Assembly: GCF_018350175.1 (NCBI RefSeq)
Contig: NC_058368.1
Coordinates: forward strand, 18,106,001 to 18,170,000
Direction: 5' to 3'
DNA length: 64,000 nt
Source of the DNA: Felis catus
Taxonomy: Eukaryota
The translations under genes and the position numbers were made by a program. Positions 1 through 64,000 of this stretch are shown here, in pieces. The notes beneath the pieces were generated by a model. It saw only the letters and a program-made list of their open reading frames with translations, was not told where the DNA came from and did no database searches. Numbering within the stretch: the stretch's first letter is position 1; each line of letters begins with the position of its first letter.

Positions 1-1863
1 CCTGTCTTGCACAAAAATGGTCACATGTATTCTAAGTAAACATAATGCAATTTCATTGAGGGTTTTTAAATGTAGGTGAGAGGCAAAAAATGAAACTAAC
101 ACCATCCTCTGTAACAGCCAGATGTATGTACTTGATATTTAAGAGGCTGATAGCACAGAAAAGAAGGTTTTAAAGCACAACTATACATTTCTCATTCTGA
201 GATGAACATACTGACTAGGTTACATTAATTAGCTAGTTAAGATGTAAAACTGTATTAAGGAATCCCAAAATTCTGACTCTCCGTAAAAGCAACAATAAAA
301 CTGGCCCCCAAGAACCACCGAAAACAACTTTTTTTAGAACTCTAGAAACTAGCTCACAGCAAGTCAGGTTATACTTAAAAACAAAAGCTGAGTCTTGATA
401 ACAGCATGCTTTGTGGAATTTTAAGCTAGCCCTGTGCCTTGTTCCCAAGCTTAGCAGTAGCCTTTTGCAAAGAATGTTTTTATTTTATCTGTCTCATGCC
501 TACCCAGAAGATTCCTGTTCTAAAAGCTTATATTTATCTCATCTAACTTGGAACATTTCCAATGCTAAAGTCACCACCCCAGGATAGGGGGAGAGTTAGG
601 GGGCGTACATTTCTCTTCTGCCTGAAGCAATAGGATGAACAATAGACTAAGCAAAAAGCTTAGGAAGGGAGGTTAGCAGTGAGATCTCCGTAAAGGCATG
701 GAAAAACCCAGACATATCCTTGGAAATCTAGAAAGCTATGTATGTGTTGTTTAGGACTGCATGCCCAGAAAAGACCAGAGAGACCCTAAGCTGTCACCTC
801 TGGTTGCATCTTGAAGGCATGCCCCAACACTCATCACAGCACACCCCAGTCAAGACTGGAAGGTTGTTTTGGTTCCAGACACGTAAGGAAATCTCTGTCC
901 AGTTGTTAGCAGACTGCTAAGCTAATGGACCACTTTAAGTGGTCACACACAACAGAGCAATTGTCAACGTTACAGGATTCATTTAGCAAAATCACACACA
1001 ACAACAGCTACAAAAAGCACCGACCACAGCGAACTCTGAGGTGCAGGGCAGGAGAATCCAATTTCAGCAGAATGTGTGCATTGTAATGTTCCAAATGCCC
1101 ACTTTTCAAGAAAAATTGTTTACAAGATACCTAAAGGACAGCCAGAACACGGGGAGGGTGGGGGGGAGCACTCAGTAGAAACTATCTCTGAAGAAGCCCA
1201 GATGTTGGACTTAGTAGACAAAGACTTTAAATCGGCAATTTTAGATGTGTTCAGGGACTGAAGGAAGGTATGAGGACAATGCCTCCTCAAACAGAGACTA
1301 TCAATAAAGAGCTAGAAATTGGAAAAGATGTTTTCATAAAGTTATAAACTTATCAAAATTATAATTTAAACTCATAATTTTATAAAAAGTATAAATATCT
1401 CGTCTGGGGTTGAAAATTATAATTGAAATTTAAAAATCCACTATAGGAGTTGAACAGCTGTGAACAGTCAGTAAAAAGAATCAGCAAAGTTGAAGTTAGA
1501 TCAGTAGAGATTATGCAATCTGAGGAACAGAAAGAAAAAAGAATAGAAGAAAGTGAACAGGGCCTCAGAGACCTGTGAGATGTTATCAACAATATTCACA
1601 CAATGGGTGTCTTGGAAGGAAAAGAAAGGGGAAAGGGGACAAAAAAATATTTGGAAGAAATATTTTTTTCAGAAAGTGTACAAGTTTGTTGAAAATTTAA
1701 TAACACACATTTAAGAAGTTTACCAAGCCCAGATAAAGGTACACACTGAGACACATCACGATTAAATTATCAAAAGCCAAAAACTCAGAGGGGACTTTGA
1801 AAGCAAAAAGAAAGATAACTCATCATATACATGTGATTTACAATAAGATTATCACGATGCTTT

Positions 1864-1995
1864 GAGGCACCTGGGTGGCTCAGTCAGTTGAGCATCCATC
1901 CGACTCTTGATTTTGGCTCAGGTCATGATGCCACCAGGGTCATGGGATCCAGCCCCGTGTCGGGCTCTGTGCTGAGTGTGGAGCCTGCTTGGGGT

Positions 1996-2043
<48 letters not shown>

Positions 2044-2058
2044 TTCCTCTGCCTGTCC
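1864..2058 (+). mobile_element. Can-SINE (SINEC_Fc2-like) inserted in L1 ORF1
   Basis: GAGGCACCTGGGTGGCTCAGTCAGTTGAGC tRNA-like head, ACTCTTGATTTTGGCTCAGG segment and (CT)n tract. Confidence 0.93.
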
Positions 2059-2146
2059 TATATATGTGTATATATATAGGATATATATATATAGGACATA
2101 TATATATAGGACATATATATATATATATATATGGATAGGATAGGAG

Positions 2147-2197
<51 letters not shown>
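2059..2197. repeat. Compound (TA)n microsatellite with GGA interruptions
   Basis: Directly visible; occupies the position of the SINE's A-rich tail. Confidence 0.95.
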
Positions 2198-2673
2198 ATT
2201 ATTACAATTCTCATCAGAAACCTATAGAGGCCGAAAAGCATTTCTATTGCCAGTAAAACTGCATGTGAAAATACAGGCAAAATTAAGACATTTCAGGATA
2301 AACAAAAACTATCACACCTGCCCTAAAGAATGTTAAAGGTAGTCCTTGCAGCTGAAATGAAAGGATACTAGACAGCCACTTGAATTAACAAAGAAAGGAT
2401 AACAAGGAAGCAGAAGACTCGGGCAACACTTGTAAACCAGCTAGACCTAATAGACATCAATGGAGCACCCCACCTGATAGCACAGTACACATTTCTCTCA
2501 AGTCCACATGCTCTCTGCTTTCTCCAAAGCAGACTGTGTGTTAGGCCCCATCTCAAGTCTCAGTAAATTTTAAAAGATTGAGATCATGCAAAGTATCTTC
2601 TCCGACTACAATGACACAAAATTAGAAACCATTAACAAAACGAAAATAAATAGGGAAACTAAACAACATAATC

Positions 2674-2907
2674 TTTTTAAATGTTTCTTATTTATTTTTG
2701 AAAGAGAGAGAGCATGAGCAGGGGAGGGGCAGAAAGACGGACACACACAATCTGAAGCAGGCCCCAGGCTCCGAGCTGTCAGCACAGAGCCCGATGGGGT
2801 GGGGGGGCTCAAATGGGGGGGGGGGGGCTCAAACTCACGAACCATGAGATCGTGACCTGAGCTGAATGAAGTAGGACGCTTAACCGACTGAGCCACCTGG
2901 GCGGCCC
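2674..2907 (-). mobile_element. SINEC_Fc (felid Can-SINE)
   Basis: Reverse-complement head and AGGCTCCGAGCTGTCAGCAC internal motif. TSD TAAACAACAT at 2660 and 2908. Confidence 0.93.
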
Positions 2908-3879
2908 TAAACAACATGCTCTTAAATAACCGGTGGGTTAGAAAGAAAATAACAAAGTAATTAGAGAAAACTGAGATGTATGAAAGTTTGGTATAAAACC
3001 CCATACCGATACTTACGGTATGTAGCAAAAACAGTGCTCAGAAGAAAATGGATAGCTTACATTAAAGAAGAAATAAATTAACCCAACTTTACACCTTAAA
3101 AAAAAAAACTAGAAAAAGGACTAAACGACACTGAAAACAAGAAGAAGGGAATAATAAAGATTATGACAGACATAGAGAAAATATAGAATAGAAAAATAGT
3201 GTTTCAGCGGCTGGATGGGCTAGCTAGCCATTATGTAAGGCATGTAGAGATGTGTTTGAATACACTTGTGAAAAAGACGCTATACACTAGTAATGAACAA
3301 TCTGAAAATTAAAGTAAGAAAACAATTCCATTTACAGTAGCACCACAAAGTGTAAAATACTTAGGAATAGATTTAACCAAGGAAGTGATATACTTATCCA
3401 CTGCAAGCTACCCAACACTGTTGAAAAAAAATTAAAGATGGCCCAAACAGATGGGAAGGCATTTTATGTTCATGGATGAAGACTCAGTATTAAGATGACA
3501 ATCTTCCCCAAATGAATCTATGGATTCAATGCAGTTCCTATCAAAATGTCATTTGCCTTTTTTTTTTTTTTTTTTGATCCAGAAATAGACAAGCTGATCC
3601 CAAAATGTATATGGACATACAGGGGACCATGAATAACCAAAACAATCTTGAATCTTCCCAATTTTAAAACTTACAATTCCACAGTTATCAAAACAGTGTG
3701 ATATTGACATAAGGGCAGACATAAATGGGATAGAATTTGGAGTTCAGAAGTAAAATCATCCATCCGTCGTCAACTGATTTTTTTACAAGGCTGCCAAAAC
3801 CCATCAATGGGGAAAGGATACTATTTTTAGCAAATGGCACCAGAAAAGCTGGGAATCCACACGCAAAAAGATCGAACCT

Positions 3880-3984
3880 GGGGCACCTGGCTGGCTCTGT
3901 CAGTGGGGCACACAACTCTTGATCTCGGGGTTGTGGGGTTGAGTCCTACTTTGTAGAGATTACTTAAAATCTTTAAAAAAAAAA
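3880..3984 (+). mobile_element. Short Can-SINE (SINEC_c-type, no CT tract)
   Basis: GGGGCACCTGGCTGGCTC head and TAGAGATTACTTAAAATCTTT plus poly(A) end. Confidence 0.85.
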
Positions 3985-4743
3985 TTGAAGTTGGACCCAT
4001 ATCTCATGCTGTATACAAAAATTAGCTCAAATGGGTCAAAGATCTCAATGTAAAAGTTAAGAACTAAAACGCTCAAAAGGAAACATAGGTGTAAATCTTT
4101 GTGACTTTATATTAAATAGGCAACAAATTTTCACCTTCTGTACAATATAGATTTTAAAATAGATAGTAAAGTGCAGAGTCACATAATAATGTTGAATACT
4201 TGGAGCAGGTCAGTTTCTTTCTCTTACTTAGTTAAATATACTGCTTAAATAATATAAATACACAGATCTACGTATGGTTACTTTGGGGCTATAATTATAT
4301 TTCAGCACAACTATCTTGAAAATATGGATTTATCTCCCCTTAGAATGTGCTTCTGCAGATAGATGATATAATTATGTGTTTTCAGATCCACATATGAAGT
4401 TACTATAAATTGGCTAAGAAATAAATATAATAATCATTTAAGTCTATCAAATTCAACTAACATTGATGTCAAAAATAAAAACTTTACTAGCACTTAAAAA
4501 AAAACCTTCCTAGAAGTGATAATTTAGTACGTAAAAATAAATGGTACTAAACTTATGAAGATAAGGTGAATTGGGAAAATGTTTGATAGGTCTGAAAATA
4601 TCCATATGAAATATTTGCATGCTTTGAGAGGATATATCATCTTTTGACAAAGTGTTTTTTCATAGTATGTGTTAAACAGTTAAAGTCCCAGCCAATCCAC
4701 GATTTTGAAAGTTCATAGCTTTGCCAGCAGGAAATTAATTTAC

Positions 4744-4816
4744 TTGAATATTCTCTTTATTTCCATCAATGTCAAGATCTGAAATTCCACCAGAGCACAC
4801 ATTAGTTTTTTGCCTA
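4744..4816 (-). CDS. Candidate second coding exon, (S)RQKTNVCSGGISDLDIDGNKENIQ
   Basis: Acceptor TTCTCATCATTCTTTTAG, with an in-frame NAGNAG alternative TAG 3 nt later. The 73 nt are open in exactly the phase left by exon 1 (AG+T = Ser). Donor is CAA|GTAAAT; implied intron 1 is 572 nt. Confidence 0.5.
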
Positions 4817-5388
4817 CTAAAAGAATGATGAGAAGCAAGAGCGATTTTTCTTATGCAAGCCAGCATTAAAGTTAGGTCTCATGTGTTGAGATGCCATGAG
4901 CCTGTCTAGGGATATCATATGTATGATCCTAGTTTGGGGAATTCAGACAAGAGCTGGCTTCTATTTGCAAGCCAGGCCTCAGATGGAATATAAAAGGGTA
5001 ATGAGGAATACACTGAGGTAGAAAAATGGATTTGCCTAGGAAGCCAAGTCTTAAAAAAGGAAACCAAAGATTTGGTTGGTATTTGACAGACTCGCAATCT
5101 GTATTTGATAGAAGACCAGGAATTTTTGTCGCTTCAAAACTGTGTTTCAGAACTCCTTTTCATAAACAACGATGTAAGCAAGCAAGCATTCAAAAGCCAG
5201 CAGGCTGCCATTAAACACAACAAAAGCGAAAAAACCAGGTCCAGTTACCCTGCCTTCATTCTCAATCCTACAAAGAAATCACTCACCCACCGAGTGTTAA
5301 CAGGTTGATGCAATGAATCATACGATAATAAATCCTAACGGAATTTGCAGAAACCGTGCAAATGTGCAAATACACTCCTGTGACTTAC

Positions 5389-5426
5389 CTGTGATTTCTC
5401 CTTGCAAGTGGTAACTCGTTAGCCAT
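5389..5426 (-). CDS. Candidate first coding exon of an unidentified spliced gene (MANELPLARRNH plus 2 nt)
   Basis: Minus strand reads CACC-ATG-GCT-AAC-GAG-TTA-CCA-CTT-GCA-AGG-AGA-AAT-CAC-AG|GTAAGT. It has a strong Kozak context (A at -3, G at +4), an open frame and a consensus donor. It lies in unique sequence between two L1 blocks. Confidence 0.6.
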
Positions 5427-5429
5427 GGT

Positions 5430-5444
5430 GTTGCTCTTGGTAAC
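5430..5444 (-). promoter_or_regulatory. RFX X-box motif
   Basis: Minus strand GTTACC-AAG-AGCAAC fits the RFX consensus GTNRCC-N(0-3)-RGYAAC and ends 3 nt before the candidate ATG. Confidence 0.55.
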
Positions 5445-7398
5445 CACAGGTATCAGGAGATGATGCAGAATTAGTATTGCCTCCTACTTTGTGTGTGATA
5501 CAGAGGGTGAGACTCCTGCCGTCTCTGTCGTGAATCAAATTTTTGTGTATGTGGATACGCTGCTGGATCTTTCTCGCATTCTTTCCGTAGGTTTACTTAT
5601 TCCTGCACCAATAACAAATATTTTAATATTATAACTTCACAATCTTGATATTTGGTGGGATGTTCCATTTTGTCTTTTTCATTTAGAATGCCTCAGGTGT
5701 TCTTGGCTCTTTGTGGTTCCACTTGGGTTTTAAAATCAACTTCTCCTTCGCAAACAGCCATTGGGAATATGGTTGGGATTACTTGGACTCTATACATCGG
5801 TTGGGGTGCAATGAATATCTTTATGAAGGTTAATAATCCAAATCATGAACACGTTAAATTTTCCCTACATTGCAGTAGTTTTAGTGCTCTTCAAAAAAAA
5901 TGGATGTTTCTTCATATAAATCTGAGAAAACTGTTATATTCATTCCTAAGGAACGTACAGTTCTTGTTCATAGGGTAAATGGTATCTATTTTTTAATTAC
6001 ATTTTAAAATTATCTGTTGCTGTGTATAGAAGAGGAATTGATTTTTCTATATTGATTACCTTAAATCTAAGCATTTAGCTCACTTACATCTAATGATTTG
6101 GGGGGGGGTTCTATATAGACATTTATATTATTTGAGACTAGATGACAGTTTTGTTTCCTTCTTGACAATCTTTATGCCCTTCATTTCTTTTGTTGTTTTG
6201 CTGTGCTGACTAGCTAGGACCTCCAGCCCAATGTTAACCCAGAACAATGATAATGGACACTTTTTGTAATTCAGATTTTAAAGATGTTCCCAGTATCTCA
6301 CCATTAGGAATTACGTTTGCTGTAGGTTTTCAGTAGATTAATCAGAGAGCATCAAATAATCATATGGCTCTTCTCTTTTTTAATGTTAATGTGGTAAATG
6401 ACATGTGTAGTTTTTCTGATCATAGATCACTCTTGCATTCCTGGGATGATCCCAGACCGATTGTATTCTTTTCTCTTTTTGTACAAACCACTGGATTTAG
6501 TTTTGTTTTATATATTGACTAGTGATCTTGCTAAATTTACTAGTAAATTCCAAATGGTATTTGTAGATGCTTGTGTAAACTTTGTAAATTCAGTCACACA
6601 GTCTATGATGAATGACAGTTTTACTCTTTCTTGTTAGTCTTTCTGGCTCTATGACACTGTGCAGTGTCCAACCAGTACAACACGTACAGTGTTGAATAGA
6701 AGTGGTGATAGCGATCACCCTTGTCTTTTTCCAAAATGTGAGGAAGGAGGGAATGCTTTTCCTAGGCTGATATTTTGTAAATAAGCTTTATCAAATTAAG
6801 AAAGTCCCCTTCTGTCCCTGGTTTGTTATGATTACTTTAAATCATAATGAGTATTGAATTTTGTCAAATGTAGGTTTTGTTTTTTGTTTTTAGGTAACTA
6901 TAGTCTCCATCCCCCTTTCTTTGCTTAATGCGGAGAATTTCAAATGTCAAAACAACTTTGCATTCCCAGAATAAACCCAATGGTTATAAAGAACAATCTT
7001 TTTTATATTTGATTTATTTATATTTTATTTATAGTTTTTCCTTTATGCCCATGGCAGATTGCCCTGTAATTTTCCTTTCTTTTAATATCTTTGTCAGGTT
7101 TTGGTAGCAAGATTGTACTGACCTATTAGTACATAATCTCTTTTTCTCCTATCTGGAATAGTTTGTGTAAGATTGTTGTTACTTCTTCCTTAAGTACTTG
7201 GAAGAATTCCAAGAGCAGCCAACTTGTCTAGAGATGTCTTTGTGAGAAGGTTTAAATTTTGGATTCAATTTTTAAAATATATTTAAGACTATTCATATGG
7301 TCCACTTTGTCTTGTGTCAGTTTTGATGAATTCTGTTTTTCAAGATATATGTCCATTTCATCTAAATTTGTCATAATGTTCTCCTTAATGTTCTTATC

Positions 7399-7429
7399 TT
7401 TAAAAAAAAGTTTATTTATTTTGAGAGAA

Positions 7430-7476
<47 letters not shown>

Positions 7477-7614
7477 CCTAAGCAGGCTCCATGCTGTCAG
7501 CACAAGAGCCTGAGCCCAATGCAGAGTTCAATCTCAGGGAACCGTGAGATCATGACCTGAGCCAACATCAAGAGTAGGAGGCTTAACCAACTAAGTCACC
7601 CAGGCACCCCCCCC
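7399..7614 (-). mobile_element. Can-SINE (SINEC_Fc2-like)
   Basis: (GA)n tract, GAATCCTAAGCAGGCTCC and reverse head CCCAGGCACCCC. Flanking repeat CTTATCTTT. Confidence 0.92.
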
Positions 7615-7819
7615 CTTATCTTTTTTAATGTCTGTGGACATGGTATTAATAATTTATTCTGTCTTTCTTGATTAGTCTTGCTAAGAGTTATGAACTTTGT
7701 TAGTGTTTTCAAGGAGTCTGGTTTTGACATGGTTGATTATCTTTACATTTCATTGATTTTTTGCTCTATTTTTATTATTTCCTTCCTTTTACTTTGTTAT
7801 TTGCTCTTCATTTTCAACC

Positions 7820-8035
7820 TTTTTTTTAAAATTATTTTTTAATGTTTATTCATTTTTGAGAGACAGAGCGTGAATGGGGGAGGGGCAGAGAGAGAGGGAG
7901 ACACAGAATCTGAAGCAGGTTCCAGGCTCTGACATGTCAGCACAGAACCTGCCGCGGGGCTCGAACTCACGAACCGTGAGATCATGACCTGGGCCAAAGT
8001 CGGACACTTAACCAACTGAGCCACGAATGCTCCCC
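7820..8035 (-). mobile_element. SINEC_Fc
   Basis: GACACAGAATCTGAAGCAGG...GGGCTCGAACTCACGAACCGTGAGATCATGACC. Degenerate TSD TTCATTTTC(A/T)ACCT. Confidence 0.93.
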
Positions 8036-8070
8036 ATTCATTTTCTACCTTCTTGAAGTACATGCTTATA

Positions 8071-8519
8071 CAAATGGTCCCTGACTTTTTGACTTTGCAG
8101 CGTTGCAAAAGCAATATGCATTCAGTTGGAACTGTACTTCAGATTTTGAATTTTGATCTTTCCCTGGGCTAGTAATAGGCAGTAGGATCTTCTCCTGTGA
8201 TGCTGGACAGCAGCAAGGAGCCACAGCTCCCAATCAGCCTCGCAATCGCAGGGGTAATCAACTGATACCCTTACCACCATTGTGTTTTTTACTTTCAGTG
8301 CTGTGTTTTAGAAATTAAATGGGATATTCAACACTTTATTCTAAAATAGGCTTTGTATTAGATGATTTGCCCACTCTAAGTGTTCTGAGCACACTTAAGG
8401 TAGGCTAGCAAGGCTAAGCTATATGTTCAGTAGATTAGGTATATTAAATGCATTTTCAACTGATTTCAACTTACAGTGGATTTAATGAGACAAGCCTATT
8501 GTAGGTCAAGGAAAATTAG
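8071..8519 (-). mobile_element. MER47/Tigger5-family non-autonomous DNA transposon (TcMar-Tigger)
   Basis: Ends resemble MER47 terminal repeats (CAAATGGTCCCTGACTT ... GTAGGTCAAGGAAAATTAG), flanked by TA at 8069-70 and 8520-21. Internal AATAGGCTTTGTATTAGATGATTTGCCCA and GGCTAAGCTAT match the MER47 body. Confidence 0.85.
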
Positions 8520-8835
8520 TATCAATTTTCAAACTCTTTTTGGTAATATATTCATTGAAATATCTGTATTGCTGTGTAAACATAAACTTAGCTATATCCA
8601 TGTTTTTATATGGCATACTGTCATTATTTTTCACTTCAAAATATTTTCTAACTTTCATTGTGATTTCTTCTTTGACGTATGGACTACTTCAAAATGTATT
8701 TCCAAACATGAAGATTTCCTAGTCATCTATTGATTATTGATATCAAGTTTAACTCCACTGTAGCCAGCCAGTATATTGTATATCAATCTTTATATATTTG
8801 TTCATAGTTGTTTTATGGTCCAGCATACTATTTTA

Positions 8836-9018
8836 TTTATTTTTAAGTTTCTTTCTTTATTTTGAGAGGGAGAGAGAGAGAGAGGGAGAGAAAGAGAATC
8901 CCAAACCCATCAATGCACCATGAGTGCAGAGCCCGATTTGGGGCTCGAACTCACAAACCATGAGATCTAACCTGACCCAGAGTCCAGCGCTTCACCGACT
9001 GAACCACCCAGGCGCCCC
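8836..9018 (-). mobile_element. Can-SINE
   Basis: Reverse head CACCCAGGCGCCCC and (GA)n tract. TSD CAG(C/A)ATACTATTTTA at 8821 and 9019. Confidence 0.92.
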
Positions 9019-12000
9019 CAGAATACTATTTTAGCGAAGGATGTCTCCTTTATATTTGGAAAGGATGTGTTCTTAGTTATTGGGTGCAGAGTTCTATACA
9101 TGTTGAGGGGATAAATGTTGTTAATCTTGTTCAAGTCATCTATTGGATTTAGGTATTTTATCTGCATGTTACATCAGCTGCTGAGAGATACTTGTTAAAA
9201 ATGTTAACTAAGATTGTGTGTTTGCTTGTTTTTTTTTAGTTTTTTTTTTTTTTTTCAGTTTTTGCCTTACATGTTTTGAGGCTATTTCTAGACATTTCAA
9301 CTTTATCTATTCTGATTTTTTTCTTTGCACCCTTAGTTTCTCAGAAGTATGTGATTTGTATTTTTACTATTAACATTTGTAACAAGGGAGTGAGGCAATA
9401 AAATTTGTTTCATAAAAAGAACGATTGACGATGACAATAGATTTCCTTCTGCCATGCCCCCCTGTGTCCTACTTCACAGTTAGAAAAATAAACTGTAGCC
9501 TTATCAGTTAAGCCAGTCATTGATCTATGAACTCCTGGCAACACCCGTCACTTTGGTCCCAGGGCAAATTAAGCTAAATTCGCAGAGCGCATTGAGTTAC
9601 CATTCATATTGTTCACTTTTATTCTTCTCCCAAACCCTCAGGTGGGTGACTTGGATTCTGTTGGCTCTGACTGTGTTTTGAATACCAGCATCTGACTTGA
9701 ACCTCTACGAGATCAACCTGTTAAGACAATCTGATTTCATTAACCAAAATGACCTTATCTCACAATGAGTTGTGGTGCATAATTGCGTTAACAAGCGTAA
9801 GCAAGAATGCCAGCTTCCAGTGTTCTGAGACGGTATATGATGTGAATCCTTTTCATCACTGAGTGTAGCCACATTCTTTGTAGATGGTTTCTTGAACGAA
9901 ATGAGGCAACTTTCTGCCTTGGTGGACGTTCTGAGGTTTATACAAACTGTCCATAATCCGAAGCATCAACTTAATGTGAAACTCAGTGTGGTTTATATCT
10001 AATAGCTTCTGAGACTTTTTCATAGAAGTTTGGTGGTCGGCAAAGAAATTATTGGAATAAAAATATCACAGCTTCTGTGCTGTGTGCAGATACTCACGGA
10101 ACGTGATGAAGGAATTACTGTCTAACCGTGCACATATTCTGAGTAATTAGGCCGCGTGCCAAAACCATTAAGGCTCAAATGCCAAGCGCCTGTAGGGAGG
10201 GTTCTGTTACAGGATTTAGCAACCAACCCCTGGCTCAGTTACCAGGGGGTGGCACTCCAAGCTTCCTGATGGCAGTGCCAGCCTGGCTGAGACTCCGCAG
10301 CTGCCTCCCGGCCACTGCTGGCTTCCAGGGACCCTCCCCGATGCTGCCCCCGTGCCCACCCTTCTTGCCCATCTGCCCTCCATCTGCCTGCCACTCGAGT
10401 GGCGGGTGCACAGTTGGGGGCACCTTACAAGCTGAGTCATGACACCCAGATGGCACATTGCATTCACCTTTCCTGTGCCTCCACGGCTCTTTCTCCAGTT
10501 TGGCAGCTTCCGAGGAAAGGGTTGCCAATTCCCGTTTCATAACATTTCAGGGGCTCCGTTCTGAGGCTTCTGGGTATCCTGGCACTCAAGGAACCCGGGC
10601 CTGGGGGCAGGATAGGGAGACCCATTCAGGGATTATGGACATCCAGGCACCCCTGGCCCGCACCCAAAAAAACCTGAGGGAACAAGAGTAGCCTTTGTAA
10701 CTCCAGAATTTCATCAAGATGAGCTGAAATCTGGTTCTGTCATTTCCCCGTCTACATCTCGCCCTGCTCTACAGCCGCCCCCCGCAAAAACCCCAAAAAA
10801 CAGAGCTGTGCGGTATCTTCACAATTTGACTTTTATCCAGAACCGAGGCTCTTTATTTGTTAGAGCTAAGCGTTTGGTCCAAGATTTTCTAATTCTTTCT
10901 GTGGGAACTTGAATCAGCACCCCCTCCCCAATCCCCCGTAGAAGCAGATGGGGATCTTGGCGAGCTTTAGAAGCCCAGGACTTGGCAGGTTGAGAGTTCT
11001 ATTTGCCAGGCTGAATTGCTTGTAATTAAAACGCTCATCCTCCTCCTTTTTGCACTTCTGAACTTATCTGACGAATCAAGAGAGTATTTAATCATGCATA
11101 GAAACAAATCTGCTCATATAAGTGAAAATCTGCCTTTGAAGTCAGGGACTCAGCCGCGGAGGTGAGTCAGTCACACAGGCTGGTTAGGGTGACGGGGCCC
11201 AGTCAGTGTCCGGTGCCCAGATTGGGGCCGGGTGTCCAGTCCTCCCCTTCTTCCGCTGTTTCCCGTCTCCATTCCCTTGCCTCAGCTGTGGCCACAGTCA
11301 ACACTCCTGGACGTGGGATTTGGGTTTTGTTAGTGACACTTGCTGAACCAGATTGTTAATGTGTATCTGCTTTCTAATACTGAAAAGAAAATAACTCATT
11401 AGCCTTGACATTTTAATGTGTGAGTGCTCGGAGACAAAACTTCACTTTGCTCCTTCCAGACGGAGAGGTGGTAATTGCCAGATTGAGTGCACGTTAGAAA
11501 CTCGAGAACAAAGTGAGGCATGACCACGCGTGGCTCTTGGGGTGATGAGAGCTCAGAGTTAATTTTAGAAATAACCGTTTAACAAAATAATCCAGAGGAG
11601 GTGAGTAGCTGGGTTTGTCTCCATTTAGGAACTCTCACGTGGGCCATTGGTGATGTGGGTGTTAGAAATGGAGGTGGTGCTCAGATGGGAGCACTGGGGC
11701 ACCACCCGTGAGGACAGCAGAGCAGTATCCCCAGGCGCTCGAACACTGGGACATTTGCTGAATCTAGCCAGGGACCGCTGGTGTGCGTTCTTACAGGGAG
11801 GAGGAGGAACTGTCCCTTGTGCGGGCCCCCTCACAGGTTGGCGAGGGCTCCTCGCAGTTATTCTCTGGTACCTCAATTTACCTGTCACCCGGGCAGACGG
11901 CTCCAGGTTCAGCTCAGAGAGCTGCCGTGAAGGGGAGCAGGCGTGAAGATTGCCCTACCGCTTGGTTGCTTGGGCAGCCAGGCCACGATGGACTCTGGAG

Positions 12001-12979
12001 ACCGGAGACGGGGAAGGGGACAGAGCAGATCTTTGCCACCCAAGACTCTACCTTGCAAACCGGAGACTCCCCAGCAGGGATAGGACCTGGCTGCCGTTAG
12101 CGAGGTCCAACCCCGAGCCCTCATCACTGTGCGAGGAGACATCATCCCAAGTCCTTCGGCAGGCTCCGTCCGGCACCAGGGTCTCCTTCCGTCGAGGTGG
12201 CTCAGTCAAGCGCTCCGACTGCTCCCGTTCACATGCATTTATGCAATTTTGTTTTCTCGCAGTTTAACACACGTGTCTCTGTCTATCTCTTTCACACTCA
12301 CACACAATGAGATTTAGTAACCCATTTTAATGAGGCAATTATATTTTAACTCTATTATGTGCAATTATCCACTCACATAAATTGCCCCAGCTGGAGCGCC
12401 TGGTGTCCATGTCTCGCTGGCTGGCACTCAGCTGCTGGCCCCCGGGGGCAGCTGGGCCTCCAGCACGGGAACACTGCCGCGGCGGCCGCCCCTGCTGCTC
12501 TCCACAGGTGGCTCACTGCTGCCAAGGGGCAGGGACATTTGCAATTTCTGGCCCACCCAGCGGAGCTCTTGATTGCTGTGTGGGTGGCCTAGAACTTTGT
12601 CATCCGCTCTGCTGTGCTGGCGGTGTTGTTTATCCAGACCCGGAGCCCTAGGTAGCCTCCTAGCTTGGAGGGGCCGGAAAAACAAACTCGGATAATCGGA
12701 GCCATGCACCTTGGCCTTATGTTTTCCCTGTTAATCGTCTAGGCTCTAGGTGCCTCGGGCTGGGGATGAGAGGCGGCGGCCTCTGTACCCCTGTCCTACC
12801 CGTGGTAACTTTAAAGCAGAGGTTTTAATGATGAGATAGGTACCTCATGCAAAGAAGTGATTTAATTTACGTGGTCGCACAAAGCAGGACAAAGCGGTCA
12901 CCCAAGGACTTGTCGCCCAACTCACTAGAATGTTCCCAACGCGTTCGCATCTACCTGGGGGTGTTCGTTTCACCCTTGC

Positions 12980-13480
12980 CCTCCGAAGGCACCATTTGCT
13001 TGAACTTTGTTCTGACCTGTCGCTTCATTTTTTTTGGAAAGTTCTATCACATACGCATGTATCATTCCTTAGGTAGCCTTCTGTAGCTTTCTCCTCCATG
13101 TAGTGTCATGCGAAAGATTCATCTCTGCAACTCTCCAGAGTTCTGGCTCATTCATAGCCATTGCTGTATACTCTTGTGTGACACCTTCTTTGTAGCCACC
13201 CCCTCTCAAATGAACCTTTGGGTTTTATAGGTGTTTTTGTTTGTTTGCTTTGCACTCCGAGCAAGGCTTCCGTGATATTCCTGGGTACACAAACAAAGTA
13301 CAAATACGTGGGAATTTCTCTACCTTGGAGTGGAATTTCTGGATTTTAGCGTATCAGAACGTTCAAGGCTTTCAGAGAATGCCAAACTGCTTTCCAAAGT
13401 GGTTGAACCAACGCGTGGCCCCCTCCTCCCAGGTGGTGGCTTTTGCAGTTTTCCAGATTCCTCCCACAGTGTCCTGTGTC
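12980..13480 (-). mobile_element. Old L1 3'-region fragment (L1ME-like)
   Basis: GGAGTGGAATTTCTGGAT...ATGCCAAACTGCTTTCCAAAGTGGTTG is typical antisense L1 3' sequence. Confidence 0.7.
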
Positions 13481-13519
13481 CGGTCCAGTATGAAATAATG
13501 GTTACGAGCATCATTTGGA

Positions 13520-13630
13520 CCTGTGGGAACTTGGACAGACTAGTTGCTCTCTCTAAGCCTCAGTTTTCCTATCGGTGAGGATGGAGGAAATGCTCGAGCA
13601 GGGTACCTTAACACCTAGTGGGGCACATTG
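13520..13630 (+). mobile_element. MIR fragment
   Basis: CTCTCTAAGCCTCAGTTTTCCTATCGGTGAGGATGG resembles the MIR core. Confidence 0.65.
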
Positions 13631-14049
13631 GCAAACTTCCTTGCCTTAGGGAAAATGCAACATCTCCCAGCAACTAGGTGCCTTCACGTTGCCAAGTGCC
13701 GCTAAACCAAAATTCCTTGTGCTGTGGTCTAAGATGCTTGCTACTTGGTACTCTCCACGATTTAAATCTGTCCCGCAAAGAAAATGAGACATCAATAAGA
13801 TACCAGAAGGTATGAACATTTTCTGGTTGTATCACAGGTGGTAATTTGGGGATTTATGTAATTAGCACCCACCGCTACTGCTGTTGTCTTGTACATATTA
13901 GCTGCATTTTCTCTTTGGGCCGTCAGTAGAATACCATTGCCCTCAGGGCCCCGTAAGGCGACATGAGCCACCCCGAGTCTCCCGCATGCTGACGGAGCTG
14001 TCCTCAGAGGCAGGCAACAGTGACGCTAAGAGCTGTAACGTTAGTCCAG

Positions 14050-14230
14050 GGCTTTTACAAAGCATTATTCCTGAACAGCCCGTCAGTCGTCTGTCCACTG
14101 AGGTCCTCAGAGTGCAATGTTATTTCTGTTCCTGCTTCTACGGATAAAGAAACTGAAACTTAGAGACAATTAAGTGACTTGTCTTACGTAAGTGACAGAA
14201 GCTGGACCGAAGCCAAGCCTTCGGTCACTG
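14050..14230 (-). mobile_element. MIR fragment
   Basis: TACGGATAAAGAAACTGAAACTTAGAGACAATTAAGTGACTTGTC is the reverse MIR core. Confidence 0.75.
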
Positions 14231-14774
14231 GGCCCAATGCTTTTTGTCCCATCGCCTCCCCAGTCTGACTGTATTAGGTTCCATTGTGTGTGTTTGTTCA
14301 TTTTTTCCCTTTCTACGTTATTTAGTAATCCAGTTGATTGTATTAAAAATAAAAAGAAATTCATTTGTGTTTCCAGGGGTGGCTGTAGCCATTAGTCAGA
14401 CTACTGAACAAAGCTCGCTGTCAAATTGGCTTTCAGAGGAACGGTTCGAGAATTAATTGTAAAAGGCTTACTCGTAATGAAAAAGCCTTAGGATCACGGG
14501 CTTTCATTTCTCCCAATCAGGTTTTAATTACTGAAAAGTTTGGTAACAACTGAAGCGTGTAGTTACTGCCCTCTTTGTTCCTCATTGTCTTCTCTTCTCG
14601 TTTCTGCAAGACCTCATTTGGTGATATGAATCGTCTTTTTAGGGTTCATTTTCACTAAGAAAAAGTTCTGCCTTTTCCGGGGCTCAAGCAGGCACCGCTC
14701 CTCCTGTCATGGGGAGAAGCGGGCACAGCGGCCCACACCTGCCACCCACTCAGGGGAGCGCGGGGAAAGAGCTG

Positions 14775-14793
14775 CCACCACTAGGGGGCGTCC
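14775..14793 (+). promoter_or_regulatory. CTCF core motif in a CpG-rich patch
   Basis: CCACCACTAGGGGGCGTCC closely matches the CTCF consensus CCAC(C/T)AG(A/G)(G/T)GGCG. Confidence 0.65.
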
Positions 14794-16659
14794 CATACAA
14801 GGCCGAGGAACGAGGACCGCCCCGCTCCCGAACAACTCAGGGCCTGTCCCCCGAATATCACTGGGCAGGTTAACAGAGCCAACGGGCTCTCTGGCCTATT
14901 CCCGGCAGATTCGGAAAGGCGCTTGCCCCGCTCGGGTCACACTGCGAGACTTTCGGGCACTTCTTTGTGCATTGTTTCGGTGTCCGACAAGACCCGTGTG
15001 TTTGATCCAGAGGCACCAAGGCAGAGCTACGGGATGCCGTGAACCTCAGCCTCTCCCCGGGTTTCCCCAACCCCACAAAGCAGACATTGTGGTATCGCTG
15101 TTTTCCAGATGAGAATCGGGAAGGTCTGAGAGGTTGAGGGACTTTTCCCCGGTGGCAGAACAGGGATCAAAGACAGTTCTGTCCACCCTGTGCTCTCCTT
15201 ACCTCTCCAGCCTCCCTCCATCCTAATGCCGGGAACGGAAAAGAGCAAATCTGTGTCAGAGACAACCAGAGGAAGGAGACTGGTCTTCCGAGGGTGCCTC
15301 TCCTTTGGGATATTTACCTACACTTGTTTCTTGGGAAGAGGCTTAGGCCTGGATTGAGGCAGCAGTGAGTATTTTCCCAATGGACTCCCCTGGCTGTGTG
15401 AAGGGAGAGGTGATCTGGATTTCCCTACTAGGGGGAGCCCTGAGCTCTGGAGATTGTTTGTGAGGCTCCTAACAGACAAGAGGAAGAGAAGATACTTTTC
15501 TGCTGACCACCACAGAGGCCAGGACACCATGATTTTCAGTAATTAGAAGCTAATTATCTCTGTCCACCCCTGCTTTGATTAGAACAGGAAGAAAACAAAA
15601 CAAAACTGAACCTTGAACTGAAGATTGTCTGATTGTAGATTGGAGGTGCCCAGTCTCTAAAAGAACCAGGCCACTGTCACTCATCGGTTCTCTAGAGAGT
15701 AGTCATTGGAACGGAGAAATTCGGCGCTCGCCTGACTCCCGTCAGGACTCTTTTAAGGCTGGTAGTTTTGTGGAAATAGGCTAATTCTTTCCTGTGACTT
15801 ATGTTCCATCCACCTAATATTCAGCTCCTTGTTATTGAAACATGAACACGTTCTTTAGAAGAAGAAATGCTGTGTCAGCCTGTGTAAACCTGTCATCCTG
15901 TACTCAAATTAGTCCTGATGGAAATGGAAATTATTTATCTATTGACATTTTTGTTTGCTCCATGATATATCTATTGGCGAAAATGAACCTAAAAATCAAC
16001 CACACAAGGGAACACGACGGTTGTCAGAAGTTTGAGCAGGCCAGTGTAAAATGGCAGCGGGAACCCACATGGGTGCACTTTGTGCAGCTGAGTGGGCAAG
16101 CTCCAGAACGATCTTCCGTTTCATGGAGCAGGATTGTCTAACTGCAGGAAAAGGCCCATCCAACTGCCTCCCTGGCACTCCGAATAGGGCAGTAAGCCCT
16201 GAGTGTATATCTGCCAAAGGGCATCTCAGTTGTGACTTGCAGAATCTTCCATATTATCTGTTTTTCCCCAACCTTCATGTAATTTTAAAATTTTATAAAT
16301 GTAATGTACATTTGGAAGGCTTCTTTTTGCTACTAGAAATTCACGTTTGTTTGTTTGTTTGCTTTTTAATAAATTGTTGGGCCAGTTATTTCTGGTGTTT
16401 AGAACAGAACGTGGGATACTCATTAAATATGGTTGTGAAAAAATCCGAGAACTGTATTTAGTGTTTTTGGTACAACTTACTTTATGCTCAGTTGCTCTCC
16501 TATTTGATCTGTGGTTGGGGATAAGCATGAAGTAAGCGTTCATTGGATGTTATCAGTTCTTGTCTTTATTATGGTTATATTGCTGAAAGGTAGATTGGGA
16601 AAAAGAAAAAAAAATGCACACAACTCAGTTGTCTCTACTCACTTAATCCTTGGTGTCAC

Positions 16660-16790
16660 GGGAAAAGTTCTAGATGAAAAATGAGGACATCTGGGTTCTA
16701 GTCTAGGCTTTGACTCCCACCAGCTTTGTGACCCTGTAACACATCTTTGTGGCTCACTCGTCACTAAAATGACGGCTCACTCATCACTCG
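16660..16790 (+). mobile_element. MIR fragment
   Basis: CTGGGTTCTAGTCTAGGCTTTGACTCCCACCAGCTTTGTGACCCTG resembles the MIR 5' half. Confidence 0.6.
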
Positions 16791-18029
16791 TCCCACCAGA
16801 GCCTCCCTGCCCCCACTCACCCAGAGCTTGCTCAAGTGAGTACTGATTGCTGATTACTTAGTTATTTTTTTAATGTAGTATTACATTTTAATACACCAAA
16901 AACAAAATAAAGCATCCAGATGCCAGCTCAAGCGAAAGCTGGAAAAAATCTAAAACAATCTTTTCGGAGATACTTTGGAAAGATGTTGTTTAGGCAAAAT
17001 TCGAATCAACAAAGTCAGAAAAATATGACGACGTTTAAAAAGCTACAGAAAACAACTGAAGAGAATAGTAGTATCAGCTCTTTTATTCTGGTGTCTGGCT
17101 TTGTTTCTAGGAACTATCAGATGAAAAAAGAAAAGGCAGAGGAAGAAAGACAAGGAAGCAGTAAGGGAGCTAGAGCAATAAAGTACAACTTGCGTGTCGT
17201 GTGGTTGTTATCTTAAGAAAATGTGTGCCGACCAATTTTATTCAAAGACTACATCAACAAACACCCAGTAGCAATCTGCCCCAAGATTCTCTCCCCCCCC
17301 CCCCCCCCCGCCCAATACAGACCGAAGCAAAATAATCAGGTTGTGTCAAAAAATGTTTCCAGTAAAATGGTCGCCTCTGTGTTCTTGTTAAATATTAGCC
17401 ACTGTGGGCTTGCACAGTCCCCTTGCTGGGTAATGTTGGCTAAGTAAATATTAATACCGTACACCTTTCCCTCAGAAAAATGAAGGTGAACAAATGGGAA
17501 AAGATGTAAAGAATGTTTTGCAGCCTTATGATAATAAATACTTTGTGAGTGAATCGGGGAAATTAAAGGACGAAAAAGCCCACTAACTCAGCGGCTTCCC
17601 CGATGTCTGCTGCCGTGTGCTTTTAAGTGGTGTATCTGGTCTAGTGTTTAATGACTCAGGTTATAGGGAATTTACCACTTCCCTCAAAGTCACTTTCCTA
17701 GCGGAGACTATCTGGCCAGCTAGGAAAGTTGGTCAAATTCCCCCTGCTTTGTTTGATCTTCTCACTAATTTCATATTATTTAGCCTATGTCGTTTCCCTC
17801 TAGTGTCTTTAGATTCTTCATTGTTTTCTACGCGTGTCTTATGGTTCTTTCTGTTCATTCAGCCTTCCTCTCTTTAGTTGCTACCAAGAAGAAAGCCAAT
17901 CCTTTCTTTTTTTGGCTGTGGATACGTGAGAACCTTTGGTTTCATTCGGCAAATTAACAATAACCACAACAACAACCTGAATTGACCACTGGCTGTTGTC
18001 AGGTGACGTGCTAAATATTTTATGTACAT

Positions 18030-18600
18030 TACCTCGTTTATGAAGCACCTACTGTTTGTCAGGTACCAGGAACGCAAAGTTAGACGTAATCCTGCCCTGG
18101 TCGTCAAAGAGCTCAGACCACACTGGAGGAGACCAGCATTCAAACAGATAATGGGGTCACAGCAGCTCGGGACACGGGGCTGTCTTCAGAGTGCGGCTGG
18201 AGCCCCAAGGGCGAGGGGTCACTCTAGTGGTGAAGGGGGGGAGCGGCAAAGGCAGAGGTGGAGTGGGACAATGATATTCCAGAGGAGACAAGCTCCGGGC
18301 CAAATCCTCAGAGTTAGGAAGGGCGTGTGGAGCTGGAGAGGAGGGGTGCTCCAGACAGTACGTGGAGTTCAATGTCATTAAATCGAAAGCCACGAAGATC
18401 GCTGAGAGGTAAGCTAGGCCAGGCTCAGGTTGTGAACAGCTCCGGTATTAGCTGGTGGAAAACTGGACTTGGCTCCGGGTTTTAAGCAGAGGCGTGAGTG
18501 ACTTGGCGGCCACGTGGAAAACCCACGGGGAACAGAGAGACTGTGCTGTGGCCTCTGTCCTGGGGAGAGACAATGAGTGTCAGGATCCCGGGGTCGGGTT
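18030..18600 (-). mobile_element. L2 3'-end fragment
   Basis: AAGCACCTACTGTTTGTCAGGTAC...TCCTGCCCTGG...GAGCTCAGAC and GGGTTTTAAGCAGAGGCGTGA are antisense L2 phrases. Confidence 0.65.
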
Positions 18601-18896
18601 AGCTCCTCCCGGTTGGACCGTCCTTAAGGCTGTCTGTCTCCCTGACTCTAAGAAATGAAGACGTTAGTTACCAAGTGCCTTCTGATTCTCTGATCGGGTC
18701 TTCTAAGTACCTCGATGCTGAAAAATGGGCAGTGGGGGAACACGTTTGCTGCCAGCAGTGGCGTTATGTCAGATGATGGTTACTTATTGACAGCTGTTTA
18801 ACAATTTCTGTGGAGAGTGTTGGCAGAGAGAGAACTGGCACCGACGGAGCATTCGCTCTGTACAAAGCCCAGCGCTGTGGGCGCTAGTGTTTGTTG

Positions 18897-18915
18897 TGTC
18901 CGCAAGGTGGCAGCA
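18897..18915 (+). promoter_or_regulatory. CTCF-like motif
   Basis: GTCCGCAAGGTGGCAGCA matches the CCGCGNGGNGGCAG-type CTCF core with one mismatch, in locally CpG-retaining unique sequence. Confidence 0.5.
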
Positions 18916-19399
18916 GAGAGTCAACCTTCTGACACCCAAGCCGCCCTAAGCAAGGAACGCGTACCGGGGAAATAACCACATGCGGAAGTGATCCTGTCTA
19001 AGAGACGAATTGTTTATATTTTCCTCCCAGCCTAAAAGTAACAGATGACAAAAAGAAAGCTAATACTTGAGGTCCATAGATTGGACACATATCTAATTTG
19101 GTTACGGTGACTGTGGCGTATCCATAGGTTAGAAATGACATGCGAATAAGCTGGAATCTGATTAATTATAGTGTTAACAGGCTTGTCTGAGGTAGAGTGC
19201 TAACAGAAAGATAGTGTCTGCCTGGAGTCTAGAAAAAGCAGGATAGGTCAAAAGGCCTCAACCAACCTTTATTCAATATCCACGGAAAGGAGTGACTATG
19301 TAGCTAATGTGTGCATTGCCATCATTGGATTTCTAAATGTTTAGAAACACGTTAGAATTTCTTACATCTGGGAAGAAATAATCTTCCAATTATTGAACA

Positions 19400-19598
19400 T
19401 TTTTTTTAAAGCTTATTTATGTATTCTTGAGAGAGAGAGAGAATCGGGGGGGGGGAGCAGAAAGAGAGGGATACAGAGGATCTGAAGCAGGCTCTGCCCT
19501 GACAGCAGAGAGCCTGATGTGGGGCTCAAACTCATGAACAGAGATCATAACCTAAGCCAAAGTTGGACACTTAACCAACTGAGCCTCCCAAGTGCTCC
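19400..19598 (-). mobile_element. Can-SINE (diverged)
   Basis: AGAGGATCTGAAGCAGGCTC...GGGGCTCAAACTCATGAAC...TTAACCAACTGAGCC; degenerate TSD starting TTGAA. Confidence 0.9.
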
Positions 19599-19651
19599 TT
19601 GAAAAATTTTTTTCAGAATCTAAGCTCATCAAACGATCTCCTTTGTATCAA

Positions 19652-20410
19652 CAGAGGCAGAATGGTATGGTGGTAAACTGTGGGCACTGTTTTCAGACCC
19701 TCTGGGTTGGCATCTTGGCCCTGACACTTAGATATTACTGTGTGCGTTAGTTATCTATTGATACATAATAAATTACCCCAAGCCGAGTGGTTTAAAACAA
19801 TAAACGTTTATGTCACAGTTTCTACAGTTCAGAGATGTAGAAGTGGCTTAGCTGGACATTTCTGGCTCAGGGTCCGTCATGGATTGCGGTCATCAGAAGG
19901 TTTGACTGGGGCAGGAAAACCCACTTCCAGAGTGGCTCACGCACATGGAGGGCACCGTGGTGCTGGTTATCGGTCCTCCACATGGGCCTCTCTACAGGCT
20001 GCTTTGTAGTCCTCAAGACATGATAACAACTTCCCCCAGAGTGAGCAATCCGAGGGAGAACCAGATAGAAGGGGCAACGTCTTTTATCCTAGTGTGGTGA
20101 GAGGTACCATCACTGCCAGCACGTTCCAGTCATTAGAATTGGGTCCTAAGTCTGATTCAAATCAAGGGAGGAGGAGATTGACACTCCACTTCTCAAAGAG
20201 AGAGTTTCAAAGACTTTTCACACGATTTTGCACCATTACAATGTGTAACCTTGGGCAACTTACCTAAAATCTCTCTGCTCCAGTTTCTTCATCAGTAAAA
20301 GAGGAAGAAGTTTAGTATCGGCCTTGTAGAGTTCTTGTAAGAATCAAAGGACTTAATGTAGACCTTAAAACGGTGCAGGATATACGATTAGGGCCTGATG
20401 AGTATTAGAA
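19652..20410 (+). mobile_element. MIR split in two by an MLT1 LTR
   Basis: The 5' half (~19652-19742) resumes at 20241 with TGTGTAACCTTGGGCAACTTACCTAA...CAGTTTCTTCATCAGTAAAA. Confidence 0.8.
19743..20240 (-). mobile_element. MaLR solo LTR (MLT1F-like)
   Basis: TG...CA termini, with TTAGTTATCTATTG...AAATTACCCCAA, TTCTGGCTCAGGGTC and TCATCAGAAGGTTTGACTGGGGC. 5-bp TSD CTGTG/ATGTG. Confidence 0.88.
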
Positions 20411-23384
20411 ATTGTTATGCTGGCCACCAATTCTTCCCAGACTTCTTTGGCCCATGATGGAGCTAATCTGGAGGCAAGAACGATCCGTGCTGGCATCAGC
20501 CATGGGTTCCCCTGAGGTCGGTCGTTCCTATAAGCAACAGAGTTATCTCCACACCCTCTTGTTGGGCTCTGATGAACCTAGGTACTCTTCTCGCCTGGGC
20601 TAGGGACCCAAGACAGGCAGTGTGTTTTCTTCATTATTATAAAGCCTCCTTATTCTTTTCTCATTGGAGGAAGTGGTCTGGAAAGGTGCCAGCCAGACTA
20701 TGTGACTTCTCAGGTTCAGTGTCATGGAGATGAAGAAGATCAAATGGCACCAGGGGGTCCTGCCGAACTCAGAGGTACAAATCTCAGCTGAGCCATCAGG
20801 AGCCATCCAAGAACCTTGAATAGATCCTTTCAGATTCCTAGGGTGGCTTCACTGACTGAGGACGCGTCCAGGACTCTGTCCTGAAGTCACCTCCGACCGC
20901 TGTGTCTCTGACGTCATAAGAAAGGGAGCCAGAGATGAGTATCATTTCAAAATCACCCACCTCAGTTCCACCTCTAAGAATTGAACCATCAGAAACAAAC
21001 ATTGTAGGAATGTTCAAGAATCTGGCTACCAAATAGTCCTCAGAGATATTATCCTAGATTAAACCAAATTAATAAATATTTATTAGGTACCTGCTATGAG
21101 CAAGTTCACAGTATTCCCTAAATAGGAAGAAACTTTCTGCCGGCCAAGGAATGAATTTTAACTCCTGTAGGATCTTAGAGATATCTACCTGCTGCAGTGA
21201 AAATTCACAGTGATGTTCAAAAAAAAAAAAAAGGGGGGGTCAGGAAGTTGAATAAGGAGAGTTTTGAACTCTTTACTTACAAATGCATTGAGTTCAAACT
21301 AAACGAAAATCTTTCCTCACTCTTCATGGTTTCAGCTCTTAAACCAGAAAGATTGCCTTCAAAAAGAGAGAAGAAATTCGATAGGGTGTCCAAATACCCC
21401 ACGGACTGATATCTAACCAAATGAAAGTTAAAAGTTCAGAACTTTGCTTTTGAATATATGAGACAGCATAATGGCTGATTCCGTGGAAGCCGAGACCACC
21501 GGGAAGCATAAAGATCACCCTCCAGCATGCACGCCCTGCTGACTGACCCTTCCCTGAAAGAAATGTCCCTTCTACTCAAAGGTAGTATTAGAGATTTTAA
21601 TACAACAAATGAAAATTACTATTTCTGATCAGGTATCCTTATTAACATGGAAGAAATGAGAAAAGACACCCCATTGTTTCTCAAGGTGTTACATTTTCAG
21701 CTCACTTGATAGAAGACTCAGCTTCAGGATCAGTATTTGGATATTTCATATGCACTCTACTTCTTCGGGAGGTCTAAGGATATTCGGACACAGAATATTA
21801 TGATCGAGCTGCAGCACATAATTTTCAGAAAAATGTACGTCTTTAAAGTGGACTGCCAACCATCTAATTTCCCCCTTGTTTCTTCCTACGAGAGAAGCCA
21901 CACGAGGAACCAGGCAGAAGAACAAAGATGGGTCTTTTCCCCACACAAAAGTCTGCACAAGGCAAGGCGGATGGCTCTCCACACCGTGCGCAGATGCGTG
22001 GCTGTGAACCACATACCCTTCTTTTCTTCTTGGAAAATGGTCTCCAATTAGTCTAGGACACTAGATGAACTGCTGCTAAGGAAAACGTTCATTACTTTCT
22101 GCAACAGTGAATGCCATTGAGTTATATCAGCGATTCTGAATTCTTTTTTCCTCCAAAGGCCCCATTTGGCCTCTAAATCTCTTTCACAACCCCTCCTCCC
22201 CTCTCTTAAAAATGTTTCCTATTCACTGCGAGGCTCTCATCCAAGGAAAATAGATGGGCGGTGGTGAAGGACCTGGGGGATGGGGACAGAGACGCAGAAG
22301 GAAGCTTGTTTTAGCGAAGGGTGGGGGGTGGTGGTAAGGGTTACTCCCCACCTAACGCTCAGATGCTTATCAGGGGGTCGGAGGGCTCTTTGGGCAAACC
22401 TCACGTTAGGTCCAAACACTCACCCCAGTCCACTGGAATGCACGAATTCATTTGACAGGTTAGAGAAGAAAGGTTTTAAAGCAATTAATTTTTTTCCCTA
22501 AAAATATGAAATGACTTTGTGCGGAAGAAAAAAAAAAAAAACAACTGGTAGCTAATGAGGAAGACTTTTTTTTTTGGGGGGGGGTAGGATGAGAAGCTAA
22601 ATGACTGGAATAGAACGATTTCATATTTCAGATGCAGTCTGTGATAACTGAATAACCTTCTTATTTTGACTCACAGCTTCACACAATGCAGGCTTTCAGC
22701 ACATGAAGAGCCACAGCAGAGAGTTTGGGGCCATTTTCTCTCTTTATTCATTTTCTAAGCCCCATCCCTCCCCCCCCAGCTCCATTCCCCCATTTCCTCT
22801 GTCTGGGTTTGAATGGCTGAAGTGTACCCACAATATCCACTAGACACATTGTTACCTCCCTTTTACCAAAAGCACCTGGCAGGGTCACCAGCCTCCCAAG
22901 TCCCCCCCCCTCCCCCCCTTCCCCTCCCGTGGAGTCTGGCTTAACTCTTTGAGTGACAAATGTCCAAATATGTTTTGACAATGATTTTAACAAATATTAG
23001 AAACAGTCTAACAAACTACTTTAACATATACTTTAAAAACTGGAAAGAAAATGAAGCCCGTTCTATTTCGTTAAGTTTTATCATTTCCCTTCTATTCTTC
23101 CTCTCACCTTGTCTCCTTTTCCCTTGGGTTCTTAACATTAAAACGTGAATTGGTTCTTCCCAGCTGAATCAGTAGGAGACGGGATTGTTAACTGCCTTTA
23201 AAATGGAGCCTGGAGACATTTTACAGACTTTGTGATCACAAAACAAGCAACCGCACATATATGGTAAAAGAAAAAAACAGTTCCCACTATATAGCAAAGC
23301 CTAAGAATAATCAAGATGCTTTGTATTTCCAGAAACCTTGTTCTCCCTCAGAGCCCAGAGTACTGTCAGAGTCTTAAGTTTTCA

Positions 23385-23490
23385 GATTTCTGCTTCCAGC
23401 CAAGATGGAGTAACAGGGGTGGACGTGCTCAGAAACAAGGACAACGCGTAAAAAAACTAGGTTCAAACACTAGACAATAGGCCACTCGGA
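23385..23490 (+). mobile_element. Short L1 5'-end fragment
   Basis: TTCTGCTTCCAGCCAAGATGGAGTAACAGGG resembles old L1M 5' termini. Confidence 0.5.
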
Positions 23491-23519
23491 ATCACCTGAA
23501 TCAGATGCAGATTTCTTTT

Positions 23520-23750
23520 TTGTTAGAAGGTGTACCTTGGACCCTAAGCCAAGAGGTACGATTTCTTACCTGGCGTGGGTGTACAATGTTAGACGTGCTG
23601 ATTGTGGTAACGGGCGGCCACCTCCACTCTCATCTGGGTCCCTGAGTACTGTGGGCGCAAGGAATACATGACACACGGGTTTTGGTGAAGACAGCTCACA
23701 AACTCTGCTTCATTTTCATCTGACTGAGTCCTATAAAGGGAACTTAGCCT
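23520..23750. mobile_element. Possible old ERV/ERVL LTR fragment
   Basis: CATCTGGGTCCCTGAGTA...TTGGTGAAGACAGCTC...TTCATCTGACTGAGTCCTAT recalls eutherian LTR relics; family not determined. Confidence 0.3.
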
Positions 23751-26700
23751 AATGAAAACGAGGGCTAGACCTATCCTTGAACAGGAGCATGAGCTGACCT
23801 TGTCTGGAGCCCTGTGGGAGACAGGAGCCAGAGAAAGAGAGCTGCCTTCTCCCCATCACCGCAGGGCTGGCGATGGCCTTTTCGGGGGCAGAGCCGGGAC
23901 CATGATGCTTAGGGGGCGAGAGTCCTTCTGCAGCCTGTGGCTTCCTTCCTCCCTTAGATGTACTGACGGATAGGTCAAAGACTACGGTTTTCAATCCTGG
24001 TTTCAAAACTAAGTGCAGGTGTGAATGAGCTTCTGGGGGCTGCTAATTTCTTCATCTAGACGATGATTACCAGTGTGTTTCCTTTGTGACAATTCATCCA
24101 GCTCTACGTTGAGGCTTGCGAACTTTTCTCTATGTATATTATAGTTCAAAAAAAGGTTATAAAAGTAAGCATAGTGGTCCACGTCCATTATGTCTCGTAA
24201 TTGACTGTTTTGATCCAATTACTATTTTATTAGAGAAGAATGTATAGTTAGAGCTCGCGTGCTAATTAAACCTGGTATTTTTAGTGGTAATCCTAGAGGC
24301 CTTGCATATTTTCAAATACCTTTAAGAAAGAATTCAATCTCCTCTTTCCTGCAGGTGGAGACAAAGCTGTATCATTCAATCCTATGCCTTTTGTTAGGAA
24401 ACCTTTACTTCTCAGACAGAAATAATTGTCCTCATTGACAACAGCATGGTGGCCATTGGACTAGTCAGATGGCATCATTTAGAAATTTATCGATGCTCAG
24501 CAACATATAAAAGCCTGGCTTTTACAATTACTGGATGACTATGTTTGTTTGTTTGAGCTTTCCTTTTTCTGCTCTTAATGCTGGAAGTGAACACAGTATC
24601 TTAGTTTAGAATTGTTTTGCTGTCTTCTGAGTTTCGTGTAAAATTCGTGGAGTCAGGACCTATCTTTTTTGTTTCGCAACTGTGGCAGTTGTCAGTGTTA
24701 CTCATGTGCCCGAGACTGAAAGGGACAATGCCTCCCAGAGCCTTCTGAGACCACACTCCCCAATTCAAACCAACGCTAAGTGATCACATATTCGATATCA
24801 TGAAATACAGTCCCCAATTTGGCCTCTGACTCCACACCAGCAAATGACCCAGAATCTGTCTCAGTTTGATCCCAGGACATCCGACCACCATTTACCTGTG
24901 GACCTGGGTGCCCCTCGAGACGCGAGTAGCCAGACACAATCGTGATTCAATTCTCATATACAAACTCAACTTCTGAGTTTAGGGAGAGGAGTTTTTCATT
25001 CCTATCTTTTTGAACTTCGTTGGAGATCCAGGTAACCTCAAGCCATGTGAGGTAATTTTTCATACTGCCCTAGAGGACGTGGAGGCTGGGCTGGAGGTGG
25101 TCCCAAACAGCATGCAGCCTGGGGAGCGGAAGCATGGTGGGCGGGGAAGCAAGGTGGGTGCAGTATGGCTCGATTTAGGCCTGGTGCCATCTGGTCCACT
25201 GCAGGCAGGGCATGTAGCATTCGGAAGGTGGCATGAAGGCTGCCCCTGGAAAAACTGCCATCACCTTCATGGTGAGCCTAGAGCCTGTATTTATGGAACT
25301 CCTAGGAGATACCCGTGAGCATCAGTCTCCCGAGGTCAGAGTGGAGCTCACCTGACTTTACCTGCAAAGAGTGGCTCAGATGCAGTGTCTCCAGGCAAGG
25401 GTGCTTCTTAGAACGGCCGTGAGACATAAGTGTCTGGATCTGGGGGGGTGGGCGCTTGGATTACTGGGGAGACTCCCAACAGCAGCTGGAAGAGACCACA
25501 GCCACCTGGAAGGAGAAGGTGGCCTCTGGGCACCAGGTCCGAACAGCCAGTATTTACTGGACATGATCCTGTAGCAGGGGGTGTAAATATTGGATACAAA
25601 GTGAGTCCATGGCCTAGAACACAGCAGGCCTCTCACTGAGTGGAAGTTAATCAAAGCTGCAGATAATGAGGGCTTTACCTAAAGCTGTGAGAAAACAATT
25701 CATAGAGCAGCTGTCCACGTGCCTACAAAGAGGTTTCCGACCCCTTTTCTCTTAGATTCAAAGCTAAGGAAACCTGTCTGGATGAAGACAATGTTCTTAA
25801 CGAAGGCCAAGGGACAGGGGAGAACAGTGAGGCTCCTAAAATAGATTCTCCAGGGAAGGGAAAGAGAAACCTCTGCTGGGGCTCCTCCCCTGAGCTGGCT
25901 GTTGAAGGTTCGGGAAGCTTCCAGAGCATTTATGCTGGGGAGGTACCCCCAGGGGCGCTCTGAGGGCCGAGGAAGTGCCTGAGAAAATGGCTTTGAGAGT
26001 GCCATGTCAGTTGTGTGCAGTTCTAGGTGAGCACCGTACTGGACAGAGCACAGTGAGCTTGACAAACCGCATGAGCTGGTGAGGCATTGGGAGCGGAGGC
26101 CTGCACTCAGGCCTGCGGCCTTGGTCGGGACCAATTGCAAAACACTTTGTCACGGCCACTGGAGGACCTTTTGGGACCATCTGGTGGCAGCGTAGTGGCT
26201 TTGCAACAGCCACTACGGTGACCTCGGGCGTGCATCTGAGTCCCTGCTCCAGTTGTAAGGCTGGAAAGCTGGGAATTGCCTTTGGATTCGAGAAAACACT
26301 TGGGAATTTTGGGCTATATCAGGCATATGGTAAGGAGATGGGCAACCAGAGGTTGGGATGGCAGGAAGTAAAGGGGCTGGCTTTCCTGCTATGGAACCAC
26401 GTGGAAATGTAGTATTTGACTTTGCACCTCCACTGGAAAAGGTTACCTTCCCAGACTTAAAATAGTACCTATCTCTATGGTCATTTTCTAATTACTATTC
26501 AGAAGTTTCCTTATTTATGCAATCCATATTTTAAATTGTTAAAAGTGTCTACTTCTACTCCTCCGTCAGAAATAAAAAGGATCAGAGAATTGACCCTAAT
26601 TCAGGGATACCTACCAGTCCTTTTATTTTCAAAATATTCAGTCTTTTAAGTATTTAGGATACTCAGAAGAGATTTCAGCAGGAAGATTACATCTCATGAT

Positions 26701-28329
26701 GCAACATTTTGCTTTTCTAGCTATTAATTTATCTTTTAATTAAATCCTTCAGTTTAGGGAGTGAGGAAGAAAGACCACTCCCAGATCAAATCAGGGAGAG
26801 GGTAGGAGCTAAAGTACTTGAGGAGAAAGGATTTTCCACTTTGCTCAGCTTTGGGGAATGAAGGAAATGATATATCAAAGTAGGGACTGACCTCAATGCC
26901 CTGAGATATAAATATAACGTGTTGTACACAGTAGGATGATCCCTAGGAGGTGCGGTCAGGATAGAGCCCAGCAGTGCCTCCACTCTGTATATATCCCTGG
27001 CTCAGGAAATCCTGCGCTCGGACAGCAGGAAACAGAAGAGCACACTGAAATCCTAGGGCTTAGAAGACACTCCTCGCCATTGGAGGAGGGTTAACAGGCT
27101 GAGCAAAGGAAGCTATATGCACAGAAGTGAGGAGAGGGGAGGAAATCAGTTACCCAAAACAACCAGACTCAGAAGCCCTCACTAAAGGGAGAAATTTTCC
27201 CCTCCAAGATTACAGGAAGCTGGTCCAGACCTCTGCAACAGCATGAATGGGCAGAGGAAGGAATGTGAAGGCAGATAAAGAGGGTGGCTGGAACACAGGC
27301 CCTGCCCGTGTTTTAATTTGTCTGGCATGGAATGGAAGAAGCATGGAAGCCTGGAAAAGGGCACGTGGCTCTGCTGATGAGGGTAGGAGCCTACAGCGTT
27401 CACTGTGATGGGTGGCGAGGGGAGGTGGGGAGACCTGGCTGTTAGGACTGGCCAGTTTAGGAAGCGCATTTCTAGAGCACAACCACCCCACTAGGGTGAA
27501 TGACACTGAAACAGGTTTTGCAGGGAGAAACTCCTACTCGATCACACTTGCTCTCGTGAGATTCAGCTTTACAGCGATGAAATTTCAGACAAATGTGAAC
27601 CTGAGAAGCATTTTTAAAAGTGCTCCCAGGTAGAGTCACCCTGAGGTGTCCAGTGTCTTTAGTCCTGCTGATCTGAGGTCTCCGGATCCCCAAGGCAACG
27701 CTGGATTTTAGCCACAGGAGTCCTATTAATTGACTGCTGGATTTCAAGCAAAACGTTTACTTGTTAAAGGCTCACTCGCTTGATTCCCGTAGTCCCTGTG
27801 AGATTCTAGCGTGCGTGTGAGTAGGAAGAAGACAGATCAGACCACCTCCCTTTCATAATTCAACAACTATACATTCCTAAGACACTATCCTGTCTGAAAT
27901 ACTAAAAGTGAGCGAGACACAACGTTATTAATCACGTTATGAGCCCTAAGAGATGGCTTACTGGAAAGTATTTTGAGAAATTTACATATGGGAAATGGAA
28001 GGCACCACAAGTCTGCTGGTTCTCTGCCCATTTTTTTTCAAAGGTAGGAAATGTCCCTTTTCATTGTGAGATTGGCTCACCACGCTATGAACTGCGGTGA
28101 GCAGACTGGGTCAGGGGTCAGGGGAATGGAGCGAACAAAAGGGCGCGGGGTGGTTACTGCACAAAGGGCCAGTTCCAGGCAAGATAGTCAGGTCTGGTTT
28201 CGGCACCGTGCTCTCGCATCGCCTGCCAAGAAGACGGGGTTAATTGGGTAGGAAAGTGTAGGAGGAAACTGATGTTAGTGGAACATTTAACTGAATGCTT
28301 TAGCACTTGACTGGATTCTGTATCTGGTG

Positions 28330-28495
28330 GAGTGTGTGTGTCTGTGTTGAATCCTTGCGACAACCGTGTGAAATGAGAATGGGTAGCCCCATTTCGCAGA
28401 GGAGGACACAAACTCAGATTAAGTAAACTTGCCTGATGGCATGGCGTCCTGAAAAGGCAGAATGAAGTTTAGAACAGATATCTGACACTGACCTC
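28330..28495 (-). mobile_element. MIR
   Basis: AATCCTTGCGACAACCGTGTGAAATG...CCCCATTTCGCAGAGGAGGACAC...AAACTTGCCTGATGG. Confidence 0.75.
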
Positions 28496-29149
28496 TATGC
28501 TTTGTACTTTTAAAAGAATTCACTCTTTATTTAGTGAAAAAAATATATATATATATTATATTATATATATATTTTTTTCCGTTGGGTTTTCTTTTAAAAA
28601 GTGGCGTTGGCAGACAGCAGACAGCAATGCTTCCTTGTGGAACTTCAGGCACTCTGGACAGAGGTGTGGAGAAAAGATATTACGGAGTGAGATTTTCTCC
28701 AAGTGTCATGCTTAAAACTTTCCCTGGGTGACACCTGCCATCACCGTGCAACAGTCAGCTGTAAGCATAGTGCCCAACTGCCTTCTCCGTCTTCACAAGC
28801 CCCCCGCCACATGGCACTTGGTATGCGCCCCGGGATAAATCTTTGTATTAGCCTTCCCTGTGCAAGCTCAGGAATGTGGAGCATTCAAAGCAGGAAATTG
28901 CACCATCAGCAACATTGTCTTTGAATGTTGACACTTGCTCAGGGTCAGGCCACCCCAGGGGCCATCATCATCATTTGGTGACCTGTGTGGGACCTTGTGC
29001 TTCTGGAACTGTTCCAGGTGTGGGAGGAGGTGATGTCTTGGAAAACTCTGCCCAGAGGCCTGGCTTGTAGAAACATGGCCAGATGGTTTTGTCATCTGCC
29101 CTTGTCTACTATGCTCTACAATTCTTCATTTGATGGAAATGAACCAAAT

Positions 29150-29300
29150 GGAAACTTGAATTTACTCTTTGGAAAAATGCAGGCAATAATATGCACATAT
29201 ACCGCATAGGGTTGCTGCAGGCAGTTAAATGAGGAAAATACACACAAAGTCCTTAAAATGCTGTCTGACAAACTGGAAGCACCGATCCAGTGTTAGTTGT
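29150..29300 (+). mobile_element. MIR 3' fragment
   Basis: AAAATGCAGGCAATAAT...CATAGGGTTGCTGCAGGCAGTTAAATGAG. Confidence 0.65.
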
Positions 29301-29589
29301 TACTGGTTGTTGTTATTATTGTTGTTGTTGTTATTGATATTGTTCTCTTTATTGTGTGCTATTTTCCAAATGACTTCCATTTTTGTAGATTGTTAAAAGA
29401 TAGAATGACCTGAAGAAAATTCAGCCCTAAAGAGCCACTCATTGAACGATTTTCTTCTCTGCCATTCTTTGCTTTCCTCTTAAACCTCATGATTTCCTTT
29501 TGTGTTTTCACCAAGAGTGTTTGCTTCCATGGGCAGAGAGAGTGTTATGCAGGTGATGATTAAAATATCCGCACAGGTAGCTGTTGGTT

Positions 29590-30020
29590 TTCAAATTTGT
29601 TATTTATGAATAGGTAATGACATGTACAGTATACTGTAAAATATTCAAAAGACACAAGAAGATATACAGTGAAAATGTAGTCTCTCCCCCATGACCTTAC
29701 CATCCAAATTCTCTTTCCCAAGGTGATGCTGGCCCCTGGTTCTAGTGCACTCGTCAGAGAATACACGCATGTGCACTCCGACCACTCACACACAACACTG
29801 AAAACAAATGACAGTGTCATGTTTACCCCGTGTTCTTTCTGTTCCTTCCTTTCTATACTCAGGATGTATTTTGCATAATATTCCTTAGCTGTGTATGTAA
29901 TACTGCCCAATATTTTAAACGATTGAATAGTATTCCACAGTATAGATTTACTCTAATTTATAATCCGGTGTTTTAATGGATATTTTGATTTTGTTATTAC
30001 AGGCAATGCTGCAATGATAT
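29590..30020 (-). mobile_element. Ancient L1 3' fragment (L1ME-like)
   Basis: ATTGAATAGTATTCCACAGTATAGAT...TTATTACAGGCAATGCTGCAATGA. Confidence 0.55.
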
Positions 30021-30209
30021 ACTTGTCTTTTATTTTTAATTTTCACCATTTAAATATTAAACATTTTATCTACCTGGTTTTTGATTTTCCCAATAGGTAT
30101 GAGACAGGGACCCAACCTTATGTCTTAACCAGATATGATGTGTTGAATAATCTACCTTTCCGCCAATGCTTTGAAGTATACTTTTATCATCTATTCGACT
30201 CGTCCATGC

Positions 30210-30460
30210 GTTTAGGTAGTAAAACACAACATCGGAGAATATACCCTCTGCAATCTGTCTGGGTTTGAACCTTAGCTCTTCCACTAATGGTTTGAACTTG
30301 AACAAATTATTTAATCTCTTTGCCTCAATTTCCTCATCCAATGAGTGAGAATAAAAACAATTTCATGGGATTATTGAAAACATAATACAAGGCAAATATT
30401 GTACAGGGCTTAGAATATTCCTGGCATGTAATAAACTCTAAATAACAACAGCTATTATTA
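30210..30460 (+). mobile_element. MIR
   Basis: CTGGGTTTGAACCTTAGCTCT...AACTTGAACAAATTATTTAATCTCTTTGCCTCAATTTCCTCATC. Confidence 0.8.
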
Positions 30461-31021
30461 TTTCTCCACATATTATTATTTCTGGCCTCTTTTTTCCCCC
30501 TTGTTCTTTTTATTCTTCATGAATCATGAATCTAGTATTCATGAATCTATTGATTGACTTATTAATTAATGTAGCTTTTTAATATGTTTTAATATCTGCC
30601 AGGTTTTCCTCCTCATTATTTTTCTCCTTCAGAAATTTTTCATGAACTAAGGATTAGCTTGTGTTATTAAAAAATGTTTTTATTTTTGTTGTGAATAAGT
30701 GAAATTCACATATATTGACTTTGAGAGAATTGAAATCTTTGTAATATTGACTCTTTCTATTTACGGTTTGACTGTTCGTCCATATTTAAATTTTTGGTTA
30801 TGCTCCTCAGTAGCATTTTAAGGAATAGGCTTATTTGTAGTTACTTTTTGTTAATATATCACCTACCTGGTTGTGGTTTGTATATATGAAGACTATTATT
30901 TTTTCACTCAGCTATTTTACTGAATTTTCTTATTATTTATGATATACTTTTAGTTGAATCTTTAAGTGTTCCAGAGATAACAACAGTTTCCAGAGAAGCA
31001 ATCATGACAAGTAATAATTTT

Positions 31022-31247
31022 ATTTTATTAAAAAAAATTTTTTTAATGTTTATTTATTTTTGAGAGAGACAGAGACAGAATGCGAGTGGGTTAGGGGCAG
31101 AGAGAGAGGGAGACACAGAAGCAGAAGCAGGCTCCAGGCTCTGAGCTGTCAGCATGGAGCCTGACGCGGGGCTCGAGCTCACGAGCTGTGAGGTCATGAC
31201 CTGAGCCGAAGTCGGACGCTCAACCGACTGAGCCACCCAGGCACCCC
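31022..31247 (-). mobile_element. SINEC_Fc
   Basis: Near-consensus body with AGGCTCCAGGCTCTGAGCTGTCAGC. TSD CAAGTAAT(A/G)ATTTT. Confidence 0.95.
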
Positions 31248-34082
31248 ATCAAGTAATGATTTTAATAATAATAATTAAAAATAATTTTGCCTCAAATTTT
31301 ATACCTCTATTATTTTTATTGTCTATCACAGATACTAGTAGCTATGAGACAATATAAACAAAATTTCTGGCAAGAAACATCCTATTTTGCTCCAGATTGT
31401 AAAGATAATGCTTTAGCAGAAGGCTGGTATACATATGTACATATGTACACGCATATGTGCGTATGTACATACATGCGTGCATACATCCTCCCTCTCATTT
31501 TCTCTTCCTCTCTGGATCCAGACAAATACTACATCTATATTTAAGTAGACATTAAATACAGGTGTATGTGTGTGTAATTCATGTTATGAGGCACCTACTT
31601 TTAGTATTTAGTATTTAACATTTTTTATCCAGAATAGATATTATATTGTATTAAGGCCTTTAAATATCTATGGAGAGGATAAAATAAATTTTCTCTCTTA
31701 ACTAATTAATATGATGATCTATGGTAATATAGGAATAGATTTCCTAATATTGAATTATGGAGGAATTACTGGAGGACTCTGTTTACTTTTACTGAATATT
31801 TTGCAACAATGTTCATAAGTGAGCATGGGCTGTGGATCTCCTTTTGTGGAATATTACCTTTGGGGCATTTTTATAGTTTAGCTTTGCAAGAAACTTTTAT
31901 AGTCTACTACTTATGAAAATATAGTAGATTATATATCTGAAAATACCTTCTCATTAGAGACCACATAAAAACGTTGAATAAGATAATGGAAACATTTTTA
32001 AACTAATTAAGTTTCTATCTCTCTTAGTGTCATTTTTGGAAATTTTTATTTTAATAAACAACTATGTATTACATCTCAGTTTCAAAATTGATTTGCAGAG
32101 AGTTGAAGTATTCTCTTATGATTCTGTTGAAGTCTCTATAATAATTTTCTATTACTTTTTATTTTGTGTATTTTTTAATTTTTTAATTTTATTTTTACTT
32201 TTTATTTTGTGTATTTCTACACATAAATATGTATATTTATGTGTAGAAATACACGTATATTCTATACATATTTTCTGTATTAAATTAGGTAATCTACTCA
32301 TTTTATTTTATTTTAAAGAAGTAGCTCTGGAATTTTTTACCTTGGTCATCTTTCTGTTTTGAAATGATCAATTTCAATTTTCCTTCTTACCAAATCTGAT
32401 TGTTTTACTTTTGCCATATACTTTCTAGCTTCTTGAGATAATTTTTTTTTAACGTTTTACTGTGAAAAATTTTAAACAAAACAAAGTTGAAATCGTTTTA
32501 CGGGGAACACATGGATTTATTCATTTTGTAGATTCTACCAATAACATTTTACGATGCTCATTTGATAATATAATACTATATTTATCTGTCAATCTGTCCA
32601 GCTATCTATCTTACTTTGCTGACTCACTTCAAAGTAAATCGCAGGGATCAATTCACTTCCTTTATTTCACATACATATATAAAATAGTTAAATATTTGCT
32701 ACAATTTTTCCTTTTGGTATAGATTTACATACAACGAAATGCAAAAATCTTAAGTGTACATTTGCTGGGGTTAGACAAATGTATGCAAATGTGTGACTGA
32801 AACCTATCAAGTTATAGAACATTAACATAGCCCCAGAATTTCCTCTCCTACCTCTCCACGTTAATCCCCATCTTCCACCCCTTCCAGAGACAAATGCTAT
32901 TCTGATTTTTTTTTTTTTTACAGCATAGACTAGTTTTGCCTATTTTAGAACTTGATACAAATGTGATCATAGGGTATACATGCTTTTGTATATGGTTTCT
33001 TTTACTCAGCATGTCTTTGAGATTTATCTGTATCAGTTCACGTGTCAGTAGTTTTCCCCTTGCTATTGATTAGTAGTACACCATTGTATAAATATCCCGT
33101 TTTCACCAGACACCTGAGCTTTTCCTGGTGGGGGGCTGTTGTGAATAAAGCTACCCTGAAAATTGTAGTCTAAGTCTTTCTGTGGATGTAAGTTCTCTTT
33201 TTTCCTAAGTCAATACTTAGGAATGGGATTCTTGGGTCATAACGTAGGCAGTTGCTTAGTAGTACAAGACAGTGTCAGAAATTCTTCCAAAGTAGATTTA
33301 CCATATTCTCACCAATAAAATATGAAAAGTTCAGTTCTACATCCTTCCTTACTAACATTTGCTGTGGTCAGTGTTTTTAATTTTGGTTATTCTGGTGGGA
33401 AGTAATGTTACCTCATTTTGTTTTAATTTGCACCCCCTGATGACTAATAATGTTGAGGACTTTTCATTTATTTCCTGATCGTTTATATATTTTTCATGGT
33501 AAGCGTATGTTCAAGTCTTTTATCCACTGTTACCTTCTCTCAGCAATTTTTTTTTTTTTTTGTAGTTTTTGTTGTAGAGGCCTTGCTTGCCTTCTGTAAA
33601 TTTGTTCCTAAGTATTTTATGCAGTTTTCCTTTGGTGTTATTATAAATGGAATTTTATCTTACCTTATTTTCTGATTAAAAGTAATTTTTAATCTTGTCA
33701 CTTTAGTCATAGTTTTATAGATTTCTAAGCATTTTCTGTGCAAACAATGCCACCTGAAAATACAGTTAGTTTTTCTTCTTCCTTTCTGGTGTTATGTCTT
33801 TGTCTGTCTGTTGTATTGTAAACATTTAGGACCACTAGTACAAAATTGAATCAAAATGGTGAGAGTGGAGATCCTTGCCTTGTTCTCAATATTATGGGAA
33901 AAAATGTTTTGAAATTTCCTACTAGGTGTGACGTTAGCTGTGGGTTTTTGCTGAACATCCTTTATCAGACTGAGCAATTAAGGAAGTTAACTTCTTAAGG
34001 TCTTAGTTTGCTAAGAGCCATTCTGTTTATTGGTTTAATCTTGAATGGGTGTTGAATTTTGTCCAGTGAATTTTGGACTTTT

Positions 34083-34274
34083 ATTTTGTGTTTTAAATGT
34101 TTATTTATTTATTTTTGAGAAAGAGAGAGAGCACATGCACAAGTGTGTGTGCCCTTATGAGCTGAGGAGGGCACAGAGCCCAAACTGGGGCTCAATCTCA
34201 CAAACTGAACTGCAAGATCATGACCTGAGCTGAAATCAACTTGGACACTTAACTGACTGAGCCACCCAGGCATG
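34083..34274 (-). mobile_element. Can-SINE (diverged, internally deleted)
   Basis: AAGATCATGACCTGAGCTGAAATC...TTAACTGACTGAGCCACCCAGG. Confidence 0.88.
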
Positions 34275-34739
34275 CTTGCACTTTAAAATGAGCTCACATT
34301 GGTTGATTTTTAAATCTGAAGCCAATTTTACAATCCTGAGATAAATTCTACTTTGGTTCTGATGTATATATTATAAAACGCCATTCACCAATATTTTATT
34401 AAATGTTTTTGCATCTATGTTTATGAGAGTTGTTAAATTATTATTTTAAATTTTTTCCTATTTTACCTATGAGTAAGTAATAGGTTTTCTGTATGGTGTT
34501 TTTATGTCTTTATTTTCTAAATATTCTGCGATTCACATTTTGACTTTCCCTTTCTAACTGGCAAGTGGCAGAGATTTTTCTATTTTTTAGTGTTTGTATT
34601 AACTTCTAGATTTATTTCTTGTATTCAGAGAATGTTCTCTGTATTATTTCTACATGTTGAAATTAATAGATTTTCTCATTGTTGCCTAATACATAGCATT
34701 GTAATAAGTATTGCCTGGACACTTAAAATGAAGGTCTTT

Positions 34740-34818
34740 CCTGGGACTGAGAGGCTTCCTGGAATGTAAGATTTACTGTGGAAAAACTAAGGTCACCCTG
34801 AATAAACTAGGACTAGGC
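34740..34818. mobile_element. MER94-like hAT-Blackjack fragment
   Basis: CCTGGGACTGAGAGGCTTCCTGGAATG...AAACTAGGAC resembles the MER94 body. Confidence 0.45.
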
Positions 34819-36949
34819 TCCTCTTTCTAAGGATAAAATTCATAGGTCACTGTCTTTCATTGAGGACTTCATAGACCTTGCTGACTGTCCTTAAGCAGTG
34901 AATATAGTAACAAAATCATCTGAGAGCAGCATGAGTTTTTTCCCTCTACTATAGGTGACTGGATATTTTATTTCTGAAATCAATAATTTTACTAGGCTGT
35001 CTCAACATGGATTCTTCTACATCAGTTTTTCATGGGGCATATATCACCTTAATTTGTGGAATCAAATCTTCACTGAATTCTGGAAAGTTAAAAAAATTTT
35101 ATATCAATAAGCATTTTCCATTTCTATTAAGTTTTCCCTTCTTTAGGAACTTTAGTCCTTCTCTGAGCTCTCACATTTCTGCTCTGTGCTCTTGGTTTAG
35201 AGAAGTAGTTGCTTCTTGAAGATTTAAAAATTTCGCAGCAATGTATTTAGTTAAAATTCTCATTTGTTAAATGTAAGTGCTTTCTGTACATGTTAAATTT
35301 CTATTTAATCCCTTAACCCCTTTATGGTATATTTGAAGAAGATAAATTCTTTCTGGCCCAGCTATTTGTAGTAAGTTTATGTGAAAGAAAATCAGTGCCA
35401 TGTTTCAGGCTAGTACGAATTCTTAATATCTGGGGTTGGGTGTGTTTGTGAATGGGTTACTAAAATCTTATATCTCTCTATCAACTGAACTCAGAATCTG
35501 CTTCCTAGTCTCACTGACAGACTGTTTCTTGCAAAGTGGCTTGTCTCTGTGATTCCTCATTCCGTGTTACCTTCCAAGCTTCCCGAAGCTGCCAAGAGTA
35601 TCTATGCTTCTTGTTTCAAACAAGAGATGGTTGCTTTTGACCCTCTAAGGGACAAACCCCAGAGAACACTACTCTGTTGATTCTCTGACATCTGCAGCTA
35701 TGAGCATTTCTTCTTGGTATCTTTATCTTTACTGCTGTTGTCAACTTTTCTTCTGTACTATATTCAGGATTAGATATACTTCCTGGTTTGCCATCGATGG
35801 AGCTTGCATTTTTGTTTCTTCTCCTTGTTGTTTTACTCTGCTGTTTTTGTACAACTCCAATGGTATTTTAAATGATCTATTTTGAAAAGACCAGTGCATT
35901 AACAGTAATAATTTTAAAAATTCTTTCTTCATTTCTTAGATATCTCTGCAACAAAAAAATGGAGAAATTTTTGTTGTTGCTAAGTGGTTAAACTGACGAG
36001 TGCAGAGAGGCAGCTGGAATCATTAAAATTTTAGGTAAAACATCTTGAAGAATCAATTTTCATGGAGGAGTGGTAGGAAAAAAGAGACAAGAGATGGTCT
36101 TACCCCACAGCTGACAGTTAGTGAGTACACGCAGGTACAGATGAAACACATATTTACAGATCACATCGGATCTGATTGGGCAAATATTTGTTCTGATTGT
36201 TGAGTTTTGTACTCTACCATTTTGTTACACATTTTGAACATTAACCTTCTTTCTACCTAACACAAAGCAGAGATTTGTTAATTGTCTGAATACTTCAGTC
36301 AACATGAATAGCCAATTTGGAAGAGTTCTGAATTTTTCCACACTGACTAAATTAACCAGGTAATTGCCATATATCCGAAGTATTACCTGATGCTGACACT
36401 AACTTTTCTATTTATTCTTCTTGTTTCTTTTTGACTTTACAGACAAATTAACGCTGTGGTGGCTTCACTTCTTATCCAAATATTTTATTTATGAATAGGA
36501 CCCTCTGATTCATATTTTCTATATTAATGCCAAAGCAATGTTTATATACTAATAGTAAACTGGACTGTTTATGCAGTATAGCCAGCCTGGCTTGTCATCG
36601 TTTCAGGGGAGCCCTTTTCTCAAGACATGAAAGGTCTAGTGTTAGAGATCAATAAACCCTTTCAGAATCCATCAACAGTAGCCAAAAACCCTTTCTGTTC
36701 AGCCAAATCTACTAGGTTGGGTCCTTTTCTCCATCAAGGATTAAAGAAACAAACATGAAAACAAAAACATTCTATTGACTCACACTCCCACACTGTGTTA
36801 AGCGGATTTATGTAGGGGGCAGTAGAGTTGTAACTGCCTTCAAATTAATCTTATCTTCCTCCAATGTTTCCACCCTACCTTCCATCCTGCAATGCTTGCT
36901 TCATTCACACCTTATCTGGTGATATTCTGCAGTGCAATTAATGCTGCTA

Positions 36950-37175
36950 TAATAATTTAATGAACTTTTACCAGGTGCCAGGAGTTGTGTTTTCCATGCC
37001 TTACTTCATTTAATCCTCGGAACAACTCTATCACAATGGGACCGTTATTAACCCAATTTACAGAAGTTTAATTTCCAGTGTAAGGAAATTGAAGATGAGA
37101 GAGGATAAGCACATTATGCAAGATCATATAGCTAGTTACCAGTGCGAAGAGTCTAACCTGGCCCATCTGCTACTA
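36950..37175 (-). mobile_element. MIR
   Basis: GTGCCAGG...TCATTTAATCCTCGGAACAACTCTAT...AAGGAAATTGAAGATGAGAGAGG...CAAGATCATATAGCTAGT. Confidence 0.75.
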
Positions 37176-37249
37176 CCAAGCAAAAGTGACCTTCTGTGCA
37201 CACTTCTTCTACTTTGGGCTTCTGTTATTTATATCCTGCCTTCTTAACC

Positions 37250-37388
37250 CAATGGTTTTCAATCGTAGCTGCACATTAGAAACATCCATTGAGCTTTGAA
37301 AACAATATTAACTTCCAGAGATACTAAATTGATTTGGATGGGGCTCAAACTGGTATTTTTTAAAAACTCTAAGAGTTGACAACCAAAG
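37250..37388. mobile_element. MER5-family hAT-Charlie fragment
   Basis: CAATGGTTTTCAATCGTAGCTGCACATTAGAA...GGTATTTTTTAAAAACTC...GTTGACAACCA. Confidence 0.65.
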
Positions 37389-37559
37389 CCTTAATCATAC
37401 ATTTTTAATGAAAGGGTCTGGGCATCTAACATGCACATGTAGCCTAACATATATATATTAGGATCCTAATAAGTGCATCTTTAAGTGAATTAGAAGATTA
37501 TAGGTCGTTATTTGATTTATTTAGTAGAGTTTATGTAACAAGAAAAAAAGAATACACAC

Positions 37560-38504
37560 ACAGATCCAGACAGGATGCATGCTTAGAAAAGGCCTGAAGG
37601 ACTGAAGCTATCGCCCTATACTGATATCAAGGCTCAGGGGCTGCAAATCAGTAAAGGTCTCCCATGACAAAGTCTGCAAAGACTGGGAAAGGTAGCTGGT
37701 TTTGCAAATGTCTAATTTTCAACAGAAGCTCACAGGCATGCTAAGAAACAGGGAGACATGACCCATTCAAAAGGACACAATTTCCAAAAGCAGTTTTTTA
37801 AGAAGTTCATGGTTCAGACTTAACAGCTATCTTAAGTATGTTCAAGGAACTGAAGGAAATTAGGAAAACAATTGGAAAATTCACTAGGCTGGTACAAAGA
37901 CAAACAGGCATAAGTATGAGTCATCAAATATGAAGAAGACAAGTCATTTGAAATAATCAAATCTCAGGAGTAAGGGGAAAAAGAATGAAGAAAAGTGAAC
38001 AGAGCCCAAGGGACTTACAGAATACCATCAAAAAGGTGAATATATACATATAGGAACCACAGAAGGAGAGAGAGAGAGAGAATGAAAGAGAAAGGGACAA
38101 AGAGATTATTTTAAAAATCAGTGGCTGAAAACTTCTCAAGTTAGAGAAAAGACATAGATATACTAATCCAAGAATCTCAGTGGAATTCATGGAGGATAAA
38201 CCCAAAGAGACCCAAATGGAGACATAATCAAACTGTCAAAAGCCAGAGACAGAGAGTGTTGAAAGCAGTAAGAGAAAAATGACTCATCATGTAGACCAAT
38301 TAGACCTAATAGAAATGTACAGAACACTCCACCCAATGACAACAGAATGCGCGTATTTTTTTTCAATTGCACAAAGATTATTTTCCAGGATAGATAATAT
38401 TGTGGACTACAAAATAACTCTTAAGAAATGTAAAAGATTGAAATCATACCAAGTATCTTTTCTTTCTTTTTTTTTATTTCGGGGGGGGGGGGGCGGGGAA
38501 GAAG

Positions 38505-38546
<42 letters not shown>

Positions 38547-41372
38547 CCCAGGCAGGCTCCAATCTCAGCACAGAGCGCCACATGAGGCTCAATCACATAA
38601 CCCTGGGATCGTGACCTGAGCCAAAATCACAAGTCAGACGCTCAATGGACTGAGCCACCCAGGTGCCGTATCTTTTCTGATCCTGATAGAATGAAACTAG
38701 AAATCAACAGCAGAAGAAAAACTAAAAAATTCATCAACATACGGAAATCAAACAACACACCTTTAAACAATAAATGGGTCAAAGAAGAAATTACAAAGGG
38801 GATAAGAAAATATCTTGAGACAAATAAAAATGCAAAAAAGGATACCAAAAGTTATGGGCTTCAGCAAAAGCAACTCTAAAGGGAAAATCTGTAGCTGTAA
38901 ATACATTAAAGAAGAAGAAAGTCTCAAGTCAGGAACCTAACTTTATACCTTAAGGAACTAGAAAAAGAAGAGTAAACTAATTCCAAAGCTCGTAGAAAGA
39001 AGGAAGTCGTAGAAATTAAAGCAGAGACAAATAAAACAGAGAGTAGGAAAACAGAAGAGAAAAATCAATGAAACCAAGAGTTAGTTCTTGAAAAGATTGA
39101 CAAAAATGGCAGTCTTTTTGCTAGACTGCCTAAGAAAAAAAATAGAGAAGGCTTAAATAATTAAAGTCAGAAATGAAAGGGGATATTACTATAGAGTTTA
39201 GAAAAGTAAAAAGAATTACAAATATTATGAACAACTGTATGCCAACAAATTGAATAACCTTTATGAAATTGAAAATTCCTAGAAAAATACAACCTACCAA
39301 GACTGAATTGTGAAGAAACAGAAATTTTGAGTAGACCTAAACCGGTAAGTAGATTGAATCGGTAATCAAAAACCTCACCTACATGAAAACCCCAGGACCA
39401 GATGGCTTCACTAATGAGTTCTACCAAATATTTCAAGAATTAACACCAGTCCTTCACAAACTCTTTCAAATAATTGGAGAGGAGGGAACGATTCCTAATT
39501 CATTTTCTGACGCCATCATTATCTTGATATCAAAGCAAGATAAAGATGTCGTAAAGAAAGAGTCCACAAAAAGTTGTTAGAACTAATAAACAAATTTATC
39601 AAAGTTTCCAGATGCAAAATGAAAATGCGATAATCAGTTGCATTTGTATACACTAACAATGAATAATCTGAGTAAGAAATTTAAGAAATACAATTCCATT
39701 TAAAATAGCATCAAAAAGAATAAATTACTTGAGAATAAACTTAGTCAAAAGAGGCAAAAGACTTGTACACTGAAAACTACAAAACATTGCTGAAAGAAAT
39801 TAGAGACATCACTAAATGGAAAGGCATCCTGTGTTCATGGATTGGAAGGCAATATTGTTAAGATATTATTACGACCCCAAGCAATCTCCAATCCCTACCA
39901 AAATCCCTAGGATGCTTTTTGCAAATATAGAAAAACCTATTCTAGAATTCATATGAAATCTCAAGGGACCCCCAAATAGTCAAACAATCTTGAAAAAGAA
40001 CAAAGTTGGAGGTGTCACACTTCCTGATTTCAAAATTTACTACAATGCTACAGCAATTAAAAATAGCATAAAACTGTCATAATGATAGACAAATGGACCG
40101 ATGGAATAGAATAGAGAGCCCAGAAGTAAATCCTGACATGTAGGGTCCAATGATTTTCAACAAGGATGAAAAAGTCATTCAATAGCGAAAAGACAGTCTT
40201 TTCAACAAGTGGTGTTGGGAAAACTGTATACCTACACACAAATGAATGAAGTTAGACACTTACTTTATACCATACATAAAAATTAACTGCAAATGGGTTT
40301 AAATACAAGACCTAAAAGCATAAAACTCATAGAAAACGTGGAAGAAAAGCTTTGTGTCTTTGGATTTGGCAAGGATTTCTTGGATATCATGCCAAAAACC
40401 GGACAGCAAAATAAAAAAATAAGTTGGACTTCTTAGAATTAAAATTTTGTGCATCAGAAGACACCAGGGAACCCACAGAATGGGAGAAAATGTTTGCAAA
40501 TCATGTCTGATAAATGATTGTTATCCAGGATACATAAAAATTTTCACAACTCAACAACAAAACAATTGAAAACCGCACCTCGGGCTTAAATGGATATCAC
40601 CCCAAAGAAGACATGGAAATGGCCAATAAGCACACAAAAACATAGTCAACATCACTAATTATTAGGTAAATGCAAATCAAAATCGCAATGAAATACAACT
40701 TCATATCCATTAGATTGGCCATTCCTCAGAAAACAGAAGGTAAGTGCTGGTAAACTTGTTGAGCAAGTGGAACCCTTGTGCATTGCTGGTGGAAGGGGAT
40801 AAGGTGGATCTGTTGGGAAAATTATGGTGATTCTTTGAAAAACTAAACATAGAATTACCATGTGGTCCGATAATTCCACCTAGTATATATGCAAAAGAAA
40901 GAAAATCTGTACAATCAGGTAATTATGTACAATAGCCAAAGGGGAAGCCACCCAGAGATCAACGAAATGTGATCTCCACATACGACAAAATATTATTCAG
41001 CCTTAAAGAGGAAAAAAAAATTCTAACACATGCTACGACATGGAAGAATCTTGAAGACATTACGCCTAGTGAAAGAAGCCAGTCACAGAAGGACAAATAC
41101 GAGATTCCACTTATAGGTTGGCCCTGGAGCAGTCGACCCCAGAGAGACAGAAACTACTTTGCTGGTTACCTTGGGTTGAAGGGAGGGCGAATGGGAAGTT
41201 ACTGTTTCATGGGTAATGAGTTTCAGTTGGAGAAGCTGAAAAGTTACAGAGATGGATGGTGACTGATGGTTGCCCCAGAATGTGAATGTACTCAGCGCCA
41301 CAGAAATGTACGCTTGGAAACGGCCAAAATGTCACATTTTAACGTTATGTGTATTTTACCATAAAAAATAAA
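37560..41372 (+). mobile_element. LINE-1 (L1MB-like), non-functional, with internal deletions and an intact 3' end
   Basis: ORF1 remnant, endonuclease-region remnant (QLDLIEMYRTLHP) and ORF2 segment KTPGPDGFTNEFYQIF. The RT core is missing at ~39560. L1MB-type 3' UTR ends ...TATGTGTATTTTACCATAAAAAATAAAA. Confidence 0.92.
38464..38667 (-). mobile_element. Can-SINE (SINEC_Fc2-like) inserted in L1 ORF2
   Basis: Exact 11-bp TSD GTATCTTTTCT (38453-38463 and 38668-38678); (GA)n tract. Confidence 0.94.
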
Positions 41373-43026
41373 ATTGCCCCCAGAAAGAGTCAAATCTAAA
41401 AAAAGAAAATATTCACTAAGTTAGATGACCCATCAGCTTTTCTTTTTTTTTTTTTTTTTCCTGGAAACCTCACTCCTGGTGGCCTCTGCCTTCTCTAATG
41501 TGGATTCATTGATCCCCAGGGACCCAGTGGTCATCCAAGGATTTCCCTTCCCAGCTCTATTGTTGGAGCCACTGCTTCCCTAATCTATGTCTTGATTTAT
41601 TCCCTTGTTTTGGTGGACGCTATTCTCTGTGAAAGGATGCATGGGTATTAAATCTTCTGAGTCCTTACGTGTTCTGGGCTGTCTTTATTTTGCGCTTTGC
41701 TGAATTGCAATTCAGTTTTCCTCCGCATACTCACGGCGTTTTCCATCTACTTCTCGCATCCAAGTTAGTGCTTTGTCGCTGCTCCACGGCACCTTTGTTA
41801 TTACACTTCAGTCGCTATTGTTGATCCCTATTTTTTAGGTTTTATCAAATCTGATTTCCAACCTAAAGATGGTCTCCCTCTACATGTTTTTGTAAAATCA
41901 ACAAGATGATTGGTAAATATCATTCACCGATGTTTGCCTACTGGTTTCCTTGCTGTGCTCAGGAAATTGTTGCAACTCCAGAGCTATAACCTGACTGTAT
42001 AAAAGGGGTGTAGGAAATCGTCCATAGTCCTAAGTCCCTCCTGATATTTTGTTTCATTTCCAAATAGCTTTAGGGTTGGGTTAGCTATTTATTTTCTCTA
42101 AAAATATAAAAGTACGTCCCCCGAAAAACAAAATGTCAACTAAATAAAAACCCCTATTTGAAAACTTAAATCATTAGCTATCGTGTGTTACCTTCATATT
42201 TTCATTTTAGACTGTATTATTAGCCAAAAACCAGTCATCGCAGAGACTGGCTCTTCCTGCTTGATACAGCGTGACACTGTGAGTTAAGAAAACATATTTT
42301 AAATCTCGTTTCACTTTTTTGTTTTGTTTTGTTTACTTTGTGCCTTTGTATGTGTTCCCATCTAAGTGTTTTCAATTTTTAAATAAATATTTAAGACTCA
42401 GATCTATATTTGGATGCATGCATAATCAACATCACCTTCAGTTAAACCTTCTGCATTTTGCCACAAATGGGAGAAATTGACCTTGATATTTTCCAGGAGG
42501 ACAAATTCATAAATATGAGAACCGAAAAGAAAATCCTGCGCCAAGATAGCAAATGACTCATTGCAGCTTCTGTAGTGAAATGAAGACAGTTCGCAAGGCC
42601 GGCACATTTATGAAAAGTACAATAAATTATATAATACCACAAATAAGCACAGATAATAGGAGCCTGTGCCTTTTCCTTGATGCTGGAAATTTTTGTGTAT
42701 CTAAGCCTTCATGTGCTTTACCTTCAGTGGGTTTTGTTCACAAAAACCAAATATTCTAGAGAGACCCCCAGGGTGAATCTGTCACTTAAAATCCTACTTT
42801 TGCTTTGCTACAGATGCTTTGTGTGGGAAGGAATAAAACCATCCTTCGTTTTTGTTTTGTGTTTTTCCTGTAAAGAGAGAGAGAAAACATTGATGAAGGA
42901 AATTTATAAATAACACCTTTAAAAATGGCCACCGTGTGACCTTCTTGACTCAGTTAACCTTTCTAACAGAGTAGCTGGCCTTTAGACCAGTAGGTTGGTT
43001 GGACTTTTGCCATGCCTTAATTCTTT

Positions 43027-43224
43027 TTTTTTTTTTTGAGAGAGAGAGAGAGACAGAGAGACAGAGCATGAGTTGAGGGGGTAGGGGCAGACAGAATCGG
43101 AAGCAGGCTCCAGGCTCTGAGCTGTCAGCACAGAGCCCAATGTGGGGCTTGAACTCATGAACCGGGAGATCGTGACCTGAGCCGAAGTCAGACGCTTAAC
43201 TAGACTGAGCCACCCAGATGCCCC
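43027..43224 (-). mobile_element. SINEC_Fc
   Basis: Exact 16-bp TSD CATGCCTTAATTCTTT at 43011 and 43225. Confidence 0.95.
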
Positions 43225-44572
43225 CATGCCTTAATTCTTTCTAACTCATCCTTTGACAAGGGTAGAAAGGATACATGGTTAAGCAAAAGAAGAAGGAGGA
43301 AGTGAAAGAAAGAATTAGATAGCATGTAAATAGAGACCTGAGGTGTGGTGGCTACACATCCGGGACTTTCCCCAGGAGGGTGTACAGCTGCACCCGGCCT
43401 TCTCAGAGACCAGCCAACTCTGTGTGCTCAGCTCTTCCCCCCATCTTCCCTGCAGCCACCCTGGCAGATCCAGTGTGTTTCCACCCAAGCAGACCTGCCT
43501 CTACCACTCGCTCGTCCCCAGATTTCCACACGCTCCTGCTCCCCCCTCCTGAAGACTTAGTGGAGGGCGGGCCCAATGCCTTTGCTGCCCTGGTATCTCC
43601 TCCCCAAGACAGGTGCTTTTAAAACAGGCTTAGTGCAGGAAGGGAGGGTATGCGTGGTAAGTATGGTACCAGGGCTGGTGTCCACTGTCCCGTCCTAGCC
43701 TTCCAAACAACTGTCTGAGGCGGGCAGTATTATGGGTCGAGGAGGTTGGAGAATTCCGTCCAGGTCACTTTAATGCCCCTGTCCCCCCCACCCCCACCCC
43801 CCACCACCCCGGCCCAAGTGACAGGGTCTTACAGCGTTCCAAGGCCAGTGGTTTCTGGCTCCCGACAGGAAGCCTGCTGAGCGTTCCATTGCCTCTGCTT
43901 CCTACCCAGCACCTCCTGCCACCCAGAGGAAGGATGTCTTGTGCCTTTTGTTCTTGGAGAAGTTGCAGACGATAACCTCTGGGGAGCCCCCGCAGGACTT
44001 GCCGCTCTCCGTCTGTGACAGAAGAGAGCATTTCCGTCCACCAGACTCTAGGTATGTGTCTTGCCCCTGATGCTCCCACCTCTCATCGTCCCACCCCCAG
44101 TGGCCGATGACTTTGGGGCTTGTAAGGTGGTTGGATAAGAGTTCCAAAAAAATCAGGATTGGAATCCTCTCTCCATTAAAACGGAAATGGCGATTTGGTG
44201 AAATGAAGATCAACCAGCAAAACACACTAATGATGGCTTTGAGACCCCAGTAGGCATGCATTTCTATTCTTCGAGAAATCTCAGGTTGCTGAATGTAGCC
44301 TGGTGGACGTTTGTATGACAGAACTGATTATGCAGGCATGAGTCACAGCGTGAAACCAGTCCGTGTGTCTGTCCATTCCCCGCTTACCCCACCCCTAGCC
44401 ACCAGAGGAATTTTGCTATGAAAGTTTTGCGTTCATGTACCAAAACGGCCTCCACAAGGGAGAGAGGCGATTCCCCACTCCGGCACTGATCTTCTGTGTG
44501 GCTTCCCTTAACGATCCCAGAGAACATGGCTCTGATGTGCCAGCTGTACCTGGGCAGAAGCAGAAAAGAAAG

Positions 44573-44905
44573 TGTCTTAGTCTGTTCTGGCGAAGATAAC
44601 AGGAGTACCACAGACTGGGTGGCTAAACAACAGAGATTTGTTTTCACCGTTCTAGATGCTAGAAGTCCAAGATGAAGGTGTGGGCAGACTCAGTTCCTGG
44701 GGAGAGCTCTCTTCCTTGTTATGCCCTAACATGGCAGAGAGGGAGAGGGGAAACTGTCTTGTGTCTCTTTTTATAAGCACATTAATCCCATTATGGGATT
44801 CCATCCTCATGACCTAATTACCTCCCCAGAGTCCCACCTCCACATCCTATCACAATGGGGACTAGGATTTCAACCCGGATAAAACACCAACATTCAGCCA
44901 TCGCA
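44573..44905 (-). mobile_element. MaLR solo LTR (MLT1A-like)
   Basis: TGTCTTAGTCTGTT...TACCACAGACTGGGTGGCT...AAGTCCAAGAT...CTCATGACCTAATTACCTCCC...AACATTCAGCCATCGCA. Confidence 0.88.
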
Positions 44906-45269
44906 GGTGGGGTGCACTGAAAGAGGCTCCTGAGGGCGAGGCTGTGATGGATGGTGGCAGTCACAGCAGTGGCCCTCGGAGACTCAGTGGGAAACAGCTC
45001 AACAGTGGCGATCAGAGGCGAGGATGAGAAGCTTCAGCAATGCAGCTTTAGGGAATTGAGGCACGGGCAACAGGTGGTCCTAAAGAAGGCTTGGATGGGA
45101 CAGGAGACACAACTGTCGTTCATCCTACAGAGGAGCCCAAATGAACATTGGTGAGAACAGATGTTGGGGATTCCCCATCGATAAGTAAAGGACCGTGGAG
45201 GTCCTGCAATCACAGGTGTCAAAATGAACCAGCAAAATAAAGATCATCTATGTTGATAGGACTCCATTT

Positions 45270-45519
45270 GATTTATGTATTTATTTGCATATTTATTTAT
45301 TTAGTTTTACATTTTTCATGTCTATTTATTTTTAAGAGAGAGAGAGAGAGCGCCAGTGCAGAAGGGCAGAGAGAGCCAGGGAGAGAAAGAATCCCAAGCA
45401 GGCTCCACGCTGTCAGCGCAGAGTCTGACACGGGGCTCGATCTCGCAAGCCCTGAGATCATGACCTGAGCTGAAATCAAGAGTTGGGACGCGTAACCAAC
45501 TGAGCCACCCAGGTGACCC
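45270..45519 (-). mobile_element. Can-SINE (SINEC_Fc2-like) with extended AT-rich tail
   Basis: AGAATCCCAAGCAGGCTCCACGCTGTCAGC...AAATCAAGAGTTGG...TGAGCCACCCAGG. Confidence 0.92.
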
Positions 45520-46004
45520 AAGAAATGCCAATATTCTTGATCTTCAACATCACTTAAATGGGAGACTAATTGTTCGTTGTACTTGTGTGAATCAATCAAT
45601 GTTTGTGGTAGAAAGTGTCCCATTAATCTTCTGGGGGTTTGCTCTCAATATGAGTACCTGAGTTGGTGGCTTGAACCCCAACTTAGAAATGGTGATATTT
45701 ATCCTTCTGGACATGCGAGTGCTTTGCCACTAGCATACACTAGCTCAGGTCACCAAAAACTGTGATGTAGCCAATTGTGCATTTACTGTCACCTTGATGT
45801 CTGCTTTCTGTCTCTCCCAGGTCCTTGGCAGGCACACTTATTCCACGGCTGTCTTTCCAGCCCCACATCTTGGTGTCTCAGCCCCTCCATGTGTCATTGG
45901 CATCTCTTCATTGGTCCCACCTCAGCTGTTTTGTGTGGATCCCTCATTATGCACCCAAAACCTTCTGCTCATATAATGTTACTTTTGAAAACTGTACTTT
46001 TCCA

Positions 46005-46217
46005 GGATGCCTGGGTGGCTCAGTCAGTTAGGCTCAGGTCATTATCTCACGGTTCTTGGGTTCAAGCCCTGCGTTGGGCTCTGTGCTGACAGCTCGGAGC
46101 CTGGAGCACCTGCTTCGGATTCTGTATCTCCCTCTCTCTCTGCGCCTCCCCTGCTCATGCTCTGCCTCTTTCTGTCTCTCAAAATTGAATAAACATTAAA
46201 ACATTTTTTTAAAAAAA
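46005..46217 (+). mobile_element. SINEC_Fc
   Basis: GGATGCCTGGGTGGCTCAG head and GACAGCTCGGAGCCTGGAGC. Degenerate TSD ending ACTTTTCCA. Confidence 0.93.
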
Positions 46218-46619
46218 CATGGACTTTTCCAAAAGGTTCTTGGATTAACTCTTAGGTCAAGTCTTTCTCCTTGGGTCCTTCTCAGATTGTCACAATTCAT
46301 TTCCATCTGGTTATCCTCAGATTGGCATTGCTCGTTATCCATAGGTTATCCAGTGCAGCATCCTTCCTTAGGGCCCCCCTTAGCTTTTGCTCATACTAAC
46401 TTTTCACTTAGAGTCTGCTCCTAACATAGACCTATTTGAGAAAGGGTAAGTTCAGTGTTGTTTCCTCAAGGGACAAGCTCCAGGGGCTGTAAACACCCTA
46501 TAGGATCTGTGGGCTGAACTTGTTCTCCTACCGTACAAGGTAAGTGGGGTTCAAGTTGCAAATGTACTTCATTCATCTCCAGTTGATTTATGTGCCTAGT
46601 ATCATAGTGGGTTAGACAT

Positions 46620-46845
46620 GGAGGGCCTGGGTGACACAGTTGGTTAAGTATCTAACTCTTGATCTCCACTCAGGTCACGATCTCACAGTTTGTGAGTTCA
46701 AGCTCCGCATCAGGCTCTGTGCTGATAGCGGGGAGCCTGCTTGGGATTCTGTCTTTCCTTCTCTCTGCCCCTCCCTGCTTGTTCTCTCTGTCTCTCTCTC
46801 TCTCTAATAAGTAAAAAACTTAAAAACAAAAACAAAAACAAAAAC
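46620..46845 (+). mobile_element. Can-SINE (SINEC_Fc2-like)
   Basis: Head, ACTCTTGATCTCC segment, CT tract and (CAAAAA)n tail. Flanking AGACATG repeat. Confidence 0.92.
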
Positions 46846-47149
46846 CAGACATGTTCCCCAATGTCAAAGACTTAGTAGTTGGGTCCGTCCAAGAAAACCT
46901 AGGCGTGGATGAGAACTCACAATGATATGTTACCAGAGCTGACCCTTCTTCCCTTGTCCGTTTGAGGCTGGCATTTCTTTAACACTTTAAATATAGTGGA
47001 GCCTCTGTAATATTCTCTCCTTTTGGTTCTTTTCTCCTGTCTCTTTACCTTCTTCCCCCGAATGCCAGATAGAAACATTAATCTTTCATAGTTAGTGGAT
47101 AATTTCGTACTCGTTTTTGGAACTCTCTTATTTTGCCTCCAAAGCTTAC

Positions 47150-47320
47150 TCTCTGGTTACATAATCTTGTACCTCCGTTTCTTTATATATAAAATAAGAA
47201 TAATAATAAGCGCTTCCTTATAAATATTTTTGTGAACATTAAATGGAAAAAAAAAAATCAATGTGAAGAACTCAGCCCAGTGCTTGAAACTTGTTAAATA
47301 GTCAATAAATCATAGCTATG
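47150..47320 (+). mobile_element. MIR 3' half
   Basis: CCTCCGTTTCTTTATATATAAAATAAG...GTGAAGAACTCAGCCCAGTGCTTG...GTCAATAAAT. Confidence 0.7.
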
Positions 47321-47722
47321 GTTTGCGTATCAGAATTCTTATTACCTGCCATCACCGCCCCTTTATTTGGCCATCGAGGAGATAAGGGCCATTTGTTCTC
47401 ATTTCCAGAGTTCGGAGCAGCGTGCGTCATTCGTCAAGTATATAACCTGAAGCAGCTGCTGAGGTGGTGGCACCATCGGTGTGGGTCACTTCCTTTCTAA
47501 CTGATGACTGCCTGACTCAGACTCATGAGGGAAGGGAGGACAGAGCAGCCATTTCCATGGACCCCACGCTCCCGGAAGCTGACCACAGTTTTAGTGATGG
47601 CTCCAAGGGGCCAGTCTTCATCACAGGTATGTCTCGTGAGGATGCCACGGCCAGAAGAATTTTATTTTAACAACTTTCATATTACATATGAAACTAAATG
47701 TGCATTGCTCTTTGGCATTTTC

Positions 47723-47932
47723 TTATTTTTTTTTAACTGTTTATTTTATTTTGAGAGAGCGAGCCCGTGCAAGTGGGTAGGGGCAGAGGGAGAGAGAGAG
47801 AGAATCCCAAGCAGGCTCTGCACCGTCAGAGCCCAGAGACCAATGCCGGGCTCGACCTCATGAACCGTGAGATCGTGTCCTGAGCCAAAATCAAGAGTCA
47901 GCCACTTAAGCGACTGAACCACCCCGGTGCCC
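47723..47932 (-). mobile_element. Can-SINE (SINEC_Fc2-like)
   Basis: Exact 16-bp TSD GCTCTTTGGCATTTTC at 47707 and 47934; followed by MIR core TTTTACAGATGAGG. Confidence 0.94.
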
Positions 47933-48522
47933 AGCTCTTTGGCATTTTCAAAGAAACTGAACAGATCATTACTTACCATATTTTACAGATGAGGCAAGTG
48001 AGACTCCAAGAAGTGGTTTACTCCCCCCGGAATTAAAGCTGAAGTAAAATACAGATGTTTTGAAATCTATACGAGAAAACTCTACCTGTGATACTGTGAC
48101 CTTTCCCTTAAAATTAGGTCCCACTGGACATCACTCCCTTCTCACAGCTATTTCTTTCCCCCTTATGTATTTTCTCTTTTCCTTTTGGGCAGAGTCATCT
48201 TTTTATTATAGACATTGAATAAGGAAGACGTAGCAATAACTTGAGAATTGACTACTTACACTATCTCCTTTTGGTTCTGGGAAGACAAAAAAAATATTAT
48301 TTAACGAACAAATTTTTAGTATGAAAATATGTCATGTGCATTGAAAAGAGACTTGCCCCTTTTCAGATGTATGGTGAACAAAGCCTGGAGTGGATTGTTC
48401 AGCTTCTGACAACCCCCAGACCACTTATTAGGTACTCATTTTTATAATGCTCACTACTCTGGTTTTTGCTGATATTGTTGATGACAAGGACATGGATATC
48501 AGTTAATAACTGAAAAGTTTCA

Positions 48523-48630
48523 ATATATGTATATATATATATATGTATATATATATACATGTGTTAAAGGTGTATATACACATGTGTCTGTATATATTCA
48601 CGTACATATAAACATGCATTTATATATAAG
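48523..48630. repeat. (TA)n/(TATG)n low-complexity repeat
   Basis: Directly visible. Confidence 0.85.
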
Positions 48631-49553
48631 AAAAACACAAATGACTCCAAAGAATGATAAAATTCTAAATTAATCTTCTTACTGTTTTAGACAAATATTT
48701 GCTTTTTATTGCGCCTCTATGGTTGATTTCTATTATATATGAGTGCTTTTACTATGGCTTTCTGCTCAGCATAATAATTTCTATCTGTATGAAATTACTC
48801 TGATTGCTACCTGCAAGGCTCTGTGACTTCAACTGTTTGAGGAACATGGTGCCATTCAGATAATGTTCAAAAATGCAAATATTCACGGTAGGAATGCCCA
48901 CAAAAGTCAGTTTCCCACATGAAATTGAAGAAAAAATAGCGGCAGAAGTATGATAATAGTAAATTGGTATAAAAGAACCAAAACACCATGGGGGCCGTGG
49001 CTAAAGGTTAGAAGGAGGAAGCAAGACAGTGTTCTAGTTGAGAGTTCTTACAAATCAGTGCTCTAACCTTGACTGCCTCAAACTCTGACTTTCATGTCAA
49101 ATCAAACCGACAAAAGACTTTCTGTCAGATTTTCAGATTCTACTTGGAACGTTTTTAGAATCCGCTCCCTGATGTTTATGATTAGAGTGTCTACCTCTTG
49201 ACACTCTTTGAACCAGGCTATTTTTAAGCATCTGCGCAGATCTTTGCTTTCTTGAGCTTCAGGATTTCTGATTTCTGCGTGTCAAAGTCAAGCTTCCAGC
49301 TGTTTAAATCATAGACAGGGGGCAGAGTTGGTCCAATTACTAGGGGAGTTGGAGTCTCTAGGAGTTGGCGCAGTTCACATGACAAAGGGTGAAAAGGAGA
49401 GGATCAGAAAGACTGGACTCCGTGTCGCCATAAGACCAGCCCCTGAGAGGATGTCTCCCCTGGGGTTGAAGCACCCATTTTAGGAATTGTGAAGGCGATT
49501 ACTAATGAGTCAGTCCTTCCTTTTGTTGTTGTTTGTCTATGAGGAAAGTAGAG

Positions 49554-49777
49554 CAGGGTTTCTCAACCTCGGTGCTACTGGCATTTGAGAGCAGACCATT
49601 CTTTGTTGTGCAGGGCGGTCCTGTGTATTATACAATTATTAGCAACGTCTCTGGCCTCTACCTACTAGATGCCAGTAGGCCCCCCTAGTTGTGACCATAA
49701 AAAATGTCACCAGACATTGCCGAATGGCCACTTGGATGAGAGTGTGGAGCAAAATGGCTCCTATAGGGGAACCACTG
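49554..49777 (-). mobile_element. MER20 (hAT-Charlie), near full length
   Basis: CAGGGTTTCTCAACCTCGG...CTCTACCTACTAGATGCCAGTAG...AAAATGTCACCAGACATTGCC...GAACCACTG. 8-bp TSD AAGTAGAG/AAATAGAT. Confidence 0.9.
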
Positions 49778-51905
49778 AAATAGATGTTTGATGCTTTTAT
49801 TCGTTAAGATAAAATTTTCTAAATTATTGGCTCCCAAACATTTTTTCCTCTTGCCTTAGAAAGGGAAGTTATAAAGCTTTACCACTAACATGTATCATAT
49901 GCTTTTGAATGTTGAATTTTTTTTACCTAACAGTAGTGACCGCCTTATAAAAATGACTCATTTTTTTAAGGATCGGTTCATAGAGTATCACAAGATACTC
50001 GTTCCCATTATTTTTCTCTTGCCCTTCTTTTCCTTGCCCCAATTTCTCCAGAACTTCTATAGAAAGTAGAAGAAATGGAAGTGGCTCTGACCTCTGTAAG
50101 TTTGAAGTTATGATATTGCATTTTGGGGATATTGTTGACCTAAGAGAAAATAGAGAAAGTGATTTGAAGATTTACTAAGGCAGACTAACTTTTAACTCAA
50201 AGAGCAGGGAGGGGGTGGTGATATGTATTGTTAAACATTTTGGCAGAAGGCGACTACATCCTCTTTGTATCTGCTTTGGAGAAGAATGCATCGAAGAACT
50301 TAGATACCCACCCTAGACTTTGCAAACCAGATCTCTACTATTTTAGAGACAGTTACCCAGATGGGCCCCCATAAGAAACGTGGCTCTGGCAGGAAGGAAT
50401 GTTGTCACGTATCATGAGATAATTCTCAGTGAGGAATCGAGAGGAACCATCCAAAGAACCAATGTGAAATAACTAAGGCACCAGAACTCAAGAACCCTGA
50501 TTTTAAATTCCTCATTCTACACCACACCCCTTACCTTTTTTGTGTTATTTGTACCATTTTTTTTTTGAAAACACTAAATTTAAGCTGTTAAGATTATCAG
50601 ATTGTGCCTCAGTCTTTGAGATAAGATAGACCTTACTGCATCTGTTTTTGGAAATCTTCAAAAGGAGTAATCCAGTCTAATTCATCTCATTTCCATTCAA
50701 CTCATTCATTACATTGTGGTTTGGGCCCACAGTCATGAGAGTGGCCTTTGACATTGTCTTCCATGGATATATTTCTCTTGAAAAAAGAAAAAGAAGTGAC
50801 TGGACTTGGGTATTCTGTCTGCACTGATACTTTTTTAATTTCACTGATTATTTTCCTTTTTAACGCAGTTACCTTTGTCTTGGGCATTAGTTGAATCTTT
50901 GTTTCTCCAAAAGCAATAGAGACCTTTACGGGAAGTCTACGTATCCGCTTGCTTCCTAAAGCTTTGGGGCAGGCCATTCACACCTCTGAAACCTTTAGGA
51001 ATACCCAATGTTGAAACAAGCTTTGAAGTGACAATATTTAGTCATAGACTTTGACAAAATCTTTATATGTTTGTGCAGATTTTACAAATTCCATGTGTTT
51101 TAAGTAATCTATTCGTTTCATCCCAACAACATCCTCACTCGGATCACCCAGAAACTTATGAGTTTAGGTATGTATTTTATAGAATCGTGTTCACAATGTA
51201 TTGCTGAATTAAATTTGATTCCAGATGACAAATTTCAAAAGAGGGGCTTTAATTCCCTTGGTTGTAGGAGAGAGAATTGTCCACGTGCTTGGACCATCTC
51301 GGTCTCAAATACAACAAAAGGTGTAGATGTTGGCTGAAAAGAAAGGAAAATTATAACCAGAATAGATTCTTACAGTAACTCTCCTTTCAATTATATTCTT
51401 TAGAAACAAGACTTTATAATATACCACATATAACATAGATAATATGAAAAGTGATCTTGAAGTTTCAGAGAGATTTCTCCCTCTGATTGTAACAAAGTAC
51501 AGTACTTTCCCTAAAGCCCTTTACTTTGAAAGATGAAGGTTCTGGATATTTGGTGACTTTCTGACCTTTAAAATCCAGTATGTAAGTGCTCTCCAGTGTG
51601 AGCTTGAGCCACTGTACATTCTGAAAACAGAACATCGTGTGCCTGAAATGCTCTGATTCAAGTCCTCATAAAGTTCATAGCCCTTTTTGAGAAACTGAAA
51701 GCCTCCCATACCAGGACCAGAAGGCGAATTTAAGAGGAATTAAATAGCCTTTAATTTTTTGTAACCAAATAAATTTCCCATCAGAACAGGCTGCATAATT
51801 TTTCTAGGCCAGTGTAAAATGAACATGCAGGTCCCCTTGTAAAACTTATTAAGAATTTCAGGACAGTGATGATTAAACCAAGTGATGAGCTCTTCTAAGC
51901 ATGAC

Positions 51906-52156
51906 TTTTTTTTTTTCTTTTTTTTTTCTTTTTTTTTTTCTTTTTTTTTTTCTTTTTTTTTTTGAGAAAGAGAGCACGCCTGAACAGGGGAGAGGGAGGA
52001 AGGGAGAGGGAGAGAGAGAGGGAAAGAGAGAGAGACAGAGAGAAAGAATCTTAAGCAGGCTCTATGCTCAGTATGGAGCCCGACAAGGGGCTTGATCCCA
52101 TGACCCTGCCAAAATCAAGAGTCAGATGCTCAACTGACTGAGCCACACAGGTGCCC
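51906..52156 (-). mobile_element. Can-SINE (SINEC_Fc2-like) with ~58-nt interrupted poly(A) tail
   Basis: TSD TCTAAGCA(T/G)GAC and long T/C tail on the plus strand. Confidence 0.93.
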
Positions 52157-52559
52157 TCTAAGCAGGACATTTTTAGAAAGAGACATTTTTTTCCTTTTAC
52201 TTACTGAGTCCTTCTTTCTCGTTCAGCTGGGTACTTTGTAACTCGCTGAATGTCTTTAGGTTTTCAGAGCAGGTCAGGGAGATTACTTCCATGATCCATC
52301 TTGTGTGAAGGAGAAGAATGTGACTTTTGAATAATACTGTAAACCTTTTCACCCAAAACACTTTTAACCCAAACCGTATTTTATTACATGTAGACATCAT
52401 GAATTGTAAGAATCACTATTGTTTTATGTATCGTATTGTTTTAGGGAAAAAATAAATGATGCTACTATTAAATATGATGCATCCATTGTAAAATGAACTG
52501 TAAGTTCAGAGTCATTGCAATGTTAAAGATCTTAGCATTGATGAAGATGTGGATCTCAG

Positions 52560-52750
52560 TGGAGAGGTCTTGCAACACTGCGAGCTACCTACCATCATCT
52601 CCTTACCACGTTAGGTGCAAAGGCTCTCTTGTTGATAGGAATGAGGCCCAGAAGTTGAATGAGAGGTGCTAAGGTCGGATGCCCCATCAGGGATAGAGCG
52701 GTAGCATAGCCCACTGGGCTGAACCTAACACTTTCCCCCCCTTAGCTCTG
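52560..52750 (-). mobile_element. MIR
   Basis: GATAGGAATGAGGCCCAGAAGTTGAATG...CTAAGGTC resembles the reverse MIR core. Confidence 0.5.
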
Positions 52751-52929
52751 CTGCCTCGTCTCTTTGGTAACACCATTCATTGGATCAGTTATAAAGAAAG
52801 AAGAAAATGACAGAAAACCAGATTAGACAAGGGGAATTGTGCACACGAATGTGAATGCTTTCTTTTAGTACATATATCTGTATGAATTTACTATACATGT
52901 GTATTTACTATATACATGTGTGTGTATTT

Positions 52930-53044
52930 TATTATTTTAAAAATTTTTTAAAATATCATCTGTACACCCAACGTGGGGCTTGAACTCATGACACTGAGGT
53001 CAAGAGTCGTGTGTTCTACCAACAGAGCCCAGCCAAGTGCCCCC
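52930..53044 (-). mobile_element. Short Can-SINE (SINEC_c-type)
   Basis: TACACCCAACGTGGGGCTTGAACTCATGAC...TCAAGAGTCG...AGCCAAGTGCCCC. TSD T(G/A)TGTATTTTA. Confidence 0.87.
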
Positions 53045-54739
53045 TATATGTATTTTAAATGACACTTGGGAAACACTATTTTTTGTATGAAGTTTAAGCA
53101 GTTTATATCTCATTTTTAATTAGTTTCAAGATATTGATGATTTTAGATGTATGTCTCATTTCAAGACTATGCGCAGACACATGCATAGTCTATTTTGGGG
53201 AGGTGCGTGATGTAGTTATTTGTGCGATGAACACCGTGAGAGTTTAATGTAGACCTCTACATAAAGTTACCCATCAAGATGAAAGACAGTTCGTAAATAA
53301 GCCATTGGGTCAACTAAGGTTACGGAAGGGCTGTCATCTCTGGGCTGAAAGTGCCGTGGATGTGAATGTTCTGGAATTGCAAAAGAACTTTTTGGAGATA
53401 CTTATCAGAAATGATTTCTTCCTTATTAGCATACACCCTACCGACACACGCATATACACGCGTACAATGTGCCCACGAATCAGCCCCCCAAACCTCCACT
53501 GCAATCTTACTGTCTCATAACTCAAGTTCCTTGTGTGATGATTGCCACTCTCCCTAAGAGATGGGCTGTGACTTCAGAGAAGGAAAATCTCCAGGCAGTC
53601 TTTGTGTCTCACCCCCACTCCGTCCTGCAGGAGAAGGAGGGCGGGTTGGAGCCCGGCTGGGATGTGGAGCCGTGGGAACTGGCTTCCCCCACACCGGATC
53701 CCCTGGGTGGAGGTCGCGCTTCCCCCCGGGGGGCAGCAGGGCCAGGTGGCCCGGACGCCTCTGGAATTCCAGGGTGACAATGGCAAATGGGCACCGGGGG
53801 GCTGTGTCTGTGTGCTCACAACTAAAGCTCAGACATCCAATACAAGGTACCAGTACCAAACAAAAGCTAATATTAAAGTCGATCTTTCGGAAGAGGTGGG
53901 GCAAAAGGAAAAAGGATTTGGAGAAAAGCTGTTGGCACTGTGGCTTTTAAGACTCACACAGCCTAAGACAAATTCAAGCTACATTCTTCCAAAGACATTC
54001 TTTAGCCTGAAAGCCACAACTGGTGGAAATCTGCAAATGCCTTGGACAGCAGTGGGCTTAATCAGATTTAGGTGGGAAAAATGAAACGAGGAATGTTTCA
54101 GAAAATCAACTTTAGTTCCTCGCTTCCTCTCCCTTCTCTTTTTTCATTTTGCTTTTCTTTTGCTTCTTAGTGGGAGGGGAGAAAAAGATATCCATTCTAT
54201 TATTCCTTAATTTTCATCTTGCAGCTCATTATCTCAATCAGCATGTCACAGTTGAGTGCATTGATTTCTGAGAAAAATTCCAGCAGGTTTTTGTAGCTCT
54301 TGATGAGCTGTGGCTAATCGCTGCAGTTAAATTTTCTGTCATGACCTGAAACGGATTGTGAGTGTTTGATTGGCAGGAAGGTTAAATAAAGAAATGGCAT
54401 GCAGAAGTGATCATATGCTTTCTTGGCTCTTGGGGATACTGGAAGGGGAGAAAGAAGGTCAGAGATCATGAAACAGTAACCATCTAAGACCAATTGAAGA
54501 ACACTTTTATCCGAGCCCAAATGGGGTCCCAGCATAATAGTGTACGTTGAAGGAGAGGCTGCAGGTACCCAGGGCTTTGGGATGCAGCATCTTCCAGTAC
54601 AAAAGGTGGAAGAATCTGGTCTACACAGGGAAGGTTCCCATCAGGAATACGATCAGACACTGTGAGCAGTGGATTGCATTGTTAGTCACTGGAGCTCCAC
54701 GACGGACTTAGAAACAATGAAGAGAGATGCTTTCCTGTG

Positions 54740-54950
54740 AGAGCGGCTGGAAGCAAGGACTGGGTGTTTGAATCACTGCTTACCTCTAGCTTGGTACTCG
54801 ATACTCAGTCTCTCTCTGCTTTCAGCCTCCCCGTTTGTGAAATGAAAGAAACAGAAACTAATTTACCTCCCAGGGTGTCTTCATAGCCTCATGTATGAAA
54901 GAGGTTTGGAAGGGACAAATGGAACAATCTGAAGACGTTCTGGGCCAGAG
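54740..54950 (+). mobile_element. MIR
   Basis: TCTCTCTGCTTTCAGCCTCCCCGTTTGTGAAATG...TACCTCCCAGGGT. Confidence 0.6.
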
Positions 54951-56835
54951 TTAAGATCAGTTATCTGGAGAATTAAAGTACATGAGGCTTGAAATGAAAG
55001 AATACAAAACCCAAACCTATGCTGTCCCACCCCGCACCCTCCCCCCCCCCCCCCGGCCAAAAAAGAAGAGAATATATAAAGCAAGACAACATAAATCTGT
55101 GGAAGTAGAGCCCAGAGGCACGGGATGCCTCTGGGGTGTGGACAGTCAAAGAAGACATCTGGTCAACATCAGGTATGCACTGAAAACCTCAAGGGACGCA
55201 GTAGTTTACAAACTGCAGAATCTACAAGGTCAGGACAAAGCTATGATTGTGGGTGGCAGTGGAAATTGATGAGAGAAGCAAAAGAGAAATTTACGTTTGT
55301 CTGTAAACAAAAGGCGACACAGTCAGGAAGGGCGAGAAGGAGAAAGGATGCAGGGAGCAGAGCGTATGGAATCTGTGCAAATCCAGTTTCGAAAAATAGC
55401 GGAAAACACACCTAGTTAATTTAGAGTAAAATTAACGAAACCTAAAACTAAAATAAACAAAAAAGCCTCCTCTCTTCCCTCCCCAGCCAAATAGATTGTT
55501 TGAATTACACAGACGGTTAAGCGCCAATGGTTATCTGGTTGCTTCTTGCAGACACAGTCTTAATTAGCAGTTTTCAACTCGGTCTCAGAGTAGACAAGAT
55601 GAGATTCTGGGGAGGACCAAGTTAAACCAAGTGAGTCATGGCTCAGAACCATCCAGTGTGTCTGCAGTGGAAAGAAGAACAAAGCAGGTGTTTCCTCGCT
55701 GCTTTGGGAACCATCGGCACAGAGGCATGATGGATACATTGGCGGTAAAGCAGGCAGGATGGGTGAAGTGGATGCCCTTCTTGTCCTTGTCCTCTCTCTG
55801 GTAGAGCTGGCAGTGGACTGTGCAGAAGATGGGGTCAGGAGAGTGTTTGTGGTACTCTGAAGCACAGGAACCAATACTGCCTTCTGCCTACAACAGTACT
55901 TAAATTTCCAATGCTGAAATATGACACGGGGGAGAAAAATGTAATAAATGACTGATCTGGACACCAATCCAGATCAAACCTTGTTTTCAAGGCAGCGTGA
56001 ATGGAAAATAAGCTGTCAGAATTGAGGTTGACGATTGTGGTGTTCCTTCTTTCCATTTCCGCATCTGATTAGCCCAGGTAGTCACCGGCAGCTTGGTCAA
56101 ATATCAGGAAGCACCTTCCCTACCACGACCACCTTCCATGGAATCTCAAAACCCTTGTTTTCTTGGTTGCACTTGGAGAACTTGTGGCCTCCAGGAAAGC
56201 ATTGGGCTTGTTCGAACTAGACAGGTGTTGGATATTGAATATTTTTCTTTGAAACTCAAGAGGAAAGACCTAGCAGAAAGCACAATGGGTGTCCCCTCCT
56301 ACTTCCTGCCACTGTGCCTTTTCTGCACCAAGAACATCACATTCCTAATTAGCACAACAGGTAGACCCATTCTGGGAAGATGGGCAAATTCTCCCACATC
56401 TTCATGTCCTCAACACATTTTGCTTCTTTGAGCCCCTTTCCAACAAGGAGAGAACTGTCCTAGCCATAAGGCTTTGGATTAGAAGAATTGGAAATAAGAA
56501 ATGTCCTGGCTCAACTGCAATCTTATCTCAGATGAACTATAAAGAGGTGGAGGGGCCCTGTCCAAACACCTGGCGGTGCTCACAGCTTACCCCTTCCAGG
56601 AGCACATCACCCTTAAATCAAGACCGCGGGCACTGGGCCCTGGAAAAGTAGTTCTTGGACACAACTCGGTACCTTTCACCAAAGGCTCATCTCTTCCATG
56701 ACATATGGACATTTTAAGATCTGCAAATAAATTATACTAGGCAATAAAAGGGCTGTGTGAGCTCAGAGTTGCAAATGGAAAATTATGGGGAATTTTCAGC
56801 ATTCTCACAATAAAGGAGACGGGGCCACAACATCA

Positions 56836-56840
<5 letters not shown>

Positions 56841-56878
<38 letters not shown>
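56841..56878. repeat. (GT)19 microsatellite
   Basis: Perfect dinucleotide run. Confidence 0.97.
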
Positions 56879-56881
<3 letters not shown>

Positions 56882-58369
56882 GTTTGAGAAGGAAAGCACG
56901 TATCCCAATTCCTAGGAAAATGGCACCACCTCCTAATTAGCTACCCCCTTTATACCCTAACTACCCCCAACCACCCGTTCTCTTTTTCTAAGAAATATAA
57001 GTGAATACAACTTTCCCTGGAAGTGAGCCCTAACACTGATTTTATGCCGCTTATTCGAAATGATTTAAAACAAATATTTTTGTGAACTTCGGATCCTCGA
57101 ATTAGGAAAAACTGTTTATAAACAGATACTGACATGGTTGCTGACATAGTTGACTCAAAAAATATAAGCCTTCCTTCCAGCTAGCCCCCTGAAATAGTAT
57201 TTGTAAATGATGAATTTGTGTGTAAAGGAACAATTTCCTGTAAATCAATGTACCTTACTTTAGATTTCAGTTTAATAGAAAAAAAAAAAAAGAGCCCTGT
57301 CCTTGGAAAACAAATGGCATACAAATTGCTTATGATCTTCATAGAAAAAAGCCATATGTTATTTGGGGTGATTTATTTAGACTTTCAATCCCTTCTCATT
57401 AGAAACCTGCATTTCTCAATAATGTTCCAATTAAACTAACACGGCAGAATAAATCTGGGATACCTGTATTGATAATAAATGGACACAGGCTGATACTTCG
57501 AGCATTTTCATTGTAAGATGCACCCTAATAAAGAAATAACAAGAGATGCTTTTAATAATGCCATCGCCATGAAATGGCTTTCGGTTTTTCCAGTTTCAGA
57601 CCTTCTCAGAGCTATTTCAGTTCTGAAAGAGAAGAAAAATAAACAAGGGCCGCTCACCACGATTGAGGACAAACGATGGAGCAAATCTATAGGAAAATCG
57701 GCTCCCGGTTTCAGCTCTACTCTCTGAGGCAGGGAATTGAAGCTAGTCTCACCTCGAAGGTGTGTTAGAATAGCAGATTCGGGGTCTCTGAGGAGGTATT
57801 TGTAAAAGTATTGTGCGATTCTGCTCGCCTTTTAAGAGAATATAGGCAAAAACACTCTCTTATCTAATGGGTGCTTTTCTCTCAGAAATCAAATTCCTCA
57901 CTCCATAAAATTTCCTCGAGAGGGAGGTACATTGTTGATTCCTGCCTCTAAGGGATCGTTGCGCCAATTGGGAGAAGCACGAAAGCCCCAGAGGGAACAT
58001 TTGGACTTCCCAGCATGCAATTAAATGCTAGGAGCTGCAGAGTCTTTTGCACAGTTCCTGGGGGGCTGGAGAGCCATAGGGATCCCGCCGTCAGTCTAGA
58101 GAGGGCCCAAACCACTCAGCATAACGGAGCTTTGTGTTTGTTAGGCGAAAACAGGACAAGAGCGGCAATGAAGTTCAGGGAGTGACTGGCCAACCCCCTG
58201 AGCTTCCAGCTTCCAGAAGGCATGGTTCAAAGGTCGTTATCCGGGAATGTTTTGATGCTAACAAACACCTTTCCCATATAATGTAAGTAGAATGGCAACC
58301 TAGACTGGGGTTTTGACATTGGTTTCTTTTAACATCATATCCTGGCCAAAAGGTCTTTTTCCATGACAT

Positions 58370-58500
58370 TTTATGTGACACTTGGCAAGTACTTTTATTT
58401 GGTCCTCATTTTTGCCTCCAACAAAGTGATGACAATATTTTCTGCCCCAAATAACCTGAAAAGGGTCTTGCAAAAATCAGTATGGTCATTTACATAAATT
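58370..58500 (+). mobile_element. MIR fragment
   Basis: TATGTGACACTTGGCAAGTACTT...CCTCATTTTTGCCTCC. Confidence 0.55.
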
Positions 58501-58640
58501 ATTTTTTCTCCTTGTGTTAAAATAAATGAACAGGATACTTTAAAGGATTATTATTTATATTTTCAGAACCATGAATCTCAGGACAAGTATGATTGCAGTG
58601 TCTTATATTTCTAGAGTGCTGTATGGCTTATACAGCAGTC

Positions 58641-58873
58641 TTTTTTTTTTTTTTAATTTTTTTTTTAACGTTTATTTATTTTTGAGACACAGAGAGACAG
58701 AGCATGAACGGGGGAGGGTCAGAGAGAGAGAGAGGGAGACACAGAATCTGAAACAGGCTCCAGGCTCTGAGCTGTCAGCACAAAGCCCGACGCGGGGCTT
58801 GAACTCACGAACCGCGAGATCATGACCTGAGCCGAAGTCGGACGCTTAACCGACTGACCCACCCAGGCGCCCC
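58641..58873 (-). mobile_element. Young, near-consensus SINEC_Fc inside an older MIR
   Basis: Intact GGGGCGCCTGGGTGG head, many retained CpGs, and TSD TACAGCAGTC(T)n at 58631 and 58874. Confidence 0.97.
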
Positions 58874-59638
58874 TACAGCAGTCTTTTTTTACATTCACAA
58901 ATTCATTTGATATTTACAAATCTACTAGAAGATAAACCAGGTAGATTTTTTTTTCATTTTATAAGTAAAAAAGTAAAGAACCGGAAAGGTTTTATTTTAG
59001 AACCAGAAGGATTTATTTTTAGGTCACACAGTCTTGAAAGGAAGACTTAAACCTCCTGATTTGTAATGACTATCAATTAGTCTTTCACTTTTCTTAGGTG
59101 CCAGAGTTTTATCAGATCATTACATTTGTCTGTGCTTCCTCAGTCACGCTGCTTAAAATCCTAACATCCTGATTTTTCAAGTTCTGCAATTTTAGCATAA
59201 AAACAAAATGGTGACCAGTCTGTTGGGTTGTGAGTCTAGATGTGGAAGATTTGGCAACATGGTAAAACTCAAACTTGATGCCTCATAAACAAACTGACTT
59301 AATATATAGTTAGGGGATCTCCATTTCCAAGTTTATGATGGAAAAAAGTATTACTATCCAACTGTTTTGTGTGGAACTTCTTGAATTTCTTCCTACCTTG
59401 CCCTTTAATAGTTCCTTAGAGTCTTTTTGTACAGTAAGTTCCACTCCCCTGGCTCCCATTTGTGGTCTCAGGGTGAACCCCCTAAGAAAGCAGGACAGTC
59501 CTAATCCTTTCTTTGAGAGTCACGGGCAGAGGGAAATTCAGTCTTTTCCAGTGGATAGACCTGTGGTGGGTACATTTCTGGGGCCATAGTTCTCATCACA
59601 TAGATTCCAGAGCAGAAGACGACACGTGCATGTGGGCA

Positions 59639-59642
<4 letters not shown>

Positions 59643-59676
<34 letters not shown>
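59643..59676. repeat. (CA)17 microsatellite
   Basis: Perfect dinucleotide run. Confidence 0.97.
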
Positions 59677-59678
<2 letters not shown>

Positions 59679-61829
59679 TGGGGGCTTGGGGGGTGGGAAA
59701 CTAAAGTAAAGCCTTGCAAGAATTAAAAGGGAGTCCTGACAGATTTCCAAATCCCTGTTCCAGTGCCTTCCTGGGGCCTTGTGTTATCCTTGCCCTTGAG
59801 TTCTGAGCCACAACCCTGGAGCCTTACTCACAGATAAACCTGAATTCAGTGTGCTTAAGATCACCTTTCAATCCAAGTGAAACAATTGCTCAAAGAAATT
59901 TGTCTTCCCAGGCAGGGCATTTCACATTCAGCTCTTTAATCCGTGCCATGTGTCATAAACACAGTGAAACATTGATGTAATTATGTGAAGGACAGAGTGG
60001 AAATTAAAAGGAGGAAACGCGGTCTGGTGGTTAGATTCACAGACCAAATGTCAGGAGTTTTGTTTCTATTTTTGACATGACCCTGGGGACTCAGCCCTTG
60101 GCTCCCTGGTGTCACCCTTAGAACTCAAGATCCTAGGTCTATCTCCTACCTAAGTGAACATAGCTTCTGATACTCTGGGACCCCTTTGATGGCAGAGGAT
60201 ACCCTTGAAAGTGGAGTCATAAGCCCAAGCAGATTGAAAAGCTAGTTTCATAGTTGGCCCATACTTCCTTGTCTACAAAATGAGGACAGCATAAATCACT
60301 CCAGTTGGGGCCAGTTTCAATTATGGGAATCAAAGCCAACCTACTTCTGATCTTGTGACATACTTACCAGCTCAAGACAGGAAACTTGGTGTTACGGGAC
60401 TGACGGTTTTTTCTGTATATGTGACTAGAGACAAGTGTTCTTTTTAAATTCTGCCCTCCTACTTCCATAATAAGATCACTTGCCTTTCAAAACCATGATG
60501 TGGCAGCACTTTTTAGTCCAAAATCCTGTATTTTTGCTATGAGAATTTTCTCACTGGCTGAAAAAAAATCATCGCATGGTCCTACTTACAGATAATATGA
60601 TTGTCTATGTAGAAAGTAACCCCCTCCAAATAAAATACTTACGTATAAATTAAGCAAAACGTGTACAGGGTCTCTATACTGAAAGTTATAAAATGCTGAT
60701 AACAGACAAGAACAAGAGACATCTTGTACTCACTGATGGGAAAATCTAATACATCATGTAGTAAAGATATCGATTCTCCCTAAATTGATCGACAGGTTTA
60801 ACACACTTCCTATTAAATACCAGCCAAAGTTTTGTACAGATGTGAACAACCTGATCCTAAAATTTTTATATAGAGATGCAAACCCTAGCATAGCTGAAAT
60901 TATCCTGACAAAGAAGAATAAAGACAGGACTCAGACTACCCGCTGTTAAGGCTTGTAGTTGAGCTATAGGAACAAAGACAGCGTGGTCTGGGCAGAGGGA
61001 GAGATATAAACGTCAATGGAACAGAATTGAGGACCTAAGTACGGAACCACACAAACATGCTCCTTCGATTTTTTTTTTTTCAAGAAAAGTGGCAAAGCAT
61101 TTCAATGGAGGAGAAGAGCCTTTTCAGAAAATGTTACTGGGGCAACTCGACATCCCTAGGTTAACAAAAACAAAAACCCTCAACCCTACACCTCACACAT
61201 TACACAAAATTAATTCAAAACAGATCACTGCCTTAAAAACAAAGTGTAACGTTCTAAAACTTTCAGAAAAACACTTAGGACAAAATCTTCAGGATCTGAA
61301 GCTAGACAAAAAGTTCTTAGATCTGATGCCAAAAGCATGATCCATAAAAGAAAAAAAATAATAAAATGGACTTAATCAAAATTTAGAAGTTTTACTCTGT
61401 GAAAGACCTTCCTAACAGGATGAAAACACAAGCTGCAGACTAAGAAAGAATATTTGCAAACCACACATTGACAAAGGACTAGTATGTAGACTATATAAAG
61501 TACTCTTAAGACCCAGTGGCAAAAGAAAACCAAATAATCCAAATAAAAAATGAGCAAGAAACATGAGCAGGCATTCCATCAAAGGGGATTTACAGCAAAT
61601 ACACATATGAAAAGGCACTCAGCATCCATAGCTATTAGGGAAATGAAAATTAAAAGCCTCATGAGATTATGACTACACACCTATCAGAATGGCTAAAATT
61701 TGTAAAATAAAATAAAAGCATCAAATGAGGGATATGAAATTGGATCATTCATACATTACTGGTGGGAATTTAAAATGACAGAGTCACTCTGAAAATCATT
61801 TGACAATTTCTTATAAAATGAACTATTCA

Positions 61830-62077
61830 GGGCACCTGGGTGGCTCAGTCAGTTGAGCATGCGACTTCAGCTCAGGTCGTGATCTCACAGCTCCTGGGTT
61901 TGAGCCCTGTGTCGAGCTCTGTGCTGACAGCTCAGAGCCTAGAGCCTGCTTCAGATTCTCTGTCTCCCTCTCTCTCTGCCCCTCCCTCACTCACTCTGTC
62001 TCTCTCTCTCCCTCTCAAAAATAAACATTGAAAAAAATTTTTAAATAAAATAAAATAAAATAAAATAAAATAAAATA
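61830..62077 (+). mobile_element. SINEC_Fc with (TAAAA)n tail
   Basis: GGGCACCTGGGTGGCTCAG head, GACAGCTCAGAGCCTAGAGCC and CT tract. Confidence 0.95.
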
Positions 62078-62379
62078 ATTCAATTACCATATGACTCAGC
62101 AATTGTAGTCTTTGGCATTTATCCCAGAAAAATGTACATTTATGTCCGTACCAAAATCCATATGTGAATGGTTGGTTATAGCAGTTTTATCTGTAAGCCC
62201 CAAAGTAGAAACAACCCAAATATTCTTCAGCAGGTGAATGCTCAAACAAAGGTACTTTGGTCGTTTACCCACACCATGGAATACTATTCAGCAATAAAAA
62301 GATGTGGACAATAACTTGGATAAATCTCAAGGGAATTATGATAAGGAGGAAAAAGTCAATATCCTAATAGGTAATATAC

Positions 62380-62860
62380 TATATTAGTTTTCTGTTGCTG
62401 CTGCAACAAGTTACCACAAACGTATCAGCTTAAACTACACAATTTTATTATCTTAGAGTTCTGGAAGCTAGGAATCCAAAATCAGTCTCCAAAGCCTTAA
62501 AAAGTCAAGATGCTGACAGGGCTGATTCCCTCTGGGGACTCTATGGGAAGATCCATTTCCTTGATTTTTTCAGCTCCTAGAGGATGGCTACATCGCTTGG
62601 CTTGCAGCCCCTCCCTGGAATCCCCCCATCCTCCATCCTCACATCTCCTACTACGATGTCTCTGATCTCTTGCCTCCTTTTATCAGGACTTTTGTGATTA
62701 TATTGGACCCATCAACATAATCCAAGATAGTCTCCCTCTCTTCAGGTCCTGAACATAATCACATCTGCACAGAACCTTTTACCATGTTGGATAATGTATT
62801 CATAGGTTCAAGGAATTAGGACTTGGACATCTTTGGAAAACCATTATTCAGCCTATCACA
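62380..62860 (-). mobile_element. MaLR solo LTR (MLT1D-like) nested in L1
   Basis: TATATTAGTTTTCTGTTGCTGCTGCAACAAGTTACCACAAA...TGTGATTATATTGGACCCA...CCATTATTCAGCCTATCACA. 5-bp TSD TATAC/TATGC. Confidence 0.9.
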
Positions 62861-63049
62861 TATGCTTCTTGATTTGATTTATAAAACATTATTTAAATGA
62901 AAATATTATAGAACTGGAGAACAGATTAGTGGTTGCCACGGTGTGGGGAGACAGTTGCTGTGAAAGGGCAACACTTGTGGTATTAGAACTGCTTTGTATC
63001 ATAATTATGGTGGTGCGTACACAAATCTACACGTAGGCAAAATAGACCT

Positions 63050-63052
<3 letters not shown>

Positions 63053-63092
<40 letters not shown>
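63053..63092. repeat. (CA)20 microsatellite within the L1 3' UTR
   Basis: Perfect dinucleotide run. Confidence 0.97.
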
Positions 63093-63094
<2 letters not shown>

Positions 63095-63344
63095 TGAGTA
63101 TAAATAAAACTGGGCAAATTTGAATAAAATATGTGGATCATATCAATGTTAACATCCTGTCTGTGATATCATTGTATGGTTTGCAAGATGTTATTGATGA
63201 GGGAAACTAGGTGAAGGATACATGCAATCTCTTTGTATTTCCCACAACTGCGAGTCAATCTATGATTATCTCAAAATTGACAGTTTAAAGAAATGAAACA
63301 AAACCCCCCAAAAGTCAGTTTTTATTGTAGAAATGTAATAATAC

Positions 63345-63525
63345 CTTAGGTTGTGTCCTAAGCCCAGCTAATAGAATTATTGGGGGAGATTGTTGTAAGA
63401 ATACAGAATCCTTGACCATATCTCAGACCAACTTGATAAGAATTTTTTGGGGGATAAAAGCCAGGAGTCTCCATCTTTACAAACTTCCCAAGTGATATAT
63501 TGCCAACTAGGTTTAGAGACCACTG
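63345..63525. mobile_element. MER5-family hAT-Charlie element
   Basis: AAGAATACAGAATCC...CTCAGACC...CTTTACAAACTTCCCAAGTGAT...GTTTAGAGACCACTG. Confidence 0.7.
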
Positions 63526-63747
63526 TATTATATTATGTACTGTTTTTCTTCAAACAGTTCTTTTGGTTTACAATTCAATTTTGGTTTACAATTTCAAGAA
63601 GCACATAAGTCCGTCTTACCAAGATGATAGCAGAAGAATGAAAGCCCTCTACATATACTCTTCAGGGGGAATTTTGAATGAGTTTGGGGAACAATTGAGT
63701 AAGAATGAGGGAAATTTGGGATACTGTGTTTAAAAATGATCAGGCTG

Positions 63748-63840
63748 TCACTTTGGATTCTGTGTCTCCCTCTCTCTCTGCCCCTCCCCCGTTCATGCTC
63801 TGTCTCTCCTTCAAAAATAAATAAATATTCAATTTTTTTA
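63748..63840 (+). mobile_element. 5'-truncated SINEC_Fc (3' part only)
   Basis: GGATTCTGTGTCTCCCTCTCTCTCTGCCCCTCCCCCGTTCATGC plus AATAAA tail, bracketed by TSD AAT(G/T)ATCAGGCTG. Confidence 0.88.
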
Positions 63841-64000
63841 ATTATCAGGCTGATAACTTATGTCTGAATTAGCCTACTAGAAAAGTAGTTGTTTCGAGGT
63901 TCTCCCTAACAGGGGAGAAGGCAGTTGTACACTAGCAGGAGAAAGGGGACAAGTGTGAACATAAAAAGGGGACACACTGATTGGAGATATTTGGGTGCTG

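Follow-up and report, generated by a model that had tools for sequence, protein, structure and literature searches.

A perfect X-box for RFX, a regulator of cilia and sperm genes, stands on the minus strand of a small single-copy island beyond the 3' end of the cat Golgi gene COG6, 41 nt from a splice donor that matches the consensus perfectly. Our best reading of this arrangement, held tentatively, is that a short non-coding RNA convergent on COG6 starts here under RFX control. Either such a small non-coding RNA start or a mere regulatory site is more likely than a new protein gene, and the X-box is the least chance-like part of the candidate. The window, i.e. the whole 64,000-nt stretch of Felis catus DNA that was analysed, corresponds to G000:C1:18106001-18170000 in the genome; shorter positions below are counted from its first letter, and eight-digit positions along the contig. 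The features on which the analysis turns are the following.

5430..5444, minus strand: perfect X-box GTTACCAAGAGCAAC, a palindromic consensus match
5401..5454, minus strand: three X-box-like sites from a motif scan, with starts at 5454, 5444 and 5415
5389..5426, minus strand: exon-1 portion read from the sequence, from Kozak-like ATG to perfect donor, 38 nt
4817..5388, minus strand: candidate intron 1, 572 nt, GT-AG, predicted from sequence
4744..4816, minus strand: candidate exon 2, open in phase; 73 nt, or 70 nt with the better-scoring AG at 4813
4106..5546, no strand: single-copy island of ~1.4 kb between two old L1 remnants
1459..4105 (approximate), plus strand: old L1 ORF1/ORF2 remnant, antisense to the candidate and sense to COG6
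5547..7809 (approximate), minus strand: old L1 ORF2 remnant in the orientation of the candidate transcript
18017096, plus strand: COG6 first exon, from felid COG6 protein mapping
18102411-18102560, plus strand: COG6 last coding exon, from felid COG6 protein mapping

The X-box cluster and the candidate exons

The site at 5444-5430 is identified as an X-box by the sequence GTTRCC-N1-3-RGYAAC, which we take to be the RFX consensus. Perfect matches numbered two in 184 kb against 0.31 expected (Poisson p = 0.04); the second, at 61133-61146, has a Kozak-free context beyond it. Both outer sites of the cluster (5454 and 5415) carry two mismatches, the one at 5454 overlapping the perfect site, and the background at up to two mismatches amounts to 138 sites in 184 kb on both strands. 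Genome-wide, an X-box with RNNATGG within 30 nt was found 410 times, as compared to 83 times for the reversed control, an approximately fivefold excess. X-boxes of this kind consequently lie mostly above background, and the motif in the candidate is probably real. A scan of 274 nt ahead of the ATG detected no TATA, CRE or MYB motif, and the one forkhead-like match in that interval falls inside L1 sequence.

The Kozak ATG, the 38-nt exon ending in CAG/GTAAGT, the 572-nt intron and the 73-nt in-phase exon described in the original prediction were all recovered where it had placed them, and the joined 37-codon peptide is identical. The minus-strand ATG at 5426 lies within CACCATGG, and the perfect donor follows position 5389. 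The exon-2 acceptor, TTTTAG/TAG/, offers two usable AGs and hence an exon start at either 4816 or 4813, while the exon-2 donor, CAA/GTAAAT, is weak. Joining exons 1 and 2 keeps the frame open for 37 codons; the unspliced frame stops after 13. Scored with approximate weight matrices that were checked on 15 COG6 donors and 15 COG6 acceptors, the exon-1 donor (8.8) is level with the best of the 15 COG6 donors, the exon-2 acceptor (2.0 at 4816, 4.4 at 4813) exceeds 8/15 and 10/15 COG6 acceptors, respectively, and the exon-2 donor (1.3) falls below 14 of the 15 donors. The idea that exon 1 belongs to the interior of a longer RNA starting further upstream was rejected: no acceptor within 300 nt scores above 1.0, and the exon that the best one would open is closed in all frames. 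As no good acceptor is present upstream, exon 1 would be a first exon, if an exon at all. An origin of exons 1 and 2 from L1 was likewise discarded, their similarity to L1 being no higher than that of shuffled sequences.

The 184 kb hold, on both strands, four perfect donors, two of which close an open Kozak exon and one of which, the candidate, also has an in-phase second exon; with a relaxed donor threshold, two to three such exon chains appear among 23 donors. An X-box with AGGTRAG at 25-55 nt was found genome-wide 36 times with the donor pointing outward vs 26 times inward (p = 0.13), and RNNATGG followed the X-box at 4/36 of the outward-donor sites vs 4/26 of the inward controls, as counted by eye (Fisher p = 0.71). 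Neither a Kozak ATG nor an outward donor nor an in-frame second exon exceeds chance by more than a small margin, if at all, in the vicinity of X-boxes. Four of the other 35 outward-donor sites, picked for having an ATG, were inspected. One of these look-alikes is CFAP126/Flattop, and the other three gave no Pfam match in 134 open segments. The latter (L020, L021 and L022; G000:C1:192463741, C16:49286773 and C17:25996358) present an X-box, an ATG and a strong donor in the same layout, with no Pfam match within 10 kb. With the thresholds applied to the candidate, at least two in-phase second-exon candidates were present within 10 kb at 5/5 loci, the candidate included, and such candidates occur within 1 kb at 3/5; at CFAP126 the in-phase candidate within 1 kb differs from the Pfam-supported exon. 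In combination, these controls indicate that the X-box carries most of the signal and the donor some, with little contributed by Kozak context and phase.

In CFAP126/Flattop (L019, G000:C42:63525501-63535500; Pfam PF22611), as in the candidate, an X-box is followed within 70 nt by a Kozak ATG, a first coding exon of very small size and a strong donor. However, the downstream exons of CFAP126 match Pfam strongly (E 8e-23 and 9e-8), whereas the candidate has neither a downstream Pfam match nor a homologue and lies less than 9 kb before COG6. The RFX regulation originally proposed is upheld as far as the motif, a probable RFX element, and the recurrence of the architecture at CFAP126 carry it; the architecture is legitimate but not diagnostic.

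COG6, the flanking L1s and the search for further exons

COG6 lies to the left of the window on the plus strand, where felid COG6 proteins could be placed one exon after another, at 93-100% over most of them. The ATG of the candidate, at 18111426, falls 8.9 kb past the COG6 stop, on the opposite strand and facing COG6. AATAAA signals on the COG6 strand, either of which may be the one used, are found at 18103425 and 18103798. Since COG6 ends 8.9 kb leftwards, a longer leftward gene would either have to stop within ~7 kb, most of it repeats, or run antisense into COG6. Between exon 1 and the COG6 last intron, minus-strand donors with a score of at least 6 number three in 27.4 kb, which is not above the flanks.

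A unique island of ~1.4 kb between L1s had been described, and this was borne out: the sole genome match of 4100-5520 is its own position, and L1 remnants lie on both sides. The right-hand L1 can be matched down to 5668, with a weak collinear extension to ~5547, and thus ends ~100 nt before the X-box, leaving little unique sequence upstream. At ~5067-5165 on the minus strand, within candidate intron 1, a weak similarity to L1 ORF2 was observed (score 41 vs 30 for the best of 30 shuffles), and given this similarity the island may not be wholly repeat-free. The downstream L1 is indeed antisense to the candidate, which had been taken as a sign of an intron, but the argument is weak, as the L1 on the other side is oppositely oriented. 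Two further L1 copies were seen in the surroundings. A full-length-looking L1 occupies G000:C1:18088676-18093528 in the COG6 last intron, on the COG6 strand (L003 2676-7528, plus), with an ORF1 of 326 codons and an ORF2 of 1303 codons (stop to stop), both open; the element is young and possibly active, and stands in the sense orientation, the less common of the two. At L005 4326-5942, the 3' part of L1 ORF2 is present in two opposite orientations (minus 4326-5520, plus 5535-5942), a split that resembles the pattern of a 5'-inverted insertion.

Leftwards, a candidate exon 3 of 38 nt (G000:C1:18103761-18103724, minus) is open in phase and ends in GAG/GTAAGT (score 7.8). It lies antisense in the COG6 3' UTR, between both COG6 AATAAA signals; its acceptor, at -3.4, scores lower than 15/15 COG6 acceptors and owes its pyrimidine tract to the reversed COG6-side AATAAA at 18103798. 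A candidate exon 4 has its acceptor at 18099375 (score 5.3), followed by 39 codons, TAA, 9 codons, TAG and 126 codons, that is, a frame of 175 codons with two stops (L002 3377-2853). The 126-codon frame (L002 2850-3227, minus) runs antisense in the COG6 last intron and has no family or named homologue; a 69-nt part of it matches G000:C17:52134033 at 83%. With its stops read as X, the exon-4 frame was searched against 1.84 billion representative proteins, and three were returned: P0002 (99% identical), P0004 and one unrelated repeat protein. P0002 and P0004 are near-identical single ORFs, each called on an unannotated contig. P0004, which evidently comes from a close relative and was called with TGA read as tryptophan, leaves the exon-4 frame after ~23 codons and shows three frame changes, as a neutral intron would be expected to show, or possibly by sequencing errors on its single contig. 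Exon 4 with the 126-codon ORF was rejected as a gene body on account of its position in the COG6 last intron and its change of frame in the relative. No Pfam family exceeded the cut-off for the exon-4 frame, and Pfam gave no match in 62 minus-strand open segments of at least 48 codons across 18098001-18112200 (62 out of 83, the other 21 overlapping tested ones). A minus-strand chain of micro-exons (16, 97 and 38 nt) nested in COG6 introns was dismissed as well: donor density is not above the flanks, the 97-nt piece reads by eye like old L1 ORF1 in another frame, and two other donors fall in SINE-like sequence. The 16-nt micro-exon-like stretch (G000:C1:18085404-18085389, minus; L004 9404-9389), a prediction in the COG6 last intron, pairs a strong acceptor (6.2) with a perfect donor (8.8).

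Protein relatives, which the original prediction had proposed to seek, did not appear. The 47-residue frame containing exon 2 was compared by word index with 5.8 billion protein clusters. Among proteins of 84-2000 residues it yielded nine candidates, none at E <= 10, and among those of 25-83 residues no candidate. A matched control, comprising 24 residues of a COG6 exon and 18 of intron, found 111/116 candidates, including records from Panthera onca and Prionailurus iriomotensis. As the control works, an annotated felid protein with exon 2 would very probably have shown up; relatives sharing fewer than three 5-residue words are missed by the word index, and COG6 is highly conserved, making the control less informative on fast-evolving relatives. 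Atlas gave no usable match for exon 2 or the 125-residue ORF, a blank that is uninformative there. No retrocopy or paralogue of the candidate was found in the genome, Rfam returned no match at gathering score in L014 and L015, and degenerate-pattern scans of metagenome contigs gave no match.

RNA cover and published RFX data

The exon-4 stretch is contained in 20/24 listed runs, for which the tissue is not on record and most of which are only guessed to be RNA. As this stretch is COG6 intron, these matches are explained by COG6 and provide no evidence for the candidate; and runs chosen by a COG6 intron stretch were probably not selected for testis or airway. Four of the 20 runs, from four studies, were mapped over 4150-6000 as assembled contigs, which cannot show transcript starts, and gave 11 contig pieces at a depth of 2-7. 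At the junction from 5389 to 4816 or 4813 neither a joint nor a loose end was seen in 4/4 of these low-depth runs without recorded tissue. In runs X2, X5 and X7 one contig each passes unspliced through the exon-2 acceptor, and the exon-1 donor is bridged by no contig with 31 letters on both sides. Low-depth unspliced cover in X2 and X5 extends also over the intron and the flanking L1; X16 has no contig over 4150-6000 and is uninformative. This cover fits read-through beyond COG6 or DNA carry-over, and a testis- or airway-specific spliced RNA is compatible with it. The X2 and X5 contigs both break within ~20 nt of the exon-1 donor (5370-5409), with a 15-nt overlap and a 17-nt gap, unlike a splice branch; low depth explains the breaks, though not their coincidence. 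One X7 contig (depth 3.4) carries two plus-strand A>G differences, at 5792 and 5796, attributable to plus-strand RNA editing, alleles or errors and at most a weak hint of plus-strand RNA.

Most functional X-boxes are found no further than 500 bp from a start site, and promoter activity is higher in enhancers with an X-box (PMC5838959). In mouse germ cells ~3,000 RFX2 peaks were reported, 977 of them in promoters and two thirds outside (PMC4498915), and Cog6 is absent from the 4/4 supplements of that study examined. Among the rows listed from PMC7498320 Table S8, all RFX1 and RFX3 peaks of mouse ependyma that carry the Cog6 assignment fall between +340 and +354 kb. Likewise, none of the listed supplement rows assigns an RFX2 peak to Cog6, and a peak at the orthologous site could be assigned to another gene or stand outside these rows. 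The candidate resembles the non-promoter RFX2 sites (PMC4498915) and the X-box enhancers (PMC5838959) in having a consensus X-box in intergenic, repeat-rich DNA with no annotated start nearby. Unlike these, it has a perfect donor and a usable acceptor downstream of its X-box, where binding is predicted.

The non-coding RNA gene linc00598 lies between human FOXO1 and COG6 (PMC5004135). The candidate is like linc00598/TTL in its position past the 3' end of COG6 (towards FOXO1, according to that paper), where spliced non-coding transcripts are known, a likeness by neighbourhood only. In contrast to the candidate, linc00598 is expressed in cell lines, and the description given in PMC5004135 makes no RFX link. 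A literature search on COG6 antisense or convergent transcripts, testis, Felis catus and cat testis lncRNA, with subscription papers mostly outside its reach, showed nothing on the locus among the papers listed.

Competing readings and their meaning

The non-coding RNA reading takes as its basis the motifs, their spacing, their position relative to COG6 and the absent protein match. In germ or multiciliated cells, a dimer of RFX2 or RFX3 would occupy the X-box cluster at 5454-5401 and drive weak, tissue-restricted minus-strand transcription. U1 would then take the perfect donor after 5389, leading to splicing to the acceptor at 4813 or 4816, and the product would be a short non-coding RNA directed towards the COG6 3' end, perhaps overlapping COG6. 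The 37-codon frame would be incidental, its Kozak-like CCATGG presumably being usual content of X-box-like sequence. RFX binding, initiation at this site, splicing, the tissue and any effect on COG6 are thereby postulated. In favour of this model stand the excess of X-boxes with an ATG (410 vs 83), the three clustered sites, the promoter activity described in PMC5838959, a donor level with the best COG6 donor and, at 4813, an acceptor above 10/15 of COG6. The same holds for the presence of linc00598 in the human COG6-FOXO1 interval (PMC5004135), orthology not being implied. It is preferred to a coding interpretation by the missing exon-2 protein and Pfam match, and by an ATG that is no commoner beside outward donors. 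Against it count the zero junctions in 4/4 runs, outward donors only slightly more frequent than inward ones, the non-promoter peaks of PMC4498915, the distant Cog6 peaks among the rows listed from PMC7498320, and the lack of TATA, CRE and MYB motifs upstream. A somewhat less probable but serious reading is that the X-box is an RFX enhancer-like site or a chance motif, that splice signals and frame are due to chance, and that the island RNA stems from transcription reading past the COG6 poly(A) signals without splicing, or from carried-over DNA. The near parity of outward and inward donors, the in-phase second exons at 5/5 loci, a donor density not above the flanks, the unspliced cover in X2 and X5 and the A>G hint in X7 all agree with it. 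It accounts poorly for a perfect donor 41 nt from a perfect X-box and for a full chain seen a single time in 184 kb when the thresholds are strict, and the runs were probably not selected for testis or airway.

Coding explanations are considerably less probable. The claim that a ciliary or testis protein gene has its N-terminus here and continues leftwards found little support, given that COG6 ends 8.9 kb away on the other strand, that no protein with exon 2 was found, that the exon-4 frame is broken and that no junction was seen in four runs with tissue not on record; a conserved ciliary gene of this kind is unlikely. Small testis genes are frequently missed by annotation. The original proposal lives on as a young, lineage-restricted, RFX-controlled protein gene in tail-to-tail overlap with COG6. 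This gene would join exons 1 and 2 to the 38-nt exon at 18103761-18103724, and perhaps to that at 18099375, to encode a hydrophilic protein of at most 88 residues. An in-phase exon 3 with a donor of 7.8, a next acceptor of 5.3 with 39 open codons, and the first-exon layout common to CFAP126 speak for such a gene. An exon-3 acceptor of -3.4 whose tract is a reversed COG6 AATAAA, the broken frame in P0004, and the lack of an annotated felid protein, a retrocopy or a paralogue speak against it and make it improbable. Slightly less probable still is a decayed gene (unitary pseudogene), of which a 5' remnant would be left, the later exons having been eroded or interrupted by L1. Here the TAA and TAG that lie in the exon-4 frame ahead of its 126 open codons would count as disabling changes, as suggested by the single frame of 175 codons with two stops (L002 3377-2853). 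Yet that frame finds no intact vertebrate protein among 1.84 billion representatives, no Pfam family over the cut-off and no usable Atlas match.

The most far-reaching version, as improbable as the young gene, is an unannotated RFX-driven gene of the cat lineage beside an old L1 breakpoint, with short exons placed antisense to the 3' UTR and the last intron of COG6. Its product would be a sperm or cilia protein of 37-88 residues without a database relative, and its transcription could curb COG6 3'-end formation in germ cells. If coding were true, the locus would show in compact form how a new gene can grow out of an RFX promoter already in place while overlapping a housekeeping gene. Neither a Kozak-like ATG nor an in-phase second exon is diagnostic of a gene when found next to an X-box, and similar calls need caution. 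Should the locus contain no more than an RFX site or a small non-coding RNA, it is one of hundreds and of minor importance, save for a possible germ-cell brake on COG6.
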